Assembly (NCBI GenBank): GCA_037447605.1 | Contig: CM074807.1 | Coordinates: forward strand, 2,862,327-2,926,326 | Reading direction: 5' to 3' | Source of the DNA: Zygnema circumcarinatum SAG 698-1b | Lineage: Eukaryota > Plantae > Zygnematophyceae | DNA length: 64,000 nt | Shown: positions 1 through 64,000 of the stretch, piece by piece | Position numbering within the stretch: position 1 is the stretch's first letter | Layout of the letters: every line of letters begins with the position of its first letter | Made by a program: the position numbers and the translations under genes | Notes under the pieces: generated by a model | Seen by the model: the letters and a program-made list of their open reading frames with translations, nothing else | What the model was told of the DNA's origin: nothing | The model's database searches: none

Positions 1-3000
1 TATGCAGGCATCGAGTTTCAGCGTGGAACAAAGGATGCTGAGCTTTTTGCGGAACTGTTGCAAAAGCACTTCCCAGACCGATTCAAGAAGGTAGTCGGTT
101 TCTCTTTTTTTTCTCTTGTCGTTCTTGCGGCATAGTAAATGCTTGCTGACAGCCTCAAGAGAAAATATCTCCTATAGTTCCTTTCTTAATTCTAAACTGT
201 AAAGCTGTGGTTATCTTGCAGCAAGTTTAGCAGATGTTTCCGATTTCTCATTAGTAACGTTACTCTTCTAGCAAAGCGACTTCCAATTCTGACGATTTGT
301 CGAAAGGTGCGATGACCTTTCTCCACTGACCAGCATCTTGCTGACTCCTTGCAGATCCGGTTTCCCGGCTCTTCCGGGTTTGGCGTGAAGCCTGTCTCGG
401 AGGACGGCTCTAAACGGTTGGTCCGCGCCGCCATCAAGTTCGCACTGGCGAAGGCCCGAAAGAGCGTCACGCTTGTGCATAAGGTTTGCTTTCTCCCCCT
501 GTCTCAGCCGCCGCATACAGAACAGAACAAACTCGCGAAGTTCAGGGTTGCGCCGGACTTTGTTTTTTTATCCTATGTCTTCGAACACACGTTGGGTTCG
601 TACGGAATTGTTTTCCGTGGTGGATATAGTCGTCAGCTGCAAGGTGCTTAAAGTTTATGTGATGGTCCAAGTGCAAGAACGTTTCAGAGTTAAGACTGAT
701 GAACTTCCTAAACGGCCTTGGCCCAAGGAAATTTACCATTTTATTCTAGGAACTGTACCCTTGAAGTACAAAAATCGGGAGGAAGCCGCAATTATGGTAT
801 TATACTGAGATACGTCAGCAGATCACATGTAAACATACTGTGGTCACTGTTTGTTAACTAGTTCAATATGCATTTATCCAGTATTGATATCAGTTTTTCA
901 AACCAAACTGGGCCCAGGCGTTGATGTTAGCTTTTCATTCAAACTGGGCCTTCAACTCCTACCTGTCGGAAATTGTGTCACAAGCTTCCTTGCTGCTCTG
1001 AAACGATGCAGTAACTCTGTGCGATGAAGGGATGCGGAGAGTGGTCACTGTGACGTGGCTGCATCCACCGGCAGCCACTGATCACTGATGTAAGTATTGT
1101 CAGTATGTAAATGAAAGTGAGCCAGCAAGGCTTGGAAAGCAATGTGGTGATTTACAGAAGGAGAGGATGCTTTCTGTTGCCGTACTTCTCAACAGCAGCC
1201 TTCTGACTTCGACCGCATTTAGAACGACGTGACTCGAACTCGCGCGCGTCATTGCGACTTTGAAAGCTGCCACATCAAATCTATGTCCATCTATCCCTGA
1301 AGGATGGTTGAGAATTCACTCTCCGTGTGGCCTAGGCTAACTTTCCTGCTTAGGGATCTTCAAGTCACTCAAATTTGAGCAGTGAACACGATTCTTGGAT
1401 ACAAACCAAACGCACCGATGCTACAAATACTGTTTTAATGCCTGCTGTGTTCAGGGCAACATCATGAAGTTTACAGAAGGTGCATTCCGCGACTGGGGCT
1501 ATGAGGTTGCTCGGGAAGAGTTTCGAGAGGATATCATTACAGAACGTGAAAGCTACATTCTGGACAACAAAGACTCTAATCCAGACATTTCAGTTGAGGT
1601 AAGCAGAGCGTCATCTTTTTTTCATGAAATTGAGGCAGCTAACCTTTCTACCTTTCAAATGGGCCTTTTTAGTCTGCAGACAAACTTTTGTTCGTGCAGG
1701 GCAAACAACAAGGCCTCTTGAAGTGAGAGGAACTTTGAGGAAGTGCCTTTGTACCATACTACCTTCTTTGCCTGACCTTATCTGATGGAAGTACAAACGA
1801 CATCTGCAGGATAATGCGCGTATCTTGGAGCCTGGATACAGTCTTATGCCGCCCAAGCGACAGGACGAGATCCGAAATGAGGTGGAGGGCGTTCTGGCGA
1901 AGCTGCATGCTTCACACGGCGATGGAAAGTGGAAGGAGAAGCTTTTGGTTCGCGATGCGATTGCTGACATTGCTCTACAGCAAGTAAGGGCCGCTATCCA
2001 GGAATTCGCACGTGAGATGGACTGAAGCATGCAAGGAAGTTGTTAAACTGCACGCAATGCTGTTCTTCTGCATTCTGTGTGTATGGCTCTACTGTGATTG
2101 ACAGAGGGGATGGACATTTTGTGGAATTTTCGACAAGTCTTGGCAGTATGGAAACTGGTGGCCCATGATAGATGATGCTCCACATAGACATCATGCTTTG
2201 CCGGCCTGTTGGCTCTGCAGGTACTCACAAGGCCGACCACCTTTGATGTAGTTGCTACGCTCAACCTGAACGGCGATTACCTGAGCGATGCTTTGGCTGC
2301 ACAGGTGAGCTCGCTCCTCGCTTCCGCCTGTACCTTGCAATCTGATTCATATGCAGGCAGGTCCTCATACGTGTCTGAACGAGCTCTACATCTGTATGAA
2401 CTTGCTCGCCGGTTGCCTCATATGATTCGGCACCTGACAGATTGTCGTGTCGTTCTGCAGGTTGGGGGTATCGGCATTGCACCAGGTGGGAATATCAATT
2501 ATGAGACGGGGCACGCCATATTTGAAGCCACACATGGAACAGCACCAAAATATGCAAATCAGGTATGGAGTGTTCAGTTTGTTTCTTTCGCGCACACTCC
2601 AGTCGAACCTTCAAAAAAATCTCGCATCTTTCTGGTTATTGGCAAGGATATGAATGAAGTAATGCTGAGAAAGCTGATTTGTTTGATACCTTCGTGTCTT
2701 TGAGGACAAAAATGAGTGTATTGTCAACTAATGAACTTATTCGATTCTTACTTTCTATCGACGATACCAAGTTTGCTTGTGCATGAAGGATGTGAGCTTA
2801 AGACGGTGTGCTTGTGTTTCCTAAACTTTGGCAGGATAAGGTCAATCCAGGCTCTCTCATCCTGTCGGGAGAACTCCTCCTTCGCCATATTGAATGGAAT
2901 GAGGCGGCGGACCTCATTGTTGCGGGAATGGACCGAACGATTGCGCGGAAGTTGGTGACTTATGACTTCCACCGTCAGATGCGCGACCCCGATGCGAAGC

Positions 3001-3077
3001 TGCTCAAGTGCTCGGAGTTCGCGCAGGCCGTTGTGGACAACATGACAGAGCAGGCGCTCGCCACTGCCCGCCTGTAG
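1..3077 (+). CDS. icd: Prokaryote-type (E. coli Icd-like) NADP-dependent isocitrate dehydrogenase, 5'-partial, spliced
   Basis: GT-AG exons 1-90, 355-483, 1455-1598, 1810-1983, 2221-2304, 2461-2562 and 2835-3077 join in frame. They give YAGIEF...IRFP...KSVTLVHK|[16 protein letters not shown]...IADIALQQ|VLTRP...[14 protein letters not shown]|[13 protein letters not shown]...[13 protein letters not shown]|[11 protein letters not shown]...VTYDFHR. Confidence 0.95.
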
Positions 3078-3982
3078 CCGGGTCGGCTGTAGCCGGGGCG
3101 GCTGTAGCACGTGCGCCAACCTCGTCTTGGCGTGCAGTCACAACACAAGGGCAGGAGCGGAGGGTTGCCCTCCGCCCCTGCAAGTGGACAGGGTGAGCTG
3201 TTGTACATCCTCCAGCAGGGCAGGGATAGGTCAGCTTCGCACTTCGTGCTCTTGTTGCATGCACGTAGCACACTTGTTAGGCGTTCTCGCCTTTTGAAGT
3301 TTTGTGTACAGTGAAGTAGAAGGCCACGGGGTGTGTTCTTTTGTACAGAGGACAAACGATCTGCAGTTGTACTGACTAACTCGTCTGTGGAAAGCCTCAG
3401 ACTCTAAACAAGGGTCTGACTCTCTTTTTTCATGAGCAATAAGACCTTTCAAAAGTAGAGTTTCAGATGCAGTTTCCCGCAGATCCAAGGCCACTAGAAA
3501 CAGCTACTGCGCATGTGCGCAGAGCGTAATCCCGTAAACTGTTTCAGAAGTTTGAGCACTGGCTGGTTTGGCAAGCGGGTGTTGTGGGAGGAAAAGATTT
3601 GAATTACAGACAAAAAAGCATGCGCAAAAACTCAACCATTCAACCTTACAAACGTGCACTCCATTTAGAGCTTTCAATGTGGCTAAATATGTGGAACGGC
3701 GATGCGGAATGGCTTAGACCCATCCAGGGTTCGCAACGCCCATGCCCGGCCATGGACATCCAAATCTTGTGCTATATGTAGTCCGATCGTGTGCATTGTA
3801 GACTCACTTGTTGCTGACAGACGCCCAAGCCTAGAAAGGTAGCACCGTACACTCGCATTCCATGCGACCTCCATCCCTTTCGAACACCCGGCAGCCTCCC
3901 TCCCTGCCGCTGACTCCCATACTTGCAATCCTCATCCTCTCCCATGCGGCATTGCATTGGCACTGCCACAACGTAAATGCAG

Positions 3983-4147
3983 CCATCCATCCATCCATCC
4001 GTCCATCCATTCATCCACCCACCCATCCATCCATCCATCCGTCCATCCATTCATCCACACCCACCCATCCGTCCATCCACCCATCCATCCATCCATCTAT
4101 CCACCCATCCGTCCATCCATCCATCCATCCATCCATCCAACCATCCA
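3983..4147 (+). repeat. (CCAT)n microsatellite with CCGT/CCAC variants
   Basis: Directly visible tandem array; it produces the spurious HPSI/MDGW ORFs. Confidence 0.95.
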
Positions 4148-5207
4148 TGTCGAGGGGCACTTCCGCCCAGTCCCCATCCATCAGTCCCTCCCTCCCTAGG
4201 GAACCACCAGCAAGGTCCCGTTCCGACGTTCCGGTCCGGCCCCACGGGCCGTCCAACGGTCCAACTGCTTCCGTACGGCGCGGTCACCGCTCGTTCCCAC
4301 TTCCCGTACACCCGCGCCGGAAAACGTTGCCGACTGTACACGTTCGGACGTCTTCGTACACAATCGGTTCGTTAGTACTGTACGGCCGGTCATACTCGGA
4401 CGCGTGACGCCTGCCTCTCCCCGAGGCGGCGGCTCGCTTGCACGGCTCTCCCTCTCTCTCTCTCTGTGCGCTAAGCCCTCTCTGCCTCCCTCGCCTTCTC
4501 CCAGAAGGGCGGCTGCCTGCACGTGGCCCCACTCCCCACCCTCGGCACGAGCAGGCCCATATACAGTGCTCGCCTCGCGCTGTCATCGCCTGTACTGCTT
4601 CGTCGTTGCTCGCTCGCTCGCTCCCTCCGCAGCCGGAGGCCACTGCGCCTTTGTTTCCGTGAGTGGCTGTGGCTGGGTGTGTGTGGCTTTTTTTTTTTTG
4701 GGTTTTTGTAGCTTTGGGGAGGAAGGCAGTAGGAGAATCCGGGTGTTGACGGGAGGGTGTCGGCGGGTAGCGGTTGCAGGAAGACAGAAGTGCTGATTTT
4801 TGCCTCTTTCAGGCTTCTCCAGCAGCTATCCACTCTGGCGTCTTTGCCAAGTCCCGCTGCACGCTTAGGCGTGCCTGGTGTCTCAGCCATACTGGGCCGC
4901 AGCAGCATCGTTGCCCTTCGCTGCCACGAGAAGCTTCATACCTGGAGGCGGGTGCGCATGATCGTGGGAGTCTCCCTTGACTACGGCTAATTATCTTTCA
5001 GGGAAGAAATATCCCTATAAGATGTGAGCACCGTGCGGCTGAGGAGGGCAATTGAGCTCTCAAGTTTGATCGGTTTACGTTTTTGCATAGAAGAACAGGA
5101 CACTTCCGGACAGCGAGCAGGTTTTGGTTGTTGAGAGCATTTGGCGGGGACACGCAATCGTCTGAGGAGGGCTAGAAGGCGTAGGGCCATATTTTTTCGA
5201 TCTTAAA

Positions 5208-8071
5208 ATGGGCATAAGAAAGCTTGGGTTCTTTTCACTGCTAAGCCGTGCACGACCTGAAGATATCCATGACAAGGTGAGAGGGCCTATAAAGCAGGGA
5301 TTTTTTTTTTTTGTATGTTGTGAATTAAATCGTGTGCAACAGTTTCGTTTTCTAGTTCTGCTTTACTTGCATAGCTGTGTTAAGAGCAATTCCAGAGTCG
5401 AAAACGCCAACTGATCGAGATGCTTGCCTGTCTTGCAGGATTTGCGGTTACGTCACTCAACAAGGAAGGTGGCGCCGCAGCAGGCTTCTCATCAGTTACC
5501 TGACCTTGTGAATTCAAGCGTATATGAAGTGCAAGTCGTTGTCGATGTTGTCGAGGCTCAACATGTGGTATTGGAGATGCAGCCGATATCTGCAAAGACT
5601 CTTACTGTAGCACCTCTGGGGACAAGTGAGGAAAATTCTGTCGAGCTGGAAGATCGGAACACTTCAGAAAGTAACAGCAGCGGAGACCGTGCTGGGAGTT
5701 GGGAGAAGCAGAATCAGTCGGCCCATGATGAAATGGAGCAGAATGAGGAAGTTAGCGAGCTAGGTGTCAGAGGGTCTGACAGTTATGGTGGTTGTTTCGA
5801 GGGGCGCATGGATGCAAGAACCAAAGAACTCAGCCGCTCATTCAGTGATACATGCTTGCAGCAGGCCGTGGAAAGGTTCGATGTAGATGATTACCGAAAC
5901 TTCCCCGTGGGCGAGTCTCAGAAAGATGTCAGGCACGCTAGAAAGTCACATGGCAGTTGTGATATGCTGTCTAAGTTCAGTGGTAAGGGCAATCTATGGC
6001 CTCGGCATTCGGCCAGCTCTAGTCCTGCACGTGCACAAATCCACTTGCTGTCGGACGTGATCAGTCTTCAGGAGCTTTTGGGAGTTGGGCAGGGAAAGGG
6101 TGTCTTAAGCTCCAACTTGGATGTCAGAGAGTTGTTTTCTACGTTTAGTCCATCGAAGCTTGAGTTCAGAAACAGAGAACCACCTGACGCTATCGACTGC
6201 TTCTCTGAAGGTGGCCACCTTGGGAGCCCTTCGAAGGAAAAGGTGGTTGAAAACTGGCGAGGTGACGCTAGTCATCTTGATGCTTTGTCTCTTGGGAAGC
6301 TGCCTGAAAGCAGCATGAACAGAGTTCACGAGTGGGTGACCAGCTCTGTCCTGCTGGATTACTTCCCTCTAGATGATTCTGAGAAGAACGTCTGGCCAGA
6401 AGCGGAGGAGCCGGCCATAGCTGGCCACTCTAAGGACGTGCTGCTGTCTGAAGAATTTTCTGCGTTAAAGGTCATGTCAGATGAAGTGGTTGGACTAGAT
6501 TTTGTGACAGGGAGGGCAGTAAGCCATGTCCCAGCCCTCGATATGGATGTGGAGCACGCGAATCGCCTTGCAAGGACTTTGGAGTGGAATGCAACCACAG
6601 CAGTATTCTCTATGCATGGGCTGAAGGTGGTGCCCGCCATAGCAGCCTTCCACCATTTGAAGAGCCTATGTCTCTCCCATAATTCTATCGGTGAGGACAA
6701 CCGTTTTTCTTGTCCCTTGCTGTATTTGTTGTAAATGTATGTGTCGCCGTTCTCTCGTCTATTGTACGTTTTCTTTCAACAAGTTACACTGTGGATGGGA
6801 ATCGCGAAGATGAGGGACAAGTAGGACGCTTGTTGGAATGCTGCTCATGAGTTTTTTGTGCCAACTGTGCAGGTCGCATACTGTCGGGTACCCTTCCGCG
6901 CGGGCTGCATGTTCTGGACTTGTCGTATAATTCTCTCACTGCAATTGAGGGTCTCAGAGATTTGATTCGACTAAGAGTTCTTAATCTCAGCTACAATCGC
7001 CTGACACGTATTGGCCATGGTAAAAGCCTTATCAGAGAACAGCTCCTACTCTCTGAAATACCGTGGCAGGCACTAGGTTGTTTGCTGTTTAGAATCCCAT
7101 AGTGGTTGGTCATGCAATTGCCTGCGTCCAGTATTGTGAGATCTGAATGCCCGAAGGAAGACAGCTTGACTCCCGTTGCGCAAACTTAAGGCAGCTTCTT
7201 CACGTCAGAAATGTTGGCTGATCTCATACACATTTTTCGTTTTGGCAGGTTTGGCAAGCTGCACGTCTATACGCCAACTTTACTTGGCAGGCAACAAAAT
7301 CAGTGAGATCGAGGGTCTTCACCGTCTGCTGAAATTAACGATGTTGGATCTGAGTTTCAATAAACTGACAAGCACCAAGGCTTTTAGCCAGCTGGCTGCT
7401 AACTATGGATCCCTTCAGATGCTCAACCTTGTGGGGAATCCGATCCAAATGAACCTTGGAGGAGATGCCTTACGGCGCGTGATCATTGGTATGTTGGTCC
7501 ACTCTTTTGCTCGACGCGCAGTTTTTCCTTGGTCATGTTGCTTGACTTTGCAGGTCTGAAAGTAATTAGGAGGCATGTGCTCTTATCTTTTATCAGTATT
7601 CGGGTACTTTTACGGATGTGTCCTTGGAATGTGATCATGCATACCTGCGCTGATATAGCAAATCATGTCAATGTTTTCTCCTTTCACAACTTGTTTTACC
7701 CCTCGTACATTCTTATCCTCCTTTGCGTTACTGACGTGCCACCCTCTTTACTTCATCCAGGGCTCGTGCCGCATCTGGTGTACCTCAACGATGCTCCCAC
7801 CAAGACTCTGTCTTCAAGAGAGGTGGTGGCAGATCGGAGGACTGTTGGGAAGCCGCTCGGTAGCCGGGCTTCTGCCCGCATTCCTGCCGGCAAGAAATCT
7901 TCTGCCGGGCATCATCGGAGCCGCAGGTCAAGCACTGCCACAACCGCCACTCCAAAGAACGGCAGCAGCAGATCTCATGCAGAAAAATTGCAGGCGCAAG
8001 CTCGGGCTTCTAAGGCTGCCCCTGGAGGGCAGACTCCCAAGTCTGACACAAATGGTGCTCGTGCGGCATAA
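5208..8071 (+). CDS. Leucine-rich-repeat (SDS22/outer-arm dynein LC1-like) protein; resembles plant At4g03260/MASP1 family
   Basis: Probable exons are 5208-5276, 5439-6690, about 6873-7020, about 7249-7488 and about 7760-8071. LRRs read LKSLCLSHNSI, LPRGLHVLDLSYNSL, LRVLNLSYNRL, GLASCTSIRQLYLAGNKISEIEGLHRLLKLTMLDLSFNKL, QLAANYGSLQ, followed by a basic Ser-rich tail. The first exon and stop are less certain. Confidence 0.8.
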
Positions 8072-8530
8072 GTGCATGGTTCACAACAAACGAACTTGCT
8101 GGAGGGTTGTAAGTGCAGCTCCCTGAGTTGGATGGTAGGGGAGGCAGCAAGAGGCAAGGCGAAGTTCCGTTGCTTGGATGAAGGGGGGTACTGTAGGGTG
8201 TTATCTACTTTTGAGTTGTTGGAAGGAGACAGTCGGACAAGTTTGCAGAATATTCATGGGTGGCATCAAAACGTGCACTACTTTTTGCATTTGAATCCTC
8301 TTTCTGGGCGTCATGCGTTCTGTGTGACTTCGCTGTGGTGCCGTGCACAAGGAGAGACCGCAGTTGTCTGAATAGCATTGGACCAAAGTTATAGCTGGAA
8401 ACCTGAGTGTAGTCCTCAGCAGGAAGAAAGGCAGGAAGGCCTGCTTGCGGTGGACCTCCTGCGAGCTTCTCGACAAGTTGTGACATGGCGGCCGTCATCG
8501 CCACTGCCCCTTGGCTGTTGGCCGACCACA

Positions 8531-8742
8531 ATGACCATGACCATGGCCATGACCATGACCATGACCATGACCATGACCATGACCATGACCATGACCATGA
8601 CCATGACCATGACCATGACCATGACCATGACCATGACCATGACCATGACCATGACCATGACCATGACCATGACCATGACCATGACCATGACCATGACCAT
8701 GACCATGACCATGACCATGACCATGACCATGACCATGACCAT
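8531..8742 (+). repeat. (ATGACC)n hexanucleotide microsatellite, about 35 units
   Basis: Directly visible near-perfect array; source of the MT/DH/HG/WS repeat ORFs. Shorter (GCCT)n at about 8781-8816 and (CCTCCG)n at about 8934-8969 follow. Confidence 0.97.
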
Positions 8743-9294
8743 GTGTTCGTGTGGTTGTGCGTGTGGGGCATTCGGGAGGGAGGGAGGGCGTGCCTGCCTG
8801 CCTGCCTGCCTGCCTGCGTGGAGTCTCCTCCTCTCCTGGCCGCGGCCCGCGCAGTAGCGCTTGGTACAATAATGCAGCCACGTCTCTAATCGCGGCCGAA
8901 GGGCACCCGCCGACGCGGCGGCGTATACGAACCCTCCGCCTCCGCCTCCGCCTCCGCCTCCGCCTCCGCCCGGAGCACTCACTCCCTCACCCTCTCTCCC
9001 TCCAAGTGGGGCCTGCCCGCCGGCCTGCCTGCCTGTAGCGGTCCCGCCCGTGCACATGGCATGCACACACACACGCACGCATGCACGCATGCATCGGCGC
9101 GATATCCCGATATGCGCGACCACACCGAATAGTATATCGGAACGATATCGTGATGGTGAATCGTTACGATACGATACGAAACGAATCCGCCGGTGCCGCA
9201 AGCGAAGGCGCAAGGAGAATATTCTGCCTCCCTAGCTCGCTCGCGCTGACTTTGCCGAGAGGGAGGAGGAAGCTGGCGAGGAAGGATGGGAGCC

Positions 9295-12200
9295 ATGGCG
9301 GGAGACCCGCATGGCACGGATACTCTCGCACACTTGGCTGACGCGCTGGCAGCACTGCCTTCGCCGATTTCTCTCAAGACGGTACATCCGTTGCTGCGCC
9401 TGTGTCCTTCCTTCCAGGCACAGAGCAAGGGGGAGTATGTGGGTGGTAGTGAAACTGCTTCGCAATGGAGAAGGCCAAGTTTTGTATATCATCAAGCGCC
9501 TACGCAGCGGCAGCTCGGTGGCCTGTTGGCGCTTGCTCGATTTCTTGCAACGTCGAAGAGTCTCTTACACGCGGACCTTTTGCCACATTTGTTGGATTTT
9601 CTGCAAGCCGTTCCTTTCCTGTCCCTTTCACATCCATCAGTACCCGCGTTTGCCAATCTACCGAAAGATTACTTTCAAAATTTCTGCTCATACCTCTCTG
9701 TTATTGCTAAAAATGCTCCCGTCACACGAGAGGACGTCAGTGCAGCTATTGGAGCAGTAATCGATGACATTTCCCACCGTCTCGGAGCTGAAGGCTCCCC
9801 GGTCTCGTCCGAAGGGGCTGGTATTCAGCTTCCTGTGCCTCTTCCCCAGCTCTTGGAAGCACTTGCAATCCATTGCCCTCCAATCCAGCGAACACATGCA
9901 AACGCACTTGCACATATTATTTATGATCGCTTGTTGCAGCCAGAAGAGGGAACAGATACTGCACAACCTGGCAAAGACGGTGAGCAACCAGAGAGCGTGT
10001 TGGCAACAGTCTTGCATGGAGTGCGGACGGGGGGGGCATTCCTAGGAAGCCAGCTGGTAGGAGGAAACTTTTTTGGCAGTAAGGTGGAATCTGATGCTTC
10101 TTCAGGCGCCACAGATGAGCAGATTCAGGAGTCTGCCGATTCCGGATTAGTAGCATTTGAAAACAGTTTTAGCTCGTCGTCCGCAAAGGGATTAGTCAAG
10201 GTATCCTCCACCAATGGAGAAACGCCACATGCACAAGAATCCTCCCCCCGTTTTTTCACATTTAACCCGTCTCCCATTGGCCCCAAGCATCACGTATATG
10301 CATCCACTACCATCTTGGAAGGGAAGGAGGTGGGGTTACTTATTTTCAATCAACTGCTCTGTGCAAACTTGCACTCTACGGACGCTTTTGACATCGCACT
10401 TCTCGGAAAATATCACGACGTTTCTTCCAGAGACTTGAACGCAGCCCTCCAACTTCTCAAGGTGCTATTACCTTTTTCAACTTACTTGCCCTTTAATACT
10501 GGTATAGCTACTCGCCTTATTCTTTTACTTGCGCAACCAAGCCTAAAGGCTAGGGACATCAATTGCTTGTTTAGTCAGTTACTTATTGAACTAGAGAGGA
10601 TATTTCGCTGGATCTAAGGAAAATTAGTAGCAAAAAGAGGTTCTCAGAAAATAGAAAATATTTTAAGTTGAAATTGAATGATGAATTTTAAAGTTAGTGA
10701 AGTATCGGATAAGAAAGCTCAGAAATGTAGGAGAAAAATCAGAGAAAATGGACGGTGGTGACAAGTTTTAAATTCGACAGGGTAAGAAAGCAGAGAGAAG
10801 GGCCAACGTGGCGGAATTCCTGAGTTGTGTTTCTCAGTCTGGAACAGCACCCATCGCTGTTGCAGTACATTAGTTTACAGCTCAAGGAAACGTTCCAAAG
10901 CAATTCAATGAGACTGGTGAAAATGAATTCTTCTGTCTTGATAGTGCTGGTGAAGTCTTGGAAGTGTTTGTTTTACAGGAAGCACACATGGCAAGAAAAT
11001 AGTAGCTAGTCATCCTACTGCCACTGCGCTAGCAAGTGGAGATTGAGACTACTAGCTCTATCCAAAAATGTTTATTTGTACATATGTGAAAATGTCGTAA
11101 CTCCATTGAAACTCAATATCTGGAGGGAAAAGTCAGTAGGGTTTTCTGTGAACCACATGTTTTGCACTCGAAACAAAGATTTAATTCTTTAACTCACGGA
11201 CTAGTATTTTCCGTTCGTGTGATAGATTAGTATTCGATTAGTTGAGGATTTCTGGACGATAGTGTGTTCATCAGTTACCTCGAAGCAGAGATTGCTTTCA
11301 TTTATTCAAGTTTCCGTTGGGATCCTGGGTCTCTCACGAGCAGTTTACATTCGGAGGAGTCTTAGCCCCTGATCCGTAATTTGTGCTGATGTGAACTTTT
11401 GACGAGGGTGGGATTTGTTTCTCAAGATGCGGAAAGGAGAATACCCTGATTCAGATCCTGCCTATCGAGGCCGAGCAGTAGCCACCCTCCGGATTGCCCG
11501 AGCTGCTGCAATTGTGGATGGAGAGTTATTTGGGCAAGCTATGAACGAAGATCACTCTATGGCAGCAATAAGGATGAAGGCTATCAACTTGCTCTGGGAT
11601 CTGGCAGATGCATGCGTGAAGTCTGCTCTACGCAAGGTATGGCATCTCTCTATAACTTTCAGGGTCTCGTGCGATCATACAGCGTGGACGTGCAAACTGT
11701 CGAATGCAACTTGTCCTACTAGGGAGCATGCGCAGTTTATAGCATTAAGCTGCTCCTTTCAAGAATGATTTCTACTTTGAGTGCGGAACAGGTTTTACTG
11801 ATAGCTTTTAAGGACGTCTTTGGGAGGCAGATGCCTGCATGTGAGGAGCTCTTCCAAGCACTGGTGACAGCAGCTGCACGCATAGCAAGTTCCCACGAAC
11901 CTGCTCTGTTGCGTTCGAGCCTACTACGATTCAGGGGTTTGCTCATCAATGTTTGTGTTCAGGTATGTTCGTCTGTGTGAGCAAAACAGAGGCTGCAGAC
12001 TGCTCGTCAACGATTGGGTTGAGCAAATGGGTGATTTTCTGTGCTTCAGGAAATAATTACAGTCGAGGTTCCATTCAAGGACTCTCCGAATGCTTCCATG
12101 CTGGAAAGTTTGGAGGCAAATTTGAACGTAGTGGCATCTGCTGGCTGTCAAAGGGATCCTACCTCAGTTGAGGCCTTCTTCACCCGCCTGGGCGGTTACC

Positions 12201-15200
12201 TCCGAGAGCCTGCTGAGGTTCAGGTCATATACCCTTATCACGTACCCTTCTCGGCTCTTCTTTTGTCTTCCCTCTCTCCCTCTCTCCCTTATGCGGCATT
12301 GCTTTTTTTTTTTTTTTGCGCTTTTTATCGGATCAAATGATCTGTCTCAAGATTGCGTTGTGCATCAAGCCTCTCATTAAGTTAGCTTTAGCGGCATGTG
12401 TTTTTTTTTTTTTTTACCTGTCCAATAATCGTCTTGCAGGTTCTCAGTTTGGGATGAAAGAGTGGTGGTGGAAGTGCAGGGGCCTGAGCAATCCGCAGCG
12501 CTTGCAGTCCTTCGGCACAACATTTTGCCAGTTTTAGCACGAATGGTGGTGGCCCTTAACGAGCCGCAAGTGGTGGGAAAGGTTGCGCTTCTCTTATTGG
12601 AGAGCCTGCAACACGGCGAGGCTGCTTCTCCAAAACCTTTGCGATGTCAGGTATGGGTTTCCTTGCTACCTACATCCCCAGCATTCCATTTTCTGCAAGT
12701 CAAAGGGCACAGATTTTCTCAATGCTTTAGTTTGAAGCGCATTTGAAGCTGATTCTGGGGATAGTTTCGTTTGTCCACAGTTGTCTATGCATGCATAGAT
12801 TGTGCTCTCTGATGAGAATGAGTGACCACCGAAGTAAATGCGCATTGTTGATGAATTTCCACTTTGGGTAAGCATGTTTGGCATTTATCAATCACCAGTG
12901 AGCAGAACCAATGCAAGGTTTTGTAGCTGGAAAATGAATGGGTGAACCCGGAGCAACTGACTGGGAGATAAGCAGGAATTACAGAGTAGCACGGTAGCAG
13001 ACTTCATCTTGCTGCATAGGCATGGCGTTAATACTTCGGGGTCGTCAACTACTTTGCTATTCTTTTCTATCCAAAATACTCTGAACATTTGTGCTGCTGC
13101 ACATCAAACTAATGTTCGCTGGGTCGAAAATGATGGAAAGCCGGCGTATCTTCACTTTCGTTCTGCAGCCCATGTTTATTGGCATTCGGTGAGATCCTTG
13201 TCTGTGACTGTTTTCTTTTTGTGTATGATGACTCCATGCGTAATGTGGCGATGTTCGTGGAGTGTTGCAGGTGCTGTATGCCTTGGCAACCATAGGCAGC
13301 CTCGGCAGTGGAAATGCATATCACGAAGCGGTATCAACCCTAGTGCGAGCCTATGGCCTCGCATGGAGTGACAATGCGAACAGTGACGAGGTCCGCTTGG
13401 AGCGTGAACAGGTATGGTAGTGTTCTCACTCATCGAGAAAACTGCAGGTAAGGCTGGATGATTAAGGGAAAGTCATCCAACGCGCTGTGGGCTCGGATAG
13501 TGGAACGACATATAGACCTTGACCTTTACGTTGTGGGATACCCTTACCACCATTCGCTCAGGTAGTGCGATTGGCGGAATTGGTTGGTCTATTGGAATTT
13601 ACAGATTGACGACTGACTTGGAAACTCATTATGAGAAGGTTTGGATTACTTGACTCAAAGGTTTACTTCTGATGGTCTCCAGGGATGGGGGCTCGTCCCG
13701 GGCTTCAGGCACTGCCCTCTGCACTGCTCGTCATTGCGCGTTCCCTAAAGCAGGCCGAACTGCGGACCGACTTCCGGCAGAGGCTACTCACGCTCTGCAG
13801 TGAGGTGGGCCTCATGGCAGAGGCCAAAAGCTCGGGGTATGTTCCGCTTACTTCTTCACATTAACGCTGTCAGTCTGAAGATACAAGAGTCTCTTTGCTG
13901 TTGCTGCAGCTGGTTCAGCAAGGGCATTGGGGTTTCTGGTCCGGTCAATTAGATGAGGTTTCGAAAATTCAGAATTGAACCCCTTACATAATACAAGAAA
14001 GCTGTTAAGGTTAAGCTGTTGTGCTTGTGCATTGGCGTGAGGAAAATTTGTCAGTGTATTGGCCAGAGACATTGGCCCTTGCATGCCTGGTCATGGATGG
14101 CGTGCAGTATAAGCACTGTGGTTCTGGAGTGTGACATTTCTGATACATGTTTGCACATTAGCTCTCTACACCTCTCTTCTTCGCAGCTTCTTCTCCTTCT
14201 TTGTCACTTCTTCTTTCTTCTTCTCAGCCTCTCTTCTCTACAGCTTTTCCTCCTTTCTTCCTATGGTCAGAAGGAGGGCACCACCTAAACAACCATTGAA
14301 AGAATTGGAGTCTTGATCTGCCTCGTAGAGTGGATTCATTATTGTTCCAGTTTGAACTGTAGTACTTGTCGATTGGACTATAGAAGCCTGTCAGAGCACT
14401 TCATGTTTGGTCTGGTAAGAATGGCCATGCAATGGAGAAAATTATACAGGGTGCAATTCTTCATCCCTGCGAACATTTGAAACGTGTATAACAAAGTATT
14501 ACTAGATGCTTGCCGTGGTATTTAAGGTCTTGATGGCATCCAAAGTGAGCCGCTTTGGATGCCCTTCCTTTCCAGTCGTTGTTTGCTCATGTGACTATGA
14601 TTCACTAGCGTGTTTCCATGCACTTGTTCCGTTTGCCCCGGGCCCACTTCCGCGCACTTTCAGGAGCGGCGCAAGCATGCTTGGTCCTCTTCTTCCGGCT
14701 GTTGCGGAGACCTGCCGAGATGTGAATCCTACGGCAGATGTGCCGCTGCCGGTGCTCAAGTTGTATCGCAATTTATGGTTCTATATCGCACTCTATGGTT
14801 TAGCCCCTCCCATAGCATCAGGAGGACAGCTGAGCACGACGTATTCGCAGCAGAAACAGTTGGGCGGTTCATCTCCAGGCCTTGCAAGTTCTGGTGGGAG
14901 CTCAGCCAGTCTGCTTGCCGTTTCAGGCCCTTATCAGTGGAATCCGTTGTGGGCTGAAGCTGTGCAATGCATTGCGGAAGGGAGTCCTCCCCTGGTAAGT
15001 TTCTTTTGGAGATACATGAAAGGAATGGGGCAGTGTTGACCTTCCTCGCATGCTGTGTGTCTTACCTATGTGAACCATTTTTGCATGATGACGAAAATAC
15101 TGATCTGTAGTTTGGGCTTTGTCGAGGTAACTTCATGATTCGAGATGTCAGGCGTTGTAAAATCAGCTCTGTGGTGGATTTATTCCTTTTTCAGGTGGTC

Positions 15201-18200
15201 GGTGCTGCTGCCAAGTGGCTGGAGGACGAGCTGGAGTTAAGCGCACTACACAACGCGGGCAGTCGGAGGGGCAGCGCAAGCGAGGCCGCCGCCCGTGCGC
15301 AGAGGCAGGCCCTCCTGGAGGCGCTGGGGGGGCGTGTGCCCCTAGCGGCTATGAGCACCATTTCTGGTACATTGTGCAATGCCTGCAGTAAAGGCTGCTT
15401 GCTTAGGAAGTAATGGAGCCTCAACAGTGGTAGGCCTTGTGGGATCAGTTCACATACATGATCTTTCCACTTTGTTTTCGGGAACTTTGTTCGTTGGCTG
15501 GGGTGCGGAGTCGGCGACATGCCTTGCGTCTGTACTACTTATTGCGTAAAGGACGCGTATCGGAGCTTCTAGTTTCATCAATACCGACATCGTGGCATAT
15601 TCTACGTAGACATCGCCTCGTGGCATTTGCATCATATGACGACTCACACTGTAATTGTCCGTCAAGAGCTGCCTGCATTGGTATTTGGCGCGTCCTTATG
15701 GGCTAACTGCTGCAGAGCATTGAAGCAAAGTGGATCAATCCTACTATAGTGTTGCAAACCTGTTCGTTGCCACTCCTACTAATTCTTAGCATTCATCGAC
15801 AAGATAGATAAATACCCAGATAAATGGGTTATTTCAAGAGATGGTTTTTGCCCCTTCAGTTATGCACATGCTTATGTCAAATTTAAGGGCGTACTTCTGT
15901 AAAAACAGTCGATCTTCAGTGCAGTAAGATTACGAATGGTGGTAAAGGGTGTAGTTGACATTTGGCGATGAGTTTGGATGGATGGAGGGACAGTGGTGAA
16001 GGCGACTTATCTGCTGTCGGTGGCCTCGCTGGAAATTCTTCGCGTATCGAGAAGCGGAGGAGTGTTGCAGGGGCACATCGCGGGAGGGGCGAGTAGCAGC
16101 ACCCTCTCCTGCAGCTTCGCGTATGCGGATGTGCCCACCCTCCAACCGGCTGTGCGCCAATGCCTGCTCGCTGTTATCGAGGGGACTTTCGATGCAGTCA
16201 TGGCCGCTCTGGTAACTTTCCTTAACCTTTCTGCTTGCTGCCCATATGATTCCTCTGTTGAACTCTCGACTGTTTGAAAAGCTTGTCGTCCTACTTCCCG
16301 GAGTTGGTCTTTGTTTGCGCCTGCTGCTTTGTTCCTGTGGGGAAGTGGGGCTGCTGTTGGAATTTTTCGTATTCTTGTGCATGAATGTAAGACTGGAGAG
16401 CAGTCTGTGGGGCTTTTGCCAGGAGAGCGCGCCCAGGGCCGGACCGGCAGCAGAGAAATATGATGCGACTCTTGCCTCGCATGCATGTTTCCTGATTGGC
16501 CTGCACAGCAAGCAGCAGGACCAACTCGGTGATCTTGCCAGGAAGCTTCTGAGACGCTTGCGGAATCAATTCCCACAGGTACTCACTTGCCTGCCTACGT
16601 GCATTTGTCCCTGTCATTTCCTGATGATGAGGATGCCTTTGTGCAGCTTAAGGGCATACCTTCAAGGGCATGTTTTAATCCAATAAGCTACTCATGCAGA
16701 ACATGTGAATGGTACATCTTTTGGGTTTTGTGGGCAGGTTCTATGGAATCAGAGCTGCATTGAAGCAGTTTTACAACTGCTGCCTGATGTAGGGCCTTCC
16801 TGGAGAGGGGACGATCCTTCCGCGGGCACAATAAGCCGTGAAGATGCTCAGAAGCAAGTGCAGGAGTGGCTCACTTCCGCTATGGCCCTCGCCCCCGCCA
16901 GCAGCCAAGCGCTGCTACAGGTCGGCTTTCAGAAGTCCTCACCTTTGCATGTGTTGAAGTCTACGAGTGGTCAATCCGTATCACTTTTGACAGCCTTTTG
17001 ACTGTCTCTCTCAGTCTTTGATGAATAATCTCGTGTCAATAGCATGAAATTTCAGTTCGGATAGAGTGGCTGCTGGCATCGGCAGTGGACGACAGCTAAA
17101 AGGGATTTTGTCAGTCTATCGACCATAGGAACGAAGTAGGCGTAGTGACGAACTGCCATTGAGTGTATGGTGGGCTTTAGGAGCTCCTCCGGAATGCGAA
17201 TTTGAAGACGGGCGATCTCGTGGGCCTTTTCCCTCGCGGGGACACCCTCGGCCGCGGTCAAACACAGGCTGCCAGCATGCTCTCTGCGGCAAATGCCGCA
17301 TCGGCCGCTGCGGCAGGAGCAGGTGCTGCTCATTTCCTCGTCTTATCAATGTTCGGTAATACGTTTTTCACAAGAAACAGACTTCAGCTCTCCTTTGTCA
17401 AACATCGGTGTTTCTGTTGTTTCCTCGTACTTTTTGCGCAGATGGGCATCGTTTTGGCAAGTGGGTTACCGACGTTCTCCCAGCCAGCATAAAGTCAGCC
17501 ACTGTTAAATCGCAGTCGGCAGGAGAGATAGTGGGGATGATGAAACTGGCTGCAACTCTTGCATCAGGTCTGGACTTTGAGGAAACCGCAGATTCAACTG
17601 CCGTCGCAAATAGTGTAGATAAAGGCCTTGTAAACCGGTTCGTGGCTCATCTTCAACGCTATGTTATCGCAGCTCAGAAGGGAGTGCAAATAAATGCAGC
17701 TAAATTCCGGGAAGCATGTATACAAGCAGCTTCACTTCTCCTATTTGAACAGGTGAGTGTTCTCCTTCTGGGATGGCAGCTTGTCAGGAAGCCTCTGAGT
17801 AATTAAGGGGAACGACGGCTGGCTATACGGCTCTGTAGTTCGGAAAGCTTAGACCTTTCCGGTGCACTTAAGGCAATCTTTTGTCGACCCCATGACATTG
17901 TGGCGGTTTTCAATCTCCACCCACATTCAAAGCCAATAGCTGAAACGGGTTTTTGTCGGATACAGAAGTGAACTTCACCCGAATGCATTATGTCTTTCTT
18001 AATCTCCAGTGGGTCCCATTCCATGGAACAGTCTAGACTGCCCCTCCATCACCTTACGTAAAGTAAAGTCTTCCTCACCCGACTCATGCAGGGCTCATGG
18101 CAATCCGCCGCCCCCGAAGGCTATGTACAGCTCCTTCGTCTCGTGTGTTGGAGTCCCGTCCGCCTCTTCACCAGAGAGGCTTTAGAGGCAGGAGTCTTTG

Positions 18201-21200
18201 TATGGGCATGGCTGTTAGCGGCACAGCCCGCCCTCAGCGTGCCCGTGCTCGCAGAGCTGGTCGACGCGTGGCGATGGGCGGGGGAGCAGCAAAAGGGACT
18301 CTTTGCTTCCAACTCAAACTGTGAGGGGCCGCGAGCAGAACTCAAGCCTCATCTTGTGGCGGGGGAGGCGGAAGCATCGCCGGAGGGAGACCTAGTGGAT
18401 GGCATCGCAGCTCATCACGTGTGGCTAGGGTTTTTCATTGATAAATATGAGGTCGGTGTTTTGTTTTTTGTTTGAAGTGTCATGCGATTCGGTTGCTGAA
18501 CTCAAGAGAAGTTTAACAGGAAGATTGGGAGTTGCATGCAAGCAAGTTCAAGTAGGGTAGTGAACTTATGCAATAGGCCGTAGTCTGTAGATCCCATTTC
18601 GTAATCTGATCGGATTCTTCAGCCCTCTTTGAAATCAGGTGTTGAGGCACAGCAGCGTGGAAGCGGTAGCGCTCATTTCTCGACTGCTACAGACCTCCCT
18701 GCACAACCCCTCGGGCCTCTGCCTCCATCCCGCGGCTGGGAGTGCGGTGTACAGTTTGCTTTGGTTTGCCCTGCATTGTGCAACAGAGCAGCTTCCGCAC
18801 ACTCCGCCAGCAGGAAAAATGGCTTGGAATCTGCTCAAGGCAAAAGTGCATCGGTGAGTTGCTAGTTTCAACGTGCTACAGTTGACTAACAAATAGTTTC
18901 TATAATTTTTTTTTAAGTGATTAGGAAGTTTCTCAGTTACCTCTGCTGTTTTCCTTCTCGCCCTCCCTCTGCTAGTAATGAGCTTATATAGCCCGAAGTT
19001 AATGGAGGAAGAATTTTGTAGCTGCCGGCTGGACAGATATGTTAGCATCCTGCCCCATGAGTCTGCTTGATCTTCATCACATCCCTGTTACTATTTTCTC
19101 GTTCTGCATGGGAACCTGCCGGCCGATGCTAGTTATTTTTATTCAGTGCTGTATGCCCCGCAGACCTTCATATTCTGTTCTCAGCTACTGAGGTTGCCCC
19201 ATTGCTCACTGCCCCATTTGACCTGCGATCTCTTTCAAAGATCAGTTCTCTTCTTTGTACAATCAGAGAAGGCAGCTGAGACCGCTCGTGCTAGCAGTAG
19301 GCCCTTCTTTTCATGTGTATTAAGATAAAACAAAGGTGATGTGGATTATGGCGAGAGCTGAATGGAGCAATGCGGCTGCATATGCAGGGCGGCATTGGCG
19401 CGATTTTCAGTCCCTCCTTCATGGTATGACGGAGGAGGCATATCACTCACAGAAGCAGAAGGTCGGTCACTAGAGCGATTTGTGAAGCTGCTTGAGAGCG
19501 AGGAGATGGATCGGGACTTTGGGAAAGGACGCGCAAATGCTGCTCAGGTGGGCCATATTTGTATCTGTTTGTGAGGATGCAAACGGCAATCTGCATTCTG
19601 TATTCCTTTTCATACTCCCCAAGCTCGCAATTTGTCGGCTATTTCCCAATTGTTCAGTAAAGTGTGGTTATATGCATCCCGGGTAGCAGGCCCCTCATCC
19701 CGTGTGGGGTACATCCGACCAAGATGCCGCCGTGCAGCGACGCAGAAGGCGGCAACTTCTGTTACTTCTTTGTTCTCACGAACAAGATAGACTGGATACA
19801 TGGGCTCAGCCACTCAAGTGAGCACCTTTCACTCTCCTCCCTTCCCTCAGATCCAAACGCTGCTACAACTGTAAATGGGCAAGGTTGAAGTATCTAAGCT
19901 TTTGCCAATGTTCCGCAGGGACACAATGCCCATTCGCATTCGCTCGAGTGCGGTGAGTGCAGAGCAGTGGACAGAGCACGCGCGCACTGCATGGGCTGTG
20001 GACCCTCGCATTGCTATCTTCATGCTTGGCAGATTTTCAGAAAACAGTTTTTTGAGGGCTGAGGTCAACGCCCTGGTCAAGGTGCGTTTGGGCACACCTT
20101 AGACTCTCCCAGAATTGTGGACATTGGATCTGTTCTACCAAGATCAGATCCTACCCTCCGTTTTGCCTAATTTTCTGTCCGCTAAATTTGTGGAAGAAAG
20201 GATCGGTGGCTGCCTTTTACAACGGAAAAACCCATGCAGGGGTTGAAGGTAAAGCACAGTATCAGCCTCCCTGACATGAGGCCGCTCTTTGTCTCTGAGC
20301 CGACAGGGGGGCATCAAGGAGATATGGAGCATTCCTGAAGCTATTCCCTTGTTTGTCACGCCGACCGCTGTAGAGGAAGACTCGCCCTTACTACAGCAGC
20401 TCCCTTATTGGACTCCGTGCTCCATAACTGCAGCTTTGGAGCTACTTACCCCGCCCTACAAGGGCCATCCTCGCGTGATGGCATACGTTTTGCGAGTGCT
20501 GGAGGGATACCCGCCGGAGAGGGTGACAGCATTCATGCCCCAATTGGTGCAAGCTCTGAGATATGACAACGAGGTGAAGCTGTGGGCTTTGGCAAAGTTC
20601 TATCTTGTGAATTGTCTCCAGCCTGTACTATCAGCCTGTGCTCCACCCCCTCATGCAATGCTGGAGAGTGCTGGTCTGAATGACTGGGCAGTCCGTTGAC
20701 AGAGGAGACACTGCTTGCTGTTGTGCAGGGTTTGGTGGAAGACTACCTTTTGATCGCAGCGCAGAAGAGCAACTTGTTTGCTCACATTCTTATTTGGCAG
20801 CTGCAGGTACTGTGACTTTTTCAGCGTCTTCTGTTCTGTGCATCTGCATCTGCAAACAGTTGTGGTGACCGTAGTTAACCGTTCTTGTTGATGTCCTATT
20901 GTTTATCTGTTAATAAGAAGGGGAATGGGGGAGCTTTTGGCGGTTAGGGTGAAGAGGCTCCAACAGAAGATGCTGTTAGCAAACCTGCAGAAGCCTCAAA
21001 GGTGGGACACATATCGCTTGTGAATTCATCTTGAAAGTGAGATCCTTTTTTGTATCGTGTATCCTGAAAATCTGTTCTTGCATCAAATTGCATGCTGTCT
21101 GTCTCTCTCCCCTTGTGCCAGGATAGTTTCTCGTATATAAAGGGCGTGCACTGAGTTTGAGGATGGTCGCTACTCTATCAGGTTCCAACCAACTTGCTGT

Positions 21201-23430
21201 ATGAGATTGTACCGAAAGTTCGACAACGGATCATCGACAGCTTCTCGCCAGAAGCTCGTGGTGCCTTTGAACGCGAGTTTAAATTCTTTGACGATGTAAC
21301 ATCCATATCGGGAACCCTGAAGCCAATACCAAAAGATCAGCGGCGGGCAGCTCTACAGCAGTAATGCTCATCTCGTCCCTTCACTTTTCATGGCACCACA
21401 TCTGCCATGTACCTACACATATAGCACAGCAGTGTCTTGATTTGTCAACTGAATGGTCTAAGAAGAAAGTTTGCTCCGAGAGACAGACTTCGTTCCGACA
21501 ACTGAATGGACGACGCCTGCTTGCAGGGAGTTGGAAATGGTTCGATTGGAGGGCGACGATGTGTATTTACCCACTGCCCCCCACTTGCTGGTGAGAGGAG
21601 TAGTGCCCGATTCCGGCATCGCGCTGCAGTCGGCCAAGAAGGTGCCCATCATGGTCACTTTCAACGTGCAAGAGCAGGGACACGGCAGCGAGCACAAGGG
21701 GCTGTGGAGACAAGCCTGCATATTCAAGGCAAGGCCCGCTTCTTCCTTTGCCTCCCTCCAGTCCGGAGGGTTTTTTTTCCTCTGAGAGTTGCAGGTAAGT
21801 GAAAGTCGTAAGTGTAATGCTGTGTCTGAGAGAAAGGCTTTGTCGAGATTCATATTGGCACTCCCATTTGTACCGGCAGGCTTGTAAAATGAGACTCTGC
21901 CAGGGGTTGGTATTTATCTCTTTCCGGCTGACCTCCCCTTGGAGCTGCAGGTGGGCGATGATTGCCGGCAGGACGTGTTGGCGCTGCAAGTCATTGCACT
22001 GCTGCGAGATATCAATAGGGCCTGTGGACTTGACCTCTATCTGTTTCCATATGGGGTTCTGCCTACCGGCTATGAGCGGGGCATCATTGAGGTGGTTCTC
22101 CTTCTCTCTTCATCAATCGAACTCCCTTAAATTTTTGTGGAGTATCTTTGGATAAAGATCTTATGGGAATGCTGAAATTCAAGCATTTGTGCATCTTGAT
22201 GGATGATCTGACTATGAAGCAGGATATCAGACTCAAATGCTTTTATTGAAAAGGGAGGGAGGATATGACAAGCATTACGAGCCATATTGTCCTTTTGTCT
22301 GGTTGTAGGCCCTCGGCATAGGCTGCATGCTATAGTATCTTCCTTTGACTATTGTAAGCTGCATAGCTATGATGCTTACATATGCCAGAGAAGCTGGCGA
22401 ATGCCTGTTTGCAGGTTGTACCCAACACTCGGAGCCGCAATCAGATGTTTGAGATCACAGATGCCGGACTGCTTGAACTTTTCCAGCAAGAGTATGGGCC
22501 GGTGGGAAGCCCTGGTTTTGAGGCAGCTCGTTTGAACTTCATCAACAGCAGTGCCGGCTATGCAGTGGCGAGCCTCCTGCTGCAGCCCAAGGACCGTCAC
22601 AATGGCAACCTTCTATTTGACAGGTAGCCATCATGCATAAGCACTAGTTAGAATAGCAGGCCCCAACAGATCGGAGGATTTTTGCAGCGTTTCATGCGAA
22701 AAGCCACAATGGGGTGGGCTCCCTGTGGAAAAAAGGGCTGTTCGCTCCACCTTCTAGAAAAGACGTTTGCAGGAGTCTACCGACAAACGGATGAGTGTGA
22801 TGAATGTATGCAGGGATGGACGGCTCGTTCACATTGACTTCGGTTTCCTTCTTGAAACATCTCCTGGTGGGAATATGCGATTCGAGAGTGCAGCTTTTAA
22901 GCTCAGCTATGAAATGACACAGATTCTTGACCCGTCAGGGGCTATGAAGAGCGAGCCGTGGTATCGGTTCGTGAGGTGAGTGATGTTGGCTTATGGTTAA
23001 AGCACACTCTGTCGTTACTCCATCCCCGCATCTGTTATGCATGCTTGTCACAGACACTTACTCTTTAGTCATTCACTCCTTAGCTCGTGGTTCTGGAGTT
23101 TTCCTTATTCCTATATGCTTCTTTTCAGAGTTAGGAATGGACACGAAGCGGATGTTTCTTTGGTGGTGCAGTCTGTGCGTGAAGGGCTACCTCGCTGCTC
23201 GGCAGCACATGGACGGCATCCTCTCCACCGTCCAGCTCATGGCGGACAGTGGCCTGCCCTGCTTTAGCAGAGGGGACCCAATGGGGAACCTCCGGAAGCG
23301 GTTTCATCCCGAGATGAATGAGAGGGAGGCGGCCAACTTCATGATCACAACGTGTACAGACGCCTACAACAAGTGGACCACTGCGGGCTATGACCTCATC
23401 CAGTATCTGCAACAGGGCATTGAGAGATAG
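9295..23430 (+). CDS. PI4KA: Phosphatidylinositol 4-kinase alpha (type III alpha), about 24 exons
   Basis: The C-terminal helical and catalytic domains are clear: [39 protein letters not shown]|[108 protein letters not shown]. Upstream exons ([39 protein letters not shown]) match the plant PI4Kalpha N-terminal region. Confidence 0.95.
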
Positions 23431-24177
23431 GCTTCCTGGGAGCGAGGGAGATAGGGGAGGGGGGAGGGGGGCACGCAGGTTCATAGCATTTTTGGCGGCT
23501 CAATTGATTAATTATCGTTAGAGGAATAACACAATTAGTCTGATGCCACCTAGTTCCTGCTGAGAAATAGGGCTGGAAGTTTGTAGGTGATCAGGCGATT
23601 TGAGCATGGGCTGAACAAGGTGAGCAGGTGCTTCGGCTGAATGTTGCATCAGATGATGCGCTTAGAAAGAGGGCGGGGCGCTGATTGGGCTGCCTTTCAT
23701 CTCTGTAAGAAACATGAAGACGCAGAATTTTCTGTCGCCAGTCGTGCCGCGGAATGTCAGTGGCTTTGATGTGGTGATGTGAAGGAGTTAGATTAATTTT
23801 GTGTGGCTCGTACGGCACTTGTATGGGCAGCAGCGTGTAGGGCACTTCCATAGGTTACAGAATGCGGTAATATGGAGAAACCATGGTGCGTGTCTTGTCA
23901 AATGTCGTGCATTGAGACCATGCGGACAGGAGGGGGGACGTGCCCACTCATCAGCAGCTTCGATTCAAAAGTAAGAAAAAAAAAGGTGTCATTTCTTTGG
24001 TCTTAGTAGATCTTTGGAATTGTTTGAAGCGCATCGTGAGTGTGCTTGAGCTTTGCTCATGGCCCGTGAATGACAACAACCATGGAGAGGGATTTTGGAG
24101 CCCTGAGCTCGATCAGTCCCTGGGGGGGCAATGTCTACCCTCACATCTCACATCGGAGACCTTCGCTCTTCTTTCTC

Positions 24178-24317
24178 GAGCCATGTTGTTGTTGGGCCTA
24201 GAAACAGACTCCAGCTCATGGCTTCTACCTTTCGTCCTAGATCCTTTGTGACCAGTTCCTCGTGGTTCCCCATGTTGCTCTTTGCCCCATACATTCGATT
24301 GCCTCGCCATCCGTGAG
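24178..24317 (+). repeat. Dispersed repeat copy A (probable decayed non-LTR retroelement 3' part)
   Basis: The reverse complement of 24178-24202 is identical over 25 bp to 44892-44916. The rest aligns by eye to 44799-44890 and 58080-58162. Confidence 0.6.
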
Positions 24318-24700
24318 ACCAATGCCAATTCCATTCCTCGCAACTTCAGTGGCGCCGTTCCAAAGCGGGCCATGGCCCAAGAAAAGCGACAGGACAGGTC
24401 GTGAGGTCGAAATTTGGTGCAGCAAAAGACTGCGACTGCTTTTTGGAGCGTCCCTCGCCGCCGATCCATTTTGGGCCCAACTGGCTCCTTGACGCTGAAT
24501 TTCTAATTTCTGCCTGGAGGGCTTTTAGCGTGGGCCGTGAGAGCGGGAGTGGATCACAGGTTGCAGCTCTGCGGGAGCTGCTGTGGGCTTGTCTCCGCGC
24601 CACTCTCCCGCCCTGGTTCTGAGTGCCTGTCACAATTCTGTCCTCTTAGGTTCAGGAGGGCATTTGTTTCAGCAGCGAAGGGAGGGATTTGGAGCCAATC

Positions 24701-27700
24701 ATGGCTACCGTGAACGACGGGGAGCTTCCAAATGCACCAGTTGGCAAGTCGGAGAACGAGCTTCGGCGAGAACTGGAAGAGCTTGAGCGGCAGCAGCAGC
24801 AGGTGCACTATTGAAGAGGAGACCTTGTTTCTTTGGTTTCAAAATTTTGTGCTGTTTGTGCTTCTATAGGTACTAGGAACAAAATCTTTGCTCCCTTTAG
24901 TAGGGCAGTACGAGCTGCTTTTGCAGGCGGGAGGGCGCGTGCTCAACAAGATGTATCCAGATTTTTGCTCAGGATTTTGCGCGATGTGGTGAGGGTTTTT
25001 ATGAGGCACAGATTAATGAGCGTCTGCGGGAGTCTATCCCCAATCGGAGATATTTGCGAGCAGCAGGACGTGGAGGACCTGCAGGAGGTCCAGGGGCATC
25101 AAACTGGCCTGGTGGAGATGCAGGGCCTCCATTTAGAACTCCAGGGGGACGCGGTTTCCAGCGCGGTGTTGTTCGCACAGTGAGCCAATTCAACTCTTCG
25201 CAATTATCTGAAATTTTTAGCTCTGAAAGGTCTTCTCGAGTAGCTTACTTCTACTTGTTTTCTAAGACAAAGAAGAATAAATGGCGCTGTGGAAGGCCAT
25301 TGATCTTTTGCAGACTGAACATGGCTCGTACTGCTAAAGGACAACCTGACGTTCTGTTTGATTTTTGCAGTTTGAGGAGACAGGCTTGGGTGAGGAGCAA
25401 CCAGCACGGAAGAGGAGGCTCTCATCTGCAGTTGTCAAGGTCTGACTTCGACGTTTTGGGTCTCCGCTCGCAGGTTTAGGTGGTCATCATTTGCAAATTA
25501 TAGGGGCCGTATTGCCTGCTTGTTGATTCGCTTTTACCGGGCATTTGTCATTCCAAGAAGCAACTCGCACGTTACCGTTTCAGTACTTTATTTGATGTAA
25601 CTGCTGATATTGGAATGTGAATGGCGTTGTGAGATGCTGACTACTTTCTGGATGAACTATGTACAGGTGAATAATTCTGAAGCAGAAAACCTGGTCGGAA
25701 ATGGGCAAGGGGAGGAAACCGAAGAGGACAGGGGCCGTCCTTTAGAAGGAAGGAAATTTTACGATGGTTCTCGCTTTTCAGGGCGCCATGCGGTGCGATT
25801 CCTGCCTTTCCTTTTTAGCTCAATAACGAGCTGTATTGCAATTATGTGTAGGAATTAAGAAGCATGGTAGAATCGTAACAGGCGTCAATCTAGCAAAGGC
25901 CTGAAAATCGTTGTTGGGTCCAATAGGAACGAAAGGTGGTACGGCCTGTGCTCGCTTCACAAGGAGGATCATTGGCTGAATCATGCCTTCTCGTCTTTTA
26001 TCCAGATGGACGCAGAGCCTATGGCCCCTGTGCCTCGTGTGTTGCCAGTAGAGCACGATCCCAAATTGACACGTCGAAATCGGCGAATGTTCGGAGCACT
26101 CTTGTTGGGCACTCTGGAGGTTGGTTGTTCCCCTGACCAATTTATTTTGAGCTGCTGGAGGTGTGTTAGTTCTTCAAACTTGAAAGCTGCCAATTAACCT
26201 GGCCTTTTTGATTAATACTTTAGGGGGGTAACGACAGTGTGATAGGAATGGGTTCCGAGGTTAGAGAGACAGTGGGAAAGTATTGTGATGGGCTAATTCA
26301 CTTACCGCGATCCACAATTTGTTTGGTTGGCTCTTAGAAACGATACACATGGTTCCACTAAAGAAAAAGTGAAAAACTCAAAGTCTTAGACAGTTAAACA
26401 CATCCTTCTAGATTTGAAAATTATGCTTGCTTGCAGTCAGGTCAATCCTTGATGAGTGAACGTCAACTGAGAGATTCTAGTTTGCTATATGTGCAGAAAT
26501 TTAAGGAGGAAGACAAAAAACTACAGGGTTCGGATGCATACCTCAGACGCAATTTTTCACTGCAAAAGGTACATTTTGCTCACATTTACTGTTGTCTTCG
26601 AGAGAGTTGCACAGTTTTGGTATCGGAAATCCGCTGGTTCTGACGCTCCATTGTAATTTCTTCAGTTACACGCTAACTCAGTCGGCGTGCTGTACTGTCT
26701 TGTAGGAAATGTCTGCTTCCCAGTGGTAGACTTGAGAGCAGTTTGGTTGTGATGATCGTCTGATTAAGATGGAAGAGTTTATCGTGATGGCCCGACCTTC
26801 CCGTGTCTGTAGGCGGAGCAGAGAAAAATGGAAGAAAGTGAGCGCCTTCGTCAACAAGAGCGCAAGGAGGCAGAGGAGCGCCGGAAAAAGGATCTGGTTA
26901 GTTGGAACAATGGCATTGAATTTCATATGTCTGTCCATAACGAGAGATGTGAAAATTGACTGGCGGGTGTGGTGAGGGGCGGGATCATACGCTTTGAGAA
27001 GGCGAATCTTCATTTGTAAAGAATTTGCCTCTGCGGCGTCCTTTCTCGCACAAATCTTTATCTAAGGCTCAGTAGAGTTCAGGTAGGCTAGAGAAGTCAT
27101 CATGCCAAGCTGGTGAAGTCTCTCAGAGGTCATGTGAGGGCTATTTTTTTTTTGGCGATGGAGCAGACATTGCGAGCTCGATTGGCTGCAAAGGCAGAAG
27201 AGAAGCAGTTGGAGCTGTTGTACTTGCAGTGGGCCTCACATCGTGAGCGCCTCTCAATGGTTTTGAGGTAAGTAAAATTACTTTGATGATGCTGTTGTTT
27301 TCTTTCTATTCATGCACTCCCGACTCCAGTTGTTATGAGGGCCGTCCGGGTCATCTGATGCTTTTGTCGAATCCAAGGTCAAGCCATTTTTGAAAGGATT
27401 TCCACCAATTGAACCAACGTGAATTGCTAAGTAGGGGGTTGATTCCGTTGTGGTGCAACAGAACACGGTCGAAGCCGTCAATATTTTTCCAACCTGCGCA
27501 GAGCTGTGAGGCCACGGACTTACTTCTTGAAGAGCAGCAAAAGGTAATTGTAGGACCAAGACCCAGGGACTATGTGTCCAATGTCAGGGTGTCTGCATGT
27601 AGGCAGGCTGATTATAATTTTTGATACACTAATATTGATTATCTGGCATAAAACTTGCTGACCTTTCTGGGCGGGTGACTCCCAGGAATTGGAGGATTGG

Positions 27701-28093
27701 CGACAATCAAAGAGAGCTGAAATGCAGCAGTACTGTGCAGCAGTGCAAGATGAGTATCTTGCAAATGTCGAGAAGGAGCTTGAGCGTTGGCGGACAGGGG
27801 AGGCGCCTTTTAGGAGGGCTCATCAGCAAAGCTCGGTACGCCCCAATGAGGGAATGCAGGAGCAGGGAGAGAGACAGGAACAGAGGGAGGAGAGCACGAT
27901 TGCGGGGGAGGATATGGGCCCCTTAACGGCAGCAGATGATGAAGAGTTGGGAGAGGGCTCTGAACCGGTTGTAGAAGAAGAGAAGGAGGCTTCGGGTGCT
28001 GTGGAAGATTTGGGTGACGTTAACATGAGCAGTGCAAAGGAAGCAGAGTTCCAGCAAGAAGAAGTGCAGGAAAGAGAGGAAGAGGATACTTGA
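24701..28093 (+). CDS. PNN: Pinin/SDK/memA family protein (exon junction complex-associated)
   Basis: The spliced product reads ENELRRELEELERQQQQ|INERLRE..., NRRMFGALLLGTLE|KFKEEDK...|AEQRKMEESERLRQQER...DL|TLRARLAAKAEEKQLELLYLQWASH..., with an acidic tail. This matches plant pinin. Confidence 0.88.
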
Positions 28094-29008
28094 AGGGATG
28101 GACGGCAGGGGCTTAGGGGCTTATGCTTGCGAGGCTTTCCTTAATATTGATAATGCCAGAATTGGTTTTTAAAAGCACTTGCTTGCGCACATTTTTTGCC
28201 CTATTCTTTTATGTTGTGTTAAACCAATATGAACTGCAACATTTTTCTTATGTTCGAAGTCGTGTCATGACGTTTCAGACCATGGGACTTTTAAGGTTCG
28301 TGCCTTTGCGTGGGCTTTCATACCTCCGGTTTTTGTCTTACAAAGCGCTATCGTGGGGTTGCTGCACAAGTGGAGGGCCCCTTCCTTACAGATGCAAACC
28401 AAAAAGCAGCGCTTGGTTTTATGCACTCAATTGGGCCTAAGGATTCGGACAGGCAACCATGGGGAAAAAGACTGAACTGACTGCGGTACACAGCGCAGGC
28501 CTGTATAACCCCTCGCACAGACTAAAGCATCCTGATGCCAACACAAGTGTGGAAAGTGGCCGGAGAAGAAGGGAGTCAGATTGAGAAACCATGACGTCGA
28601 AAGGCAATTTCTTGTTTTTAAATAAAGACAAAGCTTTTTTAACAATAAAATTTGAACCAAAAGCTTCTACGCTACAGTTGGAACTGCTGTACTGTATCCA
28701 AAATTTATTCTAAAAGGAAAGGACGACTCCAGCAGCAGCGTAAACCAAAACTCAGTCACACTATGCCTGTGTCCTACTGAACGAGCCGCGTGTGGACAAT
28801 AACCTAAGCCAAAAAAAGACACCTTTTGCACCTTTACTTATTGCTGGCTGCAACCTACACAAGAAATGCAGAACTTTAAGTAAACCTATGTAAGAACTTC
28901 GAAAACCCTAACCAGTGAGGAGGATCTCCAGCTTTTGTAAGCTGTTACAGCACGGCCTGTCCTCCAGTAAAAACACGTCTGTTTCCAAGTGCTCCAAGCA
29001 AAGCGGTT

Positions 29009-30291
29009 CTATGCAGCTGCGCCGTTCGCCGTTGCTCCTTTGAGCAGGACCTCCTCCATGATGTCTTTGCCAGTGAGGAAGGGCACACCGTTGGCCTCCG
29101 CCCACTCTTTAGCCCGAAGCGGCGGCAGCGCCCCGTCGTCCTCCCCCTCGTTGCAGAGCATCACGCAGCCCACCTGCACGACATGCGCCTCTCTCCCTTC
29201 ACATACGGACAACTCATCTTCCCAGAACCCGACGGGGTTCATCCAGAATAAGACCATCCTACGTCGAATGGTGACAGCCTAGTGAAATTAATTCTAGGAA
29301 GCACGAGGCTACTAGCAAACCTTTCTTAATTGGACACAGGAAGCTTGTCAAGTTCACTGCTTGATGTCCAGGTTCATTTTCTCAGCTACAAATGTCCTCC
29401 TTTAAAGATTGCCATCAATGCCAAGCAAGTTGCGAAATGCAGGATTCGAACTCGGGACAGCAGGATCTGGGAGCAACACCTCTCAACAGCACCCTACAAA
29501 GGGGCACTATCCCACAGACATCGGCTTCATGGTTTACGTTCTGTGTTTCCCCCACTCGCTCCCCTGCATGCAAAACCCTCGACCTTTCTGACAGTGACTC
29601 CCCACTAACTCCGCCAAATGCACTTCCCATCCACTTTCATCGACAGCCTCCAGCCTCTGACGCCTATTCCCAAAGCCCTCAACGCTGCAGAACGGGCTCT
29701 CACCATAATGGGAGTGATTCCCGCATAGCGCGCCAGCGCAACCGAGAGCTCCGTGTGGCCGCGCCGCGCAGCCAGCCCGTCCTTGTTCTCTATGCACAGG
29801 AAGACATGGCCGGGGCAGTGAAACTCTTCTCCCAGCAGCTCCGCCGCCCGCTCCACCGAGGCGGGGGGATCGCAGCGGCTGACCTCCTCCCAGAGCTCCG
29901 CGAAGCGGCGGCAGGTCACGCTCCGCTGGTCGTCAGGCGCGCCCGTGCGCGTCTCGCGGTGGTCAAGGCTCAGCCCCACAGAGCACGCGCCCTGGCAGGC
30001 GCCCTCGGCCTTCTTCTGGAGGCCCCCCAGAGAGGGGAAGGCGGCGGCGGCCCCGCGCAGGACCTCCCCCGCAAAGGGTAGCCCGAAGGCGCGGGCGACG
30101 CCGCTGGCAGTGGCGATGTAGAGCTCGCCGCCGGCCTGCGTGCGGAGGAGGCGGAGGCGGCGCGCGGAGAGGAAGGCGGCGGGGAAGAAGAGGTCCGTCT
30201 CCGCCTCGCGCGACTCGTCGTCGAGGATGGCCACGCACTCCCCAAGCCGCAGCCGCGCCACGGCCGCCGCCATGTCTGGGGAGGGCGCCAT
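29009..30291 (-). CDS. ribB: Stand-alone 3,4-dihydroxy-2-butanone-4-phosphate synthase-like protein (RibB fold, archaeal-type), about 250 aa, 2 exons
   Basis: Exon 1 is 30291-29704 and exon 2 is 29173-29009 (GT-AG). Motifs: [60 protein letters not shown]. Confidence 0.85.
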
Positions 30292-30561
30292 GGCGGACAG
30301 GCGGGAGAGGGAGAGGGAGAGGGAGGGTAAGAGGGAGAGAGGGAAGTGGGAAGGAGGGCCTCTGCGGCCGCCGCCAGCACTGCGCTGTACTGTCCGTACG
30401 GTGGGAGATTGCGCGCCACGTGGCACGCTATCCGCTATCTTAGGGACATTACCGTACACCATTACGATATCGTATTGTATCGGGCGTGGTCAATATCGGG
30501 CGGTCGCGGCGGGCCGTGGAAGGCGAGGGGAGCGGGTTGGTCGATACGATATCGTCAACAT

Positions 30562-31139
30562 CGTAAAACCGGACAGATTGAGGAAAAACAAATTAAACAT
30601 TTCGGCTTCTCAAAAAAAAAAAACAAATTCAAAACCAGTTTTTCAAAAAAAAACCCTATATTTGTCAACGGGATTCATTTTGAGAAATGAGAAATGAATT
30701 CCTAATTTTTTTCTCTTGTAATTTTATGGAGAATCAATTGAACGGTGAACGATTAATTATCGTTCGTGTTCGATTTGAGTTTTCCCTGGGTCCACCGAGC
30801 AACAATGAGATTTTAGCGGATCGCAAAGCGGGTGGACCCGGAGGTTTGTACAGAGATTGTTGATCGGCTCACGGGAAGAGTCGTACGGCAAAACTGGGGG
30901 CCCAGGTTAACCAGATTCCTCGAATCGTACGAAACCAACGTGGCAAAAAGTGGAATCCACACGTGCGATCAAACCAATTGAGTCTTTGAACTTTTCTTTT
31001 TGAACTTTTTCGCTTTCTTAAATCGAAAAAGTTTCGACCTCGAGTGTTCAAAGTTCAACCCTATTATTCAATAAGAAGAATGAGAATTGAGAAATTAAGT
31101 AAACTCGTTTCACAATTTCTCAACCTGTTCGGTTTTACG
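30562..31139. mobile_element. AT-rich MITE-like element with imperfect 22-bp TIRs
   Basis: Left end CGTAAAACCGGACAGATTGAGG versus right end TCTCAACCTGTTCGGTTTTACG gives 19/22 complementary. Internal TGAGAAAT repeats lie near both ends. No clear TSD. Confidence 0.65.
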
Positions 31140-32217
31140 GGTACATAAAACATAACCGTTGGCAGGGTTCGCTTCTTCTTCCTCTTGTGGGTGCGCTCGG
31201 AGGGGGATGGCTAAAGGACTAAAGGCCCACCACCGTTTCTGGCACGAAGCCAACAACAACAACAACAACAACAACAAACAACGCACATTATTCTGTTTGC
31301 AACAGAGCAATGTGTGCCCCTGCGCTGAAAGAACACACATTGCACCCATCGGCGTTTCATTGACCCGTGTTTTATAGTGTTTAGTGTTTTGTGTTGTCTT
31401 TGGTACCCGACCAAAGTGGTTCCAAAAGACAGGAATCAGCGCCACATATGAACGTGAAGGCAGACAGACTCGAGTTGTGCTTGCACTGTGGCCTTAGCCT
31501 TCACGGCTTCACCAACGGTTGGTTTCCTCCACCAACTTCACAGCCTGGTCGCCTCCGTTCGGTCCCTCACATCCCACACAAGGCCGAAGCACTGCAGTAT
31601 GCCGCAGATAGAGACACAGGACTACAAGTCATTGCTCAGGATCGACGGATTATAAGAAGATTGATCATCAGCTGGTAGCCGGACCTTCCTTTTCAAAAAA
31701 AACCTGTGGTGTGACGTACAACAACAAAAAGGAGCCGCCAGTTGGCCTGACACGAAGGCCATCTGACTACGCGCTGCTCCTGCCGACTACCAAAATTGGT
31801 GTCCGAAATTCGTTAACTGCCGCGCCCTGGCTCTGAACAGCGCAAGCCTGCTCATCTGCTTCTCTCCTAGACTATGTACAAATCTGTGGTTCCGCCGTCT
31901 CTGCAGACTCCTAGTAGAAACTCGCTCCTTATTTGGACTATAAAGACATGAATGAATCCCTACTTGAGCAGTTGACATCTATTTGGTGTGGTGGGGGAGG
32001 GAGGGAGGGAGGGGGTGGGAGGGAGGGAGGGAGGCCGGGGGGGGGAGGTCGCTGTGAGCCATGCTGCTCGCATTCTTAGATCCTGCCTGCCGTGCTAGTC
32101 ACGGCCTGTACATGGCTCACACTCGATTCGCCCCCCCCTTATTTACACCTGCCTGCAGGTAGCTCCTAGGCTCTAAAAATAAGGGGAGGGAATAATTAGT
32201 GGAGTGGAGCATGCCGG

Positions 32218-35200
32218 TCACAACAGAGTCATCCCCAAATTCTTCCACAGCCATTTCTTGTCAGCTGAAGGGGGCATGAACTGCAGAGCGAGCAGCTCCT
32301 TGGCTGCCACCCCATGCTCTGGAAAACGCATTATGAGACCCACGAGGTGGGCACTAGCCTCCACGTGGCCCATGTCTCGGGGTTGTGTCCAGACCATGGC
32401 TGCCAGTTGCAGCTTCCGCTGCTTAGAACTCCGCTCTATCCTCCACTGTTCAAAAAGTTTCTCTCTCTCTTCCAACGTGAATCTCGCCCGCAATCTCCTC
32501 GCAATGAGATCTCGCTCACGCTGCAGAGCTTTCTCCCTGCACGCAAATTTATCCGACGAGTTAAAAAGGAGCAGCTCCTCTTCTGGGAACTGCCTGCACT
32601 CACTCCACTACTCCCATATTGTGGAATATGAAAATCGACCCAACACGAGGACCTCTCACCTTCGTGCCATGGACTGCTCGCCATCGTCCATGCGGCTCTG
32701 CTCACACATCCACACCATCCTCCGCTGCTCCACTTCGAGGTATATCGAGTCACTGGGTTCTCCGGTGATGAGAAGATAGAACTGCGTGCGGTGCACAAGG
32801 GAAACATGGCTGCGCTGCCATAGCTCTGTTATAGAGAGCATTTCACGTTCAAAACGAACAGGCCACAGGCGGAGGGAGCTTGTGGAGTGCAGACCTCCAC
32901 TCCCGCCATCACTTTGCTCATCGTCATCGTAAGGTATATGGCGTTGGCCTTCCATTTCCAGCACCTGAACCACCATTAAATCACGGCAGGTAAGGAGCTA
33001 CAGATTAGTAAAGCTCTACAATACCTGAGCTGCTAAAGATACTCTACAGTTACGTACACACACACAGCAGGAATGGCCGATCCATGCAACAAGGCCTGGC
33101 AGAGCCTCAGACAGTGAAAGCTCACCTTCTCAATGAGAACGTGCTTGTGATGGTCAAGCTTAGCAATACGTTCCTTCAGCTGCTGCACATAACTTCTTAG
33201 GCTCCGAATATTCTCCTGCGCCGCCTGCTTAAAGAGAAGCTGCAGACGTCTGTCTCCCTTAGACCCTGCAAGCCACTCTTTTGCTTCCATGCCTCCAATT
33301 TCCATCTCTGCTGGCCCACCTGTCGGTGCCCTCTCGTCCAAAACCGATACGTTTTCCTCATTGGTTTCCCTAAGAACAGCAGAGCTGTTCACAGGTGACT
33401 TGTGCGAACCGATGTTGGGTAGAATGGCGTTCCCAGTGGACACCTTAATGTCTACAAGTGCTTTACGCCCTTCCCCAGCATCCTCCGCCTCGCAGAATTT
33501 GTCCAGAGATTGCTGCACTCTTTCCAACTCTTCTTCTAGCCGCGCAAAAGTCTCCTTCTCCTTATCATCCCTCAGTCGTGAGAGCTCCCGCAGACTCACC
33601 ACAATGTTGTCTTTGCTTCCCTCTGTGCTCACACTCTTGTCCCCACTAACTTCATCTTGCCCAAGAAGCTCCGCACCTCCCTCAGGGCTGCGAGCCAACT
33701 GAATGAGCCGAACTTCAGCCTGTAATCTCCCTCTCCCCAACTCCAAACACATCAGCCGTTGCTTTGTTACACACGACATATTCTGAAACTTGTCCACTCC
33801 GAAAGATGGACATCATGGAGGATGGCACCTTCCTTAGCAACTATGAATTGCATATCTGCGTTTGAATACCAGGGTGGTAAAGGCAGGTGATGTATCACAC
33901 CTGTAGCTGCGCCAGTGTTTCTGCATTGCCTTGATTCATGCCCTGCTGAGCCATTCGTAGGCAATGCATTTCCTTCATGAGAGCCTCCATCGCCCGTCCA
34001 GCATCTTCCACAATCTCATCATTCATTGTGGCAAGCTTTCGCACCTCACTCTGAATGCGCGTTTGGAGTCTCCTAATCCTGCCCTCATTCCCTCTCATAA
34101 CAAAAGTCAGCCAGCTGCAAAAACATCATCCTTTACAGCATCAAGAAACAACAACTTCTTATCGCATACTTGCAAGTCAAGCCCCCTTTCCGTCCCCGAA
34201 ACCAAGCTATTACCTGTGCCTTTCCCGAGCACCCTCCCCTTGGAGCCAACTCTCTGAGGGTCCAATTCGTGCACTGCTCGCTTCAAGCAGCCCTCCCATG
34301 CTGCCTGAAGAGAGGGGACTCTCATGCGATGCCGAAGGGGACCTCTTCTTTGCATTGCGGAAGCTCGCTCCTTGACGCATGAATCTCTGCAGGCTTGGCT
34401 GCCGAATGTCCTTTGTTGCATCGCGTCCCTGAGCATCCCCACAGCGAGCAACCTCCTCTCAACATTGCATATATAGACTCCGTAAGCAATTCCAGGATCC
34501 TTGACTTAGAGAATTTGGCTAGACATGCAGCATTCAATATTGTGAAGTTTCAGGAACAGATCTTCACGAAATAGGCGGCCATTCGAGGGAGACAACAGCC
34601 TAAATTGGCTTGCAATAAATGAATGGGTCTTTGCAGGTCCACTCACAGCAAGCTTCAATTCCGCTTTGCTCAGAGCATTAGTGACTTCCTGCAATCGGAC
34701 TTGGGCCACATTCCGCTGCCGTGACAGCTCCGCATTCTCAGCCTCCAGCTGCCAACGAGAGGAGACACAAGCAAAAATAAGCATATCAGCAGGACAACTC
34801 TCTGCAGGCATAAACAGGTCATGGTCTTCTTAAGGAAATTACATTTTCGGACGCCATAAGGACTGAGAGTCCAACGACATTGCACACACAAATACACTTT
34901 CATGCAGCATCTCTCAACTGCACGCTTGCAAACGTCGTCTTTTACGAATGTCCAAGGTCCATTCCTTCCTCCACCGTTTTCAGTCTTTCCTTCCTTCCAA
35001 TGCCAACATAAAAGAGATATTTTCACTTAAAACTGCACCTTTTGCACTAGTAGCCGTTGTGCCTGAAAATCTGCCATTGAAGGAGCTGTCAGCAGTTCTG
35101 CTTGCAAGCGGGCTACTTCCCTCTCCAGCTGTTTCACCAGCACCTTGTCCGACATCATCTGCATGGAGCCGTTTCCCGTTTGACATCATTCCCCAGGTTA

Positions 35201-38200
35201 TCTCCAATATGGATCATACTTCAGAAGCAGAGAACTATCGCTCGTAACGTGTGACAGATAAAAGCACAAAGCACCATTCCAGACAACCTACCTAAAAGAT
35301 AACATGAAGTGCAGACACATTAAGGACAGGCTGCACTATAAAAGCCATAGCAAACCCGGCTATGGCCCCATATAAGCAGGTTAGAAAACTTTGAACTTGA
35401 GAGAACGAACCACCTACTCCTGTCACGGTTCATGCAATGTATACCTCCCACTCCTGCAATTAGTAATTTGTACTCACCAAATTAACATGTGCTGTGTTGG
35501 TGACCTCCTTGGCCCGTGTGGCAAACGAGAGTGTGTTTCGAGTCTGGTCTACATGCGTTCGAGCAGGGCTAAGGGTACAGATAATGGCGGTTCGGCCGTT
35601 TCCTCCCAAAGAGTGGGAGAGGATTCGGGTCAACTTGGAATCTCGGTATGGAATATGGCCAGAGCGAGTTTTGTTTCCGCCACTGCATGCAGACACCGAC
35701 ACAACTCCACTGCATTTAAAACCCCTCTCCTTAGCGAGCACGGCCTCTTCTCCTACTCAGAAGAGATAAGGACTTCACCTGAGTTTGCGGATGACTGTGC
35801 TCAGCGTCAACAAGCTGCGGTTAATGTAAGCTCCCTCCTTTAGACGGGTTCCCTCTGCTTGCGTTTGCGAAGCTCGCTCTGAGCCAGCAAGGTCCACAAA
35901 ATTCTGCTCCCACCCTCACCCTAGTCAAGTGTCATAATATTGTTGCACCAATAGTGCAAGTCGACACGTTTTCGCATACTCAGGCCCACTATTTGTGGCA
36001 AGGAAATCAACAGGGAGTGCCGTAGCTTAACAAGAGCAGCAACAACGATGCGAGTACAAAGTGAAAGAGCATCTTTTGAGTTATAACTTTTTCAAACGGG
36101 CAACAACAAATGCTTCCAACGGAGAGGAGGTTGAAAGCTTGATTAGCAGCGAGCACAACTCACGAAACAGTCTCCATGCTTGCCAGATTCTGACAAATGC
36201 CAAAAGCAAAGGAAGGAGGAAACCATACCAGAGTAGCTGTGAGGACCTGCCCACTGAAGCCCTCTAGAGACGACTTCAGACCCGTTGATGGCAAGGGGCA
36301 GCTTTCTACTGTCTGCAGGGCCACATTCATTTCCTTGATCAAAACTAGAATTCCATCATGCATGCATTGCTGTAGGACACTTGTAACCACTCTCCGACCG
36401 CACGCAGAATCTCGCTTGCAGTAGGAGAATGATAGTCAGCTCCCAATGCAACCTGGTTTCCTCGACTTCACTGCATATAGCATTTGTGGGCTTCAGGCCA
36501 GCTTTCAACTCTGGTATAGCTAGCACCACTACCTGTTAAGTCTGTAAAAGTATACGTGATATCCTAGGCTGATGCGTCACAACTAGCAAGAACTGACTTG
36601 TTGTCACATCTCCATTTTCTCCAAGCCATTTTGTTTGGTTTTGTCACAGTGGCTCACTCTCTAAGCTATCCCGCTCCTTTGTGCACATCTGACCATTCGC
36701 ATTCATCAGCACTAGGTCCCTCGAGATTTATAACTATTATCATCCGTAGTCCAAATGTATGACACGGGATACTGCTTCACGTTTCGTACTCCGTGCACTA
36801 ACTGATAGCATTTGTAACACTCACATGCAACATGTAAGGAACAGCTCCCATAATCTACAGAACAGTCGAGACATGCTTGGAAGCAAAAGAACTCTAGACT
36901 TAATAAATTGGCCTCCCCCTCATATCCAGTGCATGCAGAGCAATGACATGATATAGAAAGGATTGGAGAGAGTGCAGAAAGGTGAAGGAACACACCAGTC
37001 GCACAATTTGATGCGACCGCGAGCTGAACTCGTTCAGAGTGGTCTCCCCCACCTGCCGCTGGGCTGCCAAGCCCACCATCATTCAATTCAGTGGATCAGC
37101 CACACTTGTCAATGGCATAGTTGTACGGTTGAAGGGAAGCCATGCCCAGGAACTGCAATTGTGCGCATCAGTTTTTGGTTCATTTGAAGAGGAGTGGAGC
37201 TGAAAGTACACTCGCAATCGGCCAGGATTTGGCGCAGATGCATGGACGAACGAACCACCTCCTCAGTGAGTTTTTCAACGACAGTCCCCTTCTGCCAATG
37301 CTCCCAAATGTGATACACCAGTGAGATAAAGCTTCCTGAAAGTTGCTGCAAAGCCATCTTCTTTATTCAGCAAAGCCGGATTTTGGAAAAAGCTGCCTCG
37401 GTTCGTGAAGGAGTGTTCGTAATGAGGGAGTATCGGGGACTGCAACGGGAGTCATTGAGGAATAAAAAAGGGTGTCCCCGCAATTCAGGCAACCAGTGGG
37501 ATGCTGACAGTGTGCAGGAAAAAGGCAACTAGTAATGCTTACATAGGGATCGTCCAGGAGGCGAAGGGCGCCGCTCTCCATATTCAGTAAATCCCGCACA
37601 ACTTCATTGTAAATCTCCAAAGCTGAGACGCGAATCATGTACTCGCGTTGAGGAGTCTGCCATTACCGCAAAAACATATGAGACATGCAAGGCTGCACGA
37701 AGCCACAAGTCTAGCTTCTCTAGACCAAGCTATGTGAGATTATTCAGTCTCTCGGAAAAAAAGGGATATGATCTTAGAACCAGGACTCCAACGGCATGAA
37801 GAACAAAAGGAACGAAGTACGTCGTCGGCAAGCAGTTACGCCCTTCGAGACACTGCAGGGGACTGTTACACTACTCTTGGATATGACGATTCATGCCAGT
37901 GACTACATGGAAAAAATAAAGGTGTTTTAAATTCTGAGAAGATACACGAAAAACTTCAAAGGAGGTACGTGTTTGCATAAACAACAGCAAACAGATGGAA
38001 AACATTGCCCTGTGGGGAAGGCCCCCTACTCAAAAGAGAGTATGAGCTTAGTCCAATTAAAGATAAGGATTGCAGGTAAGCTCACTATTGCTGTGGGAAA
38101 GAGGAATCACTAAAGGTTTTGAGGGAAGTGTTTGGTCTATCCAAGCTGTGAACAAAAGAAAGTGAGCCAATCCAAACCCATGAAAATAGCCGGAATAACT

Positions 38201-39653
38201 GCTCTTAAACAAGAAAGGTCACTACTTAAACCATGAAAAAGAACAATGCTGAAGTATGCTGGAGGAGGAAATCTGTATATAGAAAAAGGGCTTGATCCTT
38301 CACAAACGCATCAACTCAACCTTCAATTGACTGTAAGAGAGTGCATTCTTGCTCACATTTTGAATGTGCTCGAAGATGTCGAGGGTGGCAAGCTCTGTTA
38401 CTGCCTTCATTGTGTGTGTCTTACCACTGCTCGTCATTCCATATGCAAAGATGGATGCTGCAGCAGTCATACATGAATCATGAGCTCCTGCACTCATACG
38501 TCCTTCTGTGCATGCAGATAGCTTTACATGCTTTAAGCATATCACCAATATTGGAGTCGGAGCAAGCTGTGCATACCGTTCACTCCGGCAAGTGCAGACA
38601 AAACAACATCCTGGGCGCCTTCTGCGTAAACCTGCTGGGACTCGCATGTAGGACCAAAAACTCGATCTGCTCAACAATCAGCGCTCCCAGTGTCATACAC
38701 TCATAGCCTGGGGCCCTGCCAGAGATAATTGAATTGGGTGGTCTTTTTTTGCAGATTTTTGAAGGTGTGTTGTGCTATACCAACAATTTGCAACCCCTTT
38801 CAGACTAAATTGAAGTTTAAAAATTACACATGAAAGGGACTGGCTGGCTGTGAAGCCCACATGGAAGAATGCCTCCAAGATATCCAGACGCCTACAGTAG
38901 CGGCAAACGAAACCCTAAGTGCAGTTTGAGACTCATTATTTGCCACGATGCAAAAGAGAACCTGGCAATGCCCTAACTGAAAAGGAACAAAGCAACCTAC
39001 GACAGCTATAGTTGCAGGAAAGGATGCAAAAGAGCTGTGAGCATACCAAAATGGTATGCAGCGGGATACGGGCTGCGTTCAGGCAAAGCCTCCATAAAAC
39101 GGAGAGTATGTTTATCTGGACACTGCCACACACCGACGTCACGCAGGGCCAGCTCCTTCTCGCTTAGAGGGCGGACCCTAACTGTGACAAAGATCTTCTC
39201 CTCACCGCCGCTTCCACCCCCTCTCTCGATGTTATCTGCCATGGTCTTTCCAGGCTTCTGCCGGGGGCTAACGCTACGTTTATTTGTAGCAGACATATGC
39301 CCTAAAGCACGCACGGACCGCTGCTGTTTGGGCGTACTATGGGGGGCAGGAGACATCCATTCTGGTGCTTCCCCGTCCAGCGGTCCCTTCATTGCCGCCT
39401 CGCTAATTGCAAAGGCATCGAATCGCCTTGAATTCGACTGCTTGTCGTCGTTTTTAACAGGCGAACGCTCACTGAAGGGACTCACCGCGTAGGGCTCATT
39501 GTTTGCGTGAGGAGTGATCAACGGAGAAGTGGCAGTCGGAGTCATGTACGGAGTATCTACAGGCTCCGCAGGCTCATCCGACGGCCATGGCCTGTAACGA
39601 GAAGAGGTAGGAGAGTAGAAAGTGGGTGCAGGAGTTGGTCCGCGTGCAGCCAT
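32218..39653 (-). CDS. NACK1: Kinesin-7 (NACK1/HINKEL/TETRASPORE-like) with C-terminal DUF3490-type domain
   Basis: Motor motifs across exons: [90 protein letters not shown]. The C-terminus reads [36 protein letters not shown] and [12 protein letters not shown]. Confidence 0.92.
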
Positions 39654-40966
39654 GGCTTGCGCTTCCAGGACTCCGCGAGTGCAAGGCGCCTGCGCTGGCG
39701 GCAGCCCTGCTGCATCGCTCCTTCCTTCCGTCCTTACTTCCCTCCCTCCTTCCTGCTGCCTCCTTGCCTTTCGCCTGCTGGGCAGGCGGGCGGGCGGCCC
39801 GCGCAGAGCCAGAGCCAGACCCAGAGCCAGCCCCCGCTCCCTCCACCCACCGTGCCATGCCATGCCATGCCATGCCATCCCATGCCACGCCATGCCATTC
39901 CATGCCATGCCATGCCATGCCATGCCATCCCATGCCATGCCATGCCATCCCATGCCATGCCATGCCATGCCATCCCATGCCACGCCATGCCATGCCATCC
40001 CATGCCACGCCATGCCATGCCATCCCATGCCACGCCATGCCATGCCATCCCATGCCACTCCATGCCATGCCATCCCATGCCACACCATCCCAAGGCGTGC
40101 CGTGGCGTGTGCGCGCGCTATGCATGTGCCACCTTGACTATGACCATGACCATGTACATTGCGACCTGAGGCCCGGCGGGCCCATGGAGCCATGAGTGAC
40201 GCATGGCATGGCGTGGCATGGGATGGCATGAGATGGCATGGGATGGCATGAGATGGCATGGCATGGCACGGTGGGTGGAGGGAGCGGGGGCTGGCTCTGG
40301 GTCTGGCTCTGGCTCTGCGCGGGCCGCCCGCCCGCCTGCCCAGCAAGCGAAAGGCAAGGAGGCAGCAGGAAGGAGGGAGGGAAGTAAGGACGGAAGGAAG
40401 GAGCGATGCAGCAGGGCTGCCGCCAGCGCAGGCGCCTTGCACTCGCGGAGTCCTGGAAGCGCAAGCCATGGCTGCACGCGGACCAACTCCTGCACCCACT
40501 TTCTACTCTCCTACCTCTTCTCGTTACAGGCCATGGCCGCCGGATGAGCCTGCGGAGCCTGTAGATACTCCGTACATGACTCTGACTGCCACTTCTCCGT
40601 TGACCACTCTTCACGCAAACAATGAGCCCTACGCGGTGAGTCCCTTCAGTGAGGGTTCGCCTGTCAAAAACGACGACAAGCAGTCGAATTCAAGACGATT
40701 TGATGCATTTGCAAATGGCGAGGCGGCAATGAAGGGACCGCTGGACGGGGAAGCACCAGAATGGATGTCTTCTGCCCCCTATAGTACTCCCAAACAGCAG
40801 CGGTCTGCGCTTGCTTTAGGGCATATGTCTGCTACAAATAAACGTAGCATTAGCCCCCGGCAGAGGCCTGGAAAGACCATGGCAGAAAACATCGAGAGCG
40901 GGGGTGGAAGCGGCGGTGAGGAGAAGATCTCTCACACAGTTAGGTCTCGCTCTCTAAACGAGAAGG
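39155..40966. repeat. Long inverted duplication (palindrome): arms 39155-39860 and 40261-40966, (CCATG/CCATC)n satellites and a roughly 110-bp unique spacer in the centre
   Basis: Paired coordinates sum to 80121 throughout, so there are no indels. About 30 substitutions over 706 bp, counted by eye. Confidence 0.97.
39852..40268. repeat. (CCATG/CCATC)n pentamer satellite 39852-40090 and its inverse 40201-40268
   Basis: Directly visible; source of the MAWHG/HAMPC ORFs. Confidence 0.95.
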
Positions 40967-43900
40967 CAAAAAAATCAGAGGGAAATCAGAGGAATTCTAA
41001 GGCTGCAACCGTGAAACGCATTCCAGTTCCTGGAGTGAGGGAATTCCTTGACCAAGACTCTAACTTGTTGAGGTCACGTTTTTTCCGGCCACCGCATAAA
41101 TATATCCATACTTCGGATGGAGAAACGCAGCTGACACTACCAGAATGTACTCGCATAGTGTATGATATGGACACAGATGATGAGGAATGGCTGAAGGAAA
41201 AAGAGCAGGAGAGGCTAGCAGGGGATATAACATTGAGTGCACCAATCTCGGAGGAACTCTTCGAGAATCTGATGGATAGATTGGAGAAGGAGTCGCATAC
41301 TTTGAATGAGCTAGTTATGCGTGACATGGCGTTGAAGTTGCTTGACGGGATTGCCCCGGAGGACGCAATCGAGTCTGTGCATGGACACTGGTTGCAGAAA
41401 CGAACAAAGAAAGGAATGCCACTTGTTCGCCAATTCCAGGTAAGGTAGACCTCCAAATGGTGCTCTTGGGATGAAGTTTATAATTGTGTTAGCATATCCT
41501 TTTTTGAAGTGGGATCCGTGACAGCAAATTGTGCAACTTCGTGACAGTTTATGAATAGTAGGGCCATTTAGCTGAGGCGATTGTATAGGAACTCGGGGGT
41601 CTAAGTTGCGGAGAGATGTGCCCAGTGCGAGGAAACATCGTCAGAAATTATGGCAGTTCAAGAAGATTAGTGGCATCACTTTCTAACCGGGTGTACAGGG
41701 TTGGACATACTTCCTGGAAAAGTTAGGTCTGGGTAAATTTCTCAGATTCGAGAAAGATTGGTTTGTAATCTACACACTCAGCAGCTTAACATTCCTGGGC
41801 GCTGACGCTGTTCAGACTGGTGGTCGTAAAATTCTTTTTTTTCCAGTAGATGCTTGGATTTTTGCTGTCCCTTCCTCCCTATGTTTAGAAGCTGCATCAG
41901 TGGTTTTGTAGCACTCCTGTGAGTTTGGCGAATGCTGACTTTGTTAGAATGACCCTGGAATTTTTGCAGCCACCACCATGGGAACAGTATCAGAGCCAGC
42001 AGGCAGCATGGCAAGCAGACATCCAGCAGATGATGCAGGCACAGCCAGGAGTAACGCGGCAGCAGTTACAGCAGCAACACAAGAGGCCACCCATCTTTGC
42101 ATTTTGCCTTCGCCCTCGAAGTCACCAGGACAAGCTGCAGCGTCAACGCTCTCACAAAAAGCTTGATAGATCTGCTACCGAACAGTCAGCTATGCCGAAT
42201 TCTCCAGGTGCGAGACGTGGATCAAGGGAGGCTACAGAAGCTGGAGATTTTCATCCGCATGCTACCACTGATTCATCAAAATCTCCTGCATCGCGCCAAG
42301 GAAAGGGGAGCAAGCAAAGTCGTGCGAACGGTGTGTAACGTTTTAGTGTATGCATTCCCTCATGCATGCACCCTTATCCCGCTTGATCTTTTCTTCTGTC
42401 CCTCTCCCATGCTTCCTGCCTATGTTGTTGAACAGAAATTGTTTAAATCTTACATGGGAATTAACATAATTTGAGTTTCTTTCATTCGTTCTGTGTTTTG
42501 TTCCTTCAGTGCATTTCTGTCTGAATGCTTGTGGTGGTGCGATTTGCAGTCTTTTAGTTTTTTAGGGAGAGCATCCGTGGTTTAGGATTGCTGTTTTAGT
42601 GGGCGTACATATGAAAGTATAACTTCGAAGAATTTGGAGATAAATGTACTTCTCTTTTTCTTTTGCAGGTTCAAAGAAAAAGAATGGACGTTCCAGGAGA
42701 AAATCACAGAGCGGTCGGCCTCAGAGCACAATTCTGGACCTCGCCGGAGCGTTTAAGGCGGTGGCTCAAAGGCAGCAGCGGTCAAGGCCTTCAGCTGCTT
42801 TCTTGGAGAAGATTTATAATAGCATTGCAGCCATGCCTCCGGACAACAGAGCTGTTCAAGATGCTTCCGGGAGTGCAGTTTTGGCAATTCCAGAGCCTTC
42901 AAAGTTGACAGTTCCACTGCCTGAAAGGGCTGCGAGGCAGGCCTCTGCCAGGAAGGCCCGGAGAGCAGTGATTGGAGAAAGGCGACTTCAGAGGAATGTA
43001 AATGTGTCAACGAGACTGGAAGCAGTGCGACCTATGCACATGCAAGACGCTGCTAAACTACAAGGATCTGGTGCGGTGGTTGACGCTCCAATGTTGATGT
43101 TGACTGAAGAAAGTATGGCAATGGAGCAAACGGTTTCCTTAGCCTTTCCTGTGAAAGCAGAACAAGTCGATGGCAAGAGAAGTGAGCTTCGAAGCCTGTT
43201 TCCTGGTACAGAAAGCGTTTCAGTAGCTCCCGGTGAAGAAGTGGCTTCGGCTGTGCAAGATGGTGCAAATGCCATGGGAATCTCGAGGGGTAATGTTAAG
43301 CCTCGTACCAAGAAGCGCAATTCATGGCTTAAACCAAAGAAGAGGATCAATAAAAGGGAGCAGAGAGTGAGGTTGATGGCTGCAGCTGCAGCCTCACGCA
43401 TGAAGAGAAAGGAGAGGCAGTTGGAGCAGCAACGGGAGTTGCAGCTTCTACAACAGCAGCTCGGGCTGGGTGCGCCTGATTTTGTAGGGGAGCAAGACCA
43501 GGTAGACGACGGAAAACCGGCAGTGTCTTCTCTGAGGGAAGGTGCACATGAGAACCTGCATGTAAAGACGGAAAATGGTGATGTCAGCACAGGCAGCCCA
43601 CCTGTTGTGGCCGTATACCAGCGTAGGAGTGAAAGCAGGAGAACGATGCCTCTGCACGAAGTGGGTTTAATTTCTGCAGAGCTGAAGAATCGACTTAGGG
43701 GTCTTATGGACCGGCAAATATCGGTAGGACGAACTTTAGACCAAAGGCCTGTGCAGACTTCTCCAGGTTCACTTATTGAATTGGACCAATCTGAGGGTGA
43801 TTCCGAGATTAGTCATGAAAATTTGCCTCAAGAACAGCTGGAATTGGGGCAACCTGAAGTGGATGAAGGATTTGCAGCTGCGAAGCGGATGAGGGATCAA

Positions 43901-44299
43901 GCTAATAGTTTGCGAGCAAATGCAATCAAGTTAGGGAAAGCTGCTGAAGTTGCGTTGGAGCGGGCGATTGCTGCGATGTCTGCAGCAGAAACGTTTGAGC
44001 ATGCTGTAAAGTTGGCTTCAGAAGAGAGCAATCACCGGCCTTCAAGTGGAATTGAAAGGCGATCTTTGCGACAAAAACGTAAGGTACGAGATAAGCCAGG
44101 TACAGCGGGGGCTCCCAAGGCTTCTCGGTCTATTTCAAGGCGTGGCCCTCTTGCCATGAAGAAGAGGAGGATGAGAAATAAGCTGTCGAAAGATGGTATG
44201 CAAGTGGATATAGAAATCGCTCTGAATGGGAAGCTTGAAGCTTTGCACTCAAATGGGGGCATTACAGAGTTAAGGAAGGACGGCATGGGAAGCGCTTGA
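40468..44299 (+). CDS. Chimeric gene: kinesin-7-derived N-terminus fused to an Enhancer-of-Polycomb-related (EPCR1/2-like) EPL1 domain and C-terminus
   Basis: Exons are 40468-41439, 41970-42330 and 42669-44299. EPCR-like motifs: NSKAATVKRIPVPGV, YDMDTDDEEWL, EELFENLMDRLEKES, HWLQKRTKKGMPLVRQFQ|PPPWEQYQ, RPPIFAFCLRPR, QRSHKKL. The first about 166 codons copy the kinesin N-terminus. Confidence 0.88.
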
Positions 44300-44798
44300 A
44301 ATGTGATTTACTATGTCTTACTGTTGTTGATCAGAATGTTGGCGCCATCTGTTGGCAAGCAAAGTCTCTGTTCTCTTCTTTGTGCAATTGCATCACCTTA
44401 CCACTTCTACGGACCTGTTCCTTTTTGCTTGCGACGACAGGTTGTGTGTGCAAAAGACATCGGGCAGGAAAGGAATACTATATCTTCCAGGGAAAGTGAA
44501 AACGGAAGGAAAGTGAAAGTGCTGTACAGTTCTGGTACTGTCTTGTACCGGAGAGAGAGACAAAAACTACCTATGTAGTTGGATGATTTGCACCGATCAT
44601 TGTACAGAGGATGGTTAGATTAATAAAATGACTATTCGTGCTGAAAGTGTACTGCAAAATAAAAGCACTTGTAGCGGGTGTTGGTATACTTGTTTGCATG
44701 GTACGATTCCTGCCCCTAAAGTAGCCTATCATGTTCTATTCTCGCCCTACTTACTTTCTTTGCACAACATGAAGTGAAAGGGTCGTTGACCAAACGAT

Positions 44799-44916
44799 GC
44801 GATGCCATCAAATGTACGTCGAAAAGAGAAAATGTCGAACCAATGCGATCGGTAACAAATGACCTTGAAAGTCTATGAGCGAAACTCTGCCTCTAGGCCC
44901 AACAACAACATGGCTC
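44799..44916 (-). repeat. Dispersed repeat copy B
   Basis: Shares an exact 25-mer with copy A (inverted) and the exact 14-mer GCCATCAAATGTAC with 58094-58107. Confidence 0.55.
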
Positions 44917-45535
44917 ATTCAGACCGCACGTTCGGCAGAATAAAACACGCATTGTACGACTAAGTCCCGACGGACTCGCGCTCAAATCGGAATATTTTCC
45001 GATATATCGTATCGCGGTATCGTACCGTATCGTATCGAAACAGAAACTAAAACACAAGCTCACGTGACGTGACAGCCACGGACGACCTCTTTAAGAAACC
45101 TTTTTAGTGTTGGTTGCAGACAGCGCGCTGTCTCTCATTCCCTGCAGCAGCAGGAGCAGGAGCAGGAGCAGGAGCCAGCTGGCTCGGCCTCGGCACTCAG
45201 CCTGCACTCTGGCCTGCATATGTGCAAGGGCTGTGGGTACAGTTTTCTGTGACAAGAAATAGGGCGGACTCGGCGAGTTTAGCTTCAATGGCTGGAAGCA
45301 CCGGCATCGCATTTTTAGGCTGTTGGAAGCTTTGAGAGCTTTTTTTTGTAGCAGGGCGGGACCTTGGAATAGCTCCCTCGTGAAGAATATATAGTGCAAT
45401 GTTTTGGCACGAGAAAATTGATGTGATCCTCAGCGTTTCCGAGTGGCCATGCTTGGTCTGAGCCAATGTCATGATGCAGGCCACATGCCTGCAGTCAAGA
45501 GCGTTTCGTTTTCTTTCCATGTTTTGTAGTCTGAG

Positions 45536-48500
45536 ATGTTGGCGTCAGCTGAACCAATGGTGTTGACGGACACGATGGACAAGGTGGCAGGGGCAGGGGC
45601 TGACCCGACTGCTGTTCCCGCAGTCCCTCCGAACCGTTCAAGCTTGAATGCGGAGGATGCTGTTCTCCCACGCCGGAAAGTTACAGCGTCTAGAAAGGGA
45701 AGGCCCAGGGAAGTCACTGCAGAAGAAGCAGAAGAATTTGGAATATCTGCAGAGCTTGGAGCTCGCGCTATGCGGCAGGTGACGAGGTTAACCAATTATG
45801 CGGACATGGATGCTGGGGTAGAAGGAGGTTCTGTGGACGAGTCACAAGCTAAGGTCAGGAGGAAGAAGCAGAAGCTCATGTCAGACTCTGATAGTATTGA
45901 AGCCCAGGTTGCTTTTACCCTTGGATTCCCTCCGGATTCTCTAATGGAGGAGGAGATAGAAGCAGGACTCGTGTCCACGTTGGGTGGAGTCGAGCAAGCA
46001 AGTTATGTGGCTGTGAGAAACTACATCTTATCAGTCTGGCGAAACAATGTTAACCAGTGGTTGACTATTGATCGAGTGAGTTAACGCCTTGCCCAGAAGT
46101 ATCAGGGTTGGGCACGTTGAAACCTCTTTGGAACTTGAATGTGGTCAGTGTTCGATTTGTCTTCAGACAGTGCCAAGCTTCTCTCAATACGTTTCGGAAG
46201 TTTCCATTTGAGAACGGCTGGGACTTTTGAACGGCAGTTTGACTAGTGTTCAACTTAGGACCTTAGGAAGAATCAGGGGGAGGGAGGGGGCAACTGATGA
46301 ATAAGTTGTTGGGGCAGCAGATTTTCGACTATGGCGCGCGTCAGTCACTTTCCTCACAATAATCAGGAGACTTTGTTGCGGACGTTAGCTGTTTTTACTC
46401 TGCGTCTTTAGGATATTAACTTGTCTTTCAAGCTCGTAATTATTGAACTATGTTCTCTTTAACGTTGGGCTTATCCAGATCATGGAGAGAATTCGTTCAC
46501 AACACAGGGCATTAGCAGAATCTGCTTACAAATTCCTTGTTTCTCGTGGCTACATCAATTTTGGTGTTGCTCCGGCGATTAGAGCTGCAATTCCTCAAGA
46601 CCTGAGCAAAGCAAGCGTTATTATTGTGGGAGCGGGCCTATCAGGTCTGGCAGCAGCTCGCCAGCTCTTGGCTTTCGGGCATAAGTAAGTACTAAACCCA
46701 GGCCTCTTCCTCCTTTGCTGTTTCTCTGTGGTTCCGTTAGCGTGTTTCCAACTAAGCCAAGGCAGTGTGAAGCCGAGGCTTCCTGTGAAACGTACTGACT
46801 ATCATAGTTCGACAGATAAGGGTGTACGACATTTAATGAGCATATGGATAAACCAGTAGAATGTTGTAATATTTTTTCCTGTACTTGGCCAAAAGCTGCC
46901 AAGAGAAGGGGGTGGCAGCTTCTCTGGCCACTTGCGTGGGTCTGAGGGGTTTAAACCGCACCTAGGATTTTGCGTCCTGCAGTTTAAGGGCTGCTTATTG
47001 TGAAAGTATGAGGTTGCTGTTGATCCTGGCAGGGTTATTCAGGGGTATTGGGTAGATCACGACTGTTAACGTGTCGAGCATTGCCGTTGTTGATGTGATT
47101 GGGACAATGGAATCCGAGCAGGCCGATATTTTAGACAGGATAGTATGTGTCTGTTTGCCAAAAGTAGGGAAATTTGGGGCGATTGCATATAGCTGGATGC
47201 TTGTAAGTTCTCAAAAAGTTTTGATAGGGCATCCTGTATTTCAGACAGATCCTTGTGCAAAGAGTTGAATGATCGTCGAACTGAGGCTTGGGACGCGCAT
47301 TGGTTGTTGCTTTGTATGTCTTTCTGCCTGGTTGCACAGATCATCTAAGGCGAATCCTAGCTGATCGGCTTCTTGGAACATCATAAATGCAGAGTAGTTG
47401 TGGTGGAGGGACGCCAAAGAGCTGGTGGACGTGTGTACACGAAGACGATGGAGCGAGACAACTTCTGCGCGGCTGCTGATCTGGGGGGAAGTGTCATCAC
47501 AGGCATAAATGGTAATCCCCTTGGTGTGATAGCTCGCCAGCTTGGGTTTCGCCTTCACAAGATTCGAGATGTCTGTCCATTGTTCACCCACGAGGGTCAT
47601 CCTGTAAGCGCAGAGTTGGACAAGAAAGTAGAGGAAGAGTTCAACTGGGTTTTGGAGCAGGCATCCAATTGGCGCAAGGAAATGGACCACGTGGCGGATG
47701 AAGTATCCTTAGGTACAACATTAGAGACTTTACGCGAAAGAGCCGGCATTGCATCCTCTCCAGAAGAAAGGCAGCTTCTGGACTGGCACATGGCAAACCT
47801 AGAATACGCAAATGCTGCTTTGCTATCTGATCTGTCTCTGGCCAACTGGGACCAGGATGACCCCTATGAAATGAGTGGGGATCATTGCTTTTTGGAGGGG
47901 GGCAATGTCAGGCTGGTCAATGCCCTGGCGGAGGGGCTTCCGATCTCCTACGGACTCACAGTTAAGGAGATAAAGTATGGACCGCAGGGAGTGAGAGTCA
48001 CAGCACTCAAGCCAGGTCCTGCTGGAGAGGCGGGGCAAGAGCAGGTTTTTGAGGGGGACATGGTGCTTTGTACAGTTTCTCTGGGAGTTCTGAAGCGTAA
48101 AGATAGCATTCGGTTTGATCCTCCTTTGCCCCAAAGGAAACAGGAAGCCATCGATCGGTTGGGTTTCGGTCTTTTGAACAAGGTATTCGCATTCTCCTGG
48201 CAGTTCTTCTATGTCCGGTTTATTACAGCCTCAAGTCTCAAGCCAATCATAACCCATACATGAATGATACCTTTTCCTTTGCCCCAGTAAGTCTCATAAG
48301 TCTAGATCCGTAGTGGAGGTTTTAGCAATCTCGTATATTGTTCTTAACGCCATCTAGCATTGGGCATTCTGATTGACGTCGCATGGTAGTTTTCCTTTAA
48401 CCTAATATTCCCGTATAGCTAATTGACCTTGCAGATCGCTAGCGAAAGAGGTAGCCAAGAGTGCAGTCCAGTGTGCTTGTTCTATCATTCATTAATCAAT

Positions 48501-51358
48501 TGTTGCCCCATTAGAAATTATAATATAAATGGTTGCACGCAGTTTAGCAAACCTATGGCCATTTATTTGAATCTGTGACTAATCTTCAGCTAGTAGAGTT
48601 TTTGTTACTTCTGCATTTCCTAGATGAATGTCGTACCCAGAATGAACTTGTTTCCTTAACCGATAAATTGAAGCTGCACTTCCATACAGTTACTTGCCCG
48701 CAAATTTTGAAACACTTGATTGTCGCAATTCTTGGAAATCAAATTGTAAGCCTGTTGATGCCTGACTTTTGGGATGACAAGTTTGGCTTGAGGCTGGCGG
48801 GGAACTATTGCTTTCTCAGGTGGCAATGTTATTCCCAGAACCATTTTGGGGAGATGACCTCGACACATTCGGTAGGCTGGCGACGAACCCAGAGAAGCGG
48901 GGAGAGTTCTTTCTTTTCTACAGTTATTATCCTGTGGCGGGAGGAGCCCTATTGCTGGGCTTAGTGGCTGGAGAGGCAGCTCATCGCTTTGAGGAGATGA
49001 AACCGGAGGAGACGGTAGAGAGAGTCATGGCAGTGTTGCGTGGTGAGGTCACTGCGCTTTGCTACTTTCGCGGCTCACTCTAGTTGAGTTGATGCTACTT
49101 ATAGTGTTTTGTTTTTCTAGGATTTCGGGAACGGTCAGTCCATTTCTTTACTTTTCCCTAAGTAGGACAATGGGAGGGATTAGGTGTATATTCTCCCAAA
49201 GCCGTTCAAGTGAGTTTTTCTATACGGCTGATTCCACTTGAGTTGAAAAGCACTATAAGTCTATGGATTTTCTATGGCTGTAGACCACAAGTAAAAGCAG
49301 TCCTGCCGTGCAGCTGGACGCAATGAAACTGGGTGACTTCTGTGCCCTTCACTTGCTTTACAGGAGGCACGACAGCAAAACTGAGTCGCAGTGTATGCGT
49401 TTGAATGTTTTGCAGGCATCTACAGCAAGCAAGGGGTGGTGGTGCCTTACCCAATGATCACGCAGTGCACTCGATGGAAGTCTGACCCGCTTGCAGGTGG
49501 CTCGTACTCGTACGTCAAAGTCGGAGCCTCTGGTGACGACTATGACATCCTCGCTGCCGATGTGAATGGGCGTCTTTTCTTTGCGGGAGAGGTGAGTTCA
49601 GAGTCTAAACCACCCCTTTGTATGGAGTTCTCAAAATGTTAAAATCCACCCAAGGAAGTTTCTGCCAGGGTTCGAGCCTATCTGTCTATCTTAGCCTGTT
49701 TAGAGTATTTAATAGAGCGACGAATGCAACGGTGGTTTTATCATTTGAAGGATTGTGGAAATTCTCCTTTTGTGAATTGTGGGGTGTTTCCCTTGTTTTG
49801 TAAGTCGTGGGATACCTGTTCAGTTGTTGGGTACTTGATCCGTCGACCTAAAAAAAATCCTAGCATTTTCTGAAACTGTTCGCAAACTACTAAAGCATAG
49901 ATGTTAGCAAAAAAAAAAAAAAATGTAGCATACGTGCCGAACATGTATTGGACCTGAAACCATTTGGTTGCGTCTCAGAAACTTTTGATAGATATAGATA
50001 AAGAGGGAAGCAGAGAGGAGGCTGAGATTAAAGGGAGAGAAAATAATCAGAGAGCGAGCGGGCGAGAGAGAGAGAGAGAGAGATTATGAATAGAGCACAC
50101 CTGTTGATGGTTGCAGGCGACAACCCGCCGCCACCCTGCCACCATGCACGGAGCCTTCCTTAGTGGACTCCGCGAAGCCGGAAAGATTGCAGAGGTTGCA
50201 GCCGAGCGAGCAGAGCCCTTGAGCAGGCGGACGGCGCAGCAGAGGATGGGCCCCCTCCTATGCGCCGCGGCTCTGAAAGAAATTTTTGAGGAGCCCGATG
50301 TGGAATTTGGGGCCTTCGCTGCCGTGCATGACCCGCGCTCCGCCAGCCCAGAGGCTCCGTGTCTTTTGCGGGTGAACATCCTCAGAGAGAGTGAGCGGCA
50401 GGGGCAGAGAGGCAATGCAGGGCACCATGGGCATGGCATGCAGAAAGGCTCAGAATTGCCGGGACAAGCAGCAAGCTTGAAGCTGCCAGAAGGGTCAAGG
50501 AGTCTGGGAGCGTCGTCCCATGCACTGCAGCAGCCTGCGCAACCTCCACGGGGTATGTTTCTCGGATCCGGAAGGAGGTCGATGATGTCACTATTGCAGA
50601 TGCAGGAGAAGAAGGCGTCTCAAGTGAGGTTGGGAGCCTCTGGGCAAGGTTCGGACTATGGGGGCTCGTTGGGTGGGCAGTCAGTGAGAGTGGGAGGGTC
50701 ACAGACTGGGGCGTCTCAGGCAACAGCTACGGCCCATCCAGTCAGGCATTGGAAGAAACAGGAGCAGGGAGCGTCTCAGGAAGCACTGCAGTTGTATGCG
50801 ATTGTATCGAGGACAGAGGTAGAGCAGCTAACAGAGGTGAAGGGCGGAGATCTTCAACGAATTTTCTTTCTGAGCGAGCAACTTGGGGTGAAGCTCGTGG
50901 GTCGTCGTGGCCTTGGGATGGAATGTGATGAGCTAGTGGCAGCCATTAAGTGGGCGAGAGTTTCCAAACGAAAGACACAGCAGAAGCTCAATATGAAATC
51001 CCTTCTGCCCCCCCCCAAGCCAGGCAAGGCAGCCGGATCAGTCGGGAAGGGGAGGAAGGACCTAGTCAAGGGGGCAGCTGGCAAGGGAGGAGAAGCGGGG
51101 CCACTGCGGCCGCAGACGGCCAATGCAGCCATAAGCACTACGGCACTGACTGCGACAAAATGGGCCGCAAAGGGAGTGAGAGCGGGGCGGGAGAAAGGGC
51201 TGGTGATGCAAAACTGGAGCACAGGATCAGCGTGGGAGCCAAACTCATACATGCAGAGGATGAATCCACCTTTTGAGCAGCTTCAGGAGGGCAGAGCGAG
51301 TGTCAGCCAACAGAATGTCAGTAATGAACGCGATAGACCCCATGTCATACAACTGTGA
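45536..51358 (+). CDS. FLD: LSD1-like lysine-specific histone demethylase (FLD/LDL family): SWIRM plus amine oxidase
   Basis: SWIRM (GFPPDSLMEEEIEAG, RNYILSVW, GYINFGVAPAI) and FAD-binding (VIIVGAGLSGLAAARQL, EGRQRAGGRVYT, DLGGSVITG) motifs. Also WHMANLEYANA, WDQDDPYEMSGDHCFL, GFGLLNKV, FAGE|ATTRRHPATMHGAFLSGLREA, and the C-terminal LGVKLVGRRGLG. Confidence 0.93.
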
Positions 51359-52299
51359 TATGGTGAGGCATATGTAGCAGGTTACCTTACGGGCTCTTCC
51401 CATATATAAGGGATGTACCGCCATTCATTTTTCGAGTACAATTAACTGTACCTTTCCATTTTTTTTGTTACTTGATTCTGTCGCAGCTCATCTTGGCACC
51501 CTTCGTGCTCCTATGCGCGTGAATGCCTCTTCTTTTGTACCTTTTGCCTTGCCCTTCCGGATTTATTGATGCAATTTGTTATGCTGAAATGCCTTTTCTT
51601 TCTCGCAGAGGATTTCAAATCCTTCGCCTCTTCCTTTTGGTAGCTGCTGCGTGTCAAAGCTAGTCACTGAAATGTTGGCACGTGGGAGATCAGGATCTAT
51701 GCTGAACAAAGCCACGGACGTGAGACGACGCCGTCAAACGGCACACATCGAAATGTGAATGTTGGGCACATTCGCGCACACGTTGAAATAAGGGAAAAAG
51801 GGTCGCACCTTATTTAAAAATAGTGGAGGACGGTGTACAAGACAAAGTAGGAGAGCGAAAGTCACTCGCCTCAACCCTCAAGACTGCCTCTACATTTCCT
51901 TGAGCTACTTGATAGTTCATCACAAGATCAACGCCAGGTGGATCTTGCCTTCGTGTAGACCCATACAAATGGAACTAGTCCTTATGACATTATCGTGCCT
52001 TGAAAAAGACACTTTTGAGGCGTTCACTCAACTAAACGATAATAACTGAGTTTTAAGTCTGACCATTTCGCAAATTGCTCACACCGCAACGGGCGTTCTG
52101 CAATTCAAAAAATCCGTTTGAAGTCTCTAACAGACAAAACCACTGAGATCAAGATGATCTCGAACAAGGGACCGAACAAAAGCATGCTTATTAGACACCC
52201 CAACTCTCCCACGTTTCCCATGCCACACACCACACGCTACTGCCCACCCATTCGTGGACCCTTATTTCCCCTCTCGTCAGCCAGCCACCTTAATCTGAC

Positions 52300-52563
52300 C
52301 CCCCACCCCCCCACCCCTCCCCTCCTCCCACTCCCTCCTCCCTCCCCTCCTCCCTCCCTCCCTCCCTCCCTCCCTCCCTCCTCTTTCTCCCTTCCTCCTC
52401 CCCACATCACCCCTCCTCCCCTCCCCCTCCCCCCAACCCCTCTCCCTCCCTCCCCTCCTCCTCCCTCCCTCCCCTCCTCCCTCCCCTCCTCCTTCCTCTC
52501 CCTCCCCTCCTCCTCTCCTTCCCCTCCCCCACCCTCCTTCTCCTCCTGCCCCCTCCCCCTCCC
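52300..52563 (+). repeat. Polypyrimidine (C/T) low-complexity tract, G-rich on the sense strand of the minus-strand gene's 3' UTR
   Basis: Directly visible; begins immediately after the TAG at 52564-52566. Confidence 0.9.
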
Positions 52564-53872
52564 CTATTGGGTCGCCACTGGCAGTGGCAGAGTGCGTCCC
52601 CCAAAGGCCGAGTAGCGGCAGTCGGGCGCGAGCGCGTCCGAGGAGCGGTAGTCCTCCGCGGCGCCGTCCAGGAAGCCCTCCCACCCCTCGCCGTCCGCCG
52701 CGACCACGCGCCGCCTCGCGCGGGCCAGCGCTTGGAACCGCGCGTTGCGGCCCTCGCGGCCCTCGCGGTAGGTCTGCCCTAACACTCCGTGAACATCGGG
52801 CGTGGCCTGCACACAGGACAAAGGGCAAAAGGTACATAATACTAAGATGAAATCACCAAAACGCAAAGAAAAACAGAATGAAGATAGAAAGAAAGAGGGG
52901 GACAAAGCGGGGGCCTTAACGCTTTCAAAAGAAGCCGACCTGGTGGGCACGTTGGACATGAGAAGCAGCAGCCATTCATCCATTCATTCATCACTCATTC
53001 ACCTTCAGCCAGTTGAACCCAGCGTTGATGTGGACCATGGCGTCACCGGGCGGCTGCAGCGATCTGAGCGCCATGCGGAGGTCCACGCTCAGATCCACCA
53101 AGCCGTCGATGCGCACATTGTACCGATCCGTGTCGTACGCTCCTTTCTTGCTCGCAGTGGCGGTGAAGTTGAGAGTGAGCCCTCCGGGAAGACTCCTCTC
53201 CTCCCCCGCCTGCATGCGCCTCAGCTTCCTCCCATCGACTATGGCAAACCCTAAAAACCCGGCACCGCGGCCCCTCTTCCTCCCCTCCCTCGCCGCGAGC
53301 CGGAGCGAGTGCTGCTCGCCGCCGTCCGCCATCCACAGAATGCCGAGCTCGCGGATCCATGTGCGCAGCACCGTTCCGTTGATCTTGACGGCGGCGTTGG
53401 TCCGTGTGCGGTAGCCGGCCATGCGCATGTTGACATGCAGCCGGCGGTCCGTGACTAGACAGAAGCTCGCGTTGGGGGCGCCGCTGAAGTCGAATTTCAT
53501 TCCCTGCGCGCCGAGGAAGTGCGGGTCGCCGGTCACGTTACCGCACTTGCTGCCCACGCTCGAGCGGTAGGTGCCGCACGCGGGGCCGGTGGGGCCGGGG
53601 TAGAGAAAGCAGTACCCGCCCGAGGTCCTGCACAATAGAAGAGGGTGGTGGTCAAGGGAGTAATATGAGAGAGAGAGAGAGCGAGAGAGAGAAAGAGAAA
53701 GAGAGAGAGAGAAAGAGAGAGAGAGGGAGAGAGGGGGAGAGGGGGAGAGGGGGAGAGGGGGAGAGAGGGAGAGAGGGAGAGAGGGAGAGAGGGAGAGAGG
53801 GAGAGAGAGGAGAGAGGGAGAGAGGAGAGAGGGAGAGAGGGAGAGAGGGAGAGAGGGAGAGAGGGAGAGAGG

Positions 53873-53907
<35 letters not shown>

Positions 53908-54459
53908 AGGGGAGGGGGGAAGCGTGAAGGAGATGGGGAGGAATTATTGCAAGTCCGTTCGAAGGAGTAGATTGAAAATTTAAGCGCTAGAGGGGGGTGA
54001 AGGCCTCAGGCGGGCGGGCGGGCGGCGACCTGTGGACCCATTGCCAGATGCTGCAGGAGGTGCGGTTGGAGCAGCGCTGGCAGCAGGCCATGGCGGAGGG
54101 CTGAGGCGTCACGTTGATCCGCACTCCCCCCGAGGAGATCGTGCCCTCAAAGTTGCAGTCGTCCAGAACGCAGCCGGGCGGAAGACGGGCCACCTGCAAG
54201 GGAAGAGGGAGGAAGGCGGAGGCAGGATTAGGGTTCTGGGATGTAAGAAAAGCATGGAGGCGGCAGGGGGGGGGATCGAGGCGAGGCGGATTACGGCGTA
54301 GTTGCCGACGAGGCCGCCGGAGCGGCACGAGCGGCAGCCATGGCTGGGGAGGTAGTCGGGGCACTGCGCGTTCACGGAGAGGGGAGAAATGGCCGCCATG
54401 GATGCCATGGCGAGCAGGAGGAGAGCGGGGGAGACGCGCCGGGACGAAGGTGGGGCCAT
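52564..54459 (-). CDS. Secreted protein: signal peptide, Cys-rich PAN/apple domain and root-cap/LEA-related (VWD-like) domain, about 398 aa
   Basis: Exons 54459-54295, 54193-54030, 53627-53003 and 52806-52564 join in frame (1197 nt). Features: hydrophobic leader ALLLLAMASMAA, PAN-like CCQRCSNRTSCSIWQW...YCFL, and GDPHFLGAQGMKFDFSG, FCLVTD, WIRELG, VHGVLGQTY, DYRSSDALAPDCRYS. Confidence 0.85.
53665..53915 (+). repeat. (GA)/(GAGAGG) polypurine microsatellite inside an intron
   Basis: Directly visible. Confidence 0.95.
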
Positions 54460-54817
54460 GGCGGCGAGAGAGGGGAGGCGGGAGGGATTGAGGGAAAAGA
54501 GTGAGGGAGGGCCACAAAATAGCGTCAAAACGGAGGCGGGAGGGCCCGACCGTACACAATGTCGGTGCGTTCGGACAAGACGAAAGGTGTCAGCGAATTT
54601 CTGGGTTTTTCGAAGAGGACAGGGTCACAGGCTCACTGGGGCCGCGGGTCGCGGCTAGGGGTGGAGGCGCGGTCCCGGCCTGTTCGTGCCCCGGGGCACG
54701 TGGCCCACGTGGCCCGTGGCCTCCCCCCTCCTGGAAGGGGGGCATGCCCGGGGCTTGTGCCCCTGTTCGTGCCCGTGACATGACCACATAGAACAGGTAA
54801 AGTCGGATCAATTACAG

Positions 54818-55875
54818 TAGGGCGTGTCAGACTTAAAAAGTTCTCGTAATACTAAAAACTCGATATTCGTAACATTTCGAGTCAACGTCAGTAAAACTAA
54901 AATTCCCGAGCCTAGTTTTTCGCACTCGCGGCGCGGTCCTGTTCGCACTCCGCGATCGCCGTCTTCGCACTTCTCCAAACGCCGTGCAACTTCGCCCTCG
55001 CGCGGGGCCCTCAGACTTAGGGTGGGGGTCCATCAGCGTTTGCCTGTACCGCCACATCGGATTAGAGTCATGAAGGGAGAATTGCGGGTTCCATCAGAGG
55101 TCGCGCGAGCCAATCAGCGGACGCCACGCTGCGGCGCACGATTGGCCACGCCAGGGCGGCTGTGCGCCAGCGTGGCCGCCGTACCCCCGTGGCATCTCGA
55201 ACGGATCTTCAACGCCACGCGGCGGCGCACGATTGGAAAACTCAGGCGTACTTTCCCAAAACTCACTTCAGAGGGTATGTTCTGTGCACCGGCTGCGTTC
55301 TGGGGAACTACGCCTGTACCTCCACGTCGGGCCTAGTCGGTCCTAGTCGGCGCCACGACGGCGCCACATCATCCTCCAAAACTACGCCTGTACCTCCACG
55401 TCGGCGAAAAAACGCTGATGGACCCCCACCCTTAGGGGTGGGGGTCCATCAGCGTCCATCAGCGTCCATCAGCGTCCATCAGCGTCCATCAGCGTCATTA
55501 GAAACAGCGCCGGCGCGGCGCGCGGAGACCGCTTGTCGTTGTGTCGTGTTGCGCGTCACGGGCGGGCGCGGGCGCGGGCGGGAAGCCGGGAAAACAACCA
55601 TGACGTCACGTTGACGCGATTCTCGCCAGTATTTTCTTCGCACGTCCATTTCGGCGCCTCTTTTGGGTGCGAACAAAATCGTGCGAAGAAATGCAATTTC
55701 AGTAAACCCCACGGGTCAATCTTCGCAACGTTGACTCGTTGACTTAGTACAGTTGACTTCCGTTCGGTTCGGTTTAGGTTCGGGGGCGCGATGATTTTTA
55801 GTACTTAGTAACCTCGATTCTCGTAATACTAAAAACTCGATATTCGTAACATTTTGTTAAGTCTGACACGCCCTA
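54818..55875. mobile_element. Non-autonomous DNA transposon (MITE) with 19-bp TIR TAGGGCGTGTCAGACTTAA
   Basis: Perfect inverted 19-mers at 54818-54836 and 55857-55875. The terminal TA may be a TSD; no 8-bp TSD is present. A subterminal 37-bp direct repeat sits inside both ends. Confidence 0.85.
55020..55431. mobile_element. Nested PIF/Harbinger (Tourist-like) MITE
   Basis: Perfect 22-bp TIR GGGTGGGGGTCCATCAGCGTTT and TTA target-site duplication (55017-55019 and 55432-55434). Confidence 0.9.
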
Positions 55876-56377
55876 GTACGGAGAAATGTGCGAAAACTAT
55901 GAACGGTACGAACAAAAGTAAGGAAAGTGCAAGCAGTACGGACTGTTCGCATCCACATGCGAGTTCCGTCTCAGCAGTCGCCGTCCCGGCCATCGCCGTG
56001 ACGTGACGTTGTACGCTGACGTAGTGGGGCACGGTCGAGTGGCACAGGTTTCCGAGTTTTCCGTGCCCCGGCCATGCCCCCCCCCCCCCCCCGGGGCATG
56101 ACCCCCCCGCTCAGGGCATGCCCGGGCTGGCCCCCGTGCCTCCAACCTTGTCGCGGCTTTTCAACAGCTAGCCGTACGAACCCGCGGACCAGATCGACTA
56201 GTTAGCGGGCGCCACGTGGAGTAGTAGACGTGATCGAGGGCNNNNNNNNNNNNNNNNNNNNNNNNNNNNNNNNNNNNNNNNNNNNNNNNNNNNNNNNNNN
56301 NNNNNNNNNNNNNNNNNNNNNNNNNNNNNNNNNNNNNNNNNCTTGTGGCGAATATGAAAGGCCACATCGAGGCTGCT

Positions 56378-56425
56378 TTGACTTGACTTGACTTGCTATG
56401 ACTTGACTTGACTTGACTTGCTTTG
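56378..56425 (+). repeat. (TTGAC)n pentamer repeat next to an assembly gap
   Basis: Directly visible; a 100-N gap lies at 56242-56341. Confidence 0.85.
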
Positions 56426-57499
56426 ACCTCCGGATCAAGCTGCACGCGGAGAAAAATAATAGTTGAATCTATGCAAAAAAGGGATAAAAAGATGGCATTG
56501 AAGGTTTCATGGCGTTCAGTTACTTCTTCGCGGGTTATTTTAAAAATCGGGTCAGGTTCTTGTTTCGAAAGATATTTTAAGCAAGGGACTCTTTTTTTTT
56601 TTTTTTTTGTTTTTTAGTTATTGCTCACCTGAGGTTACGACACATCCTCCAATTTGACCACCACATCGTCCAAACGGCAGCGGTCAAAATTTCAGTGTAT
56701 CTGTTCTGCCCCGGAGCAGAGAGAGAGAGAGAGAGGGGGGGAGGAGAAAGGAGAGAGGAGAGTAAAGATGGGAGAGAGGGAGAGCGAGGGAAAGAGAGAG
56801 GCCGAAGGAGTACAGCGAGAGAAGAAAGTAAATTCCAATTCTTCTCCGCAGTCTCTTTAATTTTCTCTTCAAAAAACAGACGATGTCAAAAACCTGAAAC
56901 CACTTAATCCAGTTCTTTTATACTTTGATAATAACTAACTGCCAGCAAAACGGTGAGGAGGAGTAAAGTAAAGCAAATGGTGAACTGCTAAGCCAAAAAA
57001 AAGGAAACGTTTGGGGTCTCAAAAGTAAATAAATTTCCTTTGCTAAGTTTTACGGCCCAGGGAGTCCGTCAAATTCAGAGTTGTTTATATATTCTGTCTC
57101 TGTTATCTACTTTTACTTTAAATCCTTCTGCTTTTTTTTTTCTTGATTGTATCATTTTATCATAACCTTCTTCTTGCCATTATCTTACCTTTTCTTACAT
57201 TGGAGCAAGCCTCTACACTCAGCACCGCGAGCCAAGCTGTAAGGCTCTGAGGGTAAATCAAACAAAAAACAGAAAGCAGCCTAAATACTATCAGCTGTGC
57301 GATTCCACGTTCTGACGCTCCCCCTCCATGGCGCTGGAGCCGCTCCGTGCCTCCTGGAGTTCGCTCCGCACCGGCGGGAAGCTCAGCCTGAGGGGCCGCC
57401 ATGGAAAACGGGACTGTCCGTACCGAAACCTCCCTCCCTCGCAGTCCGAAGCTTCCGCGCCCCTTCGTGCCTCCAATAATCGGTACTAAGCTAACTCGC

Positions 57500-57601
57500 A
57501 GCCGCGCGGCCTATCGCCGCGCGCCACGTGTCTAAACTACGCTTATCAATTCTAAGCAGACTGCAGCGGTGGCGCGGCCTATCGTCGCCCTCCACGTGTC
57601 C
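57500..57601. promoter_or_regulatory. Duplicated GCGCGGCCTATCG...CCACGTGTC module (G-box/ABRE-like)
   Basis: Two roughly 30-bp imperfect direct repeats, each ending in CCACGTGTC. Function is inferred only. Confidence 0.35.
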
Positions 57602-57689
57602 TATTCAGACCGCCCCTGTTCCCACTACGTTTACCCTGTTGGACACCTAAAAACAAAAGCTGACTTAAGGGCTTTGGCCTGTTCAGTAC

Positions 57690-58536
57690 TAGGGATGGCC
57701 CGCGTTATAAATTCCGAATATATTATATAATTTACAACGGGTTTAAAATTAGTAATATATTACAAACTAAAACACTTTATTACATATATTATACCCACTC
57801 GTTTTGAACAATTAACGACCGTACAACCGTACTCGTACGTCCGTACGGTCGTACCATACCATTATTAGGTCGTTTTTGCGTTGGCGTTGCGAAATGCGTC
57901 CGTCTGGTTCACTGTCTGCTCGTGCTCGGGCCGCATAATACCGTACAGTCGTACGACCGTACATGTTGTAAAGGCGTTGTAAATTAATATATATCAGCCG
58001 TTATCTAGTCGTCACAGTTGTATAATATAATATATAATATATAGTCGTAACTAATCAGAGAAAATGATGTTTGATTGAACTCACGATGGCAAGGCCATCA
58101 AATGTACATGGAGAAAATCGACATAAGGAACCAAAAGAAGCGGTCACAATGGACATAAGGACCAAGAGAAAGCCTTGAAACGGAAATCAACTTCTAGGCG
58201 CAACAACACGGCACTAGAAGCAGCCGCGAAGGTCGCCAATGTGGGGCGCNNNNNNNNNNAAATAGAGGCGATAGGGGCAGGAGCCTCGCGCAACTCCCGA
58301 AAAATCTCCTCACGTGCAACACTGTTGAAGGCGTTCGTCACATCAACCTGCAAAACCACCCAATCCGGATGAAGGTCAAGCGTCGCTCGAATACCATGAA
58401 CGACCGCCTCGCAAACCCCAGGGGTGACGACACCAAACTGATAAGGGGAAAAATGATCCTAAAAAGCCCCCTGCAACTGCAAACACATAGCACGGGCAAC
58501 CACACGATACAAGACCTCCCCCCTAATCCATCCCTA
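57690..58536. mobile_element. Non-autonomous hAT element carrying a LINE RT fragment
   Basis: 9-bp TIR TAGGGATGG/CCATCCCTA (Ac-like TAGGGATG) and a perfect 8-bp TSD TTCAGTAC (57682-57689 and 58537-58544). Clustered CGTAC subterminal motifs at about 57829-57962. Confidence 0.85.
58260..58520 (-). pseudogene. Decayed non-LTR retrotransposon reverse-transcriptase fragment
   Basis: The minus strand reads GEVLYRVVARAMCLQLQGAF*DHFSPYQFGVVTPGVCEAVVHGIRATLDLHPDWVVLQVDVTNAFNSVAREEI. These are RT domain 2-3 motifs with an in-frame stop. Confidence 0.85.
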
Positions 58537-58721
58537 TTCAGTACCCGTGTACATTATCGGCGCTCGCCATCAAATGGTACGGTAAAATCAATCAGGCGGT
58601 AGTGCCGGCGGCAAGACGGACTCTCTCGGCGGCTTGCAGGAGCGGGGCGCAAGCAGGAAGGCCACAGAGAGCGAGAGAGGGAGAGAGAGAGAGAGATGGA
58701 GGGAGAGAGGGAGAGAGAGAG

Positions 58722-61002
58722 ATGAGGCAAGAAAGAGGCAGGAAGAGAGAGAGAGAGAGCGAGAGTGGGAGGGTAGCCGAAATTCCTGATACATTCCTCT
58801 TCCGGGAAAGGTCTATGGCGGTGATCACCGACAACTTCTCCGACACAAACCTGCTCGGAAGTGGACGCTATGGATCGGTCTACAGAGGCATGCTGAACGG
58901 CACCCCTGTGGCTGTGAAGAGGCTGCATGAGATCGGCCCCCTGGAAGGATTCGTGGAGGAGGTAGCGGCTCTACGCGGGCTGTGCCATCCCCATATTGTG
59001 CAGTTCATGGGATGGAGCCCCGAAGCGCGCTGCTTTTTAAGCGAGCATATGAGCGGAGGGAGCCTCGAGGACCGCCTGAGCGGTCCTGCTGCCAAGTACC
59101 CCCCCCTTGGTTGGGCGGACCGCGTCCGGATAGCATACGAGATGGCGTCCGCTCTTTTGTTCATGCACAAGAAAGGTATCATCCACTGCGATTTGAAGCC
59201 GGCGAACGTGCTATTGGACGAGAAACTCACCTGCAAAGTGGCGGTCATGGGCCTTAATCGAATGTTTTAGGGCACAACAACAATCCTAACCCGCAATTTC
59301 CAAGGCAATCCTGGGTACGTCATGTCCCAACCTGGTTTGATGCCACTTGAGCAGTTCTCTTTCCCGCCATCCTTTTCTGACCGTTACTCCCGCTCGTCCA
59401 TCCTCCGCGAGTTTATTGATGTTCACGTGGCCTTTGATAGCGAATACACAACTTTATAAAAAGCGGATCTACTCATCTGCCAAGGTCACCTTTCGCTGGT
59501 TCTTGACAGGTATCTTGCACCGGAGCACGCACTTAATGGATTGCTCACATCCATTGCCAACGTGTACGCCCTCGGCCTCATCATTTTGCAGCTACTCACG
59601 GGCGAACCCCGGATCGAGAAAATCCATGAACTCCTCGAGGCTGCGGGCCAGCTCAGCCCAAGCGCGACTTGGAGACGGCGAGAGCTCTCTTCGTGGAGAA
59701 GCTGGACCCGCGGGGAGGGGCGTGGGGGCGGGAACACACTGAGGCAACCCTCCTCGTGGCATTGCAGTGCGTGGAGAAGGAAAGATCTGCTCACCCAAGA
59801 CTTGAGAGCAATGTTCTGCCTCGGTTGCAGTGGGCAGCGGAGAATGCAAAGAACGGAAATCAACCAGATGCTGAGGTGCGTTCCAGGGTGGGCGTGGAGA
59901 AGCGCTGTGTTGGCATGCTGCTTGTTTTCCGGATGGCTTTGGAAGTTTATGCATGTGCAGATTCACCTATCGTGATTGACTTGTCTGCCGGGATAAAGGC
60001 TGTCTCGTCTGCAGATTGAGGAGAGATTTGAACCGTCCCTCAGTTAAGAGGGACTAGAATGCGTAAAGAACTTATCAGAACCCGAGTCCGTGGACCCTGA
60101 GTTTTTGCCTGTATCCATTTACTCATGCATTCCTGACAATGCTGACTTGTGATTCCCCTCCTTGCCTCGACTCGTCAGGTGGCAACCTTTAAAGAAGGTG
60201 AGGCAGAATTCCTCTAAGGTCGGCGCTACGCTAACGGGGATGGAGTCCCCAAGAACATGGAAAAGGCCGTTCAGCTCTACATGCGCGCTGCAAAGTATGG
60301 CGATCCTCAGGCTCAGTTCAATTTAGGTATGTTCTACGAGAACGGCAATGGAGTTCCCAAGGACACGAAAAAGGCTGTCCAGTTTTATATGCGCGCTGCA
60401 GAGAATGGGAATCGTAAGGCCCAGTTCAATTTAGGTTTGTGCTACGAGAACGGCAATGGAGTCCCCAAGGATATTGAGAAGGCTGTCGAGTTTTATATTC
60501 GCGCTGCAGACAATGGCGATCCTAAGGCCCAGTTCAATTTAGGTTTGCGCTTCAAGAACGGGGATGGAGTTCCCAAGGACATCGAAAAGGCTTTCCACTT
60601 TTATACGCACGCTGCAGAGAATGGAAGTCATAGGGCCAGTGCAATTTAGGTTGGTGCTACTATAATGGAAATGGAGTCGCCAAGGACATGGATCAGGCTG
60701 TCCAATTATATATGCGCGCTGCAGAGAATGGCAGTCCTGAGACCCAGTGCAATTTAGGGCGGCTTTACATGACCGGTAGTGGTGTTACAAAAGACATGAA
60801 TCGCGCTGTAGAGTTGCTTCAAAAGGCGGCGGATCAAGGACACGCAAACGCACAATTTGAGTTGGGCAAGATTTTCGCGGACGGGAACGGAGGCATTGAA
60901 AAGGACATCGAACTAGCAGTGAAAATGCTCACAAAAGCGGCAGACCAATCTCATGCTGAGGCTGCAAATATGTTGAGGATACAAACAAGGGGGACAGGGT
61001 AG
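58722..61002 (+). pseudogene. Receptor-like cytoplasmic/TKL-type protein kinase fused to 7 Sel1-like repeats; disrupted
   Basis: Kinase motifs: LLGSGRYGSVYRG, VAVKRL, HPHIV, IHCDLKPANVLLD, GNPG|YLAPE. A phase-0 intron (59876-60178) joins kinase to Sel1. Lesions: TAG 59268-59270, frameshift at about 59650-59670, TAA 60215-60217, 1-bp deletion at about 60637. Confidence 0.85.
60203..60960 (+). repeat. Tandem array of 108-bp Sel1 coding repeats
   Basis: Units start at 60203, 60311, 60419, 60527, 60635, 60742 and 60850 (AQFNLGxxYENGNGVPKDxEKAVxxYxRAAENG). Confidence 0.92.
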
Positions 61003-61791
61003 TGTACAGTTGTAGTGAGGGAAGAGACGGTGAAGTTAGTGACAGTGGCAAGGCTCAAAATATCAGCACAGGAATGTGCTTTTTTGATGAACTAGGCGTA
61101 AGGAAAAACGTAGAAAGGGTGAGAGTTCATTTGTAGAGAGCGGCGGGTCAAGGCCACTTGAAGGCAGAGTCCACTTTGGCGTTGATCAATAATCCCTGGA
61201 GAATATTCAGGTTGTGTTTTAGGGAGGCCATATAGTTTGAATGAAGGTTTTTAACTTATATTCTGTCTACTTCGTCTTTACTTAACTTTTGTTTACTTGT
61301 TTTGTGTCACTCCGAACAAAGCACGTAAGTCAACTCGAGCGTAGGCAGAGTTTCAATGAATGTGAATGTTCGATGCAAGCGCCTCTTGGGGGCTCTGAAA
61401 CCCTAAAAAGCTTCGAAACCCACGGAACCCTACTCTAAAGTCAGACGAAAGCAGTGCTCATATGACGATGGGAATGTTGGGCTTTTGCGATTTATAACTC
61501 TAGAAGGTGGCAAAGGGGGTGGCGCTGAGCTTTCGTTCGTTTATTTTTATATCCTTTGCTCAAAGCTAGGCAGTCCTCACCTTTGGATTCAAAGGTTGTA
61601 CTCCTTTTTTTTTCTTTTTCCTACGGACCAAACAGGTTGAGAACAAATGAAGTTAAAGATTTAGGCTGTTTGAACTTTTCTTTTCTTTAGCTGGTTGGTT
61701 CACTTGCAGCAAAATTGGAGGCAACAACGTACTAGATAACGCCTCTTCTACCACAGCCCGCCCTGCCTGCATGAGCCTACTTTACAACCCC

Positions 61792-63877
61792 TCATTCTGG
61801 GAGGGCCTGCTCAGAGTCCACATCATCTATGGTCTCCATTTGTGGTCCCTTTGGTTTGTTGTCTCCGCCCGCCTTCTTCTTGATTCCACTCACAATGTCG
61901 TCAATTCGCAGTAGCATGCACGAAGCCTCGATGGCTGTTTTGATTGTTTGAACCTTCACAGCATACGGCTCCCACACCTGCAGGTGAAGGAAAGCATGTC
62001 AGCTATACCTCATATCCACCTCAACCCTAATTTGCTCTCGTGTGCTTCCATCAGTTGGTAAAGCAAAAGGTTCTCTGCTCATGGACTGTTCTAAGAGGCC
62101 TAGCTGAGGGTCCCCCGGCTGATCTGACAGCACGCAAACAGAGTAACAATCGAACCACAGAATTCGATTGACACAAATTAGGAAACCTCCATAACTTGGT
62201 CACCGTATGCAAAACCGATAAACAACACGACATGCTCATAACTATACCTTCAAATGAGCGATAAATTTTAGAAATTCAGCAGCATCTTGATCCATACACA
62301 CTAAATGACATGCATGGCGGGTCCCGCTGCTGCTCTACACTTGCAGCAACCAATACACTCAACCCCGAGAACACAATATATGTCAAGCAAGCGCTACACC
62401 CTTTTCCTGCTTTCTCTGTTTTCTCGACATCCCCTCGCCCCCCGCCCCTCGCCCCCCGCGCCCCACCCCCCGCGCCCCACCCCCCCCAAAAAAAAAAAAA
62501 ATTCTTCCCAGCTCCACCATCCCAAAACATCTGCAGAATCACGGGTCTCTCCGTATACATAGTATCCATAACAAATGACTAGTGGGACTCAGGGAAAGGA
62601 AAGACAGCCAGCCGAAATCCACATACCCCAAGCTCCTTCATGTCTGTGATGGATCCCGTGTTCCCATCGATCCCAACCGTCGGATTGTCTCCCCCGGCAT
62701 GCTGGACGACACACAAGCGAACGCGTGGCAGCATCGGTCAGTGACCAACTCCCCAATATACCGAGAAATGCCTAAAGCAGGCGCCTTAGCAAAACATTAA
62801 AAGGAGAAACCAGCGAAAAATGAGAACCATCTGTTCTTTTCGTCTAGGCAAGTGCTGCCTCGCCCATTGCCTCGTGTCAGTCAGTGGTAGTCTCCGCACC
62901 TTGGCTTGGAGAGCTGTCATTGTTCTGACCACATTCACTCCACAGTTCTGTGCCAAAGTACGTGGAATAACTTCCATGCCGTTTGCCACCGTCCGATATG
63001 GGTACTGCCCCAGCATTCCCAGAACAGGAAACGCCGAGTAAGCTGAGACACACATTTTGTTTTTCCTTTGCAACTGAAGTCAAAGAAACGCAGACTGAAA
63101 CAAACGATAAAGGTCTCTGAGATCCGAGTTAATTCGCACCTGCTCAACACCTTTAATGGCGCTTGCCTTCTCTTTCAACGCTGCCGAAATTGCCATCTCC
63201 ACTGCGCCCCCTCCTGGGACAAGTTTGGGGTCTTGCACCACATTCCGTGCTACACCCATCGCATCCTGCACACCCATTTCCCCTTCTATACATTGTAAAG
63301 CCTCGTCCAGTTCAACAGAAGAACCAGTTGAAAGTGCTCTTTATTATCCGAAGATTAGCTTCCTCCAAAATATGTAGCAAATTCAGTCAAACAACAACCT
63401 CGCTAGGAACTCCCCATGATCTGCCCATTGACTTAAAATTCTCGCAACCTTCTAAGAACAAGAGCGCGCTCTCCTCACCTGCAAGTTTCGCTCGACTTCA
63501 TTGAGCACGTCTTTGCTTGCACCCCTCAGTAGAATAGTGCACGCTTTAGGTTCTTTGCATTCCACAATGAACGAAAAGAACTCATCTCCGATTTTGACCA
63601 CCTCAAAGAGCCCTGCACCCAAGCCAATATCGCTCTCTTGCAACTCCTCCACTCTATTCACGATCGTGGCTCCCACTGCTCTTGCAATGCGGTTGTTGTC
63701 TGTTTTCCTCACTCGCCGGATGGCACTAATTCCTGCCTTGCTGAGGAAGTGGGTTGCTAGGTCACTCAAGCCCTTCTCCGTGATAACAAGATCGGGTTTG
63801 AAGCTTGTTAAAATCGAGCATATCCGAGCAATATACTCTTCTTCTAACTTCAGCAGTGTGGACCTGACAGCACCCAC
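61792..63877 (-). CDS. CCT3: T-complex protein 1 subunit gamma (chaperonin CCT3), 5'-partial
   Basis: EEEYIARIC...KPDLVITEKGLSDLA...IRRVRKTDNNRIARAVGATIVNR...IGDEFFSFIVECKEPKACTILLRGASKDVLNEVERNLQ|DAMGVARN...PGGGAVEMA...EVIPRTLAQNCGVNVVRTMTALQAK...WEPYAVKVQTIKTAIEA...LLRIDDIVSG. Confidence 0.95.
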
Positions 63878-64000
63878 ATTTCCCCATTACTCATCATGAG
63901 AAACCCATCATTTGGATCCTTCATCTCTGCACAGGCGGAGGACGAGGACATTCACAATAAAAAGGCTTCGATTGTTCAAAGTCGGTTTCCATGCTCATGT

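Follow-up and report, generated by a model that had tools for sequence, protein, structure and literature searches.

How an archaeal-type riboflavin gene came to stand in a green-lineage genome, and whether its product is still a DHBP synthase, are the questions raised by a locus of the alga Zygnema circumcarinatum SAG 698-1b. The gene lies at positions 29009 to 30291 of the 64,000-nt stretch of DNA analysed here, which we call the window. Its product resembles the RibB of archaea and differs from it at conserved positions of the active site.

Gene structure and transcripts

A 250-residue protein with the DHBP-synthase (DHBPS) fold is encoded on the minus strand by a gene of two exons (30291..29704 joined to 29173..29009). 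The parts of the transcript, as delimited with RNA contigs, are as follows:

5′ UTR: 30292..30364, minus strand; CT-rich low-complexity leader, upstream limit approximate, from RNA contigs.
Exon 1: 29704..30291, minus strand; from ATG 30291 to ...ITPIM, codons 1-196, RNA contig depth 175-463.
Intron: 29174..29703, minus strand; 530 nt, GTGAGA...CAG (GT..AG), phase 0, between Met196 and Val197.
Exon 2: 29009..29173, minus strand; codons 197-250 and TAG (54 codons and the stop), RNA contig depth 184-572.
3′ UTR: 28654..29008, minus strand; end approximate, from RNA contigs over exon 2.

The splice joint that skips exactly the 530 nt was found in all four runs, from three studies, at a depth of 289-572, while unspliced contigs containing the intron reached a depth of only 15-31. 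The gene is an expressed nuclear gene, spliced as modelled. Contigs covering exon 2 extended down to 28654-28670 in three of the four runs, and the X6 contig continued to 28600, the limit of the stretch examined.

At the 5′ end, the RNA contigs could be aligned as far as 30294 and carried 38-70 further unaligned letters beyond it, within the stretch 30295-30339 that was skipped as repeat. There was no sign of an upstream exon, since no contig of the four runs continued into unlike sequence. No ATG is present between about 30364 and 30291, the latter being the first ATG inside the span of the RNA contigs. An in-frame ATG at 30462 was considered as the true start and rejected, as the main RNA contigs stop short of it and only a single low-depth contig (6.2, compared with 212), from one run, covers it. 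From the ATG at 30291 the DHBPS domain begins at about residue 7, and the 250-residue protein has no N-terminal extension, in agreement with the original prediction, made from the sequence alone, that it has no obvious transit peptide.

Family membership and ancestry

Exon 1 alone matched the Pfam family PF00926 (DHBP_synthase) with E=5.5e-31 and 108 bits (gathering cut-off 26.4). This was the only family detected in the 250-residue protein, in which neither a GTP cyclohydrolase II (GCHII) domain nor a transit peptide was found. The protein is, as had been predicted, monofunctional, of RibB fold and about 250 residues long; it is of the archaeal type and unrelated to the DHBPS half of plant RIBA. 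That N-terminal half has the PF00926 fold as well, and the substrate would be the same; however, RIBA is of the bacterial type, without the archaeal insertions and with Glu at loop 3 as in the bacterial-type sequences, and it carries the GCHII fusion and a transit peptide that the window protein lacks.

The best solved relative was M. jannaschii DHBPS (1PVW/1PVY, E=3e-23), so the resemblance to Methanocaldococcus RibB noticed earlier was correct, as was the guessed mapping of residues. M. jannaschii RibB (1PVW/1PVY/1SNN; NF004437, TIGR00506) and the window protein have in common the fold, the length class and both archaeal-specific insertions, which are missing from the bacterial type. An AF2 model of a 60%-identical orthologue (P0012), which describes that orthologue and not the window protein itself, had a pLDDT of 88.5; its top Foldseek matches were 1PVY and 1PVW (target-normalised TM 0.93, rmsd 2.0 Å), and 47 DHBPS chains matched it at E<=1e-3.

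Unlike M. jannaschii RibB, the window gene is eukaryotic, has an intron and scores below both equivalog cut-offs. Exon 1 obtained 110.6 bits on TIGR00506 and 103 bits on NF004437, with the C-terminal part, encoded by exon 2, also matching NF004437 (E=0.009). Full-length green orthologues obtained 133-145 bits on TIGR00506 (cut-off 177.45) and 116-128 bits on NF004437 (cut-off 262). Neither the window exon 1 nor the green orthologues thus reach the score expected of the RibB equivalog, the true DHBP synthase. Three archaeal relatives scored 182-218 bits on TIGR00506, P0032 of the Thermoplasmatota passing at 181.8 bits, and a fourth, at 176.8, fell just below 177.45.

In the phylogeny, 25 green-lineage sequences including the window protein were monophyletic (SH-aLRT 100). 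The clade contains Pycnococcus/Pseudoscourfieldia, Pyramimonas, Tetraselmis, Pedinophyceae, Scenedesmus and Chromochloris, together with Closterium, Mesotaenium, the liverwort Calypogeia, Ceratodon, Physcomitrium and Selaginella; no sequence from a seed plant was found in it. Its stem is 1.45 substitutions per site long, and the terminal branches inside it are mostly 0.1-0.6. Identity of the window protein to green-lineage orthologues was 46-65%, compared with at most 45% to any archaeon. The Closterium orthologue shares the intron position of the window gene, and its donor likewise reads GTGAGA. Chlorophyte and prasinophyte members have N-terminal extensions of 60-110 residues that contain no domain and resemble organelle targeting peptides. 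The 'ribB' of Physcomitrella/Physcomitrium patens (P0006) belongs to the same clade as an orthologue, 59% identical and with the same signature residues, but, unlike the window gene with its one intron, it is intronless. Yue et al. (2012, PMC3493653), in their Table 1, give the P. patens gene as the single family with an archaeal donor, from Euryarchaeotes. In the parts of that survey that concern the gene, it is placed under riboflavin biosynthesis with no discussion of active-site changes, and Arabidopsis is given as having no homologue of it (PMC3493653).

In the free tree the green clade was nested in a Thermoplasmatota group (SH-aLRT 96), which is accordingly its sister or nesting group there. 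An AU test did not reject a tree with the archaea as one clade and the green clade outside it (p=0.53), so that the nested placement rests on a character triad and the SH-aLRT values. The triad, Phe/Tyr58 with Cys166 and Gly198, was found in 50 of 136 archaeal sequences and 24 of 25 green ones, and no archaeal sequence had exactly two of the three residues. The 38 triad-bearing archaea with a taxon label were all Thermoplasmatota, except for two MAG labels and one unclassified archaeon MAG. Thermoplasmatota ribB (P0032, L005, L008) also have the top prokaryotic identity (45%) and the same insertion lengths, but differ in keeping Glu185, Leu53, Tyr95 and Phe101 (M. jannaschii numbering) and in lying in riboflavin operons of ribB, ribL-like and DMRL-synthase genes. 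The archaeal genes nearest to the green clade were found in such clusters of ribB, a CTP-transferase-like gene (FAD synthetase type) and DMRL synthase, on three separate contigs.

By sequence, the greatest similarity of the family is to the ribB found in riboflavin operons of Thermoplasmatota. The pattern is compatible with a single ancient transfer from an archaeon to the green lineage, after which the gene was passed on vertically and introns were gained. Such a transfer, if any, would be old, dating to the base of Viridiplantae or earlier, since the clade is widespread in Viridiplantae and the intron position is common to Closterium.

A recent, lineage-specific acquisition, or contaminating archaeal DNA, would explain the archaeal-type sequence features and the GC content of exon 1, which is 72.8% (GC3 89%) against 50.4% for the whole window, a level reached by only 0.28% of its 588-nt segments. 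The GC-richness of exon 1 had been pointed out in the original prediction and is real but not unique, as a second block in the window, at 52.1-54.8 kb, also reaches the level of exon 1. With this second block, the splicing of the intron in RNA and the intron position shared with Closterium, GC content was rejected as a sign of foreign origin, and it gives no evidence of recent transfer. The removal of a spliceosomal GT..AG intron from RNA in three studies, the monophyly of the green clade and the Closterium-shared intron refute recent acquisition or contamination, and the greater identity to green orthologues than to archaea also stands against it; we assign it a negligible probability. Of the predicted horizontally acquired, intronised gene, the archaeal type and the intron stand and the lineage-specific capture does not: the protein falls within a eukaryotic clade that is widespread and vertically inherited, a result that the original prediction had itself named as speaking against it.

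Kept and altered active-site residues

The motifs quoted in the original prediction (63 protein letters and DDQR) are all present. Exon 1 encodes R28-E29-A-E31-T-D33, G54-G55-E56-L-Y58, the archaeal-type insertion, C99-Q-G-A-C103, T116-G-A-P, Q122-R123, H158, P-G-H162, C166 and R176-x-G-H179-T-E181, and exon 2 encodes V197-G-C199-V200-M-L and FLTGKDI. The RExExD acidic loop, PGH, RxGHTE and the Thr of TG are shared with M. jannaschii RibB.

The metal ligands of DHBP synthase, Glu39 and His154 in V. cholerae (PMC9305975), have as counterparts Glu29 and His179 (M. jannaschii Glu26 and His164), which are invariant in green and archaeal sequences. Phosphate and hydroxyl contacts are kept at R28, D33, H162 and R176 (M. 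jannaschii Arg25, Asp30, His147 and Arg161), and T180 (M. jannaschii Thr165) was read from the RRGHTE motif, where Thr is invariant in alignments A2 and A3. These contacts were assigned by motif equivalence to the Z. tritici DHBPS complex, in which R34, D39, H133, R147 and T151 contact the ligand (PMC12268802). In V. cholerae, Thr108 is the threonine of the TG motif and Asp114 the acidic residue, Asp or Glu, that follows at a distance of four to six residues, and the S. pneumoniae enzyme has Glu at the Asp118 position (PMC5228156, from which the definitions of the active-site loops were also taken). In the window protein this Thr is kept as Thr116, while position 122 is Gln; 92% of the green clade have Glu there, and 95% of archaea have Asp. 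Judged by these equivalences, the protein keeps the residues for metal (Glu29, His179), phosphate (Arg28, Arg176, Thr180) and sugar hydroxyls (Asp33, His162), together with Thr116.

Around these anchors, three elements are altered:

Val200 codon GTG: 29162..29164, minus strand; equivalent to M. jannaschii Glu185 and V. cholerae Glu175, start of loop 3.
Glu56 codon GAG: 30124..30126, minus strand; equivalent to M. jannaschii Leu53.
C99-Q100-G101-A102-C103, rebuilt active-site loop 2: 29983..29997, minus strand; M. jannaschii Tyr95 to Cys and Ser99 to Cys.

The changes from C-E-M to C-V-M, GGLIC to GGELY and D-R to Q-R on which the original prediction had remarked are real and unusual, and correspond to M. 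jannaschii Glu185 (Val200), Cys55 (Tyr58) and Asp118 (Gln122). Position 200 is Val in all 25 green sequences and Glu in all 144 others (136/136 archaeal and 8/8 bacterial-type), and the C-V-M variant was found in 0/144 of the non-green sequences sampled. We take M. jannaschii Glu185 to be a catalytic residue of DHBP synthase, partly on the basis of its conservation in 144/144. Position 56 is Glu in 25/25 green sequences and Leu in 127 of 136 archaeal ones, which makes Glu56 a candidate for a relocated acid/base residue. Tyr58 is likewise a new residue that does not vary within the green clade.

About 22 signature positions differ between the green clade and other RibB. Tyr95 (99%) and Phe101 (99-100%), conserved elsewhere, are also replaced, by Cys and Val in the window protein; loops 4 and 5 are altered at Ala118-Pro119 (M. 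jannaschii Ile114-Thr115) and His158 (Arg143), and Asn106 has become Asp. The green-clade signature consists of Glu56, Tyr58, CQGxC, TGAP, FHxPGH and GCVM. The window protein has all of the signature residues, departing from the green consensus only at A98, Q122 and V163. Across the sequences sampled, the altered residues are synapomorphies of the clade and not peculiar to the Zygnema genome, and this clade-wide remodelling of the active site appears not to have been described before. In the AF2 model of the orthologue, the region equivalent to loop 2 has a low pLDDT of 64-68, that is, it is a mobile loop.

The replacement of Cys55 by Tyr was considered as an inactivating change and rejected, as Phe occupies this site in 50 of 136 archaeal sequences, some of them in riboflavin operons. 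The covariation of Phe/Tyr58, Cys166 and Gly198 suggests that the strand carrying residues 56 and 58 lies near the Val200 strand.

Loss of a residue invariant elsewhere, a score below the equivalog cut-off and redundancy with RIBA are what would be seen if the protein were a catalytically dead RibB-fold pseudoenzyme, binding sugar phosphate and metal as a sensor or as the partner of another protein. However, pseudoenzymes usually lose ligand-binding residues, and here every anchor is invariant from prasinophytes to lycophytes. Furthermore, the newly gained polar or nucleophilic residues Glu56, Cys99, Cys103 and His158 are fixed in active-site loops in a way that resembles a rebuilt catalytic site, and a search of the green members for extra domains or fusions found none. 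We consider a pseudoenzyme improbable.

Predicted function

The most likely reading, with a probability of about 0.5, is that the locus encodes an expressed archaeal-type RibB-fold orthologue of a Viridiplantae family that binds Mg2+ and sugar phosphate and has altered chemistry. The functional part of this reading is drawn from residue patterns. The protein would still bind Mg2+ and a pentulose- or sugar-phosphate, and its chemistry would be altered or its product would be other than that of canonical DHBP synthase. In streptophytes, where the lack of a transit peptide suggests a cytosolic location, it would act beside RIBA, which supplies the DHBP for riboflavin in the plastid. Two points weigh against altered chemistry: the invariant Glu56 could take over the role of Glu185, leaving a DHBP synthase, and the targeting-like extensions of the chlorophyte and prasinophyte members would place these where riboflavin is made.

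The main rival is an ordinary DHBP synthase, supplying the four-carbon precursor of riboflavin independently of RIBA, in which the glutamate has moved from Val200 to Glu56 and the remaining substitutions are neutral or compensatory. It would be consistent with the retention of Thr116 and of the contacts to metal, phosphate and hydroxyls, with the fixation of both L53E and E185V in 25/25 green sequences, and with the apparent organelle targeting of algal members. The archaeal triad suggests that the strands of 58 and 198 pack, in which case residue 56 could face 200; Cys55 is dispensable in archaea, including those with riboflavin operons, and a Glu at the Asp118 position has its precedent in S. 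pneumoniae (PMC5228156). Against this, Glu185 is unchanged in every other archaeal and bacterial sequence sampled, Tyr95 and Phe101 have been replaced as well, and the proteins fall 30-45 bits short of the ribB equivalog cut-off. The clade has a long stem, beyond which its sequences are tightly conserved, and the window protein also lacks a carboxylate at position 122. Canonical RIBA occurs beside the family in Physcomitrella and Selaginella (PMC3509567), and Arabidopsis has lost the family with nothing taking its place. A transit peptide is missing from the streptophyte proteins, whereas in Arabidopsis each of the three RIBA isoforms enters the chloroplast (PMC3509567). On balance, an ordinary DHBP synthase seems rather unlikely.

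Altered chemistry could take a more definite form, which we propose tentatively: the green clade may be a neofunctionalised Mg2+-dependent RibB, with a Ru5P-type substrate, in which an intermediate of the RibB reaction is stopped or diverted. With Glu185 lost and a Cys-x3-Cys loop and Glu56/Tyr58 in its stead, a 1-deoxy-diketo or 1-deoxy-pentulose phosphate, for example, might be released, a reaction that would parallel in nature the engineered RibB G108S route.

The plasticity of the fold is illustrated by E. coli RibB G108S (nDXP enzyme, PDB 7TYE), which converts Ru5P to DXP (PMC8227265). There a change in the TG-x-x loop 4 redirects the product, and it adjoins the altered TG-A-P segment, the green clade having both residues that follow that Gly replaced. 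The E. coli protein differs in that it was engineered, by a single mutation, from a bacterial enzyme and retains Glu174, and no evidence points to DXP as a product of the green proteins.

Neither the gene nor its archaeal ancestry is new, and the family is filed under riboflavin biosynthesis both in databases and in the 2012 HGT survey. What appears to be new is that every green member lacks a glutamate kept in 144/144 other sampled RibB and has four of five active-site loops re-lined, with the metal and phosphate anchors kept, a pattern that points to either a new reaction or migration of a catalytic residue. Both possibilities would bear on the debated mechanism of RibB, and on the use of a second, apparently cytosolic RibB in early-diverging plants and algae. 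Neofunctionalisation, if true, would mean an unrecognised sugar-phosphate reaction that prasinophytes through lycophytes have kept and seed plants have lost.

Gene structure, transcripts and fold

The gene was resolved into two exons, the spliced product of which is 250 aa long:

30291..29704, minus strand: exon 1, 196 codons, from the ATG at 30291 to ...ITPIM
29703..29174, minus strand: intron, 530 nt, with a GTGAGA donor and a CAG acceptor
29173..29009, minus strand: exon 2, 54 codons plus TAG

Seven public runs, all of one organism, contain this stretch, and four of them (three studies) were examined over positions 28600-30500 of the window. In all four, the contigs carried a single joint omitting exactly 530 nt at a depth of 289-572, indicating that the runs are RNA or contain RNA. 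The joint ends in CT..AC on the plus strand, which is GT..AG on the minus strand, while a contig retaining the intron had a depth of 15-31. The gene is expressed, and it is spliced as modelled.

In three of the four runs the lower limit of contig coverage was about 28654-28670 and the upper limit 30294; the X6 contig extends to 28600, the edge of the stretch examined. The contigs carry 38-70 extra letters past 30294, within a CT-rich repeat skipped in mapping; none of them, in the four runs, continues into unlike sequence beyond this repeat, which argues against an upstream exon. The repeat forms a low-complexity leader of ctccctctc units directly upstream of the start codon (30295-30360, minus strand). 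Upstream, the exon 1 frame stays open as far as an in-frame ATG at 30462; starting there would lengthen the protein by 57 residues. This start was rejected, being outside the main contigs and reached only by a depth-6 contig of one run. That contig alone covers 30340-30500 (depth 6.2 vs 212) and may reflect a minor longer transcript or background. Since 30291 is the first ATG inside the span of the contigs and 30462 lies beyond the main ones, the protein has no N-terminal extension, and its DHBP synthase (DHBPS) domain starts at about residue 7.

Exon 1 alone matched Pfam PF00926 (DHBP_synthase) with E = 5.5e-31, its closest solved relative being the Methanocaldococcus jannaschii enzyme (1PVW/1PVY, E = 3e-23), and exon 2 matched the archaeal NCBIfam model NF004437 at its C-terminus. 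The motifs quoted in the original prediction were all found where it had placed them. Against TIGR00506 (cut-off 177.45), full-length green-lineage proteins scored 133-145 bits, three archaeal relatives 182-218 bits and a fourth 176.8, slightly below the cut-off. The liverwort orthologue was modelled with AlphaFold2 (alignment A1); the model had a pLDDT of 88.5 and superimposed on 1PVY with a target-normalised TM of 0.93 and an rmsd of 2.0 Å; as modelled, the RibB fold is intact. Confidence was lowest in the rebuilt loop 2, as expected of a mobile lid.

Other coding features were seen in the window:

52100-54800: second very GC-rich block, with 588-nt windows up to 74% GC
52118-52615, plus strand: proline-rich PPPSPP-type ORF within this block
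52991-53635, minus strand: ORF with a GDPHFxGxxGxxFxFxG motif, within the same block
35460-35741, minus strand: ORF fragment with a kinesin motor signature (SKLTRIL...LGGN...), probably an exon of a kinesin gene

The second block shows that this genome has GC-rich coding blocks of its own.

Distribution in the green lineage and archaeal origin

A word-indexed search returned 79 relatives of the protein. The first thirty or so, at 46-65% identity, are green-lineage or metagenome/transcriptome sequences with the same signature, including Ceratodon, Physcomitrium, Calypogeia, Selaginella, Mesotaenium, Closterium, Chromochloris, Scenedesmus, Tetraselmis, Prasinocladus and Pedinophyceae; cluster look-ups added Pycnococcus/Pseudoscourfieldia and Pyramimonas. 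After these come archaeal matches, none above 45% identity. When 1.84 billion representatives were searched exhaustively by HMM, 4570 proved to be family members, and motif inspection of the best 150 showed the green signature in the green-clade proteins and one divergent sequence (P0081) only.

A tree of 135 rows (IQ-TREE, LG+C20 PMSF, quick search) recovered all 25 green rows, the window protein among them, as one clade with SH-aLRT 100. Its stem is 1.45 substitutions per site, most terminal branches being 0.1-0.6. Streptophytes and chlorophytes fall largely apart within the clade, and the window protein sits at its base without resolved branching. The Closterium gene is interrupted by an intron at the identical codon boundary (PVM|VGC), likewise with a GTGAGA donor, as would fit a streptophyte alga. 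The Scenedesmus introns are at other positions and the Physcomitrium gene has none. Several shortened ORF calls from other taxa finish in PIMV, the ending that read-through into this intron would produce. In the deposited model of the Closterium sp. NIES-54 protein (P0017; locus L087, 1501-2847), the reading frame continues past ...ITPVM for 11 intron codons (VRPPTHGVGRK) before splicing; a model that agrees with all orthologues results from the canonical GTGAGA donor at the homologous position and the CAG acceptor directly 5' of VGCVML. The clade and the Closterium intron place the protein in a widespread, vertically inherited eukaryotic family, the outcome that the original prediction had named as refuting it; the gene is not a lone acquisition, and recent transfer or contamination is excluded. 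Full-text literature searches on this RibB family found no description of its breadth across green algae or of the shared streptophyte intron.

An archaeal origin of the moss orthologue is already published: Yue et al. (2012) listed P. patens ribB, filed under riboflavin biosynthesis, as the sole family acquired from archaea (Euryarchaeotes), with no homologue in Arabidopsis (PMC3493653). The window gene is an orthologue, so that its existence and origin are known. A scan of one genome per prokaryotic species gave 80 loci, nearly all labelled Thermoplasmatota, Thermoplasmata or Methanomassiliicoccales. The free tree placed the green clade inside a group (SH-aLRT 96) made up mostly of Thermoplasmatota, and an AU test did not reject a tree with all archaeal rows as one clade (p = 0.53); the long green stem and long bacterial outgroup leave the position unsettled by likelihood. 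Where likelihood does not place the green clade, a discrete sequence character helps to do so. The triad Phe/Tyr58, Cys166 and Gly198 occurs jointly in 50 of 136 archaeal rows and is complete in 24 of 25 green rows; among all the archaeal rows, none has exactly two of the three. Of the 50, 38 are taxon-labelled, all as Thermoplasmatota save for two with odd MAG labels and one MAG of an unclassified archaeon. The eight bacterial-type rows lack both the triad and the two archaeal insertions. The closest ribB genes of archaea lie, on three separate contigs, in a cluster with one or two genes of the DMRL-synthase family and a cytidylyltransferase-like/FAD-synthetase-type gene, indicating that the donor-type gene was a riboflavin gene.

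In archaeal RibB, Phe at Cys55, Cys at Leu151 and Gly at Ile183 (M. jannaschii numbering) are perfectly linked (e.g. loci L005-L079, proteins P0031-P0033 and P0082-P0087), marking a Thermoplasmatota subfamily in which the 'catalytic' cysteine is evidently dispensable. A 232 kb contig labelled Proteobacteria MAG (L016, JAJPHT010000029.1) also carries, near its end, a ribB of Thermoplasmatota type with the F-C-G triad, through either mis-binning or archaeon-to-bacterium transfer.

Remodelling of the active site

Residue equivalences were taken from HMMER alignments to 1PVW, which bore out the correspondences given in the original prediction.

Residues of the window protein and their M. jannaschii equivalents
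D24 = Asp21, R28 = Arg25, E29 = Glu26, E31 = Glu28, D33 = Asp30
E56 = Leu53, Y58 = Cys55
Loop 2: C99 = Tyr95
T116 = Thr112, Q122 = Asp118
H158 = Arg143, H162 = His147, C166 = Leu151
R176 = Arg161, H179 = His164, T180 = Thr165, E181 = Glu166
G198 = Ile183, C199 = Cys184, V200 = Glu185

The comparison set 24 green rows against 131 archaeal rows and 8 of bacterial type; counts are given over all rows (25, 136 and 8). The residues that bind metal, phosphate and sugar hydroxyls in solved structures are invariant in green and archaeal rows. Such residues include Glu39/His154 for metal in V. cholerae (PMC9305975) and the ligand contacts R34, E35, D39, H133, R147, H150 and T151 in Z. tritici (PMC12268802). 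The green clade has also retained the TG-motif Thr, for which strict conservation has been reported (PMC5228156). At 22 positions, the green clade is fixed in a state other than the archaeal majority.

Sharpest of the changes in the green clade (window protein numbering)
200: Val in 25/25 green; Glu in 136/136 archaeal and 8/8 bacterial-type
56: Glu in 25/25 green; Leu in 127/136 archaeal
99: Cys in green, against Tyr in 99%
103: Cys in green, against Ser
105: Val in green, against Phe in 99-100%
110: Asp in green; Asn in 98% of archaea
118-119: Ala-Pro in green, against Ile-Thr/Ser
158: His in green, against Arg in 89%

With loop limits taken from the V. cholerae enzyme (PMC5228156), the changes fall in loop 2 (98-106), loop 3 (200, 204), loop 4 (118-119) and loop 5 (158). 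The window protein has just three departures from the green consensus: Ala replaces Met at 98, Gln replaces Glu at 122, as in the Pedinophyceae sequence, and Val replaces Ile at 163. The suggestion of altered catalytic residues was confirmed for the loop-3 Glu to Val change, and across the clade (25/25 green vs 0/144 others). We take Glu185 to be a catalytic acid/base, as in work on the M. jannaschii and M. grisea enzymes; here that role is supported by its conservation in 144/144 rows outside the green clade. The change of Cys55 to Tyr says less, since Thermoplasmatota genes in riboflavin operons have Phe there. No description of this clade-wide remodelling was found in the same literature searches.

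A second divergent RibB-like subfamily (P0142, P0152, P0168, P0181 and P0193; SH-aLRT 99, stem 1.1) has G-A/G-P-L for GGLIC and TGCS-x-x-ET for TGITDxDR and retains the loop-3 Glu; it could represent a further functional branch of this fold. Three further relatives have an archaeal-type RibB domain fused to an extra 180-235 residues or so, C-terminal in P0090 (409 aa) and N-terminal in P0101 (453 aa) and P0126 (455 aa).

Function of the green proteins

In the main rival explanation, Glu56 has assumed the role of Glu185 and DHBP is still the product. Packing of the strands that bear residues 58 and 198 is suggested by the linked 58/166/198 triad, and strands 58-61 and 195-200 of the model are consistent with an antiparallel register in which 56 would lie opposite 200. 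We regard this replacement as possible but less likely than an altered chemistry or product. Chlorophyte and prasinophyte members have domain-less N-terminal extensions of 60-110 aa, which fit either a DHBP-making or an altered enzyme.

Canonical RIBA, the plastid bifunctional DHBPS/GCHII of plants, is also present in Physcomitrella and Selaginella, and all three Arabidopsis isoforms are imported into chloroplasts (PMC3509567). A single change adjoining the TG Gly, G108S, turns E. coli RibB to the conversion of Ru5P to DXP (PMC8227265). In the green clade, a burst of change on the stem would have given way to close conservation all the way from prasinophytes to lycophytes, with the binding residues retained and new Glu, Cys and His residues fixed in the active-site loops; that the protein is a non-catalytic binder seems improbable. 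The streptophyte members, apparently without a transit peptide, would coexist with RIBA. Taken together, these features point, with a probability of about 0.5, to an active enzyme whose chemistry or product would be unlike that of canonical DHBP synthase.

Follow-up and report, generated by a model that had tools for sequence, protein, structure and literature searches.

Within the window analysed here, a 64-kb stretch of DNA from Zygnema circumcarinatum SAG 698-1b (a streptophyte alga and close relative of land plants), an inverted copy of the start of a kinesin gene runs in frame into a truncated gene of the plant EPCR type, and the reading frame of the product is intact. The inverted-repeat chimeric structure is confirmed as real. 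Its origin is somewhat better explained than not by a fold-back (snap-back) inverted duplication that created the chimeric gene at this locus. The coordinates of the features are collected in Table 1.

Table 1. Features of the kinesin/EPCR locus, in window coordinates
Feature	Position	Strand	Remarks
Parent kinesin gene, multi-exon	33033..39653	-	Pfam Kinesin PF00225 on five minus-strand exon ORFs
Left (parental) arm	39155..39860	-	207 nt 5' flank + first 166 kinesin codons
(CCATG)n microsatellite, long array	39845..40095		unit with self-complementary CATG core; proposed fold-back priming site
Unique centre, ~105 nt	40096..40200		with 39921-40095 forms the 280-nt loop separating the arms
Short complementary (CATGG)n array	40201..40271		mirrors 39850-39920
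Right (derived) arm	40261..40966	+	mirrored 5' flank, ATG 40468, 166 kinesin-derived codons
Chimeric exon 1, 324 codons	40468..41439	+	166 kinesin-derived + 158 EPCR codons; donor CAG|GTAAGG
Kinesin/EPCR junction, in frame (codon 166 / 167)	40966..40967	+	EPCR homology resumes at 40975-40987 (QRN)
Exon 2, EPcB-like block ...RPPIFAFCLRPR...	41970..42330	+	homology to EPCR relatives extends here
Exon 3, lineage-specific tail, ~543 codons	42669..44299	+	stop at 44297-44299; no detectable relatives

A repeat search of the window returned two inverted arms of 766 nt that are 95% complementary (39155-39920 and 40201-40966). With the microsatellite set aside, 39155-39860 (minus) and 40261-40966 (plus) align over 706 nt with 0 gaps and 30 differences (95.8% identity). 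These are the gap-free inverted copies that the initial annotation had described, and a repeat of this length and identity (706 nt, 96%) lies far outside what chance would give. The mirroring of the kinesin ATG at 39653 (minus) by the ATG at 40468 (plus) follows from the same geometry (39155 + 40966 - 39653 = 40468), and the 166 kinesin codons attributed to the plus copy were recovered, ending ...EEKISHTVRSRSLNEK, which has diverged from the parental motor strand. No further copy of the arm was found within the 64-kb window. All 30 differences between the arms are substitutions (0 indels), and they are graded: 1 lies in the inner 279 nt and 29 in the outer 427 nt (gradient p = 7e-6). Palindromes are a known artefact of long reads, and the inverted copy could stem from a chimeric palindromic read or from a misjoin; 100-N joins occur elsewhere in the assembly, and no independent assembly matched in searches of public assemblies and metagenome contigs. 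However, artefactual palindromes are essentially identical, whereas these arms differ along a gradient on either side of a non-palindromic centre. The junction, moreover, preserves the reading frame and coincides with a domain edge, and the closest run of Ns lies 15 kb from the repeat, with no assembly gap nearer than that. An assembly artefact is thus very improbable.

The central region also folds strongly on itself: as a single strand, 39830-40290 has a dG of -159 kcal/mol (z = -9.5), and arms of ~700 nt at 96% identity would give a long double-stranded RNA if they were read through. Inverted duplications of target genes are known to yield hairpin-RNA loci in plants, and the palindrome might accordingly be taken for a young siRNA or proto-miRNA locus targeting the kinesin. 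Against this, the arm differences are not biased towards wobble pairs (G:U and A:C each number 10, whichever strand is considered, and transversions another 10), the outer arm extends as an intact 822-codon ORF, and neither gene's normal transcription crosses both arms because the arms face outward from the centre. We regard a hairpin-RNA locus as extremely unlikely.

The kinesin is the donor of the duplicated segment, because the copy stops inside the conserved first motor strand. In the parent, exon 1 runs from its ATG through a Ser/Thr-Pro-rich N-terminal extension of ~150 aa to that strand, the kinesin motor domain is present (best E = 1.6e-20 for PF00225), and exon-like codon usage of the leader is seen in the kinesin frame only. 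The initial annotation had called the parent a kinesin-7 of the NACK1-like kind, which is at most a candidate placement: when one motor exon was compared with PDB entries, KIF7, kinesin-1 and KIF3C led the matches and CENP-E was not preferred, a ranking that reflects this single exon.

On the other side of the junction, the frame had been said to stay open, with no stop or intron, into AKKSEGNQRNSKAATVKRIPVPGV and an EPL1 domain, and it does so up to the gtaagg donor at 41440. The EPL1 core of exon 1 reads IPVPGV ... YDMDTDDEEWL ... WLQKRTKKGMPLVRQFQ and matches Pfam EPL1 (PF10513, E=1.1e-17); the nominal match begins at profile position 51 but includes kinesin-derived residues, the true homology starting from ~85. 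With GT-AG introns, the three-exon model gives a 987-aa ORF. AF2 predicts residues 1-158 to be disordered, a helix at 159-181 to span the junction and the EPL1 core to fold confidently (pLDDT >90 at 230-320).

The 254 database homologues, which span Chara to angiosperms, all align to the post-junction part only (query residues ~150-324), and the retained segment sits 500-2,250 residues from their N-termini. The C-terminal half of EPL1 (IPxPGV ... YDMDSEDEEWL ... W..KR..KGMPL.R.FQ) and the EPcB-like block are 34-44% identical to those of plant EPCR proteins (Chara, Spirogloea, mosses, lycophytes and angiosperms). The chimera shares with them the intron that follows ...FQ, and its core clusters with algal members. 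The chimera differs from the family in lacking the Tudor domain, the long linker and the PH-like domain, in carrying kinesin-copied codons instead, and in its tail of ~550 aa, which is unrelated to the family. The initial annotation had held that plant EPCR proteins carry a long N-terminal region including a Tudor-like domain, and the retrieved homologues agree: a Tudor of the PTM/DIR17 type was detected in 4 of the 8 homologues scanned, mostly below the Pfam cut-off, and in upstream ORFs of two homologous loci. By tblastn, no such N-terminal Tudor is present in the chimeric gene or in the 64-kb window. A PH-like module of ~110 aa (a PH superfold by AF2 and Foldseek) stands directly N-terminal of IPxPGV in 31 of 31 aligned homologues, but a six-frame profile search of the window for it gave a best E of 6.4. 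The breakpoint lies within the last helix of the domain and spares just ~9 residues at the end of this capping helix. The EPCR gene is thus truncated and its 5' half missing, as had been proposed. A nested-gene model, with the lost EPCR exons elsewhere in the window, was rejected by the tblastn and profile searches. Neither of the two homologous loci has a kinesin or LSD1-like neighbour, and both are too distant to reveal the ancestral neighbourhood. All 15 invariant columns of the alignment (32 rows, 31 homologues and the chimeric gene) fall in the retained part, the IPxPGV, YDMDSEDEEW and W..KR motifs are kept (PF10513 positions ~85-165), and the chimeric gene scores 141-145 bits against the family profile.

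The truncated gene had been described as encoding a NuA4-type subunit, a label that the comparison does not support. Canonical complexes use the basic EPcA-N segment to anchor Epl1 on the acidic patch of the nucleosome (PMC11962513). When set against Epl1, EPC1 and AtEPL1 (piccolo NuA4; PDB 8xvg, 8qr1), the family profile matches residues 115-184 of human EPC1 (E = 7e-7), which lie in the EPcA region responsible for assembling the acetyltransferase module. No counterpart of EPcA-N (PF10513 positions 1-~80) was found in the chimera or in its EPCR relatives. The chimera is therefore not an EPL1 of the NuA4 type, because EPcA-N is absent and the match is limited to PF10513 ~85-166, as in those relatives, which are of the EPCR/PEAT type and are without this nucleosome anchor. 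Arabidopsis EPCR1/2 associate physically with PWWP, ARID, TRB, HAM1/2 and UBP5 (PMC12713088), and the predicted scaffold, a PEAT-type one without reader domains, may still bind the HAM acetyltransferase module.

Chance alone would give an in-frame junction in 1 of 3 cases. Eight of the arm differences are clustered at 40931-40958, in the last 36 nt before the junction (p = 3e-4), and all 8 change the hydrophobic orphaned motor strand to polar; this speaks for the chimeric gene, but break-associated mutagenesis rather than selection could explain the cluster. Over the arms, the differences are spread evenly across codon positions (9/11/9), with 20 nonsynonymous and 6 synonymous codons (dN/dS ~1), and so no purifying selection is visible on the leader. 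No relative with a similar leader, by which the differences could be polarised, was among the retrieved homologues.

These observations would suit a reading in which the structure is real but the plus-strand gene is a dead or dying EPCR remnant without promoter and reader domains, its open frame a coincidence. A PEAT scaffold deprived of two conserved domains would be expected to be severely impaired, and searches of public assemblies, proteins and metagenome contigs gave no match that would indicate expression or an orthologue. Word-indexed protein searches found no relatives of chimeric exon 1 or of the 551-aa tail, exact look-up of the junction-spanning and tail ORFs in public assemblies gave no match, and neither did an exact junction 28-mer or a protein-guided scan in metagenome contigs. 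That this is a new gene we infer from the integrity of its ORF, because the searches returned no transcript, protein, orthologue or independent contig. The 987 codons, three exons and GT-AG borders are intact, and the probability of the ORF surviving stop-free since the event under neutrality is 0.04 if each lineage has diverged by 3.3% and 0.009 if by 5%, values that exclude indels (with which they would be much lower) and assume that arm divergence tracks time. The leader by itself would stay stop-free with a probability of 0.5-0.8. Judged from its sequence, the retained EPL1 core shows no decay: it scores 145 bits against the family profile, compared with 127 for the full-length Spirogloea member and 135 for that of Chara, and it sits on a branch about as long as theirs. 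A dead gene would have kept an intact ORF with a probability of ~4% or less, and we consider this reading unlikely.

The gene could also be functional while its protein is not chimeric, the kinesin copy supplying a promoter and 5'UTR and translation starting after the junction (for example at 41167), or transcription starting within the arm. The unconstrained leader is consistent with this, as is a 52-codon uORF that overlaps the first ATG (40468), and a later ATG, at 40879, lies in strong context (AAGACCATGG). But a start at 40879 would still leave 29 kinesin-derived residues, and from 40967 to 41167 the frame contains no ATG. If translation began at 41167, where the EPCR part has its earliest in-frame ATG, the protein would lose the invariant IPVPGV...F.R...Y block, a block that has stayed intact. 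Any protein with IPVPGV must therefore begin in the kinesin-derived leader. The leader, with five in-frame and several out-of-frame ATGs, would be an atypical 5'UTR, and the 30 substitutions between the arms are accompanied by 0 indels, which also speaks against this reading. We consider a non-chimeric protein quite improbable.

A fold-back duplication accounts for the geometry of the locus in the following way. A double-strand break beside the kinesin's upstream (CCATG)n array would have left a free 3' end, which could fold back on the self-complementary CATG units of the array and copy its own strand for ~770 nt (166 codons with their ATG and 207-nt 5' flank, together with a stretch of the array). 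In-frame joining of the extended end to an EPCR-type gene, at a site within the last PH-like helix, would have followed, with loss of the EPCR promoter, Tudor, linker and PH-like domain, unless the EPCR segment was itself a partial copy. Later gene conversion between the arms could keep the inner 280 nt identical. The mirrored kinesin 5' region would supply the transcription start and ATG 40468 the translation start, which could lie no further downstream than ATG 40879. The predicted product of 987 aa would be made up of a disordered Ser/Thr-Pro-rich kinesin leader, the EPL1 helical core, the EPcB-like block and the long tail. Fold-back priming is favoured because the layout is that of a long array, a unique loop, a short complementary array and an inverted copy; adjacent inverted copies, a short spacer, an intact parent, an in-frame junction and an intact downstream ORF are all present. 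Foldback priming at double-strand breaks is known to make inverted duplications (PMC10622511; reviewed in PMC7999016), and those cases share with this one the adjacent inverted copies, the short loop and an inner boundary in self-pairing sequence. They come from yeast and cancer cells, however, and rearrange chromosomes on a large scale, whereas the event here is fixed in the germline, spans 0.77 kb and was joined to a second end within a gene so as to give an ORF.

The initial annotation had left the choice between an inverted duplication and an inversion breakpoint. The duplication and the in-frame fusion stand, but the breakpoint does not. At Drosophila inversion breakpoints, staggered breaks leave inverted duplications of a median 321 bp and up to 1.9 kb (PMC1885836), similar in size to the inverted copy of a gene's 5' part seen here and likewise with the potential for new gene structures. 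Those copies flank the whole inverted segment (PMC1885836), whereas the copies here are merely 280-400 nt apart, and a staggered-break origin was rejected on this geometry. We also reject a transposon or Pack-MULE origin, since the repeat lacks a target-site duplication and has no further copy in the window, and since its left arm is a functional part of the kinesin exon.

The NACK1 gene has a promoter of the G2/M type with MSA elements, whose core is AACGG, and the chimeric gene had been placed under a NACK1-like promoter. Only 207 nt of kinesin flank and ~60 nt of microsatellite were copied into the plus arm, and no AACGG lies between the two ATGs (39654-40467), though algal elements may differ from this plant motif; over the window AACGG is at chance level (95 observed, 90 expected). 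A NACK1-like promoter is thus unsupported, and any promoter activity of the copied 207-nt flank is putative. A scan for bacterial-type promoters and terminators, a type irrelevant to an algal locus, returned nothing. The shared bidirectional promoter that had been proposed fares no better, as each gene has a separate mirrored proximal copy and the 280-nt centre alone is common to both.

A more ambitious reading is that the gene encodes a working reader-less PEAT-type scaffold, co-expressed with a mitotic kinesin through converted mirror promoters and placed by the borrowed Ser/Thr-Pro-rich leader under the kinase control that acts on the kinesin. We think this improbable; if the co-expression were real, it would couple histone-acetyltransferase scaffolding to cell division. 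If the gene is not expressed, the locus is an ordinary young gene remnant. If it is expressed, it would be an unusually readable case of one repair event creating a gene, one that still displays its donor, its direction, its priming site in a self-pairing microsatellite, its in-frame junction and the gradient left by later conversion. It would then also be a natural deletion experiment that separates the EPL1 core of the EPCR/PEAT scaffold from its Tudor and PH-like domains. The PH-like domain, conserved in EPCR proteins, is without a Pfam annotation.

The inverted repeat between the kinesin gene and the plus-strand gene is a near-palindrome: two 766-nt arms, 95% complementary, around a 280-nt spacer (repeat search of the window). 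Both arms end inwardly in a (CCATG)n microsatellite; with this excluded they align without gaps over 706 nt, with 30 substitutions and no indels. The left arm belongs to a kinesin gene on the minus strand and forms its 5′ end; five downstream exon ORFs of this gene match Pfam Kinesin (PF00225), and the arm's outer limit falls within the first strand of the motor. In the right arm, the 207-nt 5′ flank, the ATG and 166 codons recur in mirror image; the frame then stays open into AKKSEGNQRNSKAATVKRIPVPGV... and a domain that Pfam assigns to EPL1 (E = 1.1e-17). Arms, mirrored ATGs, codon count and in-frame domain had all been described in the initial annotation, and every coordinate and sequence statement proved correct when rechecked. 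One difference lies in the inner 279 nt of the arms and 29 in the outer 427 nt (binomial p = 7e-6), a steep identity gradient for which gene conversion between the arms, close to the centre, is the best explanation. Misassembly could also produce an inverted copy, but this is unlikely: arm divergence is patterned, the centre is non-palindromic, and no N run comes closer than 15 kb. The two N runs (assembly gaps) lie inside or beside a protein-kinase gene region. Nor is a hairpin-RNA locus supported, given that transitions between the arms divide into 10 G:U and 10 A:C on either strand, and that the kinesin and the chimera are transcribed in diverging directions.

Read along the plus strand, the parental arm is followed by the long (CCATG)n array, then by ~105 nt of unique sequence, the short complementary array, the inverted copy and the foreign gene. 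This is the order that foldback priming, which is known at double-strand breaks (PMC10622511; reviewed in PMC7999016), would be expected to leave. In such an event, a resected 3′ end would fold back onto itself at the break, pair within the array and copy its own strand, giving the inverted arm. The layout is accompanied by the self-complementary 4-nt palindrome CATG in the array unit and by a strong fold of the centre as single-stranded DNA (dG = -159 kcal/mol, z = -9.5 against shuffled controls), which together make the centre a plausible fragile or hairpin-forming site. An inverted duplication or an inversion breakpoint had been proposed initially. The duplication stands; a staggered-cut inversion breakpoint would place one copy at each end of the inverted segment (PMC1885836), whereas here the copies are 280 nt apart. 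A transposon origin is excluded: target-site duplications are lacking, the window contains no further copy of the arm, and the left arm serves as a functional exon.

Coordinates (window-relative) of the palindrome, the chimeric gene and neighbouring features
Feature	Position	Strand	Remark
Left arm	39155-39920		
Right arm	40201-40966		
Gap-free part of arms	39155-39860 / 40261-40966		microsatellite excluded
(CCATG)n arrays	39845-40095; 40201-40271		
Kinesin ATG	39653	-	mirrored by 40468
Parental leader codons	39156-39653	-	
Copied leader codons	40468-40965	+	
uORF	39557-39715	-	52 codons
Mirror of uORF	about 40406-40564	+	
Cluster of arm differences	40931-40958		
Junction	40966/40967		
Exon 1	40468-41439	+	donor CAG/GTAAGG
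Exon 2	41970-42330	+	GT-AG introns either side
Exon 3	42669-44299	+	final exon of model
SWIRM/amine-oxidase gene	45536-48263	+	
N runs	56242-56341; 58250-58259		100 and 10 nt

The plus gene has two introns, both GT-AG with pyrimidine-rich acceptors, and stays open across 987 codons. Only model residues ~165-420 resemble other proteins, and a protein search with the last ~550 residues found no detectable relatives. When 1.84 billion representative proteins were searched exhaustively with HMMER, 254 matched, the best at 41-44% identity and every one confined to query residues ~150-324, a segment that sits 500-2,250 residues from the N-terminus of the homologues. Those with a named source come from algae, moss and lycophyte (Chara braunii, Spirogloea muscicola, Sphagnum, Physcomitrium, Diphasiastrum) and from seed plants (Welwitschia, Acorus, Spirodela, Brachypodium, a Brassicaceae species), with source labels including “Enhancer of polycomb-like protein” and “Tudor domain-containing protein”. 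In all eight scanned homologues the match to the EPL1 profile is limited to its second half (positions ~85-165); four of the eight also match a PTM/DIR17-type Tudor domain close to the N-terminus, in most cases slightly below the Pfam cut-off, and upstream ORFs of two homologous loci match it too. Arabidopsis EPCR1 and EPCR2 share this architecture, unlike the NuA4 scaffold EPL1/EPC, in which the N-terminal EPcA-N segment anchors the complex on the acidic patch of the nucleosome (PMC11962513). The gene, initially called NuA4-type, should thus be described as EPCR/PEAT-type; in TIP60/NuA4 structures, its family profile aligns to residues 115-184 of human EPC1.

In the alignment of 31 homologues, a strongly conserved module of ~110 residues (columns ~80-189; consensus C.ANVLV..DRGWRE...TNRYTHAMMWKGGKDW.LEF.DR.QW..FKEMHEECYNRN) directly precedes IPIPGV in all 31 (residues 576-677 of one homologue, P0004), and it extends through EPCR-type proteins from Chara to angiosperms. 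AlphaFold models the Spirogloea module as seven strands plus a capping long helix (pLDDT 90-96). Its best Foldseek matches are all of the PH superfold (RanBD, EVH1, PH; target TM about 0.55, E about 1e-3) and scans of eight members reported no Pfam family, so this PH-like (EVH1/RanBD-like) module may be an undescribed domain. In the window gene, kinesin-derived sequence takes its place and homology restarts exactly at QRN; the breakpoint falls within the capping helix and so destroys the domain. Across the 64 kb, tblastn with 13 homologues detected neither Tudor domain nor linker nor PH-like module, and the module profile reached only E = 6.4 in six frames (retained-core control, 3e-42), which bears out the earlier remark that the N-terminal region with its Tudor-like domain is absent. 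The possibility of a full-length EPCR gene that houses the kinesin in one large intron was rejected for the window, as the missing parts are nowhere in it. An intron right after ...PL(V/I)RQFQ occupies the same place in the window gene (41439/41440) and in two distant homologous loci, L001 (~11527) and L002 (~8163). In both loci the exon with the EPL1 half reaches hundreds of codons further upstream, which means that the junction does not mark an old exon boundary.

The first in-frame ATG past the junction (41167, within YDMDTDDEEW) falls 3′ of the invariant residues I-P-x-P-G-V, F, R and Y. Downstream initiation there is a serious alternative; a protein containing these residues must start in the kinesin-derived leader, and would have to use ATG 40468 or, at latest, ATG 40879, both in strong contexts. 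Leader codon usage scores +0.20 bits per codon in the coding frame and -0.2 and -0.4 in the other two (introns and palindrome centre are negative in every frame); in the parent kinesin the extension therefore does code for protein. AlphaFold predicts residues 1-158 of the product to be disordered, with a helix at 159-181 across the junction at moderate confidence. The kinesin ATG is overlapped, in another frame, by a 52-codon uORF that begins 62 nt ahead of it. The arm duplication included this uORF, and the two genes would therefore have it in common if it lies in the 5′UTR.

The proposal that both genes share one kinesin-7 (NACK1-like) promoter fares less well. Only the 207-nt flank and about 60 nt of microsatellite were copied upstream of the ATG, which leaves promoter transfer hypothetical, and each gene has its own mirrored proximal region. 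No MSA core motif occurs between the two ATGs, and PDB matches of one kinesin motor exon did not favour kinesin-7.

The structural event is real and well preserved, and it yielded an intact chimeric ORF of an already known class, chimeric genes from partial or inverted duplication. A young pseudogene is a serious alternative to a working gene, and the weightiest point against function is that protein searches, public-assembly look-ups and metagenome contigs gave no transcript, product, orthologue or independent contig of the chimera. The kinesin-derived leader itself is drifting: arm differences fall 9/11/9 by codon position, 20 codons are changed nonsynonymously and six synonymously, and three of 11 Ser/Thr-Pro sites are gone, all through proline (P39L, P48L, P102S), which fits relaxed constraint on phosphorylation motifs. 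Against a leave-one-out family profile the retained core reaches 145 bits (true members, 127-210; full-length Spirogloea and Chara proteins, 127 and 135). It groups with those two in the EPL1-core tree on a comparable terminal branch (0.89 versus 0.84 and 0.71), a placement in keeping with a streptophyte alga as the source, and has core helices with pLDDT above 90 in AlphaFold. The 29 differing sites in the outer 427 nt imply about 3.3% or more divergence per lineage, a figure that gene conversion can only reduce. Under neutral simulation, 4% of trials at 3.3% divergence, and 0.9% at 5%, kept the 2,466 nt past the junction free of stop codons; indels and splice sites come on top of this. A long-dead remnant is thus unlikely. 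Eight arm differences cluster beside the junction (Poisson p = 3e-4), and all arose in the copy, since the parent retains the conserved kinesin motif. They turn motor-strand residues into ISHTVRSRSLN (hydropathy shift -17.9), which fits selection to solubilise an orphaned hydrophobic strand, implying translation, but could equally be mutagenic synthesis at the break. On balance, the chimera is probably, if far from assuredly, a functional gene. Next on its downstream side is a gene for an LSD1-like histone demethylase, with SWIRM and flavin amine-oxidase domains; the two form a tandem pair of chromatin-regulator genes.
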